Positions 1 to 64,000 of a stretch of 64,000 bases of DNA are shown piece by piece. The DNA lies in the IMG/VR virus record IMGVR_UViG_3300037455_000372, positions 235,710 to 299,709 of that record, one strand, 5' to 3'. The first letter of the stretch is position 1, and every line of letters begins with the position of its first letter. The notes beneath the pieces were generated by a model. It was not told the origin of the DNA and did no database searches. It saw only the letters and a program-made list of their open reading frames with translations. The DNA is from a virus. Taxonomy: Duplodnaviria; Heunggongvirae; Uroviricota; Caudoviricetes. The translations under genes and the position numbers were made by a program.

Positions 1-2534
1 TTGACACCAAACACATTTATGACGCCATTGAAGCCGCGTTTAAGGACTGCAAGGAGTCATATACCAATGAACAGCTTGACGGACTAGTAGGGTCGGTCGT
101 AGATGAATTGAGTGCGGGTGGCAAGAAATCCGCTAACGTGGAAACCATCCAAGATACCATCGAAAACGTCTTGATGAACAACGGTATGAACGCCGTCGCC
201 AAGGCATTTATCGAATACCGCCAGAACCGCGCTCGGATTCGTGAAAACCAGAGCGGAATTTATGCGATTATCCGCCGACTCAAACACGATAAATTGTCTA
301 GCTGCAACATCTTGCGCGATAACGCAAATGAATCTGGCGTTACCCCGGCTGGTATGTACGGTAAGATTGCCAGTGAAATGAACAAGATGTACAACTGCTT
401 GAACACGATTTCCGAGAAGTACGTTAACGAGCACGCCAATGGTCAGATTCATATTCACGACCAGAACTTTTATGACCTCTCCTTTAACTGCTTGTTTGCC
501 CCGGTGGGTAAGTTACTACGAGAAGGATTTGATTCTGGTACAGGGTTCTTGAGAAAGGCTAATTCGATCCAATCCGCCGCCGCATTGACCGCTGTTATTT
601 TGCAGCTGCAGTCTAACCAGCAGTATGGCGGTATCGCGTGCGACAATATCGACTTTGACTTGGCTCCGTTTGTTGATATTTCGTTCCGAAAGAATTTGGG
701 TCGTGAAATGAATGGGCTTGCGGTTTGCTCTAAGAACCCGGAATATGCAGAATACCTTGCACTGCCGACCGAGAAGAAGATTGACGATACGATTGCCCGT
801 ATTGCAAAAACGCTCCAATCGCGTGGCGTAACGATGGATAGTCCTAGAGAGTTATTGTACTCCCAGTTCCCTATCGAACAAGTTGACCGTGCCATCGAAT
901 TTACGGATAGTAATACCCACCAAGCGATGGAAGCACTGGTTCACAACTTGAATTCGTTGCAATCAAGGTCTGGTAACCAAGTACCGTTCTCTTCTTTGAA
1001 TTTCGGTATTGATACTTCCAATTGCGGTCGAATGCTCAGTAAGAACCTTATGCGTGCTCAGTACGAAGGTATGGGCGACGGTCTTACGGCCATCTTCCCC
1101 ATTTTGATTTTTAAGCTTATGAAGGGGTTCTCCAAGCTTACGACTGATCCTAATTACGACTTGTATTTGCAAGCGGTTGAATGCTTGGCCCGTCGTTTCT
1201 ACCCGAATTTTGTAAAGGTCGACTCCAAGTTTAACCTTCCGTATGTGAAGTATGACACCGTTGAACTTGATTTTAAGGATGGACAGCGGATTTCTCACCG
1301 TGGGTGTGATGATTCTATTACAGTGACAGCCGACACGGACATCGAAACTGCTAAAGGTGAATATCCGATTTATTCTGTAAATCTTGGCGTTGGCAGTAAC
1401 TGGGATATCGTGTCTTGTAAGGGGTTCCACGCAAAGCTCCGTCGAATTGTTCCTAACACTACCGTGGCAACGATGGGATGTCGTACCCGCGTTATTGGTA
1501 ATGTGAACGGTGTTCAGCAGACGACTGGACGTGGAAATTTCGCTTTCCACACGATTAACCTTCCGCGTCTGGCCATTGAAGCTCATATCGAGTCCACCAA
1601 CGTCGAAACCCGCAAAAATTTGTTCTTTAGCAAGCTTGACGCTATGCTTGAAGATGCCAAGGGAAGCCTTCTCGAACGCTTTAAACTGATTTGCGAGAAA
1701 ACGTATGAGAATTTCCCCTTTACTATGCAGCAAGGCGTATATTTGACTTCCGACGATAAGCCGCATAAGCTCACCGACAAGATTGCCGAGGTTATGAAGC
1801 AGTCTACGCTGAGCATTGGTTATGTTGGTATTGCCGAAACAATTCGCGTTATTACTGGCAAGACGTATGGCGTTGACCACGAAGAGGATGAGTTTGCACT
1901 ATCCATTGTCAAGCGCATTCGTGACTTTTGTGACCAGACTCAGGCTGAAACACACTTGAACTGGAGCTGTTTTGCAACACCGGCTGAAGCTGTTGCCGGT
2001 CGTTTTGCAACAATCGATAAGAATAAGTTCTCCAAGGAAGTAACCGACGAGAATGGTCATACGATGTTGGTTGCAAAGAACAAGAAACTTGCTGATGTGG
2101 ATTTGCATAGACTGTTTGGTAAGGGTTACTATACCAACAGCCATATGATGGATTTCTCGCTCGAAACGTCTCTTGAAAACAAGATTAAGACCGAGGCTCC
2201 TTTCCACGCTTTGACGAATGCTGGCCACATCTTCTACTTCAAGATGAATGGCGACTTGACTAAGAATGTCGAGGCGGTAAAGGCTACCATTGATGCAATG
2301 TATGACGGCGACTTGGGCTATTTCACCGTGACAATGGATTCGGACGACTGCTTGGAATGCGGATTCCACGGCATTATCAATAATGAATGCCCGAAATGCC
2401 ATTGTAATGATGAAGATAAGTTTGTTCGGGTGAGACGTATTACTGGATATTTGACTGGGTCGCCGAGAAAGACGATCAAGAAGTCTTGGGGTGATGGAAA
2501 GCTGGCCGAGCTGGAAGACCGTCACAATATCTAA
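1..2534 (+). CDS. nrdD: Anaerobic (class III) ribonucleoside-triphosphate reductase, 5'-truncated by the window
   Basis: Frame is open from base 3 (DTKHIYDAIEAAF, ATP-cone); IHIHD, QSNQQYGG, SRSGNQVPFSS, TMGCRT, GRGNF, C-terminal CxxC..CxxC and RRITGYL glycyl-radical motif. Confidence 0.97.
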   Translation, partial: DTKHIYDAIEAAFKDCKESYTNEQLDGLVGSVVDELSAGGKKSANVETIQDTIENVLMNNGMNAVAKAFIEYRQNRARIRENQSGIYAIIRRLKHDKLSSCNILRDNANESGVTPAGMYGKIASEMNKMYNCLNTISEKYVNEHANGQIHIHDQNFYDLSFNCLFAPVGKLLREGFDSGTGFLRKANSIQSAAALTAVILQLQSNQQYGGIACDNIDFDLAPFVDISFRKNLGREMNGLAVCSKNPEYAEYLALPTEKKIDDTIARIAKTLQSRGVTMDSPRELLYSQFPIEQVDRAIEFTDSNTHQAMEALVHNLNSLQSRSGNQVPFSSLNFGIDTSNCGRMLSKNLMRAQYEGMGDGLTAIFPILIFKLMKGFSKLTTDPNYDLYLQAVECLARRFYPNFVKVDSKFNLPYVKYDTVELDFKDGQRISHRGCDDSITVTADTDIETAKGEYPIYSVNLGVGSNWDIVSCKGFHAKLRRIVPNTTVATMGCRTRVIGNVNGVQQTTGRGNFAFHTINLPRLAIEAHIESTNVETRKNLFFSKLDAMLEDAKGSLLERFKLICEKTYENFPFTMQQGVYLTSDDKPHKLTDKIAEVMKQSTLSIGYVGIAETIRVITGKTYGVDHEEDEFALSIVKRIRDFCDQTQAETHLNWSCFATPAEAVAGRFATIDKNKFSKEVTDENGHTMLVAKNKKLADVDLHRLFGKGYYTNSHMMDFSLETSLENKIKTEAPFHALTNAGHIFYFKMNGDLTKNVEAVKATIDAMYDGDLGYFTVTMDSDDCLECGFHGIINNECPKCHCNDEDKFVRVRRITGYLTGSPRKTIKKSWGDGKLAELEDRHNI

Positions 2535-2689
2535 ACTAGTGAACACCGCCAAGTACATTTAAAGGTCAATATATAAACTTCCTTTAGAATACTTGGTGGA
2601 ACTCGTATTCAAATATAAGTTTCGGATACCCTTGGTATACGCAGAGTTCCACAATATTGCTATACCGAGGGTATCTTTTTAGGTATCTT

Positions 2690-3739
2690 ATGGAACTCAA
2701 GATATTAGAAACTGACGAAGACTTTAACCAATTTGTGATGGTTAAAGGTGTATGTAATCGAACAAAGTGTGTATTTAAGTGTCGAGTGTGTGGAAACATA
2801 GATACTAAATCGGTTGCCGCGATGCGGCACTACCCATTTAAATGCAAATCGTGTACGCTAAAAGAGTCTCACAAAGGTGATGAATATATACAGAAGCTTC
2901 ATAAAACCAAGCTTGAAAAGTACGGAGACCCGTTATACATCAATACTGCTAAGATTCGAGCCGTGTTAAACGAAAGGTATGGCGGTTCGCCATTAAATGA
3001 CCCTGAAATTAAAGAAAAATATATCAAAACTATGATGGCAAAGTACGGTTGCGAACATCCTAGTCAAATGAATGACTATGTTGAAAAGTGTAAATCTACT
3101 CGATTAAAGAATTTCGGTGATGAAAATTTTAATAACCGCGAAAAATCTAGGCAAACTTGTTTAGCTGTCTATGGGGTGGAACACGCTATTCAGAACGCCG
3201 AGGTTATTCAGAAGTCGAAAAGTACGAAGACTATGCTTTATGGCGACCCAACTTTTAATAATCACGAAAAAACGATTAGAACAAATATGGAACGATATGG
3301 GGTTCCCGCAACTATGCAAGTCAAAGAATTTTCGGACAAAACACATTCCAAATATATCTATAATGGAATGTTATTTGATAGCACTAATGAAATTGCTTAC
3401 TATATTTGGTTAGTTGATAACGGACACACGGTCGAATATCAACCAGCCGTTGAGTTTGACTATCAATATGACGGCAGTCTGCATAAATACTATCCAGATT
3501 TTATGGTTGATGGCCAATTAGTAGAGATCAAGGGGTTACAGTTCTTTGAAAATAAGGATGCGTCAAGTAAGATGATAAATCCGTATGACCGCCGTATGGA
3601 CGGCTTATATGAAGCTAAACACCAGTGTATGGTTGCCCATAACGTCAAAATCGTAACTGATTGTAAAGCGGCAATCAAATATGTCTCTAGCAAATATGGT
3701 CCAAAATTTCTAAGTTCTTGCAAGAATAAGAGGAAATAG
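2690..3739 (+). CDS. Putative free-standing homing endonuclease (CxxC N-terminus, KYG-type repeats, C-terminal PD-(D/E)xK domain)
   Basis: CRVC..CKSC; repeated 'T.L(E/A)KYG' units; HKYYPDFMVDGQLVEIKG; visibly AT-rich insert between nrdD and nrdG. Confidence 0.7.
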   Translation: MELKILETDEDFNQFVMVKGVCNRTKCVFKCRVCGNIDTKSVAAMRHYPFKCKSCTLKESHKGDEYIQKLHKTKLEKYGDPLYINTAKIRAVLNERYGGSPLNDPEIKEKYIKTMMAKYGCEHPSQMNDYVEKCKSTRLKNFGDENFNNREKSRQTCLAVYGVEHAIQNAEVIQKSKSTKTMLYGDPTFNNHEKTIRTNMERYGVPATMQVKEFSDKTHSKYIYNGMLFDSTNEIAYYIWLVDNGHTVEYQPAVEFDYQYDGSLHKYYPDFMVDGQLVEIKGLQFFENKDASSKMINPYDRRMDGLYEAKHQCMVAHNVKIVTDCKAAIKYVSSKYGPKFLSSCKNKRK

Positions 3740-3740
3740 T

Positions 3741-4241
3741 ATGAATTATGGCAACATTTACTATATGTCCATCGTAGACGGCCCCGGAAACCGCGTATCG
3801 CTGTATGTAAGCGGTTGTAGAAACCATTGTCAAGGATGTTTTAACGAGGAAACTTGGAACTTCAATTATGGAAAGCCGTTTACTGAAATTGAGGTAAACG
3901 AGATTATCGAAGCGTGTAAGAAGTCCTATATTTCTGGTTTGTCGATTCTAGGCGGTGACCCGTTCGAGCCGGAGAACCAAGCTGGGTTGGTTGGTTTAAT
4001 CAGTCGTTTCAAAAACGAATGCCCGGATAAGACATTATGGATGTATACTGGGTATATTTATGAGCAAGACTTGAAACCGGGACAGAGAAACCACATAGAT
4101 GGGGTTACAAGCCAAATTCTTGACGCGGTGGACGTGTTAGTGGATGGTCCGTTTATTCAAGCCCAGAGAGACCTAGATTTGCAATTTAGGGGTAGCCGTA
4201 ACCAGAGACTACTGAGTAAGGCGGATCGAGTCGGGTTATAA
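3741..4241 (+). CDS. nrdG: Anaerobic RNR activating enzyme (radical SAM)
   Basis: IVDGPGNRVSLYVSGCRNHCQGCFN, LGGDPF, VDVLVDG, FRGSRNQR. Confidence 0.97.
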   Translation: MNYGNIYYMSIVDGPGNRVSLYVSGCRNHCQGCFNEETWNFNYGKPFTEIEVNEIIEACKKSYISGLSILGGDPFEPENQAGLVGLISRFKNECPDKTLWMYTGYIYEQDLKPGQRNHIDGVTSQILDAVDVLVDGPFIQAQRDLDLQFRGSRNQRLLSKADRVGL

Positions 4242-4243
4242 CA

Positions 4244-4270
4244 AGAAAGGCGGCACAAAGCCGCCTTTTT
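4244..4270. terminator. Bidirectional intrinsic terminator
   Basis: AAAGGCGGC-ACAAA-GCCGCCTTTTT between convergent genes. Confidence 0.8.
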
Positions 4271-4418
4271 ATATTTGTACTTGTGGAAATTTCCGTCGGA
4301 TTAGTTCAAGTGTCGCTGGTTTTGGCGGATCCTTGCTGTTAAGCTCGTCTATAACAGTCCAGACGCCTTTATAGCAGTATGTGGAGATTCCGCTGGATAT
4401 GTATTCGCGTTTGCTCAT
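4269..4418 (-). CDS. Small hypothetical protein (49 aa, MSKREYISSG...), absent from ORF track
   Basis: Manual translation; follows the 4428 gene on the same strand and ends at the terminator. Confidence 0.5.
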   Translation of the reverse strand: MSKREYISSGISTYCYKGVWTVIDELNSKDPPKPATLELIRRKFPQVQI

Positions 4419-4427
4419 AGGAGCATC

Positions 4428-5015
4428 CTACTTGGCTATGCCGAGGTCACGCTGCGCTCTGGAGATGCATCCTTCGATTGCTACCTTCCAGTGGTTCGAT
4501 GTAAAGGAGCCACCGACCTCGATCGGCTTGTCCGCTATCTTCTTGCGGCTCTTGGATATGCCCAGCTTGAATCCCATATTCTCGCCGTAGTTGAACGTGA
4601 GCATAAGGCTATCTGTCTTGAAGATGGACATATACTTGGAATCGCAGTCGCGGACGAAACCGAGCTTGGTGAGCATCTGGTTGAGTTCCTTGCGGTACTG
4701 CAGCGAGCGGTCGTTTTCCTTCTCTACCTCGGTTTCCTTTGCCGTGATGAAGTTGTCGATCTGGCTGCAGACGATTTCCGGCTTCATATCCTTGATTACG
4801 ATGGAGTCCTTGCGGTTACCGGCGTAGTTGTAGAACGCGACGCGGACTGTATGGTGGCCGTTGGACTCGGTTATGGACACTCCGACGGTTCCTTCAAGTT
4901 TCACCTTCGCGTCCTTGAAACGAAGCGTGAAGCTCTGATTCTCGTGGATAAGGACGCTCCAGTTCTTGGAAAGTTCGTCGAAAATCTGCTGCTTGTATGG
5001 GTCTAGGGGGTACAT
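4428..5015 (-). CDS. Hypothetical protein
   Basis: 195 aa ORF coupled (TAATG) to upstream gene. Confidence 0.75.
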   Translation of the reverse strand: MYPLDPYKQQIFDELSKNWSVLIHENQSFTLRFKDAKVKLEGTVGVSITESNGHHTVRVAFYNYAGNRKDSIVIKDMKPEIVCSQIDNFITAKETEVEKENDRSLQYRKELNQMLTKLGFVRDCDSKYMSIFKTDSLMLTFNYGENMGFKLGISKSRKKIADKPIEVGGSFTSNHWKVAIEGCISRAQRDLGIAK

Positions 5016-5536
5016 TAGCCTAACCTCTCTTTGTCGGTTGCCTTGTTAATGTCGAAATCAATCATTATCTGGCCGCGAATCAGCTCGATGGACTTGCGGA
5101 AAGCTTCCATCCGGTTCTCCGGTAGATACTTGGCAATTTCGGCAAGTTTCTCGCATTCGGCGGAAATAATTTCGTACTGCTTGGGAGCTATGCTGGAACG
5201 CGTAAAATACAGCTTGTGAGCGTTCATAAGCGAGCGCATAAGGTCTTGCGAACTTCCGAGCTGAATCATAGATTCGGCTGGGCTATCGCAGATGGTTATG
5301 TATATACGTTCTACGGTAGCGTTGTCTTCCTTTGCGGAATACGTGCCACGGAAGGTACCGTAAATCTCGCCAGCGGCGAACTCACCGACAAAGGATGCTA
5401 TAGTCGTACTGAGAACCTTTTTGGTCTCTTCTACGGCCTGTACAGCCACTTCCGCATCGGTTTCGAACACGAAGCACATCGCGTCGGTAAGTTGTCTTGC
5501 GAACTCGTCCTTGAAGTTATTGGTACTGAAAATCAT
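5015..5536 (-). CDS. Hypothetical protein
   Basis: 173 aa ORF. Confidence 0.75.
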   Translation of the reverse strand: MIFSTNNFKDEFARQLTDAMCFVFETDAEVAVQAVEETKKVLSTTIASFVGEFAAGEIYGTFRGTYSAKEDNATVERIYITICDSPAESMIQLGSSQDLMRSLMNAHKLYFTRSSIAPKQYEIISAECEKLAEIAKYLPENRMEAFRKSIELIRGQIMIDFDINKATDKERLG

Positions 5537-5662
5537 CGTTCTGGGGCTTAATTTGGATTCTAAATATTAAATTATTACATTCTTGGTTATTAAGAACTAG
5601 TTTACTGTTCAACAGGCGTCTTCTAGCCTGGTGAACCGTATAACCATTTTCGAGGATTTTAA

Positions 5663-6217
5663 ATGAGATCACGAGAAGAAATTAAAGGTTTTCTGAAGGA
5701 TATCCAGCGCAAGGACGTTGGTATGGTTGAACGAGCTAAACTTTTTGCGGAATTTGCCCACGCCGGACAGCTTGACAAGGGTGGACAGGCATACATCTAC
5801 CACCCCACTAGGGTTGGCGAGATGACCGCCGAGAAGTATGGCGATGACTATCTCACGGCGGCTGCCTATATGCACGACGTTGTTGAGGATGGCGGATTCG
5901 CGGTGACCGACTTGTCCGTATTTTTCCCGGTGGCCGTGTGGAAGACCGTCGAACTGCTTACTAGGGGTAAGTCTGAAGCTCGCGAAGTCTACATCGACAA
6001 CATCGCCAAGAACTTGCTCGCGACGAAGGTCAAGCTTATGGACTTGCGCGACAATATGAACTTGTCTAGGCTCACATATGTCACCGAGAAGGATTCCTTA
6101 CGACAGTCTCGCTATATTGACGAGTTCCGAAAGCTGGAAGCTGTCTTGAAGAAGTTCGGCGAGGAATTGACTCCTGAAGAGATGGAGTCCGAAACCTATG
6201 CTGAGTTGTATATGTAG
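5663..6217 (+). CDS. HD-domain small alarmone hydrolase-like protein (RelA/SpoT HD, Mesh1-like)
   Basis: AHAGQLDKGGQAYIYHP, AAYMHDVVED, VKLMDLRDNM. Confidence 0.85.
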   Translation: MRSREEIKGFLKDIQRKDVGMVERAKLFAEFAHAGQLDKGGQAYIYHPTRVGEMTAEKYGDDYLTAAAYMHDVVEDGGFAVTDLSVFFPVAVWKTVELLTRGKSEAREVYIDNIAKNLLATKVKLMDLRDNMNLSRLTYVTEKDSLRQSRYIDEFRKLEAVLKKFGEELTPEEMESETYAELYM

Positions 6218-6224
6218 GTAGGAT

Positions 6225-6527
6225 ATGAAGTTTGTCAAAGTAAGCGATACCCAGTACCTAAACCTTTCCCACATTAACTACATCCGCTACGACCCCGATG
6301 ACGGCGACAGCGTGGTTCACTTCGGCGACGATAATTTGCTCCACTTGGACACGGACGAGACCAAGAAACTGCTGAAGGTAGTCGAAGAATTTTCGGCGGT
6401 CAGTCTTGAAGAGGTGTACCATAGGCTAGGGTTTCCGTGGCCGCCCCAGTTCCAGATCAAGGAAGAAGACAAGATCGCCATTAACAATGTGGTGCGGTTA
6501 GAAAAAACGCAAGAATCTGGAGAATAA
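6225..6527 (+). CDS. Hypothetical protein
   Basis: 100 aa ORF with upstream AGGA. Confidence 0.7.
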   Translation: MKFVKVSDTQYLNLSHINYIRYDPDDGDSVVHFGDDNLLHLDTDETKKLLKVVEEFSAVSLEEVYHRLGFPWPPQFQIKEEDKIAINNVVRLEKTQESGE

Positions 6528-6530
6528 AAG

Positions 6531-6557
6531 AAAACCTCGCTGCGAAGCGAGGTTTTT
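6531..6557. terminator. Bidirectional intrinsic terminator
   Basis: AAAACCTCGCT-GCGA-AGCGAGGTTTTT. Confidence 0.8.
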
Positions 6558-6573
6558 GTTAAGTGTTTGATTT

Positions 6574-7302
6574 TTAGACGGCCCAGTCGACCGCCGCCAA
6601 GACGCGATTGAACTTTCCGAACGCGTTGTCACGGCTGCCCCACTTGGTCATATTTCCGCAAAGGCCGGTATGGTAGGGATATACCATACGGTAATCGCAT
6701 TCCAGAGGCTCGTCGTGGAGCTTGAGGATGGACAAACCTTCGTGGCAAGCCAGAAGGTCGTGCATAAGCTTGGACGGCCTCACTCCGTACTCGTCGACAA
6801 TCATTCCCTTGAGGCTACGCCAGATGCCGTTGGCGGCGTTGCGCTCGTTGTGGCAGACGTTCTTGCCGATAAGGACGATTCGGTCGATGTTGCTGCTTTC
6901 GAGGACGCTGACGGTAGCGTTCACGTCGCAGTTGAAGTTGAAGGTACGGATTTCGCTCTTTCCGGCGAACTTGGGCAATACCTTGCGGATAGGCACGATG
7001 TTCGCGCCGACGAATCCGCCGTTCATCACGAGATTAGAAATCTTGTGGGTCTTGACGAAATCGGCGACGATGGTCAGCGCACCGCCGTTGAAAATGGTGT
7101 CGGTATCTTCCGGGATTGTGTCTCGGACTTCGATACCAAGGTTCTTGAGCATTTCTACTCTGTGGAGGCCGACTTCCGAAGTCGGCTTGGGATCGAGCAC
7201 TACGCATCCAAGGACTCCCTTGTCGCGCAAGTAGCGTGCTGCAATCAGGTCATCGACATCTTGGTCGATGTCAGCAATGTATGTTATCTTTTTCATAGTC
7301 AT
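6574..7302 (-). CDS. Nucleoside hydrolase-like protein (IU-NH fold)
   Basis: N-terminal DIDQDVDD aspartate cluster, GGALT, MNGG, FNFNCD, MHDLLA. Confidence 0.65.
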   Translation of the reverse strand: MTMKKITYIADIDQDVDDLIAARYLRDKGVLGCVVLDPKPTSEVGLHRVEMLKNLGIEVRDTIPEDTDTIFNGGALTIVADFVKTHKISNLVMNGGFVGANIVPIRKVLPKFAGKSEIRTFNFNCDVNATVSVLESSNIDRIVLIGKNVCHNERNAANGIWRSLKGMIVDEYGVRPSKLMHDLLACHEGLSILKLHDEPLECDYRMVYPYHTGLCGNMTKWGSRDNAFGKFNRVLAAVDWAV

Positions 7303-7308
7303 GCTATG

Positions 7309-7337
7309 AATATAACAAATGTTGCACGACTTGTCAA
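7309..7337 (-). promoter_or_regulatory. Sigma70-like promoter, probably leaderless transcript
   Basis: TTGACA-N17-TATATT-N6-ATG(7302). Confidence 0.75.
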
Positions 7338-7371
7338 TAGAAAAGCCGCAATTTTCTTGCGGCTTGTTGAA

Positions 7372-8061
7372 TTAGGTTGCGTTTACGTCATCGGCTGCTG
7401 GCTGTTCTGGCTGGTCTTGCGGTTGCTGTTCGGCACCGCCGTCGCCTCCGGTAGGCTTGGGAGCCTCTTGCTTTTCGGCTGCCTTGGCTTGTTCTGCTGA
7501 CGCCTTCTTGGCTTGGTCGACCGCCTTCTGACTACACGAGTTGGTAAGGATCAGAATTGCTCTTGTAATGTCAGCCGCCGTGTAGTTGTCGGAACACTTG
7601 GATGCGAAATTCTCGACCGCCTTCGTGATGTACGGGACCAGTTTCTCCACTTTCATCTTCTGCTGCGGATTGGTAATACCGAGGTCGTGCAGAGCGGTGC
7701 GTGCGACAAGTCGGAGGTTTCCGGCGGCCTTGAAATCGTTGGCGAGCTTCTGGGCGGTAGGAGCCACGCCGTTGTCCGCCTTTTGGTCGGTGTTTACGGC
7801 TTCGGCTGACGATTCTGGGTCGGCATCGGTAGCGGGGTCTTGCTGCGGCTGCTCTTCGGCTGGCTGTTCGGTGGGCTGTTCCTCTGTCTGCGGCTCGGCG
7901 TTTTCCTCAGCCGGTGCTTCGGGAGCTGGCTCTTCGGTCGGTGCTTCTTGGCCATCGGTAGCCTCTTCCGGACCGGGTGCTTGGCCATCTTCACCCTCGA
8001 AAATGAAGCATCCGCCGTTACGGAAAGCCTCTATAAAGTCGTCGTTAATGCTGTATGCCAT
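7372..8061 (-). CDS. Acidic low-complexity protein, possible internal virion protein
   Basis: Start MAYSINDD at 8061; E/Q/P/A-rich arms around a helical core; ATAAACT upstream. Confidence 0.7.
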   Translation of the reverse strand: MAYSINDDFIEAFRNGGCFIFEGEDGQAPGPEEATDGQEAPTEEPAPEAPAEENAEPQTEEQPTEQPAEEQPQQDPATDADPESSAEAVNTDQKADNGVAPTAQKLANDFKAAGNLRLVARTALHDLGITNPQQKMKVEKLVPYITKAVENFASKCSDNYTAADITRAILILTNSCSQKAVDQAKKASAEQAKAAEKQEAPKPTGGDGGAEQQPQDQPEQPAADDVNAT

Positions 8062-8116
8062 AAGAAACTCTTTTTCTTGTCTCTTGCAGTTTATACGGTG
8101 GGTTACGTCCAACCGT

Positions 8117-9415
8117 GTGAACTACGCACCGCCTAAAGGCGGTGAGCTTCGCGTTGCGTATCGATGTTTCCCGCGCCTTTAACCGCAGTCCCTGCGGCGA
8201 TTAAACTTTTACCTTCGGTAAGGATGTTGATAGCGGCATTGACATCACGGTCGTGTGACGTGCCGCACTGCGGACACGTCCACGACCTTACGTTCAAGTC
8301 CTTTGTCAACATATTCTTGAACCCACAGCAGTGACATAGCTGAGATGATGGGAACCATCGTCCGACCCGGACTATGGTTCTGCCATACCATTCAGCCTTG
8401 TACTGTAGTTTGTTCAGGAACATCCTCCAAGCTGTGTCGTGTTCGGACTTCGCGTGGTCGCCTTCTGCGACCTCGCGCACGTCCAAGTCCTCGACCACCA
8501 CCGTTTGGTTCTCGCGGAGTAGTCGTGTAGACAGCTTGTCAAGGAAATCCTTCCTTCGGTTAGCAACTTTTTCGTGTTCACGAGCGATGCGCAAGCGCAA
8601 TGCCTCGTGTCTCTTTGAACCATTCTGCTTCTTGGCGAAAGCTCGCTGAAGGCCAGCGATACGAGTTTCTGATTTCTTGAGGAAACGAGGATTCGCGACG
8701 GCTTCGCCGTCGCTGGTAACGCAGAATTCTTTAAGTCCTAAGTCGATTCCTATTTCGAATTCGGTTGTAGGTAATGCCTTCGGCACAGCTTCTTCGACTA
8801 GGATTGACGCATAGTATTTCCCGGCGCGTGACCGTGACACCGTTACGTGCTTGATGTTTCTTACAGACCAGTCGATGTCCTCGTAGTTGCGGAAGGAAAC
8901 GAAGCCTACCTTCGGTAGGCGGAGTTTCCTCCCTTCTACACGGATATTATCCTTCGTTCGATAACTTGTATACGAATCCTTGTCTTTATGTTTCGACTTA
9001 AACTGCGGAAATCCGACACCGTCGGCCTTCCGCTCGAAGAAGTTCTTAAACGCCGTATTCAACGTAAGCACTTCGGCTGTCAATGCGTTCGAGTCGACTT
9101 CCTTCAAGAAAGGAAACTCGGCGTAGAAATCTGTCGGCTTAGACCGGCACTTCGTGCCGGTCGCCTCGTACGATTTCTTGCGTGCTTCCAACATACAGTT
9201 GTATACCTTACGGCAGCAGCCGAAAGTCTTGCAAAGCAAGACTTCTTGCTGCTTGTTAGGATACAGTCTGACGTTGTAGGCACGTTGAAACATAGTTCAA
9301 TAGTTCTAATTTTTATATAGTTTATATGACTAGTTAAATTATTTTTGTCAAGTTCCGCACATATCATCTGCCACCCTAAAGGGTACCCCAGCACCTAGCG
9401 GTGCTGGGTGGCAGT
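8117..9415 (-). mobile_element. IS200/IS605-family tnpB-only (IS1341-like) element; left boundary approximate
   Basis: Right end on minus strand GAAGCTCACCGCCTTTAGGCGGTGCGTAGTTCAC; branched hairpin at 9368-9414 shares the CCTTTAGG core; no tnpA. Confidence 0.8.
8133..9293 (-). CDS. tnpB: RNA-guided endonuclease TnpB
   Basis: AYNVRLYPN HTH; RuvC GIDLG, VVEDL, DRDVNAAINI; zinc finger CHCC..CPQC. Confidence 0.95.
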   Translation of the reverse strand: MFQRAYNVRLYPNKQQEVLLCKTFGCCRKVYNCMLEARKKSYEATGTKCRSKPTDFYAEFPFLKEVDSNALTAEVLTLNTAFKNFFERKADGVGFPQFKSKHKDKDSYTSYRTKDNIRVEGRKLRLPKVGFVSFRNYEDIDWSVRNIKHVTVSRSRAGKYYASILVEEAVPKALPTTEFEIGIDLGLKEFCVTSDGEAVANPRFLKKSETRIAGLQRAFAKKQNGSKRHEALRLRIAREHEKVANRRKDFLDKLSTRLLRENQTVVVEDLDVREVAEGDHAKSEHDTAWRMFLNKLQYKAEWYGRTIVRVGRWFPSSQLCHCCGFKNMLTKDLNVRSWTCPQCGTSHDRDVNAAINILTEGKSLIAAGTAVKGAGNIDTQREAHRL

Positions 9416-9467
9416 TTTCTCGGCGCGTTCGTATAAACTGATGGAAAAGCCGTTTGATGGATGTAGT

Positions 9468-12400
9468 ATGGAAATTAAGACGCACGTATTGACCAATCCG
9501 CAGAATCTCAGTGAGGAACGGAAACTCCAAGCTCGCAAAAACATTGACTTGGGGAATGTTGAGAATACATCCGATATGGACAAACCGGTATCGACCGCAC
9601 AACAGGCCGCCATTGACGCGCTTGGTACTACGGTCGATGGTAAGCTGGCTGGAAAGGTCGACAAGGAGGCTGGAAAGGGTCTCTCGACCAACGATTTCGA
9701 CGATACGTACAAATCACACGTCGATGAAAGTTACGAAATGCGTCATTCGCATAGCAACCAGAGTGAGCTTGACCAGCTCACCGGAGACGCCATTGCCAGT
9801 GCCGAAACGACTGACGAAGGCAAGACTCTGGTGCTCCATCCTATCGAAGGTGAAGCCGTTACCTTTAGCGGCGAACAGAACGCTATCAACACCATTTCGC
9901 AGAATGGCGTAACTCTTCCGATTGACAATAAAAATGTCGAAATTACGGAAACCATCCAGTCTATTTCCAAGAATGGAACTCCGTTGGTTCCTGACGCGAA
10001 CCACAACGTGGACATTACGATTGAAAGCCCGGTGACTCCGTATGAGGAAACTCCGGCGATGAACGGTACTGGTAGTGCTGGTTCTTCGGCTCTGTACTCT
10101 CGCGGCGACCACGTTCACCCTTCCGACACCACGAAGGCTGACAAGGACAGTGATGCGATAGCAGACCATTTGGCTAAGTTCGACAGCAACGGAAATCCGG
10201 TCGATTCTGGTATTGCGGTTTCTGAGTTGAGCAAACTTCACGAACACGAAAACAAGTCTATTCTCGACAATACGACGGCGTCGTACACGGTCGAGGATAA
10301 GGACAAGCTTGATAATATTGCCGAAGGTGCGACCAAGGTCGAGGAATCCGCAACCAATGGCAATGTCATAATCGATGGTACTGAAACTACGGTTTACACT
10401 CATCCAACTACGGAGGCTACCGCTGCAGCCGCAGTTAAGGTCGGTAACAATTCCGAAGGACACGTAGTCCTTGGTGATCCGTTGACCAAGGGTGACGTTG
10501 GTCTCGGAAATGTCGATAACACGAGCGATGCCGATAAGCCGATTTCTACAGCTACGCAAGCGGCGTTGGACAATAAGGTTGATAAAGAAGAAGGCAAGGG
10601 TCTTTCTACTAACGACTTTACCAACGATTATAAGACGAAACTTGATGGAATCGAAGCCGGAGCACAAGTCAACGTAATCGAGCATATTAAGGTCAACAAT
10701 ATCGAACAGACGCCTAGCGAAAAGACGGTCAACCTTGATTTGACTGGTTATAAGACCGTTCAAGAAGCCGTCGGCGACCCGTCCGCTGAAGGAACTGGTA
10801 CCGACTTTATTTCTTCGCTTACCCAGAGTTCGAATGGTAATATCACGGCTTCCAAGAAGACGGTTCAAGATGGTACGACCGCACAAAAGGGTATTGTACA
10901 GCTTGAAGATTCTGTGATCAGTGATTCTACGGACAAGGCGGCTACTCCGCATAGTGTCAAGCAAGCTTACACGCTTGCTGATGGTAAGCAAGACCCGATT
11001 ACGTTTGACGGAACCTATAACGCATCGACTAATAAGGCAGCGACTGTTTCGACGGTTACAAATGCTATCAATGATTTGGATTCTGAGGTAACTTCGTCCA
11101 ATGGAAAGAATGTCCAAGTTAAGGTAACCGAAACGAACGGTAAAATTACCGAAGTAAGCGTAACTACGGATAATACGCTTAACGAAAGCGATATTCTTAG
11201 TAAGGCAAATAAAGTAAATCCAGCTGTTGCTGGTAATTTTGCTGGGTTGTCGGCTGACGGTGATTTAACCGATTCCGGTAAGAAGGCGGCTGATTTTGCG
11301 ACGGCTGCACAAGGTGCTACGGCTGACACTGCTGTTCAAGGAATTTTATTGAACGGTGTAGAGCTTGACAAGGGTGTAGACGATAAAAAGGTAAACCTTG
11401 GTAACTTGAAGATTAAACAGAATGCCGTGTCTGACCCGACTACGTCTGGAAATACTAGCGATTTCCAATTTATTAGCGGTATCACACAAAATGAAAATGG
11501 CGAAATGTCTGCCACTAAGCATACCATTCCAGTTGCCGTCGCGACAGATGCTCAAGGCCAGACTGATGGCCTTATGTCGAAAGACGATAAGAAGAAGCTG
11601 AATGGTATTGCTGAAGGTGCCGAAGTAAACAAGATTGAGAAGGTTAAAATCGCCGGGTCTGAGTTGACTATCGACTCGGCTGACCGTTCTGTCAACATTC
11701 CAGATGCTGCTACCAATGTTAAAGGTGTGGTTAAGCTAACCAGCGATATTGATAGCGAAGATAACAATTCTGCCATTACTCCTACTGCTGTTAGAAATGC
11801 GTTAAAGAGTCGAGCTGTATTCTGGTCGGAATCCGACTGGGAAGACCACGCGCCAAATCCGGGTGACCCGTCTAAGGTCAACTATGTCTATGATTCAGAC
11901 AATCCGGGTGAGGACAAGTACAATGTCTATGTGTGGGACGTTAATGCCAACAGTTACAAGAAGATTGACGAATCGACAATTTCTTTAGACGGCTATTGGC
12001 ATAACGGACCGACTGAAACCGGAGTCGCTGGTGGTAATGTAGTTACGGATTTGACGCTTGGTAACGATGGTGTTCCGGTTGTGACTAAGGGAACTCTTGG
12101 TGACGGTACGTTGACGGTTACGGTTGGTTCGGCAAATGCGCAGACATTCTCGGCTAACCAGACATCTAATGTGTCAGTTACTGTTCCTCTTGCACAATCG
12201 GCTTCCGAAAACCCAGATACACACGAACTGATTCCAGCATCGGAAGGTCTTATCTCGGCTTCCGATAAGTCGAAACTCGATAGTATGACCGCTGGTGCTC
12301 AGCCGAATGTAATCGAAAGTGTCGGTATGGAAGGCGAATCCAGCAATCTGCCGATTGTTGACAAACACGTTGAAATTCCGTTGGCTACCTCTGCAACTAC

Positions 12401-14651
12401 AAGCCCAGCGGCAGCGGCAAAAACTGGCCTTATGTCTGGTGCTGATAAGGCTCGCCTCGACGGTATGACTGATGGAGCTGAGCCGAATACAATTGACTCC
12501 ATTTCGGTCAACGGTACCGCAGTCCAACCAGACGGCAATAAGAACGTCGATTTAACTATTGGAGACGCTACGGTTACTTTTGCGCTCGGAGGTGTTGCTT
12601 CGGGTGATACCAGCCCGTCAGTTGGTTCTTTCTCGACCAATCAGGTAGCGAATGCAACCATTACGATTCCGGCGGCTGTATCTGCGACTACTGATGGTAA
12701 TACCCTAGTCCCAGCAAAACCGGGTGTTATGAGTTCTGCCGATAAAACGACCCTTGATAATGTTGCCAATGCGGTTAAGGATATCACGCTTGAAGGAGAA
12801 TCTGACCCGCTTACGGTTACAAACAACGCGGTTGAGATTCCGTTGGCTAGTGCAGATGACGACGGTGCAGGTAGTGTCACCTATTCGCCGGGTCTTGTAA
12901 CTGGACAAGAACGTGAAAAGATACAGAATTTGGTGAACTTCTCTACCGTCGCTGTAAGTGATGGAGAATCCACTCCGACTATTACAAATGTTGTTCCAAG
13001 TACAGCAGACGATACCTTGACGCTGGTTGCCGGAAATAACGTTACGCTTACTCCGGACGTGAACTCGAATAGCATAACTATTTCATCATCTGGTTCTGGT
13101 TCCGATGTTACGGTAAGCGGAAGTGATGGTATTTCAGTTACCGAAACGGTTGATCCTAATACAGGTGTAAAGGATTTCAACGTCTCGGTAACTGGTGGCC
13201 TTGGAATCGTGTCTGGTCACGCGTCTGTAATTAACCCAGAAGCAGTTGCGCCAAGCACAACGGCTGTAGTAGACCTTATTCCATCGTCGGCAATTGGTTC
13301 GTTTAATGTTCCAAATGACCGTATCAAGCTAATGTATGACGCGGATACTGGTCACGTTTATCTGTGTGCGCTAAAGACTATCGCAAGTGTTAATCCGTCG
13401 GACGCCGTTCACGGAGTTGATACTTTTACTATATCGATGAATACGCGGTTAGACCGAAACCCGACAAGACACGGATTTTATGGAGAAGCTTTAACTCAAG
13501 TATCTCGTGTACTTGACGGTAGTACGCAAATCCTAGCGCAAGCGTTCGAATCATATCCGTCTGAAATCGGTTGTGCTACGATGAATCTGACCGTTACAAT
13601 TCAGAATACCAGTGGTTTGGCGTATCGCGATCCGGTAAGCAATAAGTTGTATTATCGTTATTTGCTGACATACAGCGGAGATGCTGCTGATACGACGGTT
13701 GAGTCAATGTCGCTTTATACGTTGCTTAGTGCCGTCGAAGAAACCGTTGGTATAGCCGAGTATAGCAACAGTTCTACAACTTATACAAGTGGTTCTGGTA
13801 TTTTTATTAGCCCAACCGATAATAGTATATCGGTACTGGATGGTCCGGGTCTTGAAGTTGATTCGTCTACGAATCAGTTACAAGTTAAGATTAAGCCCAA
13901 TGGTGGTATAAAAATTGATAATGATGGCGTCAGCTTGGTTCTTGATGTTCAAGCCGAAGAAGCTGTTGAAATTGCACACGAAGTAAAAAATGTAATCGAT
14001 GAACGTATTATTACTGATATGTCGTTCAGCGAAATTCACGAAGCGTATACATCAAACCAGCATTTCCCGGCACGCGACGGTGATGGCCAAATGTATGGAA
14101 CCTTGTTTACGCCAGTTATGAGCCAACAGCTAACCGCTGGCGCGAAAATGGGTATCTATATGGGTGAATTAAGTAGCCAAGGCCGGTTTGCGCTTGCTAT
14201 TTACCAGTACGATTTCACTTCCAATTTGACTCTGGTTTGCTATACCGATGTTATGACGTGTGATCCTAGTTCTATTCCACCGGCATCGTCCACGGTGTCC
14301 GCTTTCCGTGAATTTACCGTTCATATCAACGATGCTTGCGATACATTGTCGTCAGAAAAGCTTTATTACGCTTGCGTGGTGTTGCTAAAGGATTCTGGCG
14401 GCAACGAGCCTGTATTAAAGCAAATGTGTGGTACTAGTGGATATAATACGAACATTAACGGTGTTCCTCGATTGACAATTGCGGTAAATCACCTTCAAAA
14501 TTTCTGTGGCGGTAATATCAATAACCTAGATACGCAGAGTTTTAAAAACTATCTATCGACAATCAGCGCGACCGCTGGAAGTGAACAAGCTTCTACGCCA
14601 AGAATCTTTATATCGGTTCGAAACATTCCGGTCGTATCGAATAACGCATAA
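9468..14651 (+). CDS. Large repetitive tail-fibre-like structural protein (~1727 aa)
   Basis: Repeats of GLMSxxDKxKLDxIxxGAxxNxIE, LGNVDNTSDxDKP, KVDKExGKGLSTNDF, KGIVQL; frame open from 9408, start chosen by promoter spacing. Confidence 0.8.
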   Translation: MEIKTHVLTNPQNLSEERKLQARKNIDLGNVENTSDMDKPVSTAQQAAIDALGTTVDGKLAGKVDKEAGKGLSTNDFDDTYKSHVDESYEMRHSHSNQSELDQLTGDAIASAETTDEGKTLVLHPIEGEAVTFSGEQNAINTISQNGVTLPIDNKNVEITETIQSISKNGTPLVPDANHNVDITIESPVTPYEETPAMNGTGSAGSSALYSRGDHVHPSDTTKADKDSDAIADHLAKFDSNGNPVDSGIAVSELSKLHEHENKSILDNTTASYTVEDKDKLDNIAEGATKVEESATNGNVIIDGTETTVYTHPTTEATAAAAVKVGNNSEGHVVLGDPLTKGDVGLGNVDNTSDADKPISTATQAALDNKVDKEEGKGLSTNDFTNDYKTKLDGIEAGAQVNVIEHIKVNNIEQTPSEKTVNLDLTGYKTVQEAVGDPSAEGTGTDFISSLTQSSNGNITASKKTVQDGTTAQKGIVQLEDSVISDSTDKAATPHSVKQAYTLADGKQDPITFDGTYNASTNKAATVSTVTNAINDLDSEVTSSNGKNVQVKVTETNGKITEVSVTTDNTLNESDILSKANKVNPAVAGNFAGLSADGDLTDSGKKAADFATAAQGATADTAVQGILLNGVELDKGVDDKKVNLGNLKIKQNAVSDPTTSGNTSDFQFISGITQNENGEMSATKHTIPVAVATDAQGQTDGLMSKDDKKKLNGIAEGAEVNKIEKVKIAGSELTIDSADRSVNIPDAATNVKGVVKLTSDIDSEDNNSAITPTAVRNALKSRAVFWSESDWEDHAPNPGDPSKVNYVYDSDNPGEDKYNVYVWDVNANSYKKIDESTISLDGYWHNGPTETGVAGGNVVTDLTLGNDGVPVVTKGTLGDGTLTVTVGSANAQTFSANQTSNVSVTVPLAQSASENPDTHELIPASEGLISASDKSKLDSMTAGAQPNVIESVGMEGESSNLPIVDKHVEIPLATSATTSPAAAAKTGLMSGADKARLDGMTDGAEPNTIDSISVNGTAVQPDGNKNVDLTIGDATVTFALGGVASGDTSPSVGSFSTNQVANATITIPAAVSATTDGNTLVPAKPGVMSSADKTTLDNVANAVKDITLEGESDPLTVTNNAVEIPLASADDDGAGSVTYSPGLVTGQEREKIQNLVNFSTVAVSDGESTPTITNVVPSTADDTLTLVAGNNVTLTPDVNSNSITISSSGSGSDVTVSGSDGISVTETVDPNTGVKDFNVSVTGGLGIVSGHASVINPEAVAPSTTAVVDLIPSSAIGSFNVPNDRIKLMYDADTGHVYLCALKTIASVNPSDAVHGVDTFTISMNTRLDRNPTRHGFYGEALTQVSRVLDGSTQILAQAFESYPSEIGCATMNLTVTIQNTSGLAYRDPVSNKLYYRYLLTYSGDAADTTVESMSLYTLLSAVEETVGIAEYSNSSTTYTSGSGIFISPTDNSISVLDGPGLEVDSSTNQLQVKIKPNGGIKIDNDGVSLVLDVQAEEAVEIAHEVKNVIDERIITDMSFSEIHEAYTSNQHFPARDGDGQMYGTLFTPVMSQQLTAGAKMGIYMGELSSQGRFALAIYQYDFTSNLTLVCYTDVMTCDPSSIPPASSTVSAFREFTVHINDACDTLSSEKLYYACVVLLKDSGGNEPVLKQMCGTSGYNTNINGVPRLTIAVNHLQNFCGGNINNLDTQSFKNYLSTISATAGSEQASTPRIFISVRNIPVVSNNA

Positions 14652-14666
14652 CATAGGAGACTCGTT

Positions 14667-15002
14667 ATGTTACCTACGTATAGACGTGAAGATTTAATTA
14701 AGGTAAAAACCGATGATGCCGCTCGTGTTATTTACGAAAGCGGATATAAGACTGGACTAGACTGGAATATGTATATAGGCCGTATTATTATCCGGGATTT
14801 TATTTATAAGCTGTCTAATTACGACGGTATGGACTTTGATTTGTATATCAAGGATGTTGTGCCATATATCGAATTGGGATTGTTTCAGTCAGCCATTGTT
14901 AAGATACAGAACATTGAAATATCTGGTCTTGAAAGCCAGAAGGCTTGGCTTATTAAATCGCTTGAAGAAGGCGAAGACCGTCCTGAATGGCGGAAGGAGT
15001 AA
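14667..15002 (+). CDS. Hypothetical protein, possible fibre assembly chaperone
   Basis: AGGAGA RBS; small ORF directly after fibre gene. Confidence 0.65.
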   Translation: MLPTYRREDLIKVKTDDAARVIYESGYKTGLDWNMYIGRIIIRDFIYKLSNYDGMDFDLYIKDVVPYIELGLFQSAIVKIQNIEISGLESQKAWLIKSLEEGEDRPEWRKE

Positions 15003-16493
15003 GTGATGAAAGAGAACACCAGTGTCATCTATGACGAAGCGCAAAACCTGACTTCAGAGCAAAAGGCTCGTGTGTGCTCTAGTATCGGCGCAGTAGCTGC
15101 TGTTTCGGGTAAACAACTCAGTGATGAAAACTATACTATCGCTGAAAAGAGTTTGCTTGGTACAATTCAGTCCGGTGCTGAAGTTAACGTAATTGAAGAA
15201 ATTACGGTAAATGGAACCGCGCTTACTCCAGACCAGAATAAGTCGGTTGCAATCACTATTCCTACGGTTACCGTAGACCAAACATATAACCATTTATCAG
15301 CAAATCCACAAAGTGGTATTGCTGTTGCTCAAGCAATCAGCGGTTCTGGACAAGTCCCTGCGGTTACACAGAATGATGATGGCAAGGTATTGAAGGCATC
15401 ATATAACGGCACCACAGGTTCGTTTAACTGGGATTCGGCACCGAGCGGGGTTCCATCAATTTCATCGGGCGATGTCGGAAAGGTGCTTAGTGTAACAAAT
15501 GATTCTACTGGTACGATGGGGTGGGTTGATCAAACTGACCCTGCGAATAATTCAACGATTACGTTGAAAACTGACGAACCGACTCCGATTACGATTGATT
15601 CGTTTACGCTAAACCAATCTAGTGATAAAGATATTCGTCTTCCGTTGGCCACGGGTGGACTAACTCCTAACGCCGGATTGATGTCAATCTCGGATAAGGA
15701 TAAGATTGATGCGTACCCAACGATTCCACAAAGCGGCGTTGGTAAATTTCTGAAAGATGATGGTACTTGGGGTATACCTCAAGACACTACATATTCCGAT
15801 TATGCGGGTAGTACGCACGGACTTGTGCCAGAACGGCCATCTGGTAGTTCTACGACTACTAAATTCCTACGAGAAGATGGGTCTTGGGAAATACCGACCG
15901 ATACGACGTATAGTGGAGGCGATGGTATCGATATCACCAGCGGCATTATTACAGTGGATCTAGCGGCATCCAATTCTGGGCTGGTGATTGATTCGCATAA
16001 GCTTGCTGTTAATGCTAATTCGGCTAAGGGTATCGAAGTTGGGGCTAGTGGTGTCGGTGTCCGCTTGGCGACTAATTCTGGCTTGGAATTCTCATCTGGA
16101 TTGAAGGTCAAGACCGATGGAAACACTATACAGACGAACGCGTCCGGCGCACTCGAAGTCATTGGTGGTGGCGGTAGCGGTGAAGTGAACGTGGTCGACG
16201 GTGTCCAGCTCGAAGGTGCCGCTTCAGTTCTTCCGCCGGATGTTTCTACGAAGGTTGTTACTATTCCGAATGCCATTCCGACTGGTACGACTGGCGCGTC
16301 TAACGGCTTGATTACAGCAGATGACCAAGCTAAACTTGACAAGGCAGTGGTATATCAAGAAAACACGTACGATTCTACTCATACGCTTCTTGCACAGCAG
16401 TTCTACGTGGTTACATCTGACCAGCAAATCATCGACATTGCCATGCAAGGTGTTCCCAACCGTAGCGGTACAATCTTCTTCCGTATCGGATAA
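15003..16493 (+). CDS. Tail-fibre-like protein
   Basis: Shares GAEVNVIE and GLMSxxDK modules with the 9468 gene; duplicated KFL(K/R)xDG(T/S)WxIPxDTTYS. Confidence 0.75.
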   Translation: MMKENTSVIYDEAQNLTSEQKARVCSSIGAVAAVSGKQLSDENYTIAEKSLLGTIQSGAEVNVIEEITVNGTALTPDQNKSVAITIPTVTVDQTYNHLSANPQSGIAVAQAISGSGQVPAVTQNDDGKVLKASYNGTTGSFNWDSAPSGVPSISSGDVGKVLSVTNDSTGTMGWVDQTDPANNSTITLKTDEPTPITIDSFTLNQSSDKDIRLPLATGGLTPNAGLMSISDKDKIDAYPTIPQSGVGKFLKDDGTWGIPQDTTYSDYAGSTHGLVPERPSGSSTTTKFLREDGSWEIPTDTTYSGGDGIDITSGIITVDLAASNSGLVIDSHKLAVNANSAKGIEVGASGVGVRLATNSGLEFSSGLKVKTDGNTIQTNASGALEVIGGGGSGEVNVVDGVQLEGAASVLPPDVSTKVVTIPNAIPTGTTGASNGLITADDQAKLDKAVVYQENTYDSTHTLLAQQFYVVTSDQQIIDIAMQGVPNRSGTIFFRIG

Positions 16494-16504
16494 TGAGGTA
16501 GTCG

Positions 16505-17953
16505 ATGGCTTTTAGAGGAAAAATAGCGTGTCACTTTCCGGACAGGTCGAACCCTAACGCCGACGTTCAAAGCATCAGTTTCTTGCCAGTAGGAACTGAT
16601 CCGTCGACTATTTCCGACATTACCGATATACCGAAGGTGAAAGCCGTTTATGCTATTCCGGCTGGCGTTACATCGGTTACAATTAACGACTTGCCTAATT
16701 ATCTGGTGTGGGAATACGTCGACCCACTTGCTGCCGGAAGCACAAATGTCGCAATAGAGTTCGTTCCAAGTACCGATATACAGTTAAGTAGCGTCAGTAT
16801 CTTTACTGATTCAAATTACAGCACTGCGAATGGTGCAAGGGTAAAGATAATGCACGAGAGCGGTATCTATGTCGGTGCCGCCGACGGTGATGTTATTAGC
16901 GCGGAAACAACGCTATATGGTCTCACTGGGCGTGAACACACTGCGTCGTTCTCGCTGACGCTTTATGCTGGCAATAAGTATTATATCGTATACCAAGGGC
17001 CAACTAATAGCGTTTTTTATCCGGCATACTATGATGGGTCTACAAATGGAAAATACAAGGCGTATGCCAATACAACAGCGGCATCCCAAATAACGCCTTA
17101 TCCAAATATAAACAGCATTTATTCATTTATGCCTCCTAGTGGACAACGAGACCTTACCGAAGACTTGCTTAAAACTATAATGGATGCGCCTAGCGGATCT
17201 AATATTTTCTGGTTGGGTAATGACGTTTCACCAAATGGAACCGTTATCTTGAAGTATGGCTACTTGTCAAGCAAACAAATGAGTACGCCCAATACGCAAG
17301 TTACGGCAACCGACAGTGACATTTGGGGATATTCGGCGAACACTTACTTCATTTGGCATAACAAACAAAACACCAATGTGTATGACCGTATTTATCAGAA
17401 AAACACATCGACGACATACGACGGCACATTTACGATTACATCTAGTTCAAACTCCACCCAACAAGCAGAAACTCTTGTGGCACTTAAAAATGGTAATGGA
17501 ACATACGCAAAGGTGTTGACCAGTACACCAGACCCCAATAACGGTATGGGACTAAAAACTAACCACCTTTTGTCGATAAAAAATGGATACGCGGTTGGTT
17601 TTGATTCTTTTCAGCCGAGTTCAGCCGCGCCATCCGGTGGGTGGAAAGACGACACCTTTTACTTCTTGGTACAAGGCATTGACTACTCAAGTAGCGGTGG
17701 TCCTAATATATTTTATGGTGATAATGCTGTTTGCATAAAGAGTAATGGAACTTGGGATGTATTAAACCAATATGACATTTCTGATTTAATGACCTATCTC
17801 AATGATATCGAAATCAGTAGTGTAGTTACTCAAATTGCAATTACATCGTTGCTACAACTCGGCCAGCAAGTAAGCAACGACGAAAACCTCCGTAACGCGA
17901 GTGTTGTTACTGGAAGCAAGTATTATCTAAAAATCAACGGAAACGAGGTATAG
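16505..17953 (+). CDS. Beta-rich putative receptor-binding/virion protein
   Basis: S/T/N/Y-rich 482 aa ORF in the fibre operon; GAGGT RBS. Confidence 0.6.
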   Translation: MAFRGKIACHFPDRSNPNADVQSISFLPVGTDPSTISDITDIPKVKAVYAIPAGVTSVTINDLPNYLVWEYVDPLAAGSTNVAIEFVPSTDIQLSSVSIFTDSNYSTANGARVKIMHESGIYVGAADGDVISAETTLYGLTGREHTASFSLTLYAGNKYYIVYQGPTNSVFYPAYYDGSTNGKYKAYANTTAASQITPYPNINSIYSFMPPSGQRDLTEDLLKTIMDAPSGSNIFWLGNDVSPNGTVILKYGYLSSKQMSTPNTQVTATDSDIWGYSANTYFIWHNKQNTNVYDRIYQKNTSTTYDGTFTITSSSNSTQQAETLVALKNGNGTYAKVLTSTPDPNNGMGLKTNHLLSIKNGYAVGFDSFQPSSAAPSGGWKDDTFYFLVQGIDYSSSGGPNIFYGDNAVCIKSNGTWDVLNQYDISDLMTYLNDIEISSVVTQIAITSLLQLGQQVSNDENLRNASVVTGSKYYLKINGNEV

Positions 17954-17954
17954 A

Positions 17955-19421
17955 ATGAACCAGATCTATGCAATAGATAAGGAAACCTCCGCAATCGCCT
18001 TCATTGCAGCAAACCTGGAGTTATTGAAGGAAAAGCTTGCCGAAACTGGCAAGCAAATCGATGACTATTTAATCTTAGGAGACATTGGTATGAAGTATGT
18101 ATCTCGCATCGTATATGTAGATGGCAACTGTATATACAACAACTGCGACTACTGGCTGAATCACGGCAACGAAATACTCGACGATTACGACAAGCACGAG
18201 GTCAAGGATATACTCGGTAACGACGTGGACATTGTCCGCTATCGTACCGAACTAGATTCGAATGTGACTAGAATCGTTCAAATTGACGGTCGTCCGGGTG
18301 AAGTGGTCTACAACATCGCGGTGGCAAACGAGATGATTGCTCTTTTCAAGGAAGAGTGCATCCTCACCAAGTTTACTGGAATCACACCGCTTGAAATTGC
18401 CGCCAAGCTCGCGCAAGCCTATACGCTCGTGCTTACCGGTTCATTCAGAGAGGCCAAGACGGTTTTCCAAGCACTTGAAACAGACCCGTTCCTCACTGCG
18501 GAGCGAAAGCAGAAGTATATCGATATGCTGGATGCAGCCGACTCTATTGAATATGCGTCCGAAGACGAGCTAATCTTCACGACCGAGCCTGAAGAGGAGC
18601 CGGAACCGGAACCAAGCCCGGAATTGGTTGATTATGTCCGTGTTTACTTGATGGACCAGTCTAGTGATATGACCAAGGAACACACGTTCTATTATGCGGC
18701 AATGCATCAACCAGATGAAAGCAAGAATCCTAGGTTCAATGATGGAGACAAGCTCATATATGTAATTAGGCACGCGGAACGCGATAGTGACAGTAGCTCT
18801 ACAACCGACATCAACTCGACCGGTGTTAGCCGAGCAACCGGTATTGGACAGCTTCTCGCTTATGGTAATGCACCGTCTTCGCATGAAAGCAGCGTGACTA
18901 TTACGATTGAAGCCAACGATGCGCATTATTTTGCAAATGATTTGGTCAGATGCAAGCACACAGCCCAGTGCATTGCGCTAGGTCGTGGCGATACCGACAG
19001 TTCAGCTGACGACTATTCTGGCGTAACGGAAGAGGCCGAACTGTTGTATGGTTATAGATACCTGAAATCACATCCGGATTCTGGAACTACCAATCTACTG
19101 AAGAAATATTGCAATAATCCCGACGAACTTACCGAGTCGGAATTGGCATATATCGGTGTAGAAACTACAGAAGAGGCTCGTGCCAAGATCGTTTCAGACA
19201 CCCACCAGTTCATTAACGAGATTATCGCCAAGGCGGACAAGACGCTCAATTTCTTCATTACGAGTGACTACTTCGTTGGTTGTATGCAAGCTGGTGTGAC
19301 GGAATATGGTTATAACCAAACCAACAACGATCCGTGGGTCAACTGGTGTTCCGGTGTTGCCATCGTCGTGCATCCAGATAACACGTATGACGCGTTTGCT
19401 GTCAAGTGTGACAAGAAGTAA
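17955..19421 (+). CDS. Two-domain protein with C-terminal histidine-phosphatase-superfamily domain
   Basis: PEEEPEPEPSPE linker, then YVIRHAER and RCKHTA motifs. Confidence 0.7.
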   Translation: MNQIYAIDKETSAIAFIAANLELLKEKLAETGKQIDDYLILGDIGMKYVSRIVYVDGNCIYNNCDYWLNHGNEILDDYDKHEVKDILGNDVDIVRYRTELDSNVTRIVQIDGRPGEVVYNIAVANEMIALFKEECILTKFTGITPLEIAAKLAQAYTLVLTGSFREAKTVFQALETDPFLTAERKQKYIDMLDAADSIEYASEDELIFTTEPEEEPEPEPSPELVDYVRVYLMDQSSDMTKEHTFYYAAMHQPDESKNPRFNDGDKLIYVIRHAERDSDSSSTTDINSTGVSRATGIGQLLAYGNAPSSHESSVTITIEANDAHYFANDLVRCKHTAQCIALGRGDTDSSADDYSGVTEEAELLYGYRYLKSHPDSGTTNLLKKYCNNPDELTESELAYIGVETTEEARAKIVSDTHQFINEIIAKADKTLNFFITSDYFVGCMQAGVTEYGYNQTNNDPWVNWCSGVAIVVHPDNTYDAFAVKCDKK

Positions 19422-19437
19422 CTGGACGTACAGAAGA

Positions 19438-19471
19438 AATCCTGGCAGTTCGACGAGATACTGCCAGGATT
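19438..19471. terminator. Hairpin/terminator between convergent operons
   Basis: AATCCTGGCAGT...ACTGCCAGGATT inverted repeat. Confidence 0.65.
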
Positions 19472-19612
19472 AGAATGAGTTATGTTTTTGTTTTCAGTTG
19501 TTCTTGATGTTCTTTTGTTGTTTCCTTCGCTTCCATTTCGACATTAAACTTGGGGAACAACTGAGCGAAATGCTGTCTAGTTAATTACAGCTTATCCGTA
19601 TATTATCGTTTT

Positions 19613-20416
19613 TTACGAAGGAATAAACTCAGTAATATCATTTGCGGAGCTATAATGCCCATAGAAGGTATTATTATTCACATAAAAGTATCCGAATTCG
19701 CCAGTTTGTAAATTTTCGCAGGGAACCAATTTTTCTTTAACGTCCAAACTACTTGCGTCCAATATTTCAACCGTTCCTAACGCAATGTCGGGCGATCCAG
19801 CAGAATCACAAGCTAATAGTTTAATTGACTTATAAGCATAATTATTTGGAACCGACAACGTATTTATATACGGAGATCCATTAACGCATAAATTTGGCGC
19901 ATTTACTACAATTATTTCATCACGTACTAATGGATTTGCATCGCTATAGTTTTTAATATAACCATAATGAGTGTCATCAAAATTACCGTCATATTGACAT
20001 TGCCCCGAATGATATACCGTCCATAGCCTCATAGTGAATACGTGGGTTCCGCTAGAATTAACATTATTTGTTAATTGTATATAGTTATTAGAACGGTCAC
20101 GCAAGTTTTTAATATAAATATGGTATTTTAAGATATCAGAACTTGTACACGTACCAGTTAAATTAACGATAACACAATCTTTATTTGATTGCAGAAATTC
20201 AACTTGCCTAAAGTTCTTTTTATATCCAGACGGAATGTCCGGCGATCTATCCGTCGTTGAAATACTTGCTATTAACGCTGGACAATCGGATAAAGTAGAC
20301 CCCGATGGGACAGAGACTCCTTTCGACTCGATAGCCTCAAAGATAGCATTGGTATTAGCAGTTATGGCACCTACGTTCTGTGCCATTCGTGTGAGTTCTG
20401 TTGATAGTGACATCAT
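19613..20416 (-). CDS. Putative tail-associated protein with AT-rich variable C-terminal domain
   Basis: N-terminal AIESKGVSVPSGSTLSD fibre-anchor-like motif; C-terminal LVPC..GEFGYF. Confidence 0.6.
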   Translation of the reverse strand: MMSLSTELTRMAQNVGAITANTNAIFEAIESKGVSVPSGSTLSDCPALIASISTTDRSPDIPSGYKKNFRQVEFLQSNKDCVIVNLTGTCTSSDILKYHIYIKNLRDRSNNYIQLTNNVNSSGTHVFTMRLWTVYHSGQCQYDGNFDDTHYGYIKNYSDANPLVRDEIIVVNAPNLCVNGSPYINTLSVPNNYAYKSIKLLACDSAGSPDIALGTVEILDASSLDVKEKLVPCENLQTGEFGYFYVNNNTFYGHYSSANDITEFIPS

Positions 20417-20481
20417 AGATTCCTTTTAAATTATTAATTAGTATAAGGGAGCGTAATTATTAGATGAATAGGTACCTAAAT

Positions 20482-20507
20482 CTGCTGATGCTTTACTGCA
20501 TCAGCAG
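20482..20507 (-). terminator. Intrinsic terminator-like hairpin
   Basis: CTGCTGATGC-TTTACT-GCATCAGCAG downstream of the 20519 gene. Confidence 0.6.
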
Positions 20508-20518
20508 TTTGAGTTTAA

Positions 20519-21151
20519 TTACGCATTTTTGCATAATCTTATTGAAAATCCCTCATTAGTTCCAGCGCGTCCGTTGGCTGTCCAATTAGCATATTTAGGG
20601 TATTCAAAAGCTACAATTCCAGCTTGAGAGCTAGAGTACCTATCGGATAACCAAAAACATCCTCTACTACCTAAATTATAAAACCTACCTTCATAAATTT
20701 GTCCAGATGGTAACATAGAAAAGTCAAAATAATCTATTCCATCCCAAGGAGATGGAGGAAAATTATTTCCAAAAGAGTTAGACTTGGCAAGCATATATTT
20801 AGAATTAATTCCTACTAATCCCTTTACATATTCATATATCTCTTGACATTCTAATTGACTTGGTACATGCCATTCCGATATTCCCCATTCTTGCAGCTTG
20901 CTAGTAATTAGACTTTCTACTGTAGTGAATGTGTATAATCTCCCGCACTTATATCCATTCCAACCATAGGTAGCTTCATCGTTATTGTAATATCTGTCAT
21001 CTGAACCTATCGGCTCATCTAGGTTATATCTGATAAAAATTTTATTCTTTATTCGTACCGTAGGATAAGTATGTGAGTTAATAATGACATCACTAGTATG
21101 CCATGGATAACTCTCTACACTCACGCTATTAGCTCCGTGTGTCAGTATCAT
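20519..21151 (-). CDS. Fib_succ_major (FISUMP)-like domain protein
   Basis: YPTVRI..NL, GRLYTF, WHVPS, FSMLPSG, GCFW, GFSIRLCK. Confidence 0.8.
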   Translation of the reverse strand: MILTHGANSVSVESYPWHTSDVIINSHTYPTVRIKNKIFIRYNLDEPIGSDDRYYNNDEATYGWNGYKCGRLYTFTTVESLITSKLQEWGISEWHVPSQLECQEIYEYVKGLVGINSKYMLAKSNSFGNNFPPSPWDGIDYFDFSMLPSGQIYEGRFYNLGSRGCFWLSDRYSSSQAGIVAFEYPKYANWTANGRAGTNEGFSIRLCKNA

Positions 21152-21163
21152 ATCTAATCTCCA

Positions 21164-21787
21164 CTAAGCATTAGCAGTTCCAAATTCGGCCAGCGTCCAG
21201 CACTTGCCAACGCAAGTGATCTGGCAAATCTTACCAGCATTAACCTTATTACCAGCAGCCGTAGACTGGTAGAACGTAGTCGTGTCGGAACTATCCTTGA
21301 CGGTAACGGTCACGTCGTTCGAGTTTCCGCTGTTATCAACAAGCAGAGCGAAGTTGGGAACGCCGGAATTCGCCAGTACGGTCAGTGCGTTCACCGTAGT
21401 CAGTGTCAGTTCCGTATTGGAGTTACCGCAGCCGATAGCCAGCTTTCCGTTGCTCAAGTCGGATTCGGTCTTTGTTCCGAGGTCGTACATACCGGCGTGG
21501 CTTACCGTCTCGATGGTATCGTTCAACGTGTCGAGTGCAGTCTCAAGACCGTCGATTATATCCTTGGTAGCATAGGTTTCGGTAATCACATTCCCGGAAG
21601 CGTCTTGTTCCGCGCTGGTGGCGGAAATATCCTTTCCGCCGATTTGGGAAACCTTGCTGTCGACTATGGTAAGCGTGATATCGTTGTCATTCACGTCGGA
21701 GCGGGCACGCTCCGAGTAATGAGAGTATTCGGCGGAGAACCCCTTGCCGTTATAGTCAGTCCACAAGTCTTTCTTCATATCTGCCAT
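21164..21787 (-). CDS. Putative fibre/structural protein
   Basis: AEQDASGNVITETYATK fibre-type motif; GAGGTG RBS. Confidence 0.6.
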   Translation of the reverse strand: MADMKKDLWTDYNGKGFSAEYSHYSERARSDVNDNDITLTIVDSKVSQIGGKDISATSAEQDASGNVITETYATKDIIDGLETALDTLNDTIETVSHAGMYDLGTKTESDLSNGKLAIGCGNSNTELTLTTVNALTVLANSGVPNFALLVDNSGNSNDVTVTVKDSSDTTTFYQSTAAGNKVNAGKICQITCVGKCWTLAEFGTANA

Positions 21788-21798
21788 AATTCACCTCG

Positions 21799-23007
21799 TT
21801 ATGCGGTCACGTCCTTGACTAGACGGATGGATGCGCCAGTGTTTAAGTTGCCGACGCCAATGATTGATACCGTAGGGGATATCCTATTTACGGTTTGTTG
21901 TGTATATGTCGTGCGAGCAACAAAGTAAGTTCCTTTATATGAGTATGCGGTTCCATCCCATTGTCTTTCACCAGAAGGAGGTAAGTTAAGTCCTAACGTA
22001 TTTGCACCTTGTGTGCCACCGTTCCACCCAGATGTTGCACACATATTTTTTAATCCATCTTGTGTCACACCTCCAGATGGAATATGCGCTTGTATAATAG
22101 TATCCCAATCTCGGTCAGTCCATATACGCCAGCCTTGTGCATATATACAATCATAGACTTCTTGTGTCGGGACGAATTCATTTGAATGATAGTAGTCAAT
22201 ATATTGGAACGATCCTAACGCACTGAATTTATACAGCATACCAAGGTCACGATTAGTGTCCTCGTCATCATTATACCAGAAGCAGTTGGTACCAACGGTT
22301 CCGAGTGGAATGTCGAGGTTTTCTGTGGTAACTAGTAGGTTTCCAATCTGTACGTACTTGAACAGGTGTCCCTTGACTTCGATTGTGTCTTTCGGTAGAG
22401 GAATCGTGATATTTGCATCGTGCTTCCAGTTATCCCACCTAGCGGTATCCTCCCCGGAAACCACGCCTTTCACCCAAGCACCGGCTGTACCGCCGGCTTC
22501 CGGCACGTTGACCGACTTGCTTTCAATGTCAAGCACGGTACCAGCAACGCTCACCGATTCGATTAGGTTGACTTCCGCGCCTGATTCGATGCCATTGAGC
22601 TTCGTTTGTTCTTCCGTGGTATACGAGGCCGTAGTAGCGTCAAGGACTGCCTTGTTCGAGTGGGAATGTGAGTTCTGCACGGATGTCGCGACATCGGAGG
22701 CGGCGATGCCAGAATCCTCCAGTTCGCCGTTAGCGTCAAGTCCAGCAAAGTTTCCAGAGGTCGCATTGGCAACCTTATCGGCCTTACCGGAAATATCCTG
22801 ATGCTCTTGCAATGCGGTATCGGCCTTTCCGAGTGACGCTTGCACGCCAGAATCCAAGTCAGACTTCGGTATTCCGTCAACCAGTTTCTGGTAGGCGGCA
22901 TCGGCTTTAGCACCTTGTTCAGCAGTAGCATAATTAGCAGACAACGCCTTGACACGGCGATATAGCTCTTGAGCACCTTCTTGTCCTACATAAATCTTAT
23001 TAGCCAT
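21799..23007 (-). CDS. Fibre-like protein with C-terminal FISUMP-like domain
   Basis: N-half shares modules with the 9468 gene; C-half YVQIGNLLVTTENL, GMLYKF, GWRIWT, GASIRLVKD. Confidence 0.8.
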   Translation of the reverse strand: MANKIYVGQEGAQELYRRVKALSANYATAEQGAKADAAYQKLVDGIPKSDLDSGVQASLGKADTALQEHQDISGKADKVANATSGNFAGLDANGELEDSGIAASDVATSVQNSHSHSNKAVLDATTASYTTEEQTKLNGIESGAEVNLIESVSVAGTVLDIESKSVNVPEAGGTAGAWVKGVVSGEDTARWDNWKHDANITIPLPKDTIEVKGHLFKYVQIGNLLVTTENLDIPLGTVGTNCFWYNDDEDTNRDLGMLYKFSALGSFQYIDYYHSNEFVPTQEVYDCIYAQGWRIWTDRDWDTIIQAHIPSGGVTQDGLKNMCATSGWNGGTQGANTLGLNLPPSGERQWDGTAYSYKGTYFVARTTYTQQTVNRISPTVSIIGVGNLNTGASIRLVKDVTA

Positions 23008-23845
23008 TATTCACCTCGTCATCAACGGCATCCAGCCATTCATCCATTTGTGCAACCGTACACGCATCGGTATTGTCTACGTCAGACCAGCTGCCGTCAC
23101 CTCTCAAGAACTTCGCTTGATCTCCCATAGTTCCGTGTGGAACCAGTCCAGCATCGCTGCCGGCATACACACCCGGCTTGTTCTTGATAAAATCTTCTTG
23201 TGTATCGTCATCTTGCGCCCAGTCGGACTGAACGATAGTCGGCTTGTCGGTCAAGTCATTGTAAGAACCGGTAGTGGCGACCGTAGCCAGTTCGGGCTTA
23301 TTCTTGATATAGCTAGGTGCATCGGTATCTTGTTCCGACCAATCCGACTGTTCTACTTCTGGGATAGTAATAGTTGCCCACTTGCCGTCGCCACGAAGGA
23401 ACTTAGTCTCTTCGCCAGCTTTGGGAGCGGGAACAGAGCCAGCCTTTCCGTCTACGGAATCCGTGGCACCGGCCATATCGTTGATGGTTATCAGGTAACC
23501 ATTACGTTCAGAACCGTCATCATCTGTAAAAACGCCTTCCTTGACTACAATCGGGTCTTCGCCCACTATAACCGGTTTTGCCCAATCGCGATCCAGTTCG
23601 ATAAAATAAGCCGGACGGCCTTGGACATACCCCTCGGTAATCTTCAACGCACCGTCTGTCGACTTGACAATCGTATTGTTCAGTACAAGCGTGTTTGTCG
23701 GAGGACAGCACGGACCGGGCATAAACGGCGGAGGTGGCGGAGGCGGTGGGAACGGGCGTTCCGGCCTAGGATGCGGTCTAAATGCCTTGGGAGGCGGCGG
23801 TGGAGGACAACCGCCTTGCTTCTTCGTTCCAACATCAACAGCCAT
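23000..23845 (-). CDS. Fibre-like protein with polyproline N-terminus
   Basis: PPPPPP tracts; duplicated KFLRGDGxW and QSDWxxxDxxxxxxIKNKP; ATAAACT upstream. Confidence 0.7.
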   Translation of the reverse strand: MAVDVGTKKQGGCPPPPPPKAFRPHPRPERPFPPPPPPPPFMPGPCCPPTNTLVLNNTIVKSTDGALKITEGYVQGRPAYFIELDRDWAKPVIVGEDPIVVKEGVFTDDDGSERNGYLITINDMAGATDSVDGKAGSVPAPKAGEETKFLRGDGKWATITIPEVEQSDWSEQDTDAPSYIKNKPELATVATTGSYNDLTDKPTIVQSDWAQDDDTQEDFIKNKPGVYAGSDAGLVPHGTMGDQAKFLRGDGSWSDVDNTDACTVAQMDEWLDAVDDEVNNG

Positions 23846-23928
23846 ACACAGACCTCAAGCGTCATTTACTTGCAGTTTATAACGGGCGCGGTATTCCTCG
23901 CCGTTATTTGTAGGCCGTAGCGGCTATT

Positions 23929-24927
23929 TTATTGCTTCGGTATTAAGCCCGTGCCGTGGCATTCCGGACACACGTTCTCGTGGTCGTCGACGCCGGTACC
24001 GCCGCATTCGGGGCAGTAGTCGCGGTCGTCAGCGGTCTCGTCGATGGTGCCGTCTTCCGGGTCGTCAAGGTCGTCCTCGCTGAAGTCGTATCCTTCGCGG
24101 TCACGATCCCAAGTGTGGGACGGAACCTTGCGGAATTCGTCGCTGTCGCCTCCGTCGCGGTTAAATTCTTCCGGACGCTCGTACTTCAGGATGATGTCCT
24201 TGATCAGCTTGTGGCGGACGATGTCTTCTACACCGAGTTCGACAAACGCGATGCGAGGAACACCTTTCAGTCTGGTCAACGCATCGACGAAACCGGAACG
24301 GACACGTTCGGGCAAGTCGCACTGGGCGGCGTCACCACAGATGACCATTTTGGACTCGCGTCCGAGACGGGTGAGCATAAGCTTCATCTGGGCTTCGGTG
24401 GTGTTCTGGAACTCGTCGCACACTATGAAGCTCTTCGCGAGCGTGGAGCCTCGAATATAGGCCAGCGGACACACCTGGATCTTCGAGTAGAAGTCGTTGT
24501 TGGAGAATGTCTCCTCCAAGTCCTTGCCTTTCTTCTTGGCACGCTTTTCCTTTCCGGTGAGGACCGGCATCTTCTTGACCTGTTCTTCCGGGGTCACGCG
24601 CCGTCCCTTGATAAGGGAAATCGCGTCATAGAGAGGCTGCATATATGGAGCAATCTTCTCGTCCAGACTTCCGGGAAGGAAGCCAAGCTCTTCGCCACCA
24701 GTCACGACTGGTCTGGTTAGAACCAACCGTTCGTAGTCGCCTCGGTCCATTCCGGCGATACCAAGCCAAGTCGCGATAGCGGTCTTGCCGGTGCCTGACG
24801 GGCCGTTTACGAAGATGATGTCGTGGGTCTTGATTGCGTGGACAAGTTCGTCCTGTCCTTGCGTCTTAGTATAGATTGGTCGGTCGTGCCGATCACGGAT
24901 AATCTCTTGGCCGCTATGCTGTATCAC
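23929..24927 (-). CDS. phoH: PhoH-family ATPase with C-terminal zinc finger
   Basis: GPSGTGKT, LTRPVV..LGFLPG, AYIRGSTL, DEFQN, LTRLG, GDAAQCD. Confidence 0.95.
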   Translation of the reverse strand: MIQHSGQEIIRDRHDRPIYTKTQGQDELVHAIKTHDIIFVNGPSGTGKTAIATWLGIAGMDRGDYERLVLTRPVVTGGEELGFLPGSLDEKIAPYMQPLYDAISLIKGRRVTPEEQVKKMPVLTGKEKRAKKKGKDLEETFSNNDFYSKIQVCPLAYIRGSTLAKSFIVCDEFQNTTEAQMKLMLTRLGRESKMVICGDAAQCDLPERVRSGFVDALTRLKGVPRIAFVELGVEDIVRHKLIKDIILKYERPEEFNRDGGDSDEFRKVPSHTWDRDREGYDFSEDDLDDPEDGTIDETADDRDYCPECGGTGVDDHENVCPECHGTGLIPKQ

Positions 24928-25024
24928 TGGCGAATCCTTGATAAGGTGGCTTCATTGCCATCCAGTATATTGTTTATACTTTCTGGCGGTTATCTTCAAC
25001 CTAAACTAGCATAAACTGGTTTGT

Positions 25025-25294
25025 ATGGCAAATATTCTGTTAGAAACCGTCGTATACCGCAAAGGACACCGCAATTCCAAGGGAGAAATTGCCGAGTGGG
25101 TTATTGTTCAGCACAATACTGGCAAGGAACTGTCCTCGCACAAGAGCAAGGGTGCCGCCGAAAGGCATCTGAAGCAGATGGAATACTACAAGCACGCCAA
25201 GCAAGAGTCCTTTGTCGGCTACCTAAACAAACAGCCGCTTACCGAGATGGTAGCGGCTGCTAAGAAGCTTTACGAAGCTATTATTGCTTCCTGA
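25025..25294 (+). CDS. Small hypothetical protein, possible internal head protein
   Basis: 89 aa; HKSKGAAERHLKQMEYYKH; ATAAACT 7 nt upstream of ATG. Confidence 0.7.
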   Translation: MANILLETVVYRKGHRNSKGEIAEWVIVQHNTGKELSSHKSKGAAERHLKQMEYYKHAKQESFVGYLNKQPLTEMVAAAKKLYEAIIAS

Positions 25295-26054
25295 TTTCTT
25301 CGGCTCTCTGTTTTGCCATCTTGTATTCAGGACGATTCAGGATGGCTTGCCAAGCCGAATAGCCGTGCTTTGCGATGAAGTCGGCAATCTTGGGCAGCGT
25401 GATCTGCTTCAAGTGGTTAGTGGCGATATTGAAGTTCTCCATCCATTCCTTGGTGTGTACCATCTCGGTAAGCGGCTTCCAAGTGGGGTCGATGACCGAC
25501 ACTACCGGCGAACCGTACATAGACTCGACCACTACATAGGATTTCATAGCGCAGTCGATAAGGGATTCGTACTGGGGAAGCTGCTTGGCCAGTTCACCCA
25601 TCTTCTCGAAGAACATATTAGCGTGTTCGACGGATTCGTGACGAGGCGAATACTGTAGGAGGTTGTCCAGATGGCGGCCTCTTGCCTCGGCATCCTTGAA
25701 CTCTGGTGACATAAGGAACTCGATAAGAGCCGCGTCGCCGTAGGAATTCATATACATCAAGAGTTCGTTGACATACATCTTGAAGTATTCGTAGTCGTTC
25801 TTGTAGGTTTCCTTGTCGAGCTGGATAAGTTTTTCATCTTCCGGAGTCTTCTTTGGCGTTACCGGTACTGGGTTACTAACCGGGTCGGTAGTCAGCGCGG
25901 TCTTTGCCTTGTTTAACAGCGACTTGATGTTGTCGGCGATGCCTTCGTTGAGAATGTAGCACTTGGCGATGCACTTCAGTGCTTCGGTGCATTCGGGCTT
26001 ATTCTTGGCGAGCTTGGCCAAGCTTTCGAGGTAAATTGCGTGTTTTGTAGCCAT
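25281..26054 (-). CDS. Hypothetical protein with internal repeat, possible internal head protein
   Basis: Two copies of a ~38 aa module ending YILNEG / YVVVES. Confidence 0.7.
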   Translation of the reverse strand: MATKHAIYLESLAKLAKNKPECTEALKCIAKCYILNEGIADNIKSLLNKAKTALTTDPVSNPVPVTPKKTPEDEKLIQLDKETYKNDYEYFKMYVNELLMYMNSYGDAALIEFLMSPEFKDAEARGRHLDNLLQYSPRHESVEHANMFFEKMGELAKQLPQYESLIDCAMKSYVVVESMYGSPVVSVIDPTWKPLTEMVHTKEWMENFNIATNHLKQITLPKIADFIAKHGYSAWQAILNRPEYKMAKQRAEEIRKQ

Positions 26055-26127
26055 AGGACATCTACAGTTGAACTAACCGTAGTTTATAAAAAACCACCAG
26101 AAGTGCCTGGTGGTCGGCTCCAATACG

Positions 26128-26958
26128 CTAATTAGAGGGTTGTTGCCATCTTATGACTTCGTCTAAGGCTTCTTGAGTGCGGCAGTCCTTGATAAGCTTC
26201 TTTATCTTGTCGCACGACATCACGTCGTTGATGATTCTTGCGCGGTCGGTCGTGTGGTTGTTCAGCTGGAGCTTGAGGCCGAACTCAACCATATCGTAAA
26301 TGGCTTGTCCCGGAACGTCCAATTCTAAGAAATCGTCACGGTCGACAATCGGGAGCGGTCTGGGCTTTCCAACCCAGCGAGCCACCTTGGGGTCGCTGAG
26401 GACATCGGAGAAAGGCCAATGCGGGGTTCCGTCTTCACCGAGCGTGGCGAGCGAGTCGGCGGTGGCCAGTCGCGCAAGCCTAGGGAAACATTCGTTGGTC
26501 ACGACATCCATCACGCGGTAGACCGAAGACGAGTCGGCTAGGTGGTGCGCGAGCATATGGTTCTCGATGATCCATTCACCGTCCCAGCGGAGCTTGGCGG
26601 TAGACACGATGCCGTCGGCGAACAGTTTGAACTTGTTAGCCCATTCGGTGAACCATTCGCGGCTGTATACGTCGTGCTTGGCCATATTCTTGCCTTTGTT
26701 GGTTTCGAGAGCCTTGCGCTTGCCCACGTCGTGGAAGACGACCATAAGCAAGTCGAACCAGTCGTGGTCAGGAATCTTCTGCATTTCCTCGAACGCGAGC
26801 TTGACGTGGTCGAGGACTCCGCCTTCGGCGTGGTAGTTGACGTGAGGGACACCGGACATCTCCGCGATGGTGTCCTTGAAGAATTCTTGGTCGTTGACGA
26901 CGGCCTCCCAAGCATTTGGGGCAAGGAGGATATTTTTAATCTTTTGTAAAGTTGTCAT
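26128..26958 (-). CDS. HD-domain phosphohydrolase (similar to HD domain of CCA-adding enzymes)
   Basis: YHAEGGVLDH, FHDVGK, IENHM, ADSLA; start at 26958 inferred from promoter spacing. Confidence 0.8.
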   Translation of the reverse strand: MTTLQKIKNILLAPNAWEAVVNDQEFFKDTIAEMSGVPHVNYHAEGGVLDHVKLAFEEMQKIPDHDWFDLLMVVFHDVGKRKALETNKGKNMAKHDVYSREWFTEWANKFKLFADGIVSTAKLRWDGEWIIENHMLAHHLADSSSVYRVMDVVTNECFPRLARLATADSLATLGEDGTPHWPFSDVLSDPKVARWVGKPRPLPIVDRDDFLELDVPGQAIYDMVEFGLKLQLNNHTTDRARIINDVMSCDKIKKLIKDCRTQEALDEVIRWQQPSN

Positions 26959-27043
26959 AGCCATAATATAACAGTTTTAACTATATTTGTCAATACTTGG
27001 AATATAAATTTTTCATTTCTATATTATAAAACCGAGGAAAATT

Positions 27044-27451
27044 ATGCGTAATCCAGACCGTTTGAAACCCATCTACGACCACATTAAGGGCATCCACAAG
27101 GAGCATTTCCCCAAGCTGGAGTTCGGCCCGTTCATAAAGAAGTTTTTCGACTGGTATAAGCAAGACCCGTTCTATGTAGAAGATTGCTTGGTGTGCGGAC
27201 TGTTTGACAAGTTCGCCTTGGAAGCTGCTGGTACCGAAGACTCGGTTCGTCTCGATGCGTCAGGTCTCGATATGGCCTACGACTATATCTGCGATATGCA
27301 CAAGACGCATCTCCCGGACTGGCGTTTCTTCCAGCTGATGTTCAATGTATTCTCCGAGTACGGTGAAGAGCTGACAAAGTGCGACGACGTGTGTACATTG
27401 TATACCGTGTTCGACAAGTTCTTGAAGCGAGGTAACGATGGCCGGAGCTAG
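27044..27451 (+). CDS. Hypothetical phage protein with two internal repeats
   Basis: MRNPDRL..HFPKLEFG and ..HLPDWRFFQL repeat; GAGG RBS. Confidence 0.7.
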   Translation: MRNPDRLKPIYDHIKGIHKEHFPKLEFGPFIKKFFDWYKQDPFYVEDCLVCGLFDKFALEAAGTEDSVRLDASGLDMAYDYICDMHKTHLPDWRFFQLMFNVFSEYGEELTKCDDVCTLYTVFDKFLKRGNDGRS

Positions 27452-28835
27452 ACGACTATCGATGGGAGACCTGAACGAAGACCAAGTGAAAGCCTTGGCT
27501 TCGATTAGGGACTTCCTTTCTCAGGCTGACCGCCGACAGATGGTCTTGTACGGTGCCGCCGGTACTGGCAAGACCTCCCTCATTAACGTGTTACTAGACG
27601 AGCTGGACAAAGACCCGGACTCGCCAGTCTATTATTGCACGGCTCCGACTAACAAGGCCGTCGATGTCATCGCCGAGCGCACCGGCAGAGACTTTGACCG
27701 AACAATCTATTCACTACTGGGACTTACACTTCTCGACTTCACTGACGGTCGTCCGAAGCTCAAGAAGGAGAACGAGAGCCATCTGCAAGACTATGACTTG
27801 GTTATAGTTGACGAAGCGTCTATGGTGTCTCTCGCGTTGCTGAACGAGATCCAGCGTCAGCTCCTCATCTATACTTCGATCAAGGTCATATATGTAGGAG
27901 ACCGTTGCCAGATTCCTCCGGTAGACGACGCGAACAACGGTATGCTCGAATCCATCATCTTCCAGCTCCCTTGGCAAGTCGAGCTTACGAAGGTTATGAG
28001 AACCGCAGCCGAGAACCCGATTCTCGGAGCCGTTACAGCGATGCGTGCCGATATGAAGTCCCCGGTTGACCTGTTCAAGCACGAGACAGCAGTGGCACCT
28101 GACGGAACCGGCATCTACTTCTATCCGCTGCAGCGACCGTTTATGAACAAGATGCTTGAATATTTCAAGCGCGACGAGTTCAAGGAGGATTCCAGCTACG
28201 CGATGGCGGTCGCCTACACGAACGCGGCTGTCGACGCCATCAACGAACAGGTACGCAGCGTCCTATATCCAGACTGTACTCGAACCATCGAGGTCGGCGA
28301 GGAAGTGCGCGTGGTGAAGACCTACGGCAACAACATCGTCCGTGGCCAGTCTACTTTCTTCAGCGTATTGTACAATGTGGAGGAACGGCTACGAGTCTTG
28401 GAAATCGAGGATGTCGAGGACCCGTCGTACCACATCAAGTGCTACAAGGTCAAGGTGAAGAACCTCGTTCGAAAGAAGGCGAAGCAGTCCACCGCGACGG
28501 CCTACATAATCGCTCCGGAAGGAATGAACGATTATCTGGTACAGAAGGAGAAACTGGCCGTAGAGGCTCGCGAGAAGGCCAATGCGCTGAACGCCCGTGG
28601 CCACCACATCTATACGCCGAGGGAGGCGTGGAAGGAGTATTCCGCGTTCACCAAGTTCTACTTGTGGTTCGGCTACATCTACGCTTTGACTGCCCACAAG
28701 TCGCAGGGCAGCACTATCCAAAATGTGTTCGTCGTCGAGCGCAATATCAACCGCATCCCCGAAGCCGAGTTACGAAACAAGTTGAAGTATACGGCATTCA
28801 CCAGAGCGGCCAAGGAATTGCACGTACTGAAATGA
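27438..28835 (+). CDS. dda: SF1B Dda/RecD-like DNA helicase
   Basis: GAAGTGKT, APTNKA, VDEASM, GDRCQIPPV, TAHKSQGST, YTAFTRA. Confidence 0.9.
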   Translation: MAGARRLSMGDLNEDQVKALASIRDFLSQADRRQMVLYGAAGTGKTSLINVLLDELDKDPDSPVYYCTAPTNKAVDVIAERTGRDFDRTIYSLLGLTLLDFTDGRPKLKKENESHLQDYDLVIVDEASMVSLALLNEIQRQLLIYTSIKVIYVGDRCQIPPVDDANNGMLESIIFQLPWQVELTKVMRTAAENPILGAVTAMRADMKSPVDLFKHETAVAPDGTGIYFYPLQRPFMNKMLEYFKRDEFKEDSSYAMAVAYTNAAVDAINEQVRSVLYPDCTRTIEVGEEVRVVKTYGNNIVRGQSTFFSVLYNVEERLRVLEIEDVEDPSYHIKCYKVKVKNLVRKKAKQSTATAYIIAPEGMNDYLVQKEKLAVEAREKANALNARGHHIYTPREAWKEYSAFTKFYLWFGYIYALTAHKSQGSTIQNVFVVERNINRIPEAELRNKLKYTAFTRAAKELHVLK

Positions 28836-28875
28836 CCTATGGATCGCAGAAATCACAAAAATGTGAAAAATACTA

Positions 28876-28904
28876 TTGACAAATCGATTTAATTGTGCTA
28901 TATT
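28876..28904 (+). promoter_or_regulatory. Sigma70-like promoter of infC
   Basis: TTGACA-N17-TATATT, followed by GAGG RBS. Confidence 0.75.
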
Positions 28905-28934
28905 TACCTTTGTAAATTCAAAAAGTGAGGCAAA

Positions 28935-29654
28935 ATGGCTTATATCAAGGCGAGCTTTCTCGCTATGAAAGATGAAAACGGTCGAGACCTAGGCACGATG
29001 GCTACCGGTCTCGCGAGAGATTATGCGCGTAAGAAGGGAATGGAACTTGTCGCAGTGAACGAAAACGTCGACCCGCCGATTTACACGGTAAAGCCGCGCC
29101 AGCGTTTCGTTCCCCGTGTTCAAGACGACAAGTCCCAGTATGAAGTTACCGCAGCGACCGTCCGCTGTACGGACGAGACCGGAAAGTCTCTCGGCGTCAT
29201 CTCAACTGCTGAAGCGAAGAAACTGGCCGAAGAACGCGGACTGTCTCTTATCGCCGTGAACAACAAGATTGATCCGCCGATCGGTCGCATCGGTGACTTG
29301 AACAAGTACATCTACGACCAGAAGAAGGCTCAGAAGGAAAAGGAAAAGAAGAACCGCGCCGCAGCGAAGGCTTGCGAAAAGAAGGACTTGAAGCTCACTT
29401 CCGACACGACTCCGTCCTCCCAAGCTGACCGAGACCGTATTATGAAGCAAGCGAACGATTTCTTGAAGGACGGTCACCCGGTAGACCTGACCATCCGCTT
29501 CCGTGGCCGCGAGATTTCCCACGCGGAGACTTCGATGAACCGCATCCGCGACGAAATCCTCCACGGTATCGTTGAAGGAACGGTCACTAAGGAAACCCGT
29601 AACCAGAACGGCGATACCTACACGATTAGCTGCAATCCGGTAAAGAAAAAGTAA
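28935..29654 (+). CDS. infC: Translation initiation factor IF-3 homolog with duplicated N-terminal domain
   Basis: VRCTDETGKSLGVISTAEAKKLAEERGLSL..DPPIGRIGDLNKYIYDQKK; C-domain FLKDGHPV..IRFRGRE. Confidence 0.9.
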   Translation: MAYIKASFLAMKDENGRDLGTMATGLARDYARKKGMELVAVNENVDPPIYTVKPRQRFVPRVQDDKSQYEVTAATVRCTDETGKSLGVISTAEAKKLAEERGLSLIAVNNKIDPPIGRIGDLNKYIYDQKKAQKEKEKKNRAAAKACEKKDLKLTSDTTPSSQADRDRIMKQANDFLKDGHPVDLTIRFRGREISHAETSMNRIRDEILHGIVEGTVTKETRNQNGDTYTISCNPVKKK

Positions 29655-29675
29655 TTCTGTTAGAGAGACGAGCAA

Positions 29676-29705
29676 GAAGGCTGGGCTTTGCCCAGCCTTT
29701 CTTTT
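29676..29705. terminator. Bidirectional intrinsic terminator
   Basis: AAGGCTGGGC-TTT-GCCCAGCCTTTCTTTT. Confidence 0.75.
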
Positions 29706-30045
29706 AAAGCATAGCGATTTCGGCTCGCATAACGTCATCTTCTTCTTCGTCGTAGATGGCGTCGATGCCTTCTTCGACACTGTCGGTTGCGTTCCAAGCC
29801 TTCACGAAGGTGGAATAGTGGTCGTCGACCCAGTCCCAGAACGATTCGAGGTCGTCGCCCCATCCGTATTTCTGCTTGGCATACGCGTAACCGGTCTGTG
29901 CCACGTAAGGAGATGCGCGGTGTTTCTTGCCTTCGGCCTCGCACATAGCGTCGAAACCTTTCTGGAGGGGTGCAACCGCTTCGGCGCAGCCGACCTTGGT
30001 GCAAACCTGTTCAATGAAATTCTTGAAAATCTGGGTCTGGTTCAT
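29704..30045 (-). CDS. Hypothetical protein, possible internal head protein
   Basis: N-terminal module ending FDAMCEA; ATAAACT upstream. Confidence 0.7.
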   Translation of the reverse strand: MNQTQIFKNFIEQVCTKVGCAEAVAPLQKGFDAMCEAEGKKHRASPYVAQTGYAYAKQKYGWGDDLESFWDWVDDHYSTFVKAWNATDSVEEGIDAIYDEEEDDVMRAEIAML

Positions 30046-30126
30046 ACTGATTACCGGTTATTTCCTACCAGTTTATAAAAAGGAGCCGGATTACTCCGAC
30101 TCCCTACTCTCTATGACCAGATTCGA

Positions 30127-30906
30127 CTAGTAGTTTCTTCCAGAACAGAAGATCTTGTAGTTCTCGCCAGCAGCGGCGGCGTAGCTTGCCCAGTTTCCCG
30201 TCTTGATGAGGGTCTTGAGCGTCACGTTGATGTTCTTGCTGTCCGTCTCGATGATGGACATACCGAACTCGTTACGTTCGCTCTTTTCCGACACTACGCA
30301 GCAGTTGTTAATTACCGGCGTGAACATCCTCACTTGCTCCTGTCTCATTACCCCATCGAAGGCGTGGAGGTTGAGGATAATCTTCGACCTCTGGATATAG
30401 TTAACCAGGTCTTGGCCACGAATACCAGTCGCGATGACAGTCTTGGCGTGGTACTGGCTCATTCCCATCCAAGCTTGGAGAAGCTTCATCCGTCTGTCAG
30501 TCGGCGCACCGTAGAATAGGACATCGATATCCTTTTCTTCCGGAGCCTTGGTCTCGTACATCACTGCGGTCGTGTATTCGAGAGGAACATACTTCGCACG
30601 CAGCCCGAACGAGCCTAGGTACCTGATGTTGTCCAAGTCGTAGTCCCATATTTCGTCGGCCTGTTTTAGCCAGTCGAAGGTGAACTGGTTAGCCCAAACG
30701 CTTCCCGGAAACAGCTGTTCAAGGTTGTAGACGATCACCCTGCAGCCCGGTCTCGTGGCGCGGTACTGCTGGGGGAGCATCTTGGAAGCAGCCGAGCCGA
30801 GCACGACGCAGCTGTTGTCCATTTCCTTCACGTTGGCGTACTTGTTGCATAGCCACTGCTTGACTTCCGTGAAGACGTAGTCGTTGAACGAATCTACCGT
30901 AATCAT
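30127..30906 (-). CDS. Glycosyltransferase-like protein (GT-B type)
   Basis: YNLEQL, DEIWDY, KDIDVLFYG, RSKIILNLH, VVSE. Confidence 0.7.
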   Translation of the reverse strand: MITVDSFNDYVFTEVKQWLCNKYANVKEMDNSCVVLGSAASKMLPQQYRATRPGCRVIVYNLEQLFPGSVWANQFTFDWLKQADEIWDYDLDNIRYLGSFGLRAKYVPLEYTTAVMYETKAPEEKDIDVLFYGAPTDRRMKLLQAWMGMSQYHAKTVIATGIRGQDLVNYIQRSKIILNLHAFDGVMRQEQVRMFTPVINNCCVVSEKSERNEFGMSIIETDSKNINVTLKTLIKTGNWASYAAAAGENYKIFCSGRNY

Positions 30907-32300
30907 TTCTGGACATCCGATAGGTTGACAGCGACCTTGGCGACGACTCGTTCGCCATCGGTGATGAACACGTTCGACTCAGCCGGATAGTAGGCGTGGA
31001 GAACGGTGGTGGCGAATTCGTCGGGACCGACGACACTGGGGTTGATGTACACCTTGGTCATATTGCCGTCCTCGCGAGCGTCGATTGCGCCTTCCGCGCC
31101 AACGTGCCAGTGACCCATAATGGAGACATCGGCGTGGTTGTGGCGGAGGTCGGTACCGATTTTGCGGAGAACGGTGTTTATAGCACCGGCGGCGGCTTGT
31201 GAGCCGTTATAGCGGTCGCCGTGCTCCAGCATCCAACGCTGGTTGCCAATCTGCGTGATAAGGACGGTAGCCTCGTCGTCGAACTCGACCTTGATGTTCT
31301 TCGCTTCGGCTTCGCAACGGTCCTTGATGGTGCTGTAGATGATGTGCTCGTAGTTGTCTTGGCTGCGGTTCTTGCTCTGGAGCTTCTTTCCGGTGCGAGA
31401 ATGGTTACCGACAACACACGAGATAATCACCCGCTTGTACAGCTTGGCATATTCAAGAATGAGACCGATAAGGTACGAGTTGAGGCAGCTGACGCACTTC
31501 GGAGCCGTGTATGCGTTGGTTTCCCTCAATTCGTCGTGGATTTCGCCGGATATTAAGTCACCGAGCATAAGGATATGCAGCTCGTCGCAACCGTAGAGCG
31601 TGGCGAACTTGTAGTTCTCCTCGAACAGCTTGGCGAGACGGTGTTCGGCGATTTCCGGGTTGTACTTGTTGAATCCGAAGCTGATCTGGGGCTGTACAAC
31701 CTCGCCGTAGTGAAGGTCGGAGATGGGAAGCACGTTGTAGAACTTTCCGCCGGACTTACCGGCGTTGACCACCTTGATATTCACTTGGGCTGGCTTGACC
31801 GTCGCTGCAGCGGCGGCCATACGGTTTGCCTTCTGCTTGCCGATGAAAGCTTCAGCTTCGAGCTTCGTCGCACGGCGTTCCGCCTTCTTCAGCTCGCGCT
31901 TGTAGTAAGAAGCCGCGCCACGTTCCTCTTCCTCGGTGTAGTCGAACATCGGGTCCGGTTCGAGCGCGATTTCCTCCATTTCGGGCGGTTCGTCTTGCGG
32001 AGACTTGCGATCCTTCGGGTTCTTCGGCGGCTCGACAGTCCCTTCAGTGGACACCTTCGACTGGATATTTTGGGCAATCTGCTCAGCAATCTTTTTGAAG
32101 GTTTCCGTCGGAAGTTCCTCAGTCATCCAACCGGCGGCGACCAGCTCTTCTTGGAAACAAGAGACGATCGACACGTTCATATCGAAATGTTTGAGGAGTT
32201 TGACGATTCCGCCGTTATTGGCGAGAGAGGGGGTGACGTTGCCCTTCGGCTTTCCAATCACCACCTTGATCTGTTCATTCGATTCAATCGGCTTGCTCAT
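30903..32300 (-). CDS. Calcineurin-like metallophosphoesterase/nuclease
   Basis: SDLHYG, LGDLISG, VGNHSR, EHGD, MGHWH. Confidence 0.85.
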   Translation of the reverse strand: MSKPIESNEQIKVVIGKPKGNVTPSLANNGGIVKLLKHFDMNVSIVSCFQEELVAAGWMTEELPTETFKKIAEQIAQNIQSKVSTEGTVEPPKNPKDRKSPQDEPPEMEEIALEPDPMFDYTEEEERGAASYYKRELKKAERRATKLEAEAFIGKQKANRMAAAAATVKPAQVNIKVVNAGKSGGKFYNVLPISDLHYGEVVQPQISFGFNKYNPEIAEHRLAKLFEENYKFATLYGCDELHILMLGDLISGEIHDELRETNAYTAPKCVSCLNSYLIGLILEYAKLYKRVIISCVVGNHSRTGKKLQSKNRSQDNYEHIIYSTIKDRCEAEAKNIKVEFDDEATVLITQIGNQRWMLEHGDRYNGSQAAAGAINTVLRKIGTDLRHNHADVSIMGHWHVGAEGAIDAREDGNMTKVYINPSVVGPDEFATTVLHAYYPAESNVFITDGERVVAKVAVNLSDVQK

Positions 32301-32483
32301 TCTGTGAGTTCCTTGTGTATACACTAGATAAATTATATCAGTGTGTAACAATGTGTTGACGACATAATAAAAATTCTAAATTTGAATTGCAAATCGCTTT
32401 GAAAATTATTTTTAAAGTGTTGACAGATAACGGAATAAAAATTATATTTAGCGCAACCAACTAAACCCCACGAGGAAACTTAA

Positions 32484-33236
32484 TTGAGCAAACACCGCAA
32501 CCGCCGCAAGGCAAAACGAATATTCCTGACCGTCGAAACAATTATATTGTTGGCACTCGTCGCCGCCGTGTCCTATCTGGCTGGTTCATACACCCACGGG
32601 TTCGACTTGATTTCCGAAAAGCTGACCGCGTCCGCGCTTCACGCCGACTCTATGGGGCTGAAGCTGGACAGTCTCGACGCTCACGTAGCCGCGCTTCACG
32701 AAATCACCGAATCCAACCGTTCCCGTTCCAGACAAATTGCTATGGGGTCGCGCATTATCAAGTCGGTAAGGACTGAAATCGACGCCCGTTATGCGGCGAA
32801 GCTCGCTAGACTGATTTATGACGAATCCGAGTACAACAACAGCATCGAATATCCGTTCTTGCTTGCCATCATAGCGGTCGAGTCAAGATTCAACACGGAA
32901 GCGGTCTCACCGGCTGGAGCCATAGGGCTAGGCCAGCTGATGCCGAAAACCGCCGAAAGTATGGCTCGCCACGCCGGAATGGAGTTCAAGCCGTCTCTGC
33001 TTACCGAGCCTAGGTACAATATCAAGCTGTCTGTACAGTTTCTGACCAAGCTCCATACCCAGTTCGGCAACAATGTGTTGGTCGCAGCCGCTTACAATGG
33101 CGGTCCGGGCGGCGCAATGAAGTACAAGAAATGGATGGACGGCGAGGCCGAACAGGACTCCGTTCATAAGGAAACCGTATCCTATGTGAGCAAGGTAATG
33201 GAAAAATACTATGCTTACAGGTCACTCTTACAGTAG
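32484..33236 (+). CDS. Lytic transglycosylase (SLT) with N-terminal membrane anchor
   Basis: Basic N-terminus plus TM helix; AVESRF, AVSPAGAIGLGQLMP, AAYNGG. Confidence 0.9.
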   Translation: MSKHRNRRKAKRIFLTVETIILLALVAAVSYLAGSYTHGFDLISEKLTASALHADSMGLKLDSLDAHVAALHEITESNRSRSRQIAMGSRIIKSVRTEIDARYAAKLARLIYDESEYNNSIEYPFLLAIIAVESRFNTEAVSPAGAIGLGQLMPKTAESMARHAGMEFKPSLLTEPRYNIKLSVQFLTKLHTQFGNNVLVAAAYNGGPGGAMKYKKWMDGEAEQDSVHKETVSYVSKVMEKYYAYRSLLQ

Positions 33237-33244
33237 GAGGCACT

Positions 33245-33424
33245 ATGTGGACTTTAATTCTCGTATTAACGGTTAATGCTTCGGTTTTTTCGGATCCGCA
33301 AGCTATGATGACCAATATCCCCGGCTACACATCCAAGGAAAACTGCGTAGAGGCTGGCAAATCCCTTGCCAAGGAAAATCAAAAACGCGGTTCTTGGCTT
33401 TTTCATTGTGTCGAAGTAAAATGA
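33245..33424 (+). CDS. Small secreted/membrane protein (59 aa), absent from ORF track
   Basis: GGAGG RBS; MWTLILVLTV...GYTSKENCVEAG...HCVEVK. Confidence 0.65.
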   Translation: MWTLILVLTVNASVFSDPQAMMTNIPGYTSKENCVEAGKSLAKENQKRGSWLFHCVEVK

Positions 33425-33425
33425 G

Positions 33426-33454
33426 TTGACAACTCGCGAGCAAATTCCTATATT
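33426..33454 (+). promoter_or_regulatory. Sigma70-like promoter, leaderless thyX
   Basis: TTGACA-N17-TATATT-N6-ATG. Confidence 0.8.
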
Positions 33455-33460
33455 TAGAGT

Positions 33461-34192
33461 ATGAGTATTCAAATTTTATCAATTACGAACAATCCGCTCC
33501 AGTTCATCGGTCGTTGCGCTGGAATCTGCTGGAATTCCCCCATTGACGACCCCGAAAAGAACATCGCACGCGCCAAGGACTGCATCGAAAGCGACCACGG
33601 TCGTGTTGAAGAATTTCCGGACATTACCGTCGTGTTTGACGGCTACTCGGCCAGAATGATGCGCGAATTGTACACGCACATCGGCGGTAGTCCGACCCGT
33701 CTGCAGTCGTCCACTCGCTACGTGAACGAAAAGAATTTCAAGCATTACACTCCGCCTTCTTGCCAGAAGGAAGGTGTCAAGGAAGTCTACGAAGAAGCTA
33801 TGCAGCACGACGCCGAAGTGTATGGAAAGCTTATCGAGTTGGGCGTACCTCGTGAAGATGCGGCTAACAAGCTTCCCCTTGGAATGGAATCCAAGATGGT
33901 TTGGAAGGTCAATCTCCGTACGCTGATCAACTTCTTCAACCGCCGTCTCTGCACTCGTGCGCTGAAGGAAATCCGCGACTTCACGCTTGAATTTAAGAAT
34001 GTATTCAAATCGGTCGATGACGAATGGAAGTGGATTGCCGATAACCTCTTCGTACCGTCGTGCGAGAAGTACAAATTTATGAACTCGGCTCTTTGCTTCT
34101 GCCACGAAAAGAAGGGTTGCGGTCGTCATCCGTACATCAAGGACTTGATTATTAGCACAAACAAGGAAGGACAGAATGGAAATCAACATTAA
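33461..34192 (+). CDS. thyX: FAD-dependent thymidylate synthase
   Basis: DHGRVEEF, RELYTH..RLQSSTRY, PREDA..LP, NLRTL..RLC. Confidence 0.9.
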   Translation: MSIQILSITNNPLQFIGRCAGICWNSPIDDPEKNIARAKDCIESDHGRVEEFPDITVVFDGYSARMMRELYTHIGGSPTRLQSSTRYVNEKNFKHYTPPSCQKEGVKEVYEEAMQHDAEVYGKLIELGVPREDAANKLPLGMESKMVWKVNLRTLINFFNRRLCTRALKEIRDFTLEFKNVFKSVDDEWKWIADNLFVPSCEKYKFMNSALCFCHEKKGCGRHPYIKDLIISTNKEGQNGNQH

Positions 34193-34952
34193 CGACTACA
34201 CCAGACAACTCGCTGCCGTGGATTTTATCAAGCAGTGGAAGCCTAACCCGAACAACTCCGCAAAGAATCCAGCCGACGACATCGCTTGGCGTGCTGGGAA
34301 GATTCGCGATATGCTCAATATGATGGATTCCGAAGCGGAAGCCGTGAAGCAGTTGCTCGACTGTGATGTCCAGATTAAGAACCGTCCCAAGAATCTGCCG
34401 TCGATTGACCGTGTGTACGGTTTGCTCAAGGATGACAACGCAAAGCGTCGCAACCACTACAATCGCATCCTCAACACGTTCCAAGACCGTTTCGACGTGT
34501 GGAGCGAAGTGAACCAGATGGATGCCCACATCTATGCGGCTACCCTCGACCGTTTCACCGACAAGATGCAAGAAAACCGCTTCGAACCGGGCATTGAAAA
34601 CTACAAATTGCTCAAGCGTATTGACAAAACCGACGAATCGTTCTGGAAGAAGCTTGACGAACACACCAAGTATCACGATTACCAAGCGTACTACAACAAG
34701 CGTTTGGTAAAGCACGAACCCTTCAATCCGGAAGTCGACAAGCTCCCCGATGGCGCAAACTTCTACCGCGTGTTCACTTATCTTGGCCGTATGACGGATT
34801 CTCACCGTCCGCTGTTCGCAATGCTGTACATCACTCATTCGACCGGCGATATCAAGACCGACTTGTCGAAACTGCCCAGCAAGTGGAAGCCGATTTACAT
34901 TGCACTCCCTCAGATCAAGCCCGACACTCGTGGCGGCGTTATTACAGGTTGA
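34176..34952 (+). CDS. Hypothetical protein
   Basis: 258 aa ORF in operon between thyX and ligA. Confidence 0.75.
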   Translation: MEININDYTRQLAAVDFIKQWKPNPNNSAKNPADDIAWRAGKIRDMLNMMDSEAEAVKQLLDCDVQIKNRPKNLPSIDRVYGLLKDDNAKRRNHYNRILNTFQDRFDVWSEVNQMDAHIYAATLDRFTDKMQENRFEPGIENYKLLKRIDKTDESFWKKLDEHTKYHDYQAYYNKRLVKHEPFNPEVDKLPDGANFYRVFTYLGRMTDSHRPLFAMLYITHSTGDIKTDLSKLPSKWKPIYIALPQIKPDTRGGVITG

Positions 34953-34956
34953 TGAT

Positions 34957-37092
34957 ATGATTCAGACGTATGGTGAATACTGTAAAGTCGTTGACGAATT
35001 GAAGGAACTCGCCAAGGCGTACTATGACGGAAACGAAAAGGTGTCCGACGCCGTCTATGATGCCAAGGAACGCGAACTCCGCGCCTTCGAAATCGCCAAC
35101 CCGGACTTGGTTCTCGAAGACTCGCCGACTCGTAAAGTCTACGGTGCGCCGACTAGCGGTTTCCGTAAGGTTGCCCACAAGACTCCTATGGGGTCAATCA
35201 AGGACGCCCGTGGAATCGATGAAGCGTGCGCCTATGTCCGCAAGGTCAAGGAGCAGTACGGCGTTCAGTTCGTCGAACTCGAATACAAGCTTGATGGCGC
35301 AAGTCTCGCATTGATTTACAAGGATGGGGTTCTTGTCGATGCGGTGACTCGCGGTCAAGACAACGTAGGCGACTCCGTTGTCGAGAACGCCGTCAAGATC
35401 CAGGGCGTGAAGACCACTATTAAGCGTAAGGGTGACGTGGAAATCCGTGGTGAAACGCTCTGGAATTTCGAGGATTTCGAACAGTTCAACGAACAGCTCG
35501 AAGCTGAAGGCAAGAAGGAACTGATTTCCAATCCGCGTAACGGCGCGGCGGCCTCCTTGCACTTGAAGTGTCCCGACGACGTGGAACGCCGTAAGCTGAG
35601 GTTCACCGCCTATATCGTGGCCGAAGGCTCCGAAAGCTCCACCCAGATTGGCGACGTGGAATACCTCGAATCCGAAGGCTTTGAAGTACCGCCGCACGTC
35701 GTGGTCGATATCTCTGGTGATGACGGCATCGAAAAGTTCAAGGAAGCTGCGGAAAAGCTCCGCGAGAACCGTTTCAATATGCCGTATCCCATTGACGGTG
35801 TGGTCGTCAAGGTCAACGACAAGACTCTCCACGACGAGATGGGCTACACGTCGAAGTTCCCCAACTTCTACAGTGCCTACAAGTTCCCGCCGGAGGAAAA
35901 GGACACTGTGCTTCTCGGCATCGAAGAGTCCATCGGACCGTCTGGTGCGATTACGCCGATTGCCGTGTTCGAGACAATCTCTCTTGCGATGACCAACGTG
36001 TCTCGTTGTTCTCTGCATAACTGGAACTTGGTCGAATACTTCGGTATGTACAAGGGTTGCCACGTCAGAATCCGCAAGGCTGGCGAAATCATCCCGGAAA
36101 TCGTTATGTGCGTGGAAACAGGGGTTTCCAAGGACGATTACGACTTGATTACGGCTACCAACGGTAAAGTCGAACGCTATGTCGACCGGGTACTTTCCAA
36201 GAGACTTATTGGAAACGACAAGGAATTCTATCTTAGGCCGACGGAATGTCCGTTCTGCCACGCTCCGCTTCGTCACGCGACGAACGCGAAGGGTGAGGAT
36301 CTGGTCGACTGGGTTTGCGATAACCCGGAATGTACTGCCCAGATGGTCGAAAAGGTCAAGAATTTCGCCGACCGCAAGGTTATGAATATCCGTGGCTTTG
36401 GCGAAAAGATGATTCAGAAGCTTTTCGATGCTGGCAAAATCGGAACCTTCGACGACATTTACCGTCTGACCGCCCAAGATTTGATGGACGCTTGTGGTTG
36501 CCGCGAGGCGAAGGCCAAGGAACATATCGCGAATATCGAGAAGTCCAAGGGTAACTATCTCCATCAGTGGATTGAAGGTTTTGGAATCAGCGGTATCGGC
36601 CATACGGCTTCGCCGGTGCTTGCGGAATGCATCAACCAGTGCGGCGGTATGAAGGAATTTGTCGGCCCCGAAGCAATCAATCGCTTGGAATCGCTCACTT
36701 TCTACGCAAAGAAAGCTGGCCTTACCGACACTCTGATTGACAAGTTCGGCGAGTTCATCAAGAACCAGCAAGTGATGCTTGGAAACCTCGTGGCGGCTGG
36801 TATTCCCTTTACCGTGAAGGAAAGCAACATCAAGTCCACCAAGCTCAAAGACCGCGTCTGCATTATGACTGGCGTGTTCGACAAGCTCGGTCGCGAGGAG
36901 TTCAAGGAAATGGTCGTTGCCAATGGCGGCAAGGTTTGTTCCGGTATCACCAAGAAGACCAACCTTGTCCTTATGGGCGACAATGCCGGACCGGCAAAGA
37001 AGACGGCAATCGAAGAACTGCAGAATGCTGGGTTCAAGATTGATGTCTATACGCCGGACACTCTCCAAGAGTTCCTTGACCTCTTGGCATAA
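34957..37092 (+). CDS. ligA: NAD-dependent DNA ligase
   Basis: EYKLDG, TRG, EIRGE, NPRN, DGVVVK, AYKF, KAGEIIP, zinc finger, BRCT. Confidence 0.97.
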   Translation: MIQTYGEYCKVVDELKELAKAYYDGNEKVSDAVYDAKERELRAFEIANPDLVLEDSPTRKVYGAPTSGFRKVAHKTPMGSIKDARGIDEACAYVRKVKEQYGVQFVELEYKLDGASLALIYKDGVLVDAVTRGQDNVGDSVVENAVKIQGVKTTIKRKGDVEIRGETLWNFEDFEQFNEQLEAEGKKELISNPRNGAAASLHLKCPDDVERRKLRFTAYIVAEGSESSTQIGDVEYLESEGFEVPPHVVVDISGDDGIEKFKEAAEKLRENRFNMPYPIDGVVVKVNDKTLHDEMGYTSKFPNFYSAYKFPPEEKDTVLLGIEESIGPSGAITPIAVFETISLAMTNVSRCSLHNWNLVEYFGMYKGCHVRIRKAGEIIPEIVMCVETGVSKDDYDLITATNGKVERYVDRVLSKRLIGNDKEFYLRPTECPFCHAPLRHATNAKGEDLVDWVCDNPECTAQMVEKVKNFADRKVMNIRGFGEKMIQKLFDAGKIGTFDDIYRLTAQDLMDACGCREAKAKEHIANIEKSKGNYLHQWIEGFGISGIGHTASPVLAECINQCGGMKEFVGPEAINRLESLTFYAKKAGLTDTLIDKFGEFIKNQQVMLGNLVAAGIPFTVKESNIKSTKLKDRVCIMTGVFDKLGREEFKEMVVANGGKVCSGITKKTNLVLMGDNAGPAKKTAIEELQNAGFKIDVYTPDTLQEFLDLLA

Positions 37093-37107
37093 CAAAAGGA
37101 GACCCTT

Positions 37108-37497
37108 ATGCAACTCTTTACCGTAGACAGACCCAAGGAATTCATTTCCGACGGCGGCAATCCCAGTGGGACGACCGCGACTATCCAGTTCCGTTATTCG
37201 GAAATGGTGCTTCTTGAACACGCCTTGAATGCCTACAAGGAAAGATGCGAGGCCGAAGGGGAAGCGATTAGCGAAGACGACAAACTCTTAATGTGGCAGT
37301 TCCGTGCGTTGCGCGGCCTCTTGAAGCACGGTGCTCCGGACGGGTTTGACGCCGAGCTATATGTTCACGAAATCAAGCACGGAAAGACGTGCTTTGATGA
37401 TGAAATCGAAGAAGAGAAGGAAAGGATGAAACAGCATGGCAGCACAGTCGAAACAGAAAACTCCGCGAAAGCTCGCGGTCAGTCTAAAAAGAAGTAA
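37108..37497 (+). CDS. Hypothetical protein
   Basis: AGGAG RBS. Confidence 0.7.
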   Translation: MQLFTVDRPKEFISDGGNPSGTTATIQFRYSEMVLLEHALNAYKERCEAEGEAISEDDKLLMWQFRALRGLLKHGAPDGFDAELYVHEIKHGKTCFDDEIEEEKERMKQHGSTVETENSAKARGQSKKK

Positions 37498-38194
37498 GCC
37501 CAAGGCGGACGACGGCGGAATGGTCGTATTTCCGACGGCATCCGGGAAGCTCGCCACTACTTGGATTAAGAATGTCGACAACATCATTTCCGAGGGTACC
37601 GGAAATATCAGCGTTGACCGGCTGAAGGTTATGCAGGGGAAGCTCAAGACCGCATTGGACTTGGTAACCAACCGAATTACCGAGGAAGAAGTCAAACAGT
37701 CCGAAAAGAAATCTGTCAAGCGCAAGTATGAGATGCTGAACGATTTCTGCAAGAACTGGGTAGGCAAGGCGGTTTGTTTGCGTATGCGCGACCATCACAG
37801 TCCGGCTCTAACGTTGCTCGTATGTAAAGTCGAGATAGGCACTGACCAAATCGTGCGTATCGAAGGTGTACGATATAACTATAAGGATGATTGTGGTGTG
37901 TCTACGCTTTCCAATTATATCGTAAATGTGTCGGTTGAAAACATTACGGTGCAAGACCGTATCTGCTTCTATACGATAGATCCAGGGAAGCCGTACGAAC
38001 TGGTGATAGATGTCGGCAGAACAACGCCAATTAACGCAGAAACCATTATCAAATTTGTGGAAACCACGGCGAAAATGGTTGCAATGTGCAAAGAAAAACA
38101 GCCGGACCCGAAGAAACCAGAGGTAAATAAATGTCAAAACAAAGTGAAACTGAAAAGAAAGTTCGTGCGACCGGAACGCTTGTCTTCAAAGTAA
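37436..38194 (+). CDS. Hypothetical protein
   Basis: 252 aa ORF in operon. Confidence 0.65.
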   Translation: MAAQSKQKTPRKLAVSLKRSKPKADDGGMVVFPTASGKLATTWIKNVDNIISEGTGNISVDRLKVMQGKLKTALDLVTNRITEEEVKQSEKKSVKRKYEMLNDFCKNWVGKAVCLRMRDHHSPALTLLVCKVEIGTDQIVRIEGVRYNYKDDCGVSTLSNYIVNVSVENITVQDRICFYTIDPGKPYELVIDVGRTTPINAETIIKFVETTAKMVAMCKEKQPDPKKPEVNKCQNKVKLKRKFVRPERLSSK

Positions 38195-39321
38195 TTTCCG
38201 GTTCTACATCGTTTGGCCTGAATACGCCTACTTCGGATATTGATATCCGTGGCGTCTATGTGTTGCCGTGGACAGAACGAATCCGTCAAGACGTGGGCGA
38301 CCAGATTGCTGACGCTACCAATGACGAGACGTACTGGGAAATCACCAAGTTTTTCCGCGAGCTTTCTCGTGCAAATCCGCAAGCACTCGAAATGCTGTAC
38401 TCTCCGGATAACTGCATCCTCGAAGGCAAGGAGTATCTGGAGAAGATTCGCGAAGAGATGGACTTCGTCACGCGCCGTTGCGAGAAGACATTCGTCGAAT
38501 ACGCCAAGGGTCAGATCAACCGCGCTCGCGGTATGAACAAGAAGGTGTTCAATCCGCAAGCGGCGAATCCGCCCAAGATTCTCGACTTCTGCTATGTTCC
38601 GATGCCGAACGGAACCGCTGTCCCGGTAAAGGAATGGCTGAAGACCCACGAGAATGACGAATACGGTTCCGACCAGAAATGGTACTCCGTCGCCGCTATC
38701 GACCACATCGATATGGGGTTCGCCATCTATGGCCAGTCCAAGAACGAACGTGACGTTCCTAACCTCAATGAACACGAATGGCGTTGGGCGTACGGTATCG
38801 TCCGTAACGAGGACACTAGCTGCGAAATCCAGCTGAACTCCATACCGAAGGGTAAGGTGATGCTCGGCGTGATGATCTACAACAAGAACGCGTTCTCGAA
38901 GGCTTGCAAGGAACATTCCGAGTACAAGGAATGGGTCGCGAAGCGAAACCCGGAGCGTTACGAGACCACCATTGCTCACGGTCAGGGTTACGACGCCAAG
39001 AATATGATGCATTGCATCAGGCTTCTGTTCACGGCTCGCGACATCGCGATGACTCACCGTGTCGTGGTCAGCCGCAAGAACGAGCGCGACTTCTTGCTGA
39101 ACATCAAGAACGGCGGCTGGAGCTATGACGACGCGGTTTCCTACGCTGAAAAGCTGGTGTCGGAAGTCACGACGCTGTTCGCGAACTCTCAGCTCCGTAC
39201 TACCGACTACACGGTGCGCGAAATCGACGACTATACGATTAAGTTCATCCGTTATGTCGAGTGGAAGACGGCACGTCGTGGATCGACCAAATGGTTTAGC
39301 CGTTTCTTCCAGAAAAAGTAA
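38131..39321 (+). CDS. Pol-beta-superfamily nucleotidyltransferase (RlaP/YcgL-like)
   Basis: GSTSFGLNTPTSDIDIRG, NPQALEML, YDAKNMMHCIRL. Confidence 0.85.
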   Translation: MSKQSETEKKVRATGTLVFKVISGSTSFGLNTPTSDIDIRGVYVLPWTERIRQDVGDQIADATNDETYWEITKFFRELSRANPQALEMLYSPDNCILEGKEYLEKIREEMDFVTRRCEKTFVEYAKGQINRARGMNKKVFNPQAANPPKILDFCYVPMPNGTAVPVKEWLKTHENDEYGSDQKWYSVAAIDHIDMGFAIYGQSKNERDVPNLNEHEWRWAYGIVRNEDTSCEIQLNSIPKGKVMLGVMIYNKNAFSKACKEHSEYKEWVAKRNPERYETTIAHGQGYDAKNMMHCIRLLFTARDIAMTHRVVVSRKNERDFLLNIKNGGWSYDDAVSYAEKLVSEVTTLFANSQLRTTDYTVREIDDYTIKFIRYVEWKTARRGSTKWFSRFFQKK

Positions 39322-39355
39322 TGGGTAAAATAAGAAAAAACAACGGCTCGAAGAA

Positions 39356-39384
39356 TTGACATTTTCGAGCCGTTTTGCTATATT
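39356..39384 (+). promoter_or_regulatory. Sigma70-like promoter, leaderless, overlapped by a hairpin
   Basis: TTGACA-N17-TATATT-N6-ATG(39391); inverted repeat 39342-39376. Confidence 0.75.
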
Positions 39385-39390
39385 TAGGCT

Positions 39391-39588
39391 ATGTCAGACA
39401 AAAAGAAAAAAGAGTTGAGGCGAGTCCGTGTGTCTGTGACGGACTCCAACGGCACGGATATCGAAACGTACCGTATAATCGTTCCTCCGGATTCCACGAC
39501 CGAAAAAGAAATGGAATGGCGTATGGAATATGTGAAGGGGTTCGGTACTTGGGGTATCGAATCCGACGATTTAATCAAGGAGATTTAA
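39391..39588 (+). CDS. Small hypothetical protein
   Basis: 65 aa directly downstream of promoter. Confidence 0.7.
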   Translation: MSDKKKKELRRVRVSVTDSNGTDIETYRIIVPPDSTTEKEMEWRMEYVKGFGTWGIESDDLIKEI

Positions 39589-39589
39589 A

Positions 39590-40300
39590 ATGGTCGACAA
39601 TAGCGTTGAAATCAAGAAGCTGATGCATTGGGAAATGGAAGGCGACGTGTACTACGTCCAAGTTATGAGGCGAGCCAAGGACGGTGCCGACCACGACGGC
39701 CCCGTTAAGGATTTCCATATCCACAGCCTTGAACAGTTCGACCGTGAATACCCCGAAATGAAGCGTCTTGCCGAGCTGCACAAGGCTCGCGTTATGATTC
39801 GTCTTAATCAGCGCAACACGATGGACGCGAACATTCTTACCCAGATGGACACGCTCCGTACCCAGCTCGAAATCAACCGCGTTCTCCGCAAGATCAAGCG
39901 TACCGGCGACGCTACGCTCGGTCTGCCGAACATCCAGTCCGCGCACAAGAGTTACAGCAGTGCTCTCGGTAGGTGCAATACCGAGGCGTCCGAGACTCGC
40001 AAGTGGATTATCGACATCGACCCGGATATGGTTGACCCGAACAAGCCGGGGTTCGAATCTCTTGACGAAATTGCAGAGACCTTCGGCAAGTTCATCGTAG
40101 AGAACTGCGCCAAGAAGGAAAAGAAGACCGGTAACTTGGTTGTTCCGAAGCTCTACTGCAAGCTTCCGTCCAAGCACGGCCTCCATCTGGTCACTAGTAC
40201 GTTTGCGGTCGATACGTTCACGAAACACTTCGGCAAGCCCAAGAACCAGCAAGGCTACATTATGGACGACGCCAACACAAACCTTTACATTCCGGATTAG
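39590..40300 (+). CDS. Hypothetical phage protein, possible primase-polymerase (AEP)-like fold
   Basis: KWIIDID and PSKHGLHLV resemble AEP motifs I and II. Confidence 0.55.
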   Translation: MVDNSVEIKKLMHWEMEGDVYYVQVMRRAKDGADHDGPVKDFHIHSLEQFDREYPEMKRLAELHKARVMIRLNQRNTMDANILTQMDTLRTQLEINRVLRKIKRTGDATLGLPNIQSAHKSYSSALGRCNTEASETRKWIIDIDPDMVDPNKPGFESLDEIAETFGKFIVENCAKKEKKTGNLVVPKLYCKLPSKHGLHLVTSTFAVDTFTKHFGKPKNQQGYIMDDANTNLYIPD

Positions 40301-40304
40301 TTGT

Positions 40305-40448
40305 ATGGGGATTAAGGAATTCAAGAAAACTATCGACAAGGCGGCTAAAACCGCCAAGTTCGCTATGTATGTGATTATGGTGGCTCGTATCGTGGTCGCC
40401 TTGTATCTGCGTGTCCATAAAGGCTTAGATGACGAAGATTATGAATAA
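40305..40448 (+). CDS. Small membrane protein
   Basis: MGIKEFKK... with a hydrophobic stretch; fills operon gap. Confidence 0.5.
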   Translation: MGIKEFKKTIDKAAKTAKFAMYVIMVARIVVALYLRVHKGLDDEDYE

Positions 40449-42144
40449 TGTGCCACAGCCAGCTGCTGAGCCGACGGCTCCCGAAAAAGTAGAGGAACAG
40501 TCTCCTCGCGACATTACCGATGCGATCAAGAAAATCAAGGACAGCGTGAGTGGACTGCCGAGCCTCTGGGTCGACAAGTCGGCAACGCTGAAGTCCGTGA
40601 TTAGTGACCTGTTTGAATGCGATACCATAAGGAACCGGTTCAAGAAGATTGGTTTCGATGCGTTCTTCGAAACCTTGATTTCCTATGACGCCGCCGAATA
40701 CATCTATGCGGTTGACTCCGCGATTTCTTTACTGGCTCCCGACTCGTTCATTCACAAGGTAACGGCGGTCGCTAGAAACGTGGCTCTGCTCGATTCTATG
40801 GTCGATCTGATTGCTGACAAAGTCTCGGTGACCGACGCGTTCAATGACACGACCGAAGTCAACAGGATTATGAAGGAGTGCAAGGATTGCCATATCCGTC
40901 CTAGGGATTTCGACTGCGATTCCGTCGAGAACGTGGAACTGTCGTCATTTTTCTTGTCGGCCTTTGTCGGTGTTCGCATCGGCGACTCTATCGAACTTGT
41001 GTCACCAAAGTTCCGTTCGTATGGCGACAAGAATATCGATACCGTACATTGCACGCTTGTTTACAGCACTGTAACTCTGGAAATGGACGAATACGGTCTG
41101 CTGTACCGTGACGCTCTGAAATTGTCGGCAATCTTAATTATCAAGGTCAAGGAGTTTAACGCCTATATCTTGCTTTCGCCTCGTGGAGGAGCTGACCGTC
41201 ACGACATAACCATCCGTCGCCTTTATACCGGTGGAATGACATTCTACGTCCTCCATCACAATAATGATGATGACGGTGAAATTAGTTGGGTTCGAGCACT
41301 GCCGTTTGCGACCATCGATATGTCCAAGAAGTATCTGAGCGTCTATAACGGCGGCTCGATCTATGCCAATGACCGTGCGGACTTCAGCAACCAAAGCAAG
41401 AGCGGTATCTTCGACGATAAAACCGAGGAACTGGTTGAAAGAATCGCGGACTCCGGAAAGAACCGCTGCTCACGCGCCTATGCGCTCGTGGGTATTCCCG
41501 GCACCGGAAAATCGTTCATTATGAACAAGCTGGCGTCAGATGACACGTCGTCGGCCATCATTGTGCCTTGCATCGGTGATGATGGCTTGAACTACGATAT
41601 GCAGCGCACTATAAACGTGATACTGCGGTCGCTGCCGCAAGAGCACGTTTTTATCCTTTTGGACGATTTCGACAAGTGTGTAGGAAGCAATAGTGACAAG
41701 GGTACGATTAACCAGATGCTTATCGAGTTCTTCACTAATCTGCACCGCAACTGTCCGGGTGGTGATAGTCACCGTACGTTTACCCTTATCGCGACTATGA
41801 ACAACCCGAAACTGCTCAATAACGCCATTATTAAGCGTTCTGAGCGTTTCGACGAAGTCATCGAGATTGGTTTGCCTCAACCAGAAGTATATGGAAAGCG
41901 TCTGGACAGCCTCAAGAAGGAAGGCGACTTGACCGACTTTACATCGTTCAAGTTCAGGCCAATCTATCGCTATATGAGGCACAAGGTCATAACGCTTGCC
42001 GACCTCGGCAACATCTATGATATTCTGCGCATCCACAGAAAGAAGTCCGGCGACGCTATCCGCTACACTGTGATGGATCTGATTTACGCTGTCAGGTTCA
42101 TTGGAAAGAACCGTTCGTCTGCAAGCAAAGAATACGAGATATAA
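40429..42144 (+). CDS. AAA+ ATPase
   Basis: GIPGTGKS, ILLDDFD, ATMNN, IKRSERFD. Confidence 0.85.
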   Translation: MTKIMNNVPQPAAEPTAPEKVEEQSPRDITDAIKKIKDSVSGLPSLWVDKSATLKSVISDLFECDTIRNRFKKIGFDAFFETLISYDAAEYIYAVDSAISLLAPDSFIHKVTAVARNVALLDSMVDLIADKVSVTDAFNDTTEVNRIMKECKDCHIRPRDFDCDSVENVELSSFFLSAFVGVRIGDSIELVSPKFRSYGDKNIDTVHCTLVYSTVTLEMDEYGLLYRDALKLSAILIIKVKEFNAYILLSPRGGADRHDITIRRLYTGGMTFYVLHHNNDDDGEISWVRALPFATIDMSKKYLSVYNGGSIYANDRADFSNQSKSGIFDDKTEELVERIADSGKNRCSRAYALVGIPGTGKSFIMNKLASDDTSSAIIVPCIGDDGLNYDMQRTINVILRSLPQEHVFILLDDFDKCVGSNSDKGTINQMLIEFFTNLHRNCPGGDSHRTFTLIATMNNPKLLNNAIIKRSERFDEVIEIGLPQPEVYGKRLDSLKKEGDLTDFTSFKFRPIYRYMRHKVITLADLGNIYDILRIHRKKSGDAIRYTVMDLIYAVRFIGKNRSSASKEYEI

Positions 42145-42173
42145 ACTGTATAGTAACTTATCGAGAGATTACT

Positions 42174-42368
42174 ATGCAAGATTCCAAGGTTCGCAACATT
42201 CTGACCAAGGTCAAGGGTATGAGCAATGCCGGACAGTCTCCGGTTCCCTACATCGACGGCGTTCTTGACACCATCGACGCTCAGCCAACCGTAGAGACGA
42301 CCGAGAAGCCTAAGAAGGCTCTCTTTGCGGCAAACTACGGAAACCCGAACGCCAAGGCTCTATTTTAG
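42174..42368 (+). CDS. Small hypothetical protein
   Basis: ATAAACT 26 nt upstream. Confidence 0.6.
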   Translation: MQDSKVRNILTKVKGMSNAGQSPVPYIDGVLDTIDAQPTVETTEKPKKALFAANYGNPNAKALF

Positions 42369-42923
42369 CATTTTCCAGTCGTTTCTGGCTTTTTCCAAGG
42401 CGGAGTCGAATTCAGACTTCGCCTTTTTCATATAGGTGGCTAGGTAGTTCGAGAGCAGATCCTTCGCCTTGGCTTCTTTTCCGGGCATATAGTAGACTAT
42501 CGAACTGGAGTCGAAGATTCCGTCACGTTCGACCCGGTCTAGGATTGCGTCGTCCAGCGTTTCGGCGCACCCCTTGTAGATTCCACGAACCAAGTCCCAG
42601 CCGATGAAAAGGATGTTCTCGTCAGGTAACTCTTCGAGGTATGACGTATGCTCGTTCCCTTGCATATCCTCGAAGATGACGCACTTTCCCTTGGTCGAGT
42701 TCACTACAGACTTCACTATCATCGATTCGTCGAACTTTTCCGCGTGCTGCCCGGACGTGGCATCCGGATGGAATATCAGCTTGTGGTGGGTAGGACATAA
42801 CGGAATAGTAACCCTAGAGCTATGCTGAACGAACAGTTCCCTTGGGTGGATATGATGGAATTCTATAAGCGAACGGCTTTTAGTCTCGTAGTTACAGCCG
42901 GGAAAGCAACATTTGTAGGACAT
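42360..42923 (-). CDS. HNH-motif protein
   Basis: CCFPGC..IEFHHIHP..LCPTHHKL; start at 42923 by promoter spacing. Confidence 0.75.
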   Translation of the reverse strand: MSYKCCFPGCNYETKSRSLIEFHHIHPRELFVQHSSRVTIPLCPTHHKLIFHPDATSGQHAEKFDESMIVKSVVNSTKGKCVIFEDMQGNEHTSYLEELPDENILFIGWDLVRGIYKGCAETLDDAILDRVERDGIFDSSSIVYYMPGKEAKAKDLLSNYLATYMKKAKSEFDSALEKARNDWKMLK

Positions 42924-43025
42924 AACCACATAATAGAAAATAGGCGTTTTGGACTCAAATATGTACATAATTCGCTATTTTGGTTATATTTGCTCGTTTT
43001 GGCGCATAATGCTATATTTCAGCCT

Positions 43026-44105
43026 ATGGAAAAGAAAAAGCTTTTATTTTTTATTGGTTCCCCAGTTTTGGGACGATATATCAACGGTAACCATTCCGTA
43101 ACTCTTTGGGCGGACGGTTCCAAGCACCGCGCTACAGGTCATTGGGAAGACAAGAAGAAGCAGTTTCCGTTTTTTAAGAGGATGAAGGCCACGATCTTGG
43201 AAGCATTTCACCGGAAGCCGACTGAATATGCTTGGGTTAAGGATGACCAAGACCATCTCTATTTCGATTTCCCGGAGAACTTTGATATCAAGATTACGGA
43301 CCAGTGCGACGGCGGTTGCGCATATTGCCACGAAAATTCTACCGTAAACGGTAAGCACGGCGACTTGCGCGGAATGGAAGCGGTATTTCGATCGCTGCAC
43401 CGAGGTACAGAAGCCGCTATCGGGGGTGGCAACGCGTTGGCTCACCCAGACCTGAAGTGGCTTCTCAACGTGCTCAAGGAACAGGGCGTTGTAGCCAATA
43501 TCACCGTCAACCAGCGTCACTTGCAGAAGTATCGCGAAATGCTTCTCCAGCTCGTCAATGACAAGCTCGTACACGGTATCGGCGTATCTCTGACGGATTC
43601 GGCTAACCAAGACGACTTGAAAATCGTCGAGGAGCTGGGAAAGAACGTGGTAATCCACGTAATCGCCGGTATCTTCTCCGAGAAGGACATTCCGTTCGTG
43701 AAAGGCCGCAAGATGCTTATCCTTGGGTATAAGGATTTGCGACGTGGTCACAGCCTCTTGGAACACCACAGCGAAGACATCAAGGCTAAGATCCAGTGGA
43801 TCAAGGAATACTTGCCCACTTTGAAGGACGAAACGAAGCTCATTTCGTTTGACTGCCTCGGTATCGAGCAGATCGACCCCAAGACCGTTCTGAAATTGTC
43901 CGACGACGAGTTCAATTATCTGTACCAAGGAAGCGACACCGACGTTTTCGATAGCGAAGGCCATATCGCTTGCAGTACGATGTACATCGACGTTCCCAAT
44001 ATGACGGTTGCTCGTATGAGTACGGCGTCGCTCGATAAGCGTTTCCCATTCACCGGCAAGGAGAACATTTCTGACTTGCTGAAGCTGACTACACAAGGAT
44101 GGTAA
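43026..44105 (+). CDS. Radical SAM protein
   Basis: DIKITDQCDGGCAYCHE (CxxxCxxC), AIGGGN, NITVN, GIGVS; start at 43026 after TTGCTC-N17-TATATT. Confidence 0.92.
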   Translation: MEKKKLLFFIGSPVLGRYINGNHSVTLWADGSKHRATGHWEDKKKQFPFFKRMKATILEAFHRKPTEYAWVKDDQDHLYFDFPENFDIKITDQCDGGCAYCHENSTVNGKHGDLRGMEAVFRSLHRGTEAAIGGGNALAHPDLKWLLNVLKEQGVVANITVNQRHLQKYREMLLQLVNDKLVHGIGVSLTDSANQDDLKIVEELGKNVVIHVIAGIFSEKDIPFVKGRKMLILGYKDLRRGHSLLEHHSEDIKAKIQWIKEYLPTLKDETKLISFDCLGIEQIDPKTVLKLSDDEFNYLYQGSDTDVFDSEGHIACSTMYIDVPNMTVARMSTASLDKRFPFTGKENISDLLKLTTQGW

Positions 44106-44108
44106 TGT

Positions 44109-44408
44109 ATGGCCGCTAAGAAGGACATCACTGAATATTGCTTTTTCCGGTTCAACACGCTTGGCAATAGCGTAACAAGCGTCAACATTTTCAAGAGCAC
44201 CAGCCGAGCCGAAATCGTGAAGCAATGGAAGGAAAAATCTAGGAGTTCGGACACCTCCCCCATATTCAAGGGGTTCGTCCCTCATATGCCCAAGAAAAAG
44301 AAGGTTGATTCAGATGCTGATTTCTGGACTAATTTATTTGGTTCTATGCATATAGCTGACCAACCGAAGAAATCGACTAAGAAATCGACTAAGAAAGGAA
44401 GCAAGTAA
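44109..44408 (+). CDS. Small basic hypothetical protein
   Basis: 99 aa; KKST repeat tail; coupled to next gene (TAATG). Confidence 0.7.
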   Translation: MAAKKDITEYCFFRFNTLGNSVTSVNIFKSTSRAEIVKQWKEKSRSSDTSPIFKGFVPHMPKKKKVDSDADFWTNLFGSMHIADQPKKSTKKSTKKGSK

Positions 44409-45100
44409 TGGAAACATTTCGCTACGGTTCGTTCGAGACCAATTCCAGTTCCGAACACACGATGACGTACTGCAGCGATCCCAGAACGGCTGACGAGCTT
44501 CCGGAACTTGCCGAAAACGGCAACTTGGAAATCGAGATCAAGCATTTCTGGCATTGCGGCGGCGAAGGTTGTGAAACCAGCGACCTCCGTGACATCATCG
44601 AGTATCTGTATATGCTTGCGGCGAACGCCGGTACCGTGGATATTTACCCCGGCACGCCGGAAGAGTCGTTCGCGGCATATGAAGACCAGATTCGCAGTCT
44701 CTACAAGTTCTTCGACAAGGAGCCGCCGAAGCACGTCACGGCCTACTTCTTGGATGTGAATGACCAGAGACACGAATACCGTAACAATGGTTCGTTGTAC
44801 GAGTTTCCCGTATTTGTGAATGGTCTAAAGGAAAATGAAGGCTATGAAATCTTTATGGACGGCCACGATTATTTCGAGAGTCCTGAAGATTTCCATAAGG
44901 AATTCTATCCTAACCATAAGGGTGCCTTGGATAAGGGTGTATGGGCGAAGCACTGCATCGGCATCGCGTGTGGTCTGTCGTGGTGTCCCTATACGCATTC
45001 GTCGAATTATTTTTACGACTGTTACGACGAAAACGATGAAAACCGTACCGCTTGGGACCTGTTGACTACGAAGTCGACACTGGAATTTATTCATACTTAG
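44408..45100 (+). CDS. FETNSSS-leader protein 1
   Basis: METFRYGSFETNSSSEH. Confidence 0.85.
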   Translation: METFRYGSFETNSSSEHTMTYCSDPRTADELPELAENGNLEIEIKHFWHCGGEGCETSDLRDIIEYLYMLAANAGTVDIYPGTPEESFAAYEDQIRSLYKFFDKEPPKHVTAYFLDVNDQRHEYRNNGSLYEFPVFVNGLKENEGYEIFMDGHDYFESPEDFHKEFYPNHKGALDKGVWAKHCIGIACGLSWCPYTHSSNYFYDCYDENDENRTAWDLLTTKSTLEFIHT

Positions 45101-45108
45101 AGGAACTT

Positions 45109-45612
45109 ATGGAAACATTTCGAAAAGGAACCTTTGAAACCAATTCGTCTTCGTGTCACAGCATAACCTTCGCTGAAGGTTCGGCTCCAGACCAGACGGA
45201 ATGTGTACTTAATGTCACCGGCGAAAGTGACTTTGGATGGGAAGTCGAAAGGTATGATTCGCCGATTGACAAGATGAACTATGCGCTTATCGCCTATCAC
45301 TACATCTGTGCCGACGAAGACGAGTGCAAGTCCGTATTCAGAGAAATCAAGGAAGCGTTCGCTCGTCGCGGCGTTACCGTAGATTTCAACGAGGATAGCT
45401 CCTACCAGAAACCGGCAATCCGCTTTGAAAAGGTGTGGGAAGACGATGACACCCCGTCTGCAGTCACAACTGGATATATCGACCACCAGAGCGCACCCAA
45501 TGAAAGTGAAGACTGCGAACGTCTTGCCAAGATGTTCCGCGATTCGCCGGACGAGCTGTTTGACTTTGTATTTGGCAATTCCTATATTGAGACGGATAAC
45601 GATAACCGCTAG
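45109..45612 (+). CDS. FETNSSS-leader protein 2
   Basis: METFRKGTFETNSSSCH; GAGG RBS; GYIDHQS. Confidence 0.85.
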   Translation: METFRKGTFETNSSSCHSITFAEGSAPDQTECVLNVTGESDFGWEVERYDSPIDKMNYALIAYHYICADEDECKSVFREIKEAFARRGVTVDFNEDSSYQKPAIRFEKVWEDDDTPSAVTTGYIDHQSAPNESEDCERLAKMFRDSPDELFDFVFGNSYIETDNDNR

Positions 45613-45621
45613 GAGAATTCT

Positions 45622-46053
45622 ATGGAAACATTACGATGTGGCACATTTGAAACCAACTCCAGCTCTACGCATTGTATGACTATCGTAGACGAGGACGTTT
45701 TTGACAAATTTGAAGCTGGTTTGTACTACTGGGACTACAACAAAGAAGACATTGTAAGCACTGATACGATGTTCAAGGGGTATCTCACGTGGGAAACTAA
45801 CGCGAGCGAGCGCGACCGCTTGTCGAAGCCTATGACGGTCGACCAGTTCGTAAAATGCCTTGAATTGACACACGATGGGTCGACCCCGGATGAGGACGAG
45901 ATGAAGTTCCGCTTGAAAGAGTTCGAGGCGTATATTAAGCAAAGTGATTACGCGTCGCTCAAGGCTCTCGAAAGTGATTATGAATGGGAAGCTTGCAAGA
46001 AGACGGTCGGCGACAAGACTGTCGTGGCATTTGCAAAATATGGGTGGTCCTAA
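45622..46053 (+). CDS. FETNSSS-leader protein 3
   Basis: METLRCGTFETNSSSTH; AGGAG RBS. Confidence 0.85.
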   Translation: METLRCGTFETNSSSTHCMTIVDEDVFDKFEAGLYYWDYNKEDIVSTDTMFKGYLTWETNASERDRLSKPMTVDQFVKCLELTHDGSTPDEDEMKFRLKEFEAYIKQSDYASLKALESDYEWEACKKTVGDKTVVAFAKYGWS

Positions 46054-46628
46054 TGGAAACTTTTCGTAACGGTACTTTCGAAACTAACTCCTCGTCGTGC
46101 CACTGTATGGTGGTAGCCGGGGAGAACGACTTCCAAAAGTTTGTCGATGGCGAGCTGTTTGCCGACTCCGGTTCTTACAAGTGTCCCTATCAGGCCACTT
46201 TGATTACGCTGGATGAAGTGGTTAGACGCTACCAGAAGCATGTCGACGACGAGAACAAGTATGAAGAGGAGCATAATGCAAGCTGGCGGACGAAAATGAT
46301 TTCCGCCGAGATGATTAAGTGGATTATGCTCCATCCCGATTTCTTCGACCCAGATATCGATGTCAACTATGAAAAATATATGACCGAGCATCGTGACGGG
46401 TTGTCCGACGAGGAATTCAACAAGGCCGTCGAAGACCAATTTGAGGCGGTTGACTATTTCACGTCGTGGATCGATATGGACTACACGCCGTATTCCTACC
46501 GTATGCTTGACTACTCGACTGGCAACTTCACTAGCGAGTACGACGACTACAAATCCGCTCCGGTACACGATGTCACGATGAAGGACGGTTCTACCGTCAA
46601 AGAACTTAACGCTGTGTGGTACTACTAA
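46053..46628 (+). CDS. FETNSSS-leader protein 4
   Basis: METFRNGTFETNSSSCH; TAATG coupling. Confidence 0.85.
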   Translation: METFRNGTFETNSSSCHCMVVAGENDFQKFVDGELFADSGSYKCPYQATLITLDEVVRRYQKHVDDENKYEEEHNASWRTKMISAEMIKWIMLHPDFFDPDIDVNYEKYMTEHRDGLSDEEFNKAVEDQFEAVDYFTSWIDMDYTPYSYRMLDYSTGNFTSEYDDYKSAPVHDVTMKDGSTVKELNAVWYY

Positions 46629-47350
46629 TGGAAACTTTCAGATCTGGAACATTCGAAACTAACTCTAGCTCCACTCACTGTCTTTCCGTAACCAAGGAAA
46701 CTCGTCACGTTTCCGCGTTCCCTGAACTGAACGCGGATGGCTCCATCGACATCGAGGCCAAGCATTATTGGGAATGCGACGAGTCTTGCCATACGGTCGT
46801 ACTTGAGGAAATCATCGAGTACATCTGTATGCTCGGCTATGCGTGCGAACGCAACCTTGACTCGGCATTGAGGCTTGTCCAAGAAGGTTACGAGATTGCC
46901 GGACTGAAACCGCCGACCAAGATCAACCTTTATGCGGTGACTAGGGACGGTTCTAGGATTTCTTACACGGAGCCGGGGTGCCGCTACATCAACGGTCCGC
47001 GTCGAGACTACTACGGCAACGAGACTCAATATTATTACATCTACGTACCGGTGGGCAAGGACGAGCGAGAGAGGAAACTGTTCACCCACACGCTCCACGC
47101 CGAGGTACCGGTGGATAAGATCGATGCCTATGTTAAGGAAAACCCGCACCTTATCATCGACGACGGACTGGAACTGAAGGACACACCCATACTGAAGTAC
47201 CGGGTCGGGGTCAATCCAAACGACCTGACCAGAGATACCTTGGCCAACGCCTTGGACAACCTGACGACCAAGCCGTTCGGTTGCGGCAAGGAATGTTCCA
47301 TTTTGGAAGCCTTCAGGTACGTTTCCGTGCTCGATTTCTGGCATTCTTAG
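46628..47350 (+). CDS. FETNSSS-leader protein 5
   Basis: METFRSGTFETNSSSTH; TAATG coupling. Confidence 0.85.
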   Translation: METFRSGTFETNSSSTHCLSVTKETRHVSAFPELNADGSIDIEAKHYWECDESCHTVVLEEIIEYICMLGYACERNLDSALRLVQEGYEIAGLKPPTKINLYAVTRDGSRISYTEPGCRYINGPRRDYYGNETQYYYIYVPVGKDERERKLFTHTLHAEVPVDKIDAYVKENPHLIIDDGLELKDTPILKYRVGVNPNDLTRDTLANALDNLTTKPFGCGKECSILEAFRYVSVLDFWHS

Positions 47351-47389
47351 GCCGCCTACCCCCTAAACTTAAAGGAAAGGGGGTAGCCT

Positions 47390-47911
47390 ATGTCCGTGCC
47401 AGTTGTAAGACTTGTTGGAGATATCACCGAGGAAAGCGTCTCGCCCGTTATCGAGGAACTGAGCCACCTACCGCACAATGCGGAAAAGGTGGTTCTTATC
47501 ATAGATAGCGACGGCGGTTCTCTGGAAGAAGGATTTAGGCTCATAGACGCCATTAGGATCCTCCAGAACAAGGGGTTGACCGTCCATTCGGTAATAACCG
47601 GAAAAGCCTATTCTATGGGTATCTACATCGCACTGGCGGCCAAGGAACGGACTGCCTACCAGAGTGCAAGGATTATGACCCACTGCGCCCGTTACGACGG
47701 CCTCGGAGAGGAGACCCAGTACACGGCGAAAGACCTCAAGACAATGTGTCAAGAAATGGAGACGTATGACCGTCTCCTTAAAGGTGTTATGGTGTCTGCC
47801 GGGGTGGAACCACAGACAGCCGACTTGCTGATGGCAAAGGACACCTATTTCGGTGTCGACCAAGCGATTCACTTGGGACTGGTACAGTCGGTCGAACGCG
47901 ACATAATCTGA
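47390..47911 (+). CDS. clpP: ClpP-like serine protease
   Basis: IDSDGGS, GKAYSMG (Ser), RIMTH (His), DTYF..AIHLGLV. Confidence 0.85.
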   Translation: MSVPVVRLVGDITEESVSPVIEELSHLPHNAEKVVLIIDSDGGSLEEGFRLIDAIRILQNKGLTVHSVITGKAYSMGIYIALAAKERTAYQSARIMTHCARYDGLGEETQYTAKDLKTMCQEMETYDRLLKGVMVSAGVEPQTADLLMAKDTYFGVDQAIHLGLVQSVERDII

Positions 47912-48333
47912 AGATTACGGCGTTCCATTTCTTCCTTGACGTGCTTCGCCATATTCTTGAAGAAGTCGTCAGGACAGTTGGTAAGGACGAACCAGTCGTT
48001 CTCCGGCTTGATGTTGCCGAAGCTGTCCTCGAACGTGGCGTCGCAGTGCAGCTTGTCGAAATCGAAGTCCATTTCGACAGAAAACAGGTGTAGGCTCTTC
48101 TTCGACTGGTACTTGCGTCGGCCTATTTCAAAAATTTCGACATTGTCCGGAATGACGAGTCCGGTCTCTTCTTTCAATTCACGCTTTGCCGCGTCGAGCG
48201 GAGTTTCTCCGTCCTCGATGTGGCCTTTCGGAATATCCATCGAGTTTAACCCGTCGTGGTGTCCGGTGGGGTGACATCCGAGAATCTTCCCGGTGTCCTT
48301 CTTGATGATTATAAATCCACAACTTAGTTCCAT
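47869..48333 (-). CDS. Nudix hydrolase
   Basis: PKGHIEDGETPLDAAKRELKEETGL Nudix box. Confidence 0.92.
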   Translation of the reverse strand: MELSCGFIIIKKDTGKILGCHPTGHHDGLNSMDIPKGHIEDGETPLDAAKRELKEETGLVIPDNVEIFEIGRRKYQSKKSLHLFSVEMDFDFDKLHCDATFEDSFGNIKPENDWFVLTNCPDDFFKNMAKHVKEEMERRNLQIMSRSTDCTSPK

Positions 48334-48385
48334 ACTCCGAAATATAGCAAAATATAAACTGCAAGCAAACAACGGAGTGGACTAA

Positions 48386-48946
48386 ATGGAAACTTCGCAA
48401 GCTATTGCAACAATTATCAACCGTGGCAAGGAACGCCACTACCTATCCGATGGCGATATCGCCACGCTGAAGAATCTGGCGAAGGATGCCTCCGCCGAAG
48501 AAGCCCAGCTTATCAAGAACGCGATTACGACCGAGAAGGCCGACAGAAAGATTGCAAAGGATCGTCCGAAGGACGAATCCATATGCGACGCTATCAAGGG
48601 TATCGTGGAATCCGTTGGGGTCAGCGAGGCTATGGCAAAGTCGGTGAACGAACTGGCCGCCGTTCTGTTCGAAAGCGATACCATCAAGGTTGGCGGAAAG
48701 CGCATCGAAATCGACGACAACAACTACCAGCTCATTTCAGACCTCGAAGCGAACTTGGACGAATTTTCCAAAATAGATGTCGGCGGATGCCTAGAACAGG
48801 CAAAGAAGCAGTTCGACCCGGACAATAACCGCGACGTGGAAGCCGGAAAGCTGTACGACTACCAGAAAAAGTTCTCGGATGCGCGAGATATTTGTAACAA
48901 GATTGTAAACATTCTGGACCAGTTACAGGTCACAGACGACGATTAG
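48386..48946 (+). CDS. Hypothetical protein, possible internal head protein
   Basis: ATAAACT upstream; module ending AAVLFES. Confidence 0.7.
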   Translation: METSQAIATIINRGKERHYLSDGDIATLKNLAKDASAEEAQLIKNAITTEKADRKIAKDRPKDESICDAIKGIVESVGVSEAMAKSVNELAAVLFESDTIKVGGKRIEIDDNNYQLISDLEANLDEFSKIDVGGCLEQAKKQFDPDNNRDVEAGKLYDYQKKFSDARDICNKIVNILDQLQVTDDD

Positions 48947-48954
48947 GAGACAAA

Positions 48955-49824
48955 ATGAATCCATACTTGGCTATCAGTATTAACGGTGGCGGTGCTCTTG
49001 GCATCGGTCCCCTCGCTTTAATGTGCCGTATCGAGCAAGATACCGGAAAGAGAATCGGCGAACTGGCGGTTGCTTTCGCCGGAACGTCGACCGGTTCCAT
49101 CATTGCGGCTGGCCTCAACGAGGGGTACTCGGCGCACGACTTGTACGACCTGTACTACCGTAACGTGGGCAAGATTTTTACGAAGTATTCTTGGTACAAG
49201 CGTCTCGAACCGAAGTGTCCGAAATACGACAATTCCTACTTGACGAAGCTGCTGAAGGAAAAGTTCCCCGGCAAGATGTCCGCTTGGAAGAAGCCCATCT
49301 TCATCCCCACGACATTTACTAACGGTAAGAGCCGCGAGAAGGTGTGGGACTTGGGCGACAAGGACGTGGACAAGTGGTTCGCCGTTTTGACAAGCTGTGC
49401 CGCGCCTACCTACTTTGACGTTATCGTCAAGGACGGTAATAGCTATGCTGACGGCGGTTTCTGGGCGAACTGCCCGATTGCCGTGCTCAACGCCGGTATG
49501 AAGGATTCGGCCTACCGTGGAAAGCTCCGCATTCTCGGTTTCAACACCGGTATGGACACACCAAACACGCTTGTCGGAAACCAGACCTTGCTCGGATGGG
49601 CATCCTATCTGTTGAGCGACTGGGTAGCCTACGCCGGTAAGAGCAATGACTACGAGGTTACCAAGGACCTTGGTGCCGAAAACGTGGTCGTGGCATCGCC
49701 TAGCAACGATTCTAAGATTGCTATGGACAAGACCGACAAGGCAACCCTTGACAAGGTCACTATGATATGGACGGAGTATTACGACAAGAACCGCGACGTG
49801 TTCCGTAACTTCGTACAAATTTAA
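48955..49824 (+). CDS. Patatin-like phospholipase
   Basis: GGGALG, GTSTG, AAPTYF, DGG. Confidence 0.92.
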   Translation: MNPYLAISINGGGALGIGPLALMCRIEQDTGKRIGELAVAFAGTSTGSIIAAGLNEGYSAHDLYDLYYRNVGKIFTKYSWYKRLEPKCPKYDNSYLTKLLKEKFPGKMSAWKKPIFIPTTFTNGKSREKVWDLGDKDVDKWFAVLTSCAAPTYFDVIVKDGNSYADGGFWANCPIAVLNAGMKDSAYRGKLRILGFNTGMDTPNTLVGNQTLLGWASYLLSDWVAYAGKSNDYEVTKDLGAENVVVASPSNDSKIAMDKTDKATLDKVTMIWTEYYDKNRDVFRNFVQI

Positions 49825-49828
49825 TAAC

Positions 49829-49852
49829 TAGCCGACTTCGGTCGGCTTTTTC
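49829..49852 (+). terminator. Intrinsic terminator
   Basis: AGCCGAC-TTCG-GTCGGCTTTTT. Confidence 0.85.
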
Positions 49853-49888
49853 ATTGCATCCAAAATTCGACATTACTATATTTGTGGT

Positions 49889-50509
49889 ATGAACGAAAAG
49901 AACGACTATATTTCGGTTGCCGAGATGCTCGAATATATGCAGGGTCACGACAAGGCTCAGCATATGTACAACGATATGACCATCCTACGGCAAACCGTGC
50001 TTGACCCGGTGCAGAGCAGCAAGATCTATATCGGACGCTACCACTGCATATTCGAACCTCTGGGAAACGAACAGTTTGCGATTACGTGCAAGCCGCTCAG
50101 GATGTTTCACCTACCGTTGACCAAGAAGACTATCGACCTTATGGCGAGCCGCTATGAGCGTCGTATCTTGCCCGGCCATACCTCGGTTGATGCCAAGACG
50201 GACTTGGATTACCTTTACTACGGTCACGCAACCGAACCGATCGGCTACTGGTATTACGACGAACGCACTGGTTCTCGCCGCGCATATCTCTATCACGCGT
50301 CTTCCGACAAAACATTCATCCTGAAGTTTGACTGTGTTCTGAAGTACCTCATCGACGACGATGGTATGGAACATTGCTCCAACGAGGCCGAAGTGTCTAG
50401 CCGGATCACCGAGCTTACCGCCGCCGAGGAACAACCCGAACCTAAGTCCACAAGCAAAGTGTTCAAGATCGTTCAGACCATCAAGGACTTAATTAAACCA
50501 AAGGATTAA
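49889..50509 (+). CDS. Hypothetical protein (probably leaderless)
   Basis: TTGCAT-N17-TATATT-N6-ATG. Confidence 0.75.
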   Translation: MNEKNDYISVAEMLEYMQGHDKAQHMYNDMTILRQTVLDPVQSSKIYIGRYHCIFEPLGNEQFAITCKPLRMFHLPLTKKTIDLMASRYERRILPGHTSVDAKTDLDYLYYGHATEPIGYWYYDERTGSRRAYLYHASSDKTFILKFDCVLKYLIDDDGMEHCSNEAEVSSRITELTAAEEQPEPKSTSKVFKIVQTIKDLIKPKD

Positions 50510-50511
50510 CT

Positions 50512-50967
50512 ATGTGCAATCCCGCTGAAGAAAAAGCTCCGTTGACCGTTACCGTCCAATACTTGAACAAGGATGTAAAACGCCTTGCAATCGAGAAGAA
50601 AGGTAACTGGATTGACCTTTATGCCGCAGAAACCGTCGTAATTCCCAAGGGTGAGTGGAAGCTCGTCCACCTTGGCGTTGCCATCAAGCTTCCTGAAGGC
50701 TACGAAGCCCATCTGGCTCCTCGTTCGAGCACGTTCAAGAACTGGCACATCATCCAGACGAACTCCGTCGGGGTTATCGATAACTCCTACTGCGGACCGA
50801 ATGACTGGTGGAAGATGCCGGTGTTCGCTATGGAAGATACCACAATCGAAGCTGGCCAGAAGATTGCCCAGTTCCGTGTTATGGAAATCCAGCCGCCGAT
50901 CAACATCGTTGAAGGTGAACTCGTCGGTGAAGACCGTGGTGGGTTCGGTTCAACCGGTAAGGTCTAA
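50512..50967 (+). CDS. dut: dUTPase
   Basis: IDL, PRSS, GVIDNSY, IAQF, RGGFGSTG. Confidence 0.95.
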   Translation: MCNPAEEKAPLTVTVQYLNKDVKRLAIEKKGNWIDLYAAETVVIPKGEWKLVHLGVAIKLPEGYEAHLAPRSSTFKNWHIIQTNSVGVIDNSYCGPNDWWKMPVFAMEDTTIEAGQKIAQFRVMEIQPPINIVEGELVGEDRGGFGSTGKV

Positions 50968-51031
50968 TTAGAACTCATACAACCAATGGGTCGTGCCGTT
51001 TGGCACGGCCTTTTCTTCATAAACTACGGCT

Positions 51032-51331
51032 ATGAGAGAACTTCTTCACGCTTTTGCTCCATATCTCGGCGTACTCGGTTCATTCCTGTTCGCCATCGTA
51101 AATATCCCAGTAATCGTAAAGATTTATTCGCGGAAGTCCACCGAAGGAACTTCGCTGCTGTTTGCTCTGATATCGTTCTGCGCGAATATCTGCTGCGGTT
51201 TGTTCGTACTTGACAACAACCTAGTCACCGGGGTATGGCAATACCCGCTGTACGGAAACTACGGATTCGCGTTTTTCTGCTGTTGTTGGATGCTGTATCT
51301 GTTCTGGAAGTTCCGACAGAAGAAACAATGA
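51032..51331 (+). CDS. PQ-loop/SemiSWEET-like 3-TM membrane protein
   Basis: IPVIVKIYSRKSTEGTS; three hydrophobic helices. Confidence 0.7.
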   Translation: MRELLHAFAPYLGVLGSFLFAIVNIPVIVKIYSRKSTEGTSLLFALISFCANICCGLFVLDNNLVTGVWQYPLYGNYGFAFFCCCWMLYLFWKFRQKKQ

Positions 51332-51371
51332 GATAATTTCCTTGGTACGAACCAAATACCAAGGATGAAAA

Positions 51372-52997
51372 ATGAGTATTCATCAATGCCCCGGTGTCAA
51401 AATCACATTTGACAACCTCCCATCCCCTCAGCCGTGTGCCGACAGGAATTACCCCAACCAAGCCATCGAACAGTTCCCTAAAGATTCAGACTTGAACCTT
51501 TATCCTAACGATCGGTTATGCGACCCGAATTTTAAACCAGCGAAACCGCTTGAAGGTCGCTTTGACCCGTGGAACGGAACAAACGATGCTGAACACAATA
51601 CTAGAATCTTCAGTATCGGTTCCAGTGAGTTTGCGAAGGAATACGGCAAGAATCTTGAAGCCTACCACAAGGTGGTCAAGGACATCGTCGAAAAGCAGCC
51701 CGAAAAGGAAACCACGTCAACACAGTTTGCTGAGGAACATAGTATGACTGACAAGCAAGTCAACGAAGTCATCAAGGCCAACGAAGAGGCCGTTGCATCC
51801 AACAAGAATGAAATTTGGGTTTCCGCCGTTCTCGCCGATGAAATCAAGTCTCGTCTTAACCATCTTTACACCACGTTCAAGTCTGTCGTGTACGACAAGT
51901 CGAGCAACTTCACCGACCGCGATAAAATCAAGGTAACGGATGACCGCTGCGAGGCACTTATCTCTGTTGACCCGAAGCAGCTTGAAGTATTCATCGCCAA
52001 TCTCAAGTATGCAGCTAAACAAGCTTCCGACTTGGTCGCTTGTGTACCCGAAAAGCCGGTCGAGAATCCGATTCATCCGAACAAGCCAGCCATTGCCGAA
52101 CCGACCACTCCGAAAGAATCCGAAATGCTCAAGTCTTCTAGCGAAGAAACCGTGATGAAGAAAGGAATCGACAAGATGGTCGAAGATGCCAAGGAAGCGT
52201 CCAAGGAATACTTGAACGATACTTACGGCAATCCGGATTCCAAGGAATATTCCGCCAAGGATCTCCCCGACATTGAACCGGACTGCGAATCCGAAATTGC
52301 AAAGGACAAGCTCGAATATATGAGCGGCAATCATATGCTGACTCCGGACGGTATCGACACGATTATTCGCGGCAATACTCCGGTCCTCCCGGCATACCAC
52401 GTCGGTTTGCGTCCGTCTGACCCCACGGTTACTCCGTATCAGTGGAGAGCTATGATGGAAAGTAACTCCCAGATCAATAAGGAGTCCATCATTCCGGGTG
52501 CAACGCCGTTCGATCCGAAAACCGTTACCAGATTTACTGACGAAAGAACGCGTTATAAGGCACCGGATATTCCGCCGCCTAACAAGCCGACTGCATGGAC
52601 TGCCGACGGCCATCCGTTTGATTGTGGCCACAACTATGGATGTCCTGAACAGGCCAAGGTTGAAAAAAACGCTCCGTTGATTCCGAATGTATACGATGTT
52701 CCGAAGGACTTGGTCGAAATGGTCGAGAAGCTTCCGAACGACATATGGAAGTATGAAGCCAATCAGAACGACGATGGTCTAGTGCTTACCTTGACCTATG
52801 ATGTCGAGCCGAGACACATTTCCATCACGGTCAACACCCACGAGGAAGAAGTCATCATCTCGACCAAAAAGGATTTCCGTGGTTCGTACAATACCACGCT
52901 GGATTGGTCGGCAGAGACCGCAGCCGATGAGTCCATTCCGAACACCCGTCGTTTGTTCGCTTGGCTCCGCCAGTGGATCAAGGATATTATGGAATAG
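51372..52997 (+). CDS. Hypothetical protein (Pro/Glu/Lys-rich)
   Basis: 541 aa ORF ended by terminator. Confidence 0.75.
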   Translation: MSIHQCPGVKITFDNLPSPQPCADRNYPNQAIEQFPKDSDLNLYPNDRLCDPNFKPAKPLEGRFDPWNGTNDAEHNTRIFSIGSSEFAKEYGKNLEAYHKVVKDIVEKQPEKETTSTQFAEEHSMTDKQVNEVIKANEEAVASNKNEIWVSAVLADEIKSRLNHLYTTFKSVVYDKSSNFTDRDKIKVTDDRCEALISVDPKQLEVFIANLKYAAKQASDLVACVPEKPVENPIHPNKPAIAEPTTPKESEMLKSSSEETVMKKGIDKMVEDAKEASKEYLNDTYGNPDSKEYSAKDLPDIEPDCESEIAKDKLEYMSGNHMLTPDGIDTIIRGNTPVLPAYHVGLRPSDPTVTPYQWRAMMESNSQINKESIIPGATPFDPKTVTRFTDERTRYKAPDIPPPNKPTAWTADGHPFDCGHNYGCPEQAKVEKNAPLIPNVYDVPKDLVEMVEKLPNDIWKYEANQNDDGLVLTLTYDVEPRHISITVNTHEEEVIISTKKDFRGSYNTTLDWSAETAADESIPNTRRLFAWLRQWIKDIME

Positions 52998-53017
52998 GTG
53001 GTTCGTCTGTTCCAACA

Positions 53018-53045
53018 AAGGCACCGAGTTCGCTCGGTGCTTTTT
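53018..53045 (+). terminator. Intrinsic terminator
   Basis: GCACCGAG-TTCG-CTCGGTGCTTTTT. Confidence 0.85.
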
Positions 53046-53091
53046 GCTTTTTCAACCGAAATTGCTATATTTGCGGAAAAAAGAGGTATTT

Positions 53092-53466
53092 ATGATTAAC
53101 GGAAACAATTACGATACGCTTGCCGCGATGAACGATTCGTTCTATGTACTTGCCGATGACAAGGGTCGCTACTTCGCTCGCGACTTCGACAAGCCCAGCA
53201 CTGAACACACTATGTTCTGCACCCACGACGTGAGAGAGGCGACTCGCTATAAGTCCGAAGAAGACGCCCAGATGGCTCGTACAAACATTCTCAGCTGGCA
53301 TACGACGAATGACGATGTGAATCATTTGGCCAAGGAAATCGTCAATGTCTGCAAGCCGATGAAGATTTTCCACTCGGAAAAGTTCACCGTGCCTAAAGGC
53401 GTGATGGTGAGGGATGCCAGTTTCGGCCAATTCGCCAATAGCATTATGGACGCAATCGGGGGTTAA
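53092..53466 (+). CDS. Hypothetical protein
   Basis: GAGGT RBS, start MINGNN. Confidence 0.7.
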   Translation: MINGNNYDTLAAMNDSFYVLADDKGRYFARDFDKPSTEHTMFCTHDVREATRYKSEEDAQMARTNILSWHTTNDDVNHLAKEIVNVCKPMKIFHSEKFTVPKGVMVRDASFGQFANSIMDAIGG

Positions 53467-53467
53467 T

Positions 53468-53647
53468 ATGGTAAAGCATAAGCATATAAAGACTGGCGTT
53501 GCCGACGTGGTAAAGTGGCTCAACCAGCACGAGCTTAAAGCCGAACAAGTCCAGATTACCTTTACTACGAACCGTTGTAGCGGCTCCTATATGATTTTCT
53601 ACGATTCCGAAAACGACAAGCATCCGGAACTTGAGGAGAAGGAATAA
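53468..53647 (+). CDS. Small hypothetical protein
   Basis: Operon packing. Confidence 0.6.
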   Translation: MVKHKHIKTGVADVVKWLNQHELKAEQVQITFTTNRCSGSYMIFYDSENDKHPELEEKE

Positions 53648-53895
53648 TGCCTCAAGAAAATCCGGTTATTGTTATCACCGAAGTATTGACGAAACTCGAA
53701 GAACACAAGTTTGATCCAGAAACTCTCCACGAGGCTGAAAACGTAGCCAAGGTGACTAAGCTCGCTACCGACATCGCGGCGAACCGTCTCACCCCGTATG
53801 ACATCAAGATAGTGGTTGAATTGTTCCTAGACCTACACCGTAAGTTCCAGACCTATTACAGAACCAGAGAATACAAGAAGGAGGCAACCGTATGA
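53647..53895 (+). CDS. Small hypothetical protein
   Basis: TAATG coupling. Confidence 0.65.
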   Translation: MPQENPVIVITEVLTKLEEHKFDPETLHEAENVAKVTKLATDIAANRLTPYDIKIVVELFLDLHRKFQTYYRTREYKKEATV

Positions 53896-53987
53896 ACGAT
53901 TTGCCTCCTAAATGGCAGCTTGTTGTATCTTTCGTATTAGGTATGGCCTTCGGCACATTCCTCTATTTCGGTGATCGAATGTTCTAG
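53892..53987 (+). CDS. 31-aa membrane peptide, absent from ORF track
   Basis: GGAGG RBS, ATGA overlap, WQLVVSFVLGMAFGTFLYF. Confidence 0.5.
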   Translation: MNDLPPKWQLVVSFVLGMAFGTFLYFGDRMF

Positions 53988-56374
53988 TCGTGACCGACGA
54001 ACAACGCGAGCGAACGGCCAATACTCGACACGATTCCTGTAACCAGAGCGTTTCCCATAAGGAACGCTCTTTTTATGTCCGAAACACCCTCGGTGTGGTT
54101 GTCCGGGAACATATTGAGTCGTTCAAGCTCGATCGGCATAAGCCTACGGTAGCGGCCTGAAGGAGTCAGTACGACGTGCTTGAATCTGGAAGGCGCGGTA
54201 CCGCCTTCTCCGGTTATGATTGTCCTAGACGGCTTCTCCGGACTGTCCGGGAATGCCATCGGGCCTTCGGTGTAGTTGTACTCGAATCCTTCCGCAGTGA
54301 CACGCTTCTCGCTTTTACCACCCTTGAGGTACTGCCAGCGGGGCAAGTCCTTGTCGTCGATGAAGAACTCGGCTGGCACATCCTTCTCGTCCACGAGAAT
54401 GTCGCCGAGCGTGATTCTGGTTCCGTCATACTGAGGAACGACATCGACGGTAGTGACCTCGCGGCCACGGAGTACGCCCGCACCGAAGAACGGAGATGTC
54501 TTCTTACCCTTGTTGAACTCGTTGGATACGGTAACCAAGTCGGTGTCAAGCGAGAACTTGTTAAACTTACCCTTTTCCGGTTTGGATGACGGGAAAGCGG
54601 CACCGATTACTCCGGCGAAAATCACGGTTTCCGGTACTTGCGAGCGAATCTTTGTCGCAAGTTTTTCGTCGTTCTTGTAGGCCACCATATAAGTGCGTCG
54701 TCTACGCTGCGGCATACCGTAGTCGGCGGCGTTTATCACACGCCATTCCACATCGTAACCGAGGTTGGCGAGAGATGCGAGGATGATCGCGAAGTCGCGT
54801 CCGCGCTGCTTTGCCGGGGATTTGAGAAGTCTATCTACATTCTCGAAGATGCAGTAGCTTGGCTTGTGCTCGCTGTCCTTGAGGATGCGGTAGATTTCCC
54901 ACCAGAGTACACCCTTCTTTCCCTCGATACCGCCGGAGCGGTTGAGTGTTGAGGCTACTGAGTAATCTTGACAGTTATGGGTAACCATATGATTGGCGAT
55001 GAACGAATGAGTATTTTCTACTTCAATGTCGTATACTTGGGCTTCGCCAGAATCGTCGAAATCTTTGACCGGGTACCAAATATAGCCATCTTCATAAAAT
55101 GCCGTAATGTGCTTATTTACAAGAGAACAACGTACTTGATAGTAATCAGATTCGTTTACGACGCGTCCTTGAATCGTATGCTTTCCATCCGCTTTATGAA
55201 TAAAGAGATTGCACGGTTTATGGTACACCTTTTCAACAAGGTGCATAATACCATAGGCCAGTTCACGACTTGTGGTCGTAAATGCGAGTCCGTTATCAAT
55301 TTTGTGTCCGTCCGTGTCGAAATAACCGTCGATGAACGGCTTTAAAATACTTACTGGTGCATCGAACATAAAACCCGGAATATACTTATTCTTTGCACCC
55401 ATTCCGAACTGTTCCAAGAATGATGTAAGTTCAACATTGGAAAATATCATTCTGAACGCCGTATTCTCGTCGCTTAATGTATAGTGATACTTCGATATGT
55501 CGATTTTATTGGTATAGAACTCTTTTTTCTTTAGATTTCCACAAATAACGACACCATCATACGGATGATTCAATTCAGTACGTTTTGGTGTTTTATGCAG
55601 CCAGCCGTTACCAATATAAAGACCAGCGATGTACCATAAAGTTGGGTCGCTTAGGTCAAGATTGTTCAAATGCCGGGTTGCCGTAGCATTGGTATGAACG
55701 TCGATACCTTTCCACGTAGGCATAATTGCGTTGGTGTTGATTGGAGTGCCGAAATAAACGGTATTTCGTTTCATCTGGAGCAACTGGTCAACCGTAAACC
55801 AATCTGGTTTAGAATATGAAACGAGTCTTGCGGAATGTGTATGCCGAACGTTCTTTATTCTCGCAAAGAATTTATGATTGCCGGTTGCCTTAATGGCGTC
55901 GAATCCATAACCAGAAATGTTATAAATTTTGTGAACACCTTGATTGAAGGTATTCGTCACGGCTTGGTAAGACCCATCGTGAGTCAAGACGGTATCTCTA
56001 GTTGAGATTTGGTCGATTCGAACTAGGCCACGCTTAGTTAATACCAGCGTGTCACCAGTAAGGCAAGGGAACCCTCCTACGACCATATCGGCTTCCGGTA
56101 TTCGTTCCACACCGACAGTGCAGACATTCTCGTTGGAATGTCCGTCCGCACCGAACCTCTTAACATAGATTTCGGAAGCGTCTTGTTTCTTGGTTGACGG
56201 TTCCCACTGGCTGCTCCACACCGTCTTGAACTGTTCGGATGCGCGTTCGAGACCGATGCGGAATCCGCCTACACCGGCGAACAGCTCGATAACCTTGATG
56301 TCCTTGTCCAGCTCCACACTGAACTGTTCTTGTTCTTTGATATAATTGTCAACAGCACTGCAATAGGAAGACAT
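53984..56374 (-). CDS. dcm: DNA (cytosine-5) methyltransferase, M.Sau3AI-like, intein-containing
   Basis: ELFAGVGG, GGFP|CQDYS, ENVDRLLKSP, QRRRR, MGNA. Confidence 0.93.
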   Translation of the reverse strand: MSSYCSAVDNYIKEQEQFSVELDKDIKVIELFAGVGGFRIGLERASEQFKTVWSSQWEPSTKKQDASEIYVKRFGADGHSNENVCTVGVERIPEADMVVGGFPCLTGDTLVLTKRGLVRIDQISTRDTVLTHDGSYQAVTNTFNQGVHKIYNISGYGFDAIKATGNHKFFARIKNVRHTHSARLVSYSKPDWFTVDQLLQMKRNTVYFGTPINTNAIMPTWKGIDVHTNATATRHLNNLDLSDPTLWYIAGLYIGNGWLHKTPKRTELNHPYDGVVICGNLKKKEFYTNKIDISKYHYTLSDENTAFRMIFSNVELTSFLEQFGMGAKNKYIPGFMFDAPVSILKPFIDGYFDTDGHKIDNGLAFTTTSRELAYGIMHLVEKVYHKPCNLFIHKADGKHTIQGRVVNESDYYQVRCSLVNKHITAFYEDGYIWYPVKDFDDSGEAQVYDIEVENTHSFIANHMVTHNCQDYSVASTLNRSGGIEGKKGVLWWEIYRILKDSEHKPSYCIFENVDRLLKSPAKQRGRDFAIILASLANLGYDVEWRVINAADYGMPQRRRRTYMVAYKNDEKLATKIRSQVPETVIFAGVIGAAFPSSKPEKGKFNKFSLDTDLVTVSNEFNKGKKTSPFFGAGVLRGREVTTVDVVPQYDGTRITLGDILVDEKDVPAEFFIDDKDLPRWQYLKGGKSEKRVTAEGFEYNYTEGPMAFPDSPEKPSRTIITGEGGTAPSRFKHVVLTPSGRYRRLMPIELERLNMFPDNHTEGVSDIKRAFLMGNALVTGIVSSIGRSLALFVGHD
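54974..56065 (-). mobile_element. Intein (364 aa) with LAGLIDADG homing endonuclease
   Basis: CLTGDT start; TGNHKF block B; YIAGLYIGNG and FIDGYFDTDG; VYDIEV..HSFIAN..THN/C end; AT-rich relative to exteins. Confidence 0.95.
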
Positions 56375-56423
56375 AGAGTTCCTTGTAAATTTGACTGAAA
56401 TATAGCAGATCTGTATTATAAAA

Positions 56424-57068
56424 TCAAATCATACGGAGGCCGAGTCGGTAAATCCGCTTGCCATTCCAGCTGACCCATGCTCCTAACAAAAATTCCGACA
56501 AGTAACCACATATACGAGGCTGCAGTGGCCTATGGTGTTTCGCCTCGGACGCCATATACATTGTCATAGCCTTGAACAGGTAGTCGCAGTATTTGTCGGC
56601 CAGATCCTTCTTGGCGATGAACATATTGCCGAGAATGTGGGTGTCTCCGTTGATATAATTGAGGCAATGGTCTGAATAAGCCTTGCCGTAGATCGCGCCG
56701 AGCACTGTGATGAAGTTCATCGTCGCGTCGGCCTTTCCGTTGTTAATCAGGTATTTCTTAACCGGAGTCCGGTACGGGTATGTGACCGTGGTACAGAGTA
56801 CGTCGTTGGTTTCGAGCAGCTTCCTCGCCATAGCTTCCGGAATGGGCTGCGCTCCGTTGTAGCAGAGGTATCGCCTGTAATGTTCCAGCCCGACTATGTC
56901 GTCCGTGCAGTGCTTCCACATATAATAGAGACCGGTCAGCTCGCACATAAAGCCGTTGAGAAAGTCGATGTTGTCCCCTTCGTGCTTCTGGTCTACCAAG
57001 AACTTGGTACGGAATCCGTCAAGGGGGAGGAAGGTGTTTTTAGATGAACCAACTACGTAAATACTCAT
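56424..57068 (-). CDS. DUF4422-type glycosyltransferase-like protein
   Basis: GDNI..LN..CELTGLYYMWKH..VGLEHYRRY, NMFI, GYLSE. Confidence 0.85.
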   Translation of the reverse strand: MSIYVVGSSKNTFLPLDGFRTKFLVDQKHEGDNIDFLNGFMCELTGLYYMWKHCTDDIVGLEHYRRYLCYNGAQPIPEAMARKLLETNDVLCTTVTYPYRTPVKKYLINNGKADATMNFITVLGAIYGKAYSDHCLNYINGDTHILGNMFIAKKDLADKYCDYLFKAMTMYMASEAKHHRPLQPRICGYLSEFLLGAWVSWNGKRIYRLGLRMI

Positions 57069-57078
57069 AAAACGCAGT

Positions 57079-57753
57079 TTATGGTTTTTTGGAACCAGAA
57101 ACTTCCATAAAGTGCATCTCAACCTTGATCGCGTCATAGACCTTGAGCTTCTGCTGGCGAACCCAGAGGCCGAAGATGTGTTCGGCGAGGTAGCCGTCAA
57201 TGCGGAGGTTACGGTCGTCTATGCCGATGTACTTGTCGAACATAGCGAGCTTGGGGAACAGCCATTCGCAGTATTTCACCATAGTCTCGCGGCGAGATAT
57301 GAACATATTGCACTGTCTGAGCGACCGTTCGCAAGTGTACGCCTTGAACTGGGTTCCTAGGGGGAAGAACTTCTCGTCAAGCATATCGATGAACTGGTCT
57401 AGGTCTTCGACCTTACCGGCTCGCTGGAAATACTTGTAGGCGCAGAAGTCCGGCTCGTGACGGTAGTTGCAGAGGATGATGTCGTGGTCTTCGAGAATCT
57501 TCTCGGCTTCCTCGATGGTCATCCTCGACTTGTTGCGCTTGGGAGACGCGAAGAATCGGCGATAGTGTTCTAGGCCGACGTACTTCGCCGTGGAATGCTT
57601 CCACATATAGTAAAGTCCGGTCAGTTCGCAGTACCAAGGGTTGAGAGCGTCAATGTTGTCGCCGGAATGAGGCACGTCGACTAGGAATTTCTCGCGGCCT
57701 TCGTCTAGTTCCGGGAAGATGTTCTTGGTGGATCCAATTACGTAAATGCTCAT
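57079..57753 (-). CDS. DUF4422-type glycosyltransferase-like protein (paralog)
   Basis: GDNIDALNPWYCELTGLYYMWKH..VGLEHYRRF, NMFI, GYLAE. Confidence 0.85.
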   Translation of the reverse strand: MSIYVIGSTKNIFPELDEGREKFLVDVPHSGDNIDALNPWYCELTGLYYMWKHSTAKYVGLEHYRRFFASPKRNKSRMTIEEAEKILEDHDIILCNYRHEPDFCAYKYFQRAGKVEDLDQFIDMLDEKFFPLGTQFKAYTCERSLRQCNMFISRRETMVKYCEWLFPKLAMFDKYIGIDDRNLRIDGYLAEHIFGLWVRQQKLKVYDAIKVEMHFMEVSGSKKP

Positions 57754-57760
57754 ATCGTTC

Positions 57761-58417
57761 CTATCGATAGTTTTGCTGAAGTTTTCCAGCAATCCAGTTT
57801 ATGTCTAACATAAGTGCGGCGAAGTCTACTTGGGTCGGGTCGCTGAACCAGAACGGTTTTAGGTGGTGCTTTAGCGACGTATGTGTGCGGTTGTCCATAT
57901 AGTATATGGTCCTGTAATACGCCAGCAGTACACGGATTAGCGGAATCGACTCGGAATCGGTGTTCAGAATGAGCACCTTGTTCGTCAAGGCTGCTTGGTT
58001 ATCTAAAACACAGCAAGAGTGCGCTCCGCAGAAAATCTGGTGGTAGTCGGTCGTTGGGATGCTCTTTGCGCCGCCGAACAAGCATTCCATATCGGCTCCG
58101 TGCATCTCGCGGCCAGTGAACAGCGACTTGCAGCTGATTATACACTGTCTATCGAATGTGTAGTAGGACAAGTCGTGCTTGCCGTCTTGACTGTGGTAGT
58201 CAACCTTGCGGAAATGTTCGGATGACCAGTTCATACCCATTGTGGTCAGCATAAGGGGTGCCGCTTGGGTGCAAGCGTACTCGGTCGTCCAATGGTGTTC
58301 GTTCTGCGGATAGTCGAGATACAGCGGTACGCTTTCGAAAACGTGGAAGTGGCTGCCGTCCGTTGGGCGCACCAGTTCTGGCTTGTTGAATACGTTTACG
58401 ACGAAATTATAAATCAT
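57761..58417 (-). CDS. Hypothetical protein, possibly polysaccharide-modifying
   Basis: KVLILNTDS weakly recalls SGNH/AlgX-like tails; adjacent to glycosyltransferases. Confidence 0.5.
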   Translation of the reverse strand: MIYNFVVNVFNKPELVRPTDGSHFHVFESVPLYLDYPQNEHHWTTEYACTQAAPLMLTTMGMNWSSEHFRKVDYHSQDGKHDLSYYTFDRQCIISCKSLFTGREMHGADMECLFGGAKSIPTTDYHQIFCGAHSCCVLDNQAALTNKVLILNTDSESIPLIRVLLAYYRTIYYMDNRTHTSLKHHLKPFWFSDPTQVDFAALMLDINWIAGKLQQNYR

Positions 58418-58527
58418 ACGACGAAAATTAGTTTTTTGCCGACGAAATGTTGCACATTTAAACACAAATTGCTATAATTTATATCGTAGGAAGGCAATGT
58501 TGCCAACCTTTGATCAAAGGATAAACA

Positions 58528-59190
58528 ATGGGTATCTGGAACCTCATTAAGAAACTGTTCCGTATCGGCCAGATCAAGGTCGAGAACGGACTCCAAAAGC
58601 TCGTGGATGCTGAAGCACAGCTTCAGATCATCGAACACGACACCATCGACGCCTTGGAAAAGCAGCGCGAAAACGCAAAGAAGCTCGAAGCTTCTAAGCT
58701 TGAATTCGACGCCAACTTCGAAAAGGCTCAGAAGGACCTCACCCGTTTGAAGACCAGCTGCGAAGTGCTGAAGAACAAGCTCATCAAGGAAGGAAAGGAC
58801 TACAAGGAAGACGACGATATGAAGCTCGCCGCCGCCACCTACCTTGAACAGCAGAAGCTCGTCGCTGAATTTGGTCGCCAGAAGGATGAAATGGACCTGA
58901 TGATTAAGCGTGTCGAAAAGATGCTCAAGCATCTCAAGCTTAACAAGAACCTCGTCCATATGAAGGCCGATATGCTCCGCCAGAAGATTCAGCTCTACAA
59001 GAGCAAGTCTGTCATCGACGAAACCGGTATGGTCGACATCAACACCACGTTTGGTGAAGTTGACGAACTCGTACAGAAGATGCAGTTCGAACAGCAAGCT
59101 GCCCAGCGCGTTGACGACATCGTCAATGGTCGCGAAACGGCTCAGCTGGCCAATGAAGCTGACGTTGACAACTTCCTCAACGATCTTTAG
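58528..59190 (+). CDS. PspA/IM30-like coiled-coil protein
   Basis: Amphipathic MGIWNLIKKLF N-terminus, ~220 aa all-helical, C-terminal VDNFLNDL. Confidence 0.7.
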   Translation: MGIWNLIKKLFRIGQIKVENGLQKLVDAEAQLQIIEHDTIDALEKQRENAKKLEASKLEFDANFEKAQKDLTRLKTSCEVLKNKLIKEGKDYKEDDDMKLAAATYLEQQKLVAEFGRQKDEMDLMIKRVEKMLKHLKLNKNLVHMKADMLRQKIQLYKSKSVIDETGMVDINTTFGEVDELVQKMQFEQQAAQRVDDIVNGRETAQLANEADVDNFLNDL

Positions 59191-59215
59191 TACCTTAGAA
59201 GTTGGAGTGCTAGGG

Positions 59216-59243
59216 GACGCAGCCGCAAGGCTGCGTTCTTTTT
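59216..59243 (+). terminator. Intrinsic terminator
   Basis: ACGCAGCC-GCAA-GGCTGCGT followed by T-tract. Confidence 0.8.
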
Positions 59244-59287
59244 TATACAGTTTTTATAAATTATTTTTAAAAATTTAAATTTTCCTA

Positions 59288-59316
59288 TTGACAACTCGCT
59301 TGCATAATGCTATAAT
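59288..59316 (+). promoter_or_regulatory. Consensus sigma70 promoter for ATPase-terD operon
   Basis: TTGACA-N17-TATAAT. Confidence 0.85.
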
Positions 59317-59349
59317 TCATCTCGGTGGCCGGTTGGCCGTCAAAACTAT

Positions 59350-62001
59350 ATGGAAAACAACAATATGAATAAAAACGGACTGACTTCCCAAGAAGTCTTA
59401 GATTCTCGCGCCAAGTTCGGCACGAACCAAATCCCTGATACGGAACCGACCACGTTCTGGGCGGAATTCAAGGAGTCCTTCAGTGACCCGATGATTCGTA
59501 TCCTTCTCGCAATCGCTGGTCTTATGCTCGCTCTCTGGGGTGCAAGCTTCATCTTCCCCCAGGCTGGCATCGAACAGACTATCTATGAACCGATTGGTAC
59601 TATGGTGGCCGTTCTCCTCGTCGCTACCATTTCTGCAAAGACCGCTGTGTCTTCCGACGGCAAGTACCGCGCTCTCAAGGCTCGCACGGAAAAAGACCAA
59701 GCCAAGGTCATCCGTGACGGTTCTACTCAGAGCATCGACTTCGATGACGTGGTCGTCGGAGATCTGATTCATCTGCAGTCTGGCGACAAGATTCCGGCTG
59801 ACGGTACTCTTATCGAGGGTTCCCTCCGTGTGGACAACTCCGCACTGAACGGTGAAGCCGAAGAGTGCCACAAGGAAGCAAACCCGGACGGCGTGGTTCC
59901 GGATGAAATTACTGGCGATACTTTCGTGGACAAGTCTTCTCTCTTCCGTGGTGCAATCGTCTATGACGGTGACGGCATTATGGTCGTGCAGAAGGTCGGT
60001 CTCAAGACTATGATGGGTAAGATGGCCGAAGAAATGGCCGGTGACGAACCGGACTCTCCGCTCAAGGTCAAGCTTTCCAAGCTCGCAAATCAGATTTCCG
60101 TTTTCGGTTATGTGTCCGCCGCGTTGATTGTGTTATTGTACCTCGTAACCGGAATTATTAACGCTGGCGGACCTTCCGCTTTCCTCGACCTCGGTTGGCA
60201 GCACGTTCTTAACACCGTGATTAAGGCCGCAGACCTTGCAATCCTTATCGTCGTGTGCGCTGTTCCTGAAGGACTTCCGTTGATGATTTCCCTCGTGTTG
60301 ATGCAGAATACCTCCAAGCTGCTTGACCACAACGTGTTGGTTCGCAAGGCTCAAGGTATCGAAACCGCTGGCGCAGTGAATATCCAGTTCTCCGATAAGA
60401 CCGGTACCATTACCAAGGGTAACCTTGAAGTGGTCGAACTCTTTGACGGCAAGGGTATCAGCACTGGTCTCTCTGACAAGTTGATTAACTGCATCGCTCG
60501 TAACACCCAGTCTACGTTCGACAGAAAGGGTAATGTCCTCGGTGGCAACGCTACGGAACACGCCTTGATGAAGTTCATCGGTCAAGACCATTTCCACTCT
60601 TGCTCTGCTGGCGTGGTCGCAATGCAAGGCTTCAACTCCGCTAACAAGTTCAGCCAAGCCAAGCTCAGTGACGGAACGCTCGTGTACAAGGGTGCTCCCG
60701 AAAAGATTCTCGCCAAGTGTACTAAGTATATGGACGTGAACGGCAACATCGCCGATGTCGATATGGCCGCTCTCAACGCAAAGATTGACGAAATGGCTAA
60801 CAAGGCTATGCGTATGCTTGCCTTTGCCTACTGTGAAGATGAACTCGAAGAAAACGTCATCCACGACAACCTGACTCTCGTAGCCGTGGCCGCTATCCGT
60901 GACGATGTCCGTCCGGAAGCAAAGACCGCAATCGAAGCTATGCAGAAGGCTGGCATCCAAGTCGTGATGATTACTGGTGACCGTCTCGAAACCGCTCGCG
61001 CAATCGCAAAGGACGCCGGTCTTGTCCGCAGTGACAAGGACGTGGTGCTGTCCTCCACCGACCTCGCCGCGATGTCCGATGACGACATCAAGAAGATTCT
61101 CAAGGACATCCGTGTGATCGCTCGTGCCTTGCCGACCGACAAGTCTCGTATGGTTCGCTTGTCTCAGGAAATGGGTCTCGTCTGCGGTATGACTGGTGAT
61201 GGCGTGAACGACTCTCCGGCCTTGAAGCGTGCTGACGTGGGCTTCGCAATGGGTTCCGGTACCGAAGCCGCCAAGGAAGCTGGTGACTTGATTATCTTGG
61301 ACGACAACTTCAACTCCATCAAGGACGCTGTTTGGTTTGGTCGTACCATCTTCCACAACATCTTGAAGTTCGTGAAGTTCCAGTTGACGATTAACGTAGC
61401 TGCAGTGGGCGTGACTCTCTTGGCTCCGCTCTTTGGCTGTGAACCGCCGCTTACCGTTGTCCACCTCCTCTTCGTGAACCTCGTGATGGACGGTCTTGGC
61501 TCTATGATGCTCGGTTCCGAACCCGCTCTGCCGAAGTATATGTCCGAAAAGCCGCGTAACCGTGAAGATTCCATCATCGACAAGTCTATGATTGGATCCG
61601 TGATTATCCCGGCATTCTGGATTATCGCGCTCGGTTTCGTGTTCCTCAAGGTTCCGTTCTTCACCACGCGCTTTGACTCTGTACTCCAGATGAACACCGC
61701 ATTCTTCGCATTCTTTATCTGGTCGGCCTTGTGGAATGGTTTCAACGTACGTTCTGACCGTTTCGCAATCTTCTCTCGCCTCAACGAGAACCCCGGCTTC
61801 TTGAAGGTGCTTGCAATCATCGCAATTGTTCAGGCTGGCATCATCAACATCGGTGAGTTCAATAACCCGGTTTGCCAGACCATTTCCAAGATGTTCAGCT
61901 GCATTCCGTTTGGTGCCGCTGAATGGGGAATCATCGCCGTGTTATCCTTCACCATCATTCCGGTCGCCTCTCTGGCGAAACTGGCTCTTACGAGGAAGTA
62001 A
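59350..62001 (+). CDS. Calcium-translocating P-type ATPase (P2, PMCA-like)
   Basis: VPEGLP, SDKTGT, KGAPE, MITGD, MTGDGVND, multiple TM helices. Confidence 0.95.
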   Translation: MENNNMNKNGLTSQEVLDSRAKFGTNQIPDTEPTTFWAEFKESFSDPMIRILLAIAGLMLALWGASFIFPQAGIEQTIYEPIGTMVAVLLVATISAKTAVSSDGKYRALKARTEKDQAKVIRDGSTQSIDFDDVVVGDLIHLQSGDKIPADGTLIEGSLRVDNSALNGEAEECHKEANPDGVVPDEITGDTFVDKSSLFRGAIVYDGDGIMVVQKVGLKTMMGKMAEEMAGDEPDSPLKVKLSKLANQISVFGYVSAALIVLLYLVTGIINAGGPSAFLDLGWQHVLNTVIKAADLAILIVVCAVPEGLPLMISLVLMQNTSKLLDHNVLVRKAQGIETAGAVNIQFSDKTGTITKGNLEVVELFDGKGISTGLSDKLINCIARNTQSTFDRKGNVLGGNATEHALMKFIGQDHFHSCSAGVVAMQGFNSANKFSQAKLSDGTLVYKGAPEKILAKCTKYMDVNGNIADVDMAALNAKIDEMANKAMRMLAFAYCEDELEENVIHDNLTLVAVAAIRDDVRPEAKTAIEAMQKAGIQVVMITGDRLETARAIAKDAGLVRSDKDVVLSSTDLAAMSDDDIKKILKDIRVIARALPTDKSRMVRLSQEMGLVCGMTGDGVNDSPALKRADVGFAMGSGTEAAKEAGDLIILDDNFNSIKDAVWFGRTIFHNILKFVKFQLTINVAAVGVTLLAPLFGCEPPLTVVHLLFVNLVMDGLGSMMLGSEPALPKYMSEKPRNREDSIIDKSMIGSVIIPAFWIIALGFVFLKVPFFTTRFDSVLQMNTAFFAFFIWSALWNGFNVRSDRFAIFSRLNENPGFLKVLAIIAIVQAGIINIGEFNNPVCQTISKMFSCIPFGAAEWGIIAVLSFTIIPVASLAKLALTRK

Positions 62002-62003
62002 CA

Positions 62004-62708
62004 ATGATTAAGCTCAGTAAAGGTGGCAGCATTAAGCTGAAGAAAGACACCGATTCCCTCACCCACATCTTCGTCGGTATGGGTTGGGAAATCGCCAAAG
62101 GCAGTCGTACCGTGACTCGTGAAGTTCCGGTAAAGTCCATCGGAAACCTTTTCCGTAAGCTGTTCGGCTGCGAACTCGTTACCAAGACCGTCACCGAAAC
62201 CATCACTCGTCGCACAAATGGCGAGTATGACTTGGACGCATCTTGCGTATTGCTCAACAAGGATGGTTATCCGATCGGTCGCCGTATTGAAGAAAATATG
62301 GTCTGCTATCACAACAAGGAAGTCAGCGGCATCAAGCACGGTGGCGACAACTTGACCGGTAGCGACGGCGAACACGATGATGAAGTCATCGATATCAAGT
62401 TGACCGAGGTTCGTAAGGAAACTGCAACGATTGTGGTCTTTATGAACATCTATCAGGCAGAAAACAAGAAACAGTCGTTCCGTGACCTTACCAAGGCTTA
62501 CCTCCGTATCGTGAACGCGGCCAATAACGAAGAATTGTGTCGTTATGACCTCACTCAGTTCAACGAGAAGGACACGGCTCTCGTTCTCGGCAAGTTGACT
62601 CGCGAAGGCAATGAATGGACGTTTACCGCAATCGGTAACTCCCTCAAGGCCAATTACCCGATCGAAGTAGTCAACCAGCTCAACTCCAAAATTCTTAACA
62701 ACAACTAA
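62004..62708 (+). CDS. terD: TerD-family stress protein
   Basis: LSKGG, GMGW, DLDAS, GDNLTG..DDE. Confidence 0.9.
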   Translation: MIKLSKGGSIKLKKDTDSLTHIFVGMGWEIAKGSRTVTREVPVKSIGNLFRKLFGCELVTKTVTETITRRTNGEYDLDASCVLLNKDGYPIGRRIEENMVCYHNKEVSGIKHGGDNLTGSDGEHDDEVIDIKLTEVRKETATIVVFMNIYQAENKKQSFRDLTKAYLRIVNAANNEELCRYDLTQFNEKDTALVLGKLTREGNEWTFTAIGNSLKANYPIEVVNQLNSKILNNN

Positions 62709-62723
62709 CAAAGAGGTACAACA

Positions 62724-63287
62724 ATGTCCATCAATCTTTCCAAAGGTGAAAACCACGTTCTCGACAAAAACACCCAGACTGCCTTGATTGGCTTGGGCTG
62801 GGATGCGAAATCCGGTTCCGGTGCCGCATTTGACCTTGACGCTTCCGTGATTGCTCTCACGGCAAACGGCAAGATTGCGTCCGACTCCGATGTCATCTAC
62901 TTCAACAACAAGAAGCACTCCAGTGGTGCTATCGTCCACAGCGGCGACAACCTCACTGGTGCTGGCGACGGTGATGACGAAACCATCAAGCTCGACTTCT
63001 CCAAGATGCCGGAAAATATCGAACGCCTCGTGGTCGTGGTCAACATCTACAAGGCCGATGAACGCAACCAGAACTTCGGTCAGGTGAACAACGCCTACGT
63101 CCGCCTCGTGAACACCACCGGCGGCAAGAACGAAGAAGAACTCCGCTTCGACCTTACCGAAGACTACTCTGGCTCTACCGGCATCCGTATGGCTGACATC
63201 TACCGCCACAACGGTGAATGGAAGATGAAGGCTATCGGCGAAGGTACGAAGTGCGGCCTTGGTGACTTCATCAATCAGTTCAAGTAA
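62724..63287 (+). CDS. terD: TerD-family stress protein
   Basis: GLGWD, FDLDAS, GDNLTGAGDGDDE, QNFGQV, YRHNGEWK. Confidence 0.95.
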   Translation: MSINLSKGENHVLDKNTQTALIGLGWDAKSGSGAAFDLDASVIALTANGKIASDSDVIYFNNKKHSSGAIVHSGDNLTGAGDGDDETIKLDFSKMPENIERLVVVVNIYKADERNQNFGQVNNAYVRLVNTTGGKNEEELRFDLTEDYSGSTGIRMADIYRHNGEWKMKAIGEGTKCGLGDFINQFK

Positions 63288-63301
63288 TAAGAAGGCTAAC
63301 A

Positions 63302-63910
63302 ATGGCAGTTAAATTGGCTAAGAAAGGCAACGTCATCGCTCTCTCGAAGGGTGTGAAGTATGCCATGATTGGTCTTGGCTGGTCTTGCGGTGCGCAGCAA
63401 GTTGACCTTGATGCGTCCGCATTCCTTCTCGGTGCCGACGGAAAGTGTGCGTCTGACGACGACATCATTTTCTACGGAATGGAAGCCGAAGACAAGACCC
63501 ATTACAGTGGTGGTATTCGTTATGGTGGCGACAGTCTCGCCGGTGGATCTGGTTCTTCCGATGATGAAAACCTCTTCATCGATTTCGACAAGATTCCCGA
63601 CCACATCACGACGATTGACATCACGGTGACTATCTACAAGTGGAAGAAGCGTCACCAGACCTTCGGTATGGTTAAGAACGCTTATTGCCGCGTGGTCTCT
63701 ACCGACGAAAAGTTCCGTCCGGATGGAAACGAAGAACTCCGCTTCGACCTGAAGGATGACTATCCGAGAGCAACCGCGATGTTGATGGCTCAGCTTATCA
63801 AGACCGGAAATACTTGGTCGTTCAAGGCCGCTGGCCAAGACTATACCAACGCTGGCTTGAACAAGCTCTGTCAAGACCGTGGTCTCGAAACCGATGGTGG
63901 GGACGACTAA
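63302..63910 (+). CDS. terD: TerD-family stress protein
   Basis: GLGW, DLDASAF, GDSLAGG..DDE, QTFGMV. Confidence 0.9.
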   Translation: MAVKLAKKGNVIALSKGVKYAMIGLGWSCGAQQVDLDASAFLLGADGKCASDDDIIFYGMEAEDKTHYSGGIRYGGDSLAGGSGSSDDENLFIDFDKIPDHITTIDITVTIYKWKKRHQTFGMVKNAYCRVVSTDEKFRPDGNEELRFDLKDDYPRATAMLMAQLIKTGNTWSFKAAGQDYTNAGLNKLCQDRGLETDGGDD

Positions 63911-64000
63911 TGACCAAAAAGGTTCTGATTATTATCGGTGTGGTTGTTTACCTTTGCTTGGCTGTCCCGGCGGCTTATGGGCTGGTGAGGTTCTTTACCA
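63910..64000 (+). CDS. Membrane protein, 3'-truncated by the window
   Basis: TAATG coupling; MTKKVLIIIGVVVYLCLAV... Confidence 0.6.
   Translation, partial: MTKKVLIIIGVVVYLCLAVPAAYGLVRFFT

Follow-up and report, generated by a model that had tools for sequence, protein, structure and literature searches.

Initiation factor 3 (IF3) is essential in bacteria, and in E. coli its gene, infC, starts with AUU and is autoregulated. The bacterial protein (InfC; TIGR00168; PF05198 and PF00707; structures 5lmn, 8jsg/8jsh, 1tif and 1tig) consists of an N-domain (NTD), a Lys-rich helix and a C-domain (CTD), in this order. As described from cryo-EM, the NTD lies at the platform near uS11, with its bulk mostly away from rRNA, and then moves to the elbow of the initiator tRNA (PMC5037330), which IF3 contacts through R25, Q33 and R66; the role of this domain is described as debated (PMC9723500). 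IF3 at raised levels is reported to inhibit translation of leaderless mRNAs in E. coli, and low IF3 levels to help it (both in the review PMC9031893). In the leaderless-mRNA system of mammalian mitochondria, IF3 (6rw4, 6neq) carries extra terminal sequence, with extensions of about 30 residues that are said to ease the block on leaderless starts, and its RFRGR motif is changed (PMC11775629).

IF3 genes of huge and jumbo phages are already in print (phrog_9787; PMC7162821, PMC7824862). They encode one N-domain and keep K110, lie beside IF1 and many tRNA genes, and have a function that these papers only propose; the available portions of both mention no N-domain duplication, and the supplements of PMC7162821 may list such proteins. 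A tandem IF3 N-domain was found in no paper of the full-text, mainly non-subscription literature, and a term look-up in PMC11662467 and PMC13282480 gave no mention of initiation factors. Likewise, none of 15 matching records in an annotated phage collection covered 80% of our query. Phage IF3s are thus known, and the tandem N-domain form is new to the literature searched.

Here we analyzed a 64,000-nucleotide stretch of a tailed-phage record, referred to as the window, that encodes such a protein; the record also carries IF1 and many tRNA genes. In common with bacterial IF3 it has the order of N-domain, Lys-rich helix and C-domain and keeps R25, K72, Y75, D106, F117, G132-R133, H137 and P176, but it carries a second N-domain core in front, and N16, Y70, G71, R99, Y107, V109 and K110 are replaced. 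The gene has a canonical start and what appears to be its own promoter, whereas several cellular loci show the thrS-infC setting. Unlike the single-NTD phage IF3s, the two-NTD family has neither a single N-domain nor K110. The likeness to mitochondrial IF3 is a functional analogy only, since the phage extension is a folded N-domain copy and the RFRGR motif is largely kept.

Results

The window encodes an IF3 with two N-domain cores

The virus record that contains the window (G000) is 355,392 bases long and 93% complete by the tool's estimate; it carries 40 tRNA genes and single genes for IF3, plus one for IF1. Matches to RtcB, Pth2, an RlmN-like protein and Thg1 were also obtained among 288 shorter ORFs scanned, so that this IF3 gene, too, resides in a genome of more than 200 kb with other translation genes. 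An alternative genetic code was rejected because all three stops are used. The IF3 gene follows a helicase gene, an order shared with the related locus L003 (41% identical), and has the following layout:

28935–29654, + strand: IF3 gene, 239 aa, ATG start; IF3_N, IF3_N, linker helix, IF3_C
28944–29093, + strand: NTD1, the extra IF3_N core, residues 4–53 (Pfam, fold match, dN/dS, profiles)
29094–29144, + strand: inter-repeat linker, residues 54–70, partly of low confidence in the model
29145–29294, + strand: NTD2, the canonical N-domain, residues 71–120 (Pfam, R25 kept, dN/dS)
29295–29375, + strand: Lys-rich linker helix, residues 121–147 (helix 122–146 in the model)
29376–29642, + strand: C-domain, residues 148–236 (Pfam IF3_C, residue counts, dN/dS)

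A preliminary description of this DNA had proposed a tandem N-terminal repeat and predicted two IF3_N matches and one IF3_C match, and both were found. The two peptides it had aligned lie at residues 10–49 and 77–116, within a repeat unit that comprises residues 4–53 and 71–120 (offset 67, 36% identical). Local alignment of one repeat against the other scored 105, a value reached by none of 20,000 shuffles (mean 21.8, maximum 55). Pfam IF3_N matched residues 1–60 alone with 31.6 bits (cut-off 26.9; profile positions 5–51 of 70) and residues 61–140 with 69.9 bits, IF3_C matched with 35–37 bits (cut-off 34.8), and the ORF scored 118 bits against TIGR00168 (cut-off 60). IF3 (InfC) family members would be expected to have exactly one N-domain, as those in the cellular samples do; this ORF has two cores. 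The 239-aa ORF is confirmed as an IF3 family member with a 2+1 domain layout.

A full-length AlphaFold2 model built on 30 family rows contains two beta-beta-alpha-beta-beta cores (pLDDT about 84–89) followed by a long helix (residues 122–146) and the C-domain. Foldseek matched this predicted dumbbell fold with helical linker to 5lmn_X (E 1.7e-13). Confidence falls below pLDDT 50 at residues 57–63 of the inter-repeat linker, which ranges from 6 to 33 residues across the family, and the pTM of 0.45 leaves the overall arrangement of the domains unfixed.

The DNA of the two copies matches at 72 of 168 bases (43%), including 14 of 56 third positions, which indicates an old duplication and not an assembly repeat. 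An assembly artefact or recent duplication was rejected on this ground and because the identical protein occurs on 54 contigs and one RNA-library contig spans both copies.

NTD1 folds as an IF3 N-domain core but lacks the tRNA-contacting residue

The expectation that the first segment would model as IF3_N held: the model of residues 1–60 (pLDDT 82) had 1tif as its best fold match (TM 0.81, rmsd 1.5), and all ten best matches were IF3 structures. Ordinary NTDs made up 12 of the 24 alignment rows, an input that favors the IF3_N fold, and the same elements appear in the full-length model from family rows only. NTD1 comprises solely the beta-beta-alpha-beta-beta core; the helix that follows a normal NTD is missing, with none after residue 54.

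Residue counts, restricted to rows with 50-residue cores, set NTD1 apart from NTD2. The R25 position is arginine in 0 of 82 NTD1s, as against 83 of 83 NTD2s and 74 of 78 cellular IF3s, and R/K66 occurs in 20 of 82 NTD1s vs. 56 of 83 NTD2s. Further, helix 1 bears a net charge of +2 or +3 in all 82 NTD1s (comparison means −0.2 and −0.6). Because R25 is gone, the linker helix is missing and helix 1 is basic, NTD1 does not appear to be a second tRNA contact, contrary to what the preliminary description had implied. A predicted complex of NTD1 with NTD2 plus helix scored 0.00, a value that bears on binding in neither direction.

A comparison of 12 genes (66 pairs, with L003 and the duplicate L020 left out) gave dN/dS values of 0.146 in NTD1, 0.135 in NTD2 and 0.185 in the C-domain, and of 0.32 in the inter-repeat linker; as synonymous substitutions are close to saturated, these ratios are rough. 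As judged from these values, NTD1 is under purifying selection comparable to that on NTD2, and a dN/dS of about 0.15 rules out a decaying remnant. The residues conserved specifically in NTD1 are G20, M22, G25, A27, A31, L38 and Y50, of which M22, G25 and Y50 are nearly invariant.

These last three could mark a protein interface, in which case NTD1 would be a counter-defense or protein-binding module that acts as a decoy for, or a shield from, a sensor, a protease or a ribosome-bound factor of the host. Possible signs of exchange or conflict exist in the family, as the NTD2 alleles K79, E108 and A117, sometimes with E118, recur in separate sub-clades (29145–29294 in the window), and the loci L002 and L018 are 98–100% alike in NTD1 and CTD and 76% in NTD2, which suggests that the NTD2 segment may have been exchanged between relatives. 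Yet the variable part is NTD2 and not NTD1, selection on NTD1 is plainly purifying, and the proposed partner is hypothetical, so that we regard this explanation as very improbable.

The canonical part keeps its fidelity residues and has a changed C-domain

With E. coli numbers assigned by alignment to 8jsg_A, the tRNA-elbow residues R25 and R66 and the fidelity residue Y75 are present in the domain preceding the linker, NTD2 (query R77, R118 and Y127; K72 is K124). K72 and Y75 of the linker helix are each found in 87 of 87 family members. In the C-domain D106, F117, G132, R133 and H137 are kept in 86–87 of 87; the GR motif is retained (G132 and R133 in 87/87), R131 occurs in 66 of 87, and the D106–F117 spacing is unchanged. 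The retention of Y75, R25, G132, R133 and H137 together argues for retained proofreading and much normal function.

In contrast, R99, Y107, V109 and K110 are replaced family-wide. K110 is I, L or M in all 87 members, as compared with K or R in 79 of 80 cellular IF3s, and the four closest single-NTD relatives have K there. Arginine occupies position 109 in 87 of 87 members and position 107 in 85 of 87, and R99 is T or P. (PMC13246957 was discarded as a source on Y107, as its Y107 belongs to RimM.) Family-wide changes in both NTD1 and the C-domain agree with the earlier notion of a remodelled factor. The K110L variant of E. coli IF3 is described as failing to bind 30S (PMC7145577), and loss of K110 would, by inference, weaken the hold of the C-domain on 30S; the new arginines 107 and 109 may replace this contact.

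Two alternative readings concern this substitution. According to the first, the protein would be a dominant-negative inhibitor, its C-domain off the P site and the platform/anti-SD region blocked, shutting down leadered host translation. The resemblance of the K110 to I/L change to the non-binding E. coli mutant and a basic NTD1 helix near the mRNA exit region would suit it, but leadered genes, that of IF3 among them, are the majority in the phage, and the protein retains the GR motif, Y75 and R25 and is under even purifying selection over its whole length; of all the explanations considered we find this one the least probable.

According to the second, the protein is an ordinary IF3 that adds to the factor keeping 30S free for the phage's own mRNAs, NTD1 raising only its affinity or stability, R107/R109 replacing K110, and selectivity being unchanged. 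The conservation of R25, K72, Y75, D106, F117, G132, R133 and H137 in 86–87 of 87 members, the TIGR00168 match and the general translation-support kit of the phage (IF1, Pth2, RtcB, Thg1, 40 tRNAs) all favor it. Against it, single-NTD phage IF3s keep K110 and manage without NTD1, the C-domain change accompanies the duplication in 87 of 87 members, and NTD1 has nearly invariant surface residues of its own. We rate it a serious candidate, albeit somewhat unlikely.

The two-NTD layout was found in one phage clade and in none of the cellular samples

Two protein searches (in the second, the best 120 of 448 matches) yielded 128 IF3-related proteins, at least 89 of them with two N-domain cores and at least 87 of these full length and distinct. 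Among the matches listed, the full-length two-NTD relatives are 37–100% identical to the query, nine of them at least 97%, and the score drops from 220 to 143 bits beneath the last member. Two family-like rows without the front part, P0048 and P0099, come from contigs shorter than 1 kb. Of 91 viral or metagenome loci, 87 gave a core match, 13 with two cores, all belonging to this family, and 74 with one. Extra N-terminal matches in some metagenome loci (query 8/9–194/198) proved to be an upstream thrS frame, the IF3s there having one N-domain.

The proposal would have been refuted had the layout been common in cellular IF3s, and the layout was absent from the cellular samples: an adjacent IF3_N pair occurred in none of 363 bacterial genomes sampled from three phyla (IF3_N matched in 359, twice in 12, never adjacently; the same search detected the tandem in G001), and in a scan that covered 16 of 64 parts, each of the 80 best genome loci had one N-domain. 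Likewise, only ordinary-length IF3 clusters were seen under 0.9 in the ESM Atlas. Independent tandem duplications may exist elsewhere.

In a quick tree of 80 rows without NTD1, a weakly supported branch (56) set off the 21 family rows. They fell within a well-supported group that also comprises the single-NTD P0102 and P0105 (96) and P0098 (95), with the viral L004 and L005 adjacent (94); P0098, P0102, L004 and L005 are the nearest single-NTD IF3s. In a 50-column tree, 12 NTD1 rows formed one clade (100/99) attached among the NTD2s, and NTD1 plus NTD2 were separated from 25 other rows with support of 94/81, unstarred. Cumulatively, these trees point to one old duplication inside the phage IF3 lineage as the likely origin, and the two-NTD IF3 is, by these comparisons, a real, selected, clade-wide variant whose function is a proposal. 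P0102, P0105 and their kin, a sister group of the two-NTD family, are IF3s of 199 aa that keep K110 and whose one N-domain is degenerate (about 22 bits); pieces of them occur in the same gut RNA run, X7.

The IF3 gene has putative expression signals of its own and a leadered start

The gene is flanked by these elements:

28876–28904, + strand: sigma70-type promoter-like site (TTGACA and TATATT 17 nt apart, −10 preceded by TG)
28924–28930, + strand: Shine-Dalgarno-like site, from sequence, preceding the canonical ATG
29677–29705, + strand: intrinsic-terminator-like hairpin with T run

The promoter-like site agrees with the consensus at 11 of 12 positions, a consensus match only, its start site being unmapped, and 13 of 13 related loci inspected have a TATA(T/A)T hexamer ahead of the IF3 gene. 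With the terminator-like hairpin downstream, the gene is probably monocistronic. It is itself leadered, and its relatives start with ATG (11/13) or GTG (2/13). RNA-library contigs from four studies cover it, one spanning 28955–29653 without a gap; as assembled contigs, they permit no inference on transcription, strand or level.

Predicted leaderless starts are enriched in the two-NTD phages

In G000 an ATG lying 6–7 nt after TATA(T/A)T and opening a long frame was counted 22 times (3.9 expected). The other two-NTD records gave similar excesses (G001, 14 vs. 2.1; G003, 15 vs. 1.6; G002, 12 vs. 0.8), in contrast to the single-NTD phages G004 (3 vs. 2.7) and G005 (3 vs. 2.1); four cases occurred in the pooled cellular loci. 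A predicted leaderless ATG accompanies 10 of the 48 strict promoter-like sites of G000. One predicted leaderless start is that of thyX:

33426–33463, + strand: promoter-like site whose −10 is followed, 6 nt on, by the thyX ATG (33461), a predicted leaderless start

Other predicted starts of this kind in the window are at 7302, 26958, 39391, 43026, 48333 and 49889. In all, 27 were predicted in G000 vs. 367 crudely called genes, and the genes behind most promoters are leadered. As the four two-NTD records belong to a single clade, the match between leaderless starts and the two-NTD layout counts as one observation; the contrast with G004 and G005 could be due to nothing more than different hosts. 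Moreover, the same style of promoter is seen in the mostly unrelated record G054, which gave no IF3 match (6 vs. 2.1 expected, P 0.02). Leaderless starts are therefore not confined to phages with IF3, and the host may use them anyway. Of 313 ortholog pairs, 29 were flagged for non-canonical starts and none was convincing on reading. Both the G054 signal and the lack of non-canonical starts in these pairs count in favor of an ordinary IF3.

The suggestion of the preliminary description that initiation selectivity is altered during infection thus fared unevenly: it would fit the leaderless signal of the clade, and finds no backing in non-canonical starts and little in the initiator tRNA, described below.

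The phage initiator tRNA has an altered anticodon stem

G000 encodes an initiator-type tRNA (C1:56058–56131, minus strand; L094:16058–16131) with C1×U72 and A11-U24, anticodon-stem pairs A-U, G-C and U·G, and a U32/U38 loop, in which only the middle of the three stem G-C pairs is kept. An exact-pattern scan for tRNAs of this type returned no match, and the stem pattern was seen in none of 121 other viral CAT tRNAs.

In E. coli, NTD mutants are described as relaxing 3GC scrutiny (PMC9723500) and 3GC-mutant tRNAs as retaining IF3 on 70S (PMC5389676), and phage tRNAs can serve escape from a host nuclease (PMC10264068). The phage IF3 might accordingly be matched to this tRNA, licensing an initiator that has lost two of its three stem G-C pairs, possibly as an escape from an anticodon nuclease. 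However, in a search with the middle pair held constant, 79 of the 121 viral initiator-type tRNAs also depart from GGG/CCC, and an IF3 match of any kind is present in just 2 of the 48 records with such tRNAs (50 of 119 loci submitted). In addition, the middle pair, which is kept, is reported to suffice in E. coli (PMC5389676), the two-NTD relative G003 has only the first stem pair changed, and neither of the two tRNAs detected in G001 (81% complete) is a Met tRNA. We consider such a match quite improbable. Among the RtcB neighbors, which were mostly unrelated records, IF3 was found in none of 13.

Discussion

The explanation we favor, at somewhat less than even confidence, is that the protein is a working phage IF3 with an added RNA anchor and relaxed gatekeeping on the host 30S, which would favor the predicted leaderless mRNAs of the phage. 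The retained Y75, R25 and GR motif, the signal in G054, the lack of non-canonical starts and the weak tRNA link hold it to this level and keep the ordinary IF3 in contention. A further-reaching reading, in which the protein would be a naturally occurring IF3 of shifted selectivity and new domain layout, we take to be unlikely.

The mechanism we envisage has four steps, given in order of falling confidence. Firstly, the protein would be made from its own host-type promoter and normal ATG start and would compete with host IF3. Secondly, NTD2, the linker helix and the GR motif would do their usual jobs at the tRNA elbow, h23/h24 and the P site, respectively. Thirdly, given the position of the NTD at the platform (PMC5037330), a domain tethered before NTD2 would sit at the platform/mRNA exit side, where NTD1, with its basic helix on RNA, would act as an added anchor; charge is the sole ground for proposing RNA as its target in place of the tRNA elbow. 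Fourthly, loss of K110, R99 and Y107 would weaken the hold of the C-domain at the P site, and subunit joining and leaderless or 70S starts would be blocked less than by host IF3.

The two-domain plan is held in every bacterial genome sampled (363, three phyla), and this clade departs from it. It thus offers a natural experiment, in which a selected second N-domain without the tRNA contacts is combined with a substitution by which E. coli IF3 is described as losing its binding to 30S, and which bears on whether phages reprogram start-site choice. It could also yield a leaderless-permissive IF3 for cell-free translation. If the protein behaves as host IF3 does, it is an unusual but minor variant.

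Phage genome and host

The runs holding the window are bovine and sheep gut libraries. Fib_succ_major domain genes (window 20519–23007) hint at a Fibrobacter- or Bacteroidota-type host; the domain passes the cut-off once, and the family also matches in Bacteroides. An IS605-type TnpB (window 8133–9293) has about 60 close relatives (67–94%) on other contigs, several longer than 400 kb, and on this sequence evidence the family is apparently resident in this phage group; none of the 120 matches listed named an organism, giving no clue to the host. Three TerD-domain genes lie in a row at 61923–63910 of the window.

Outside the IF3 gene, partial translation-factor matches were seen in two places. 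In the tRNA region a 111-aa protein (L095:4975–5307) matches only the first 44 positions of EF-Ts, and in a complete 463-kb virus record a 113-aa frame (L344; G037:C1:89541–89780) matches the IF3 C-domain only.

Finally, a stretch of about 335 nt outside the window (L094:14876–15210; G000:C1:54876–55210), beside a 92-nt tRNA-Met(CAT) and about 3 kb from the RtcB gene, had no Rfam match and a fold z of −2.8. In RNA-library contigs of two studies its depth reached 330 and 261, far above the flanks, a head-to-tail joint being present in one of the two; the stretch may represent an abundant non-coding RNA, structured or circular.
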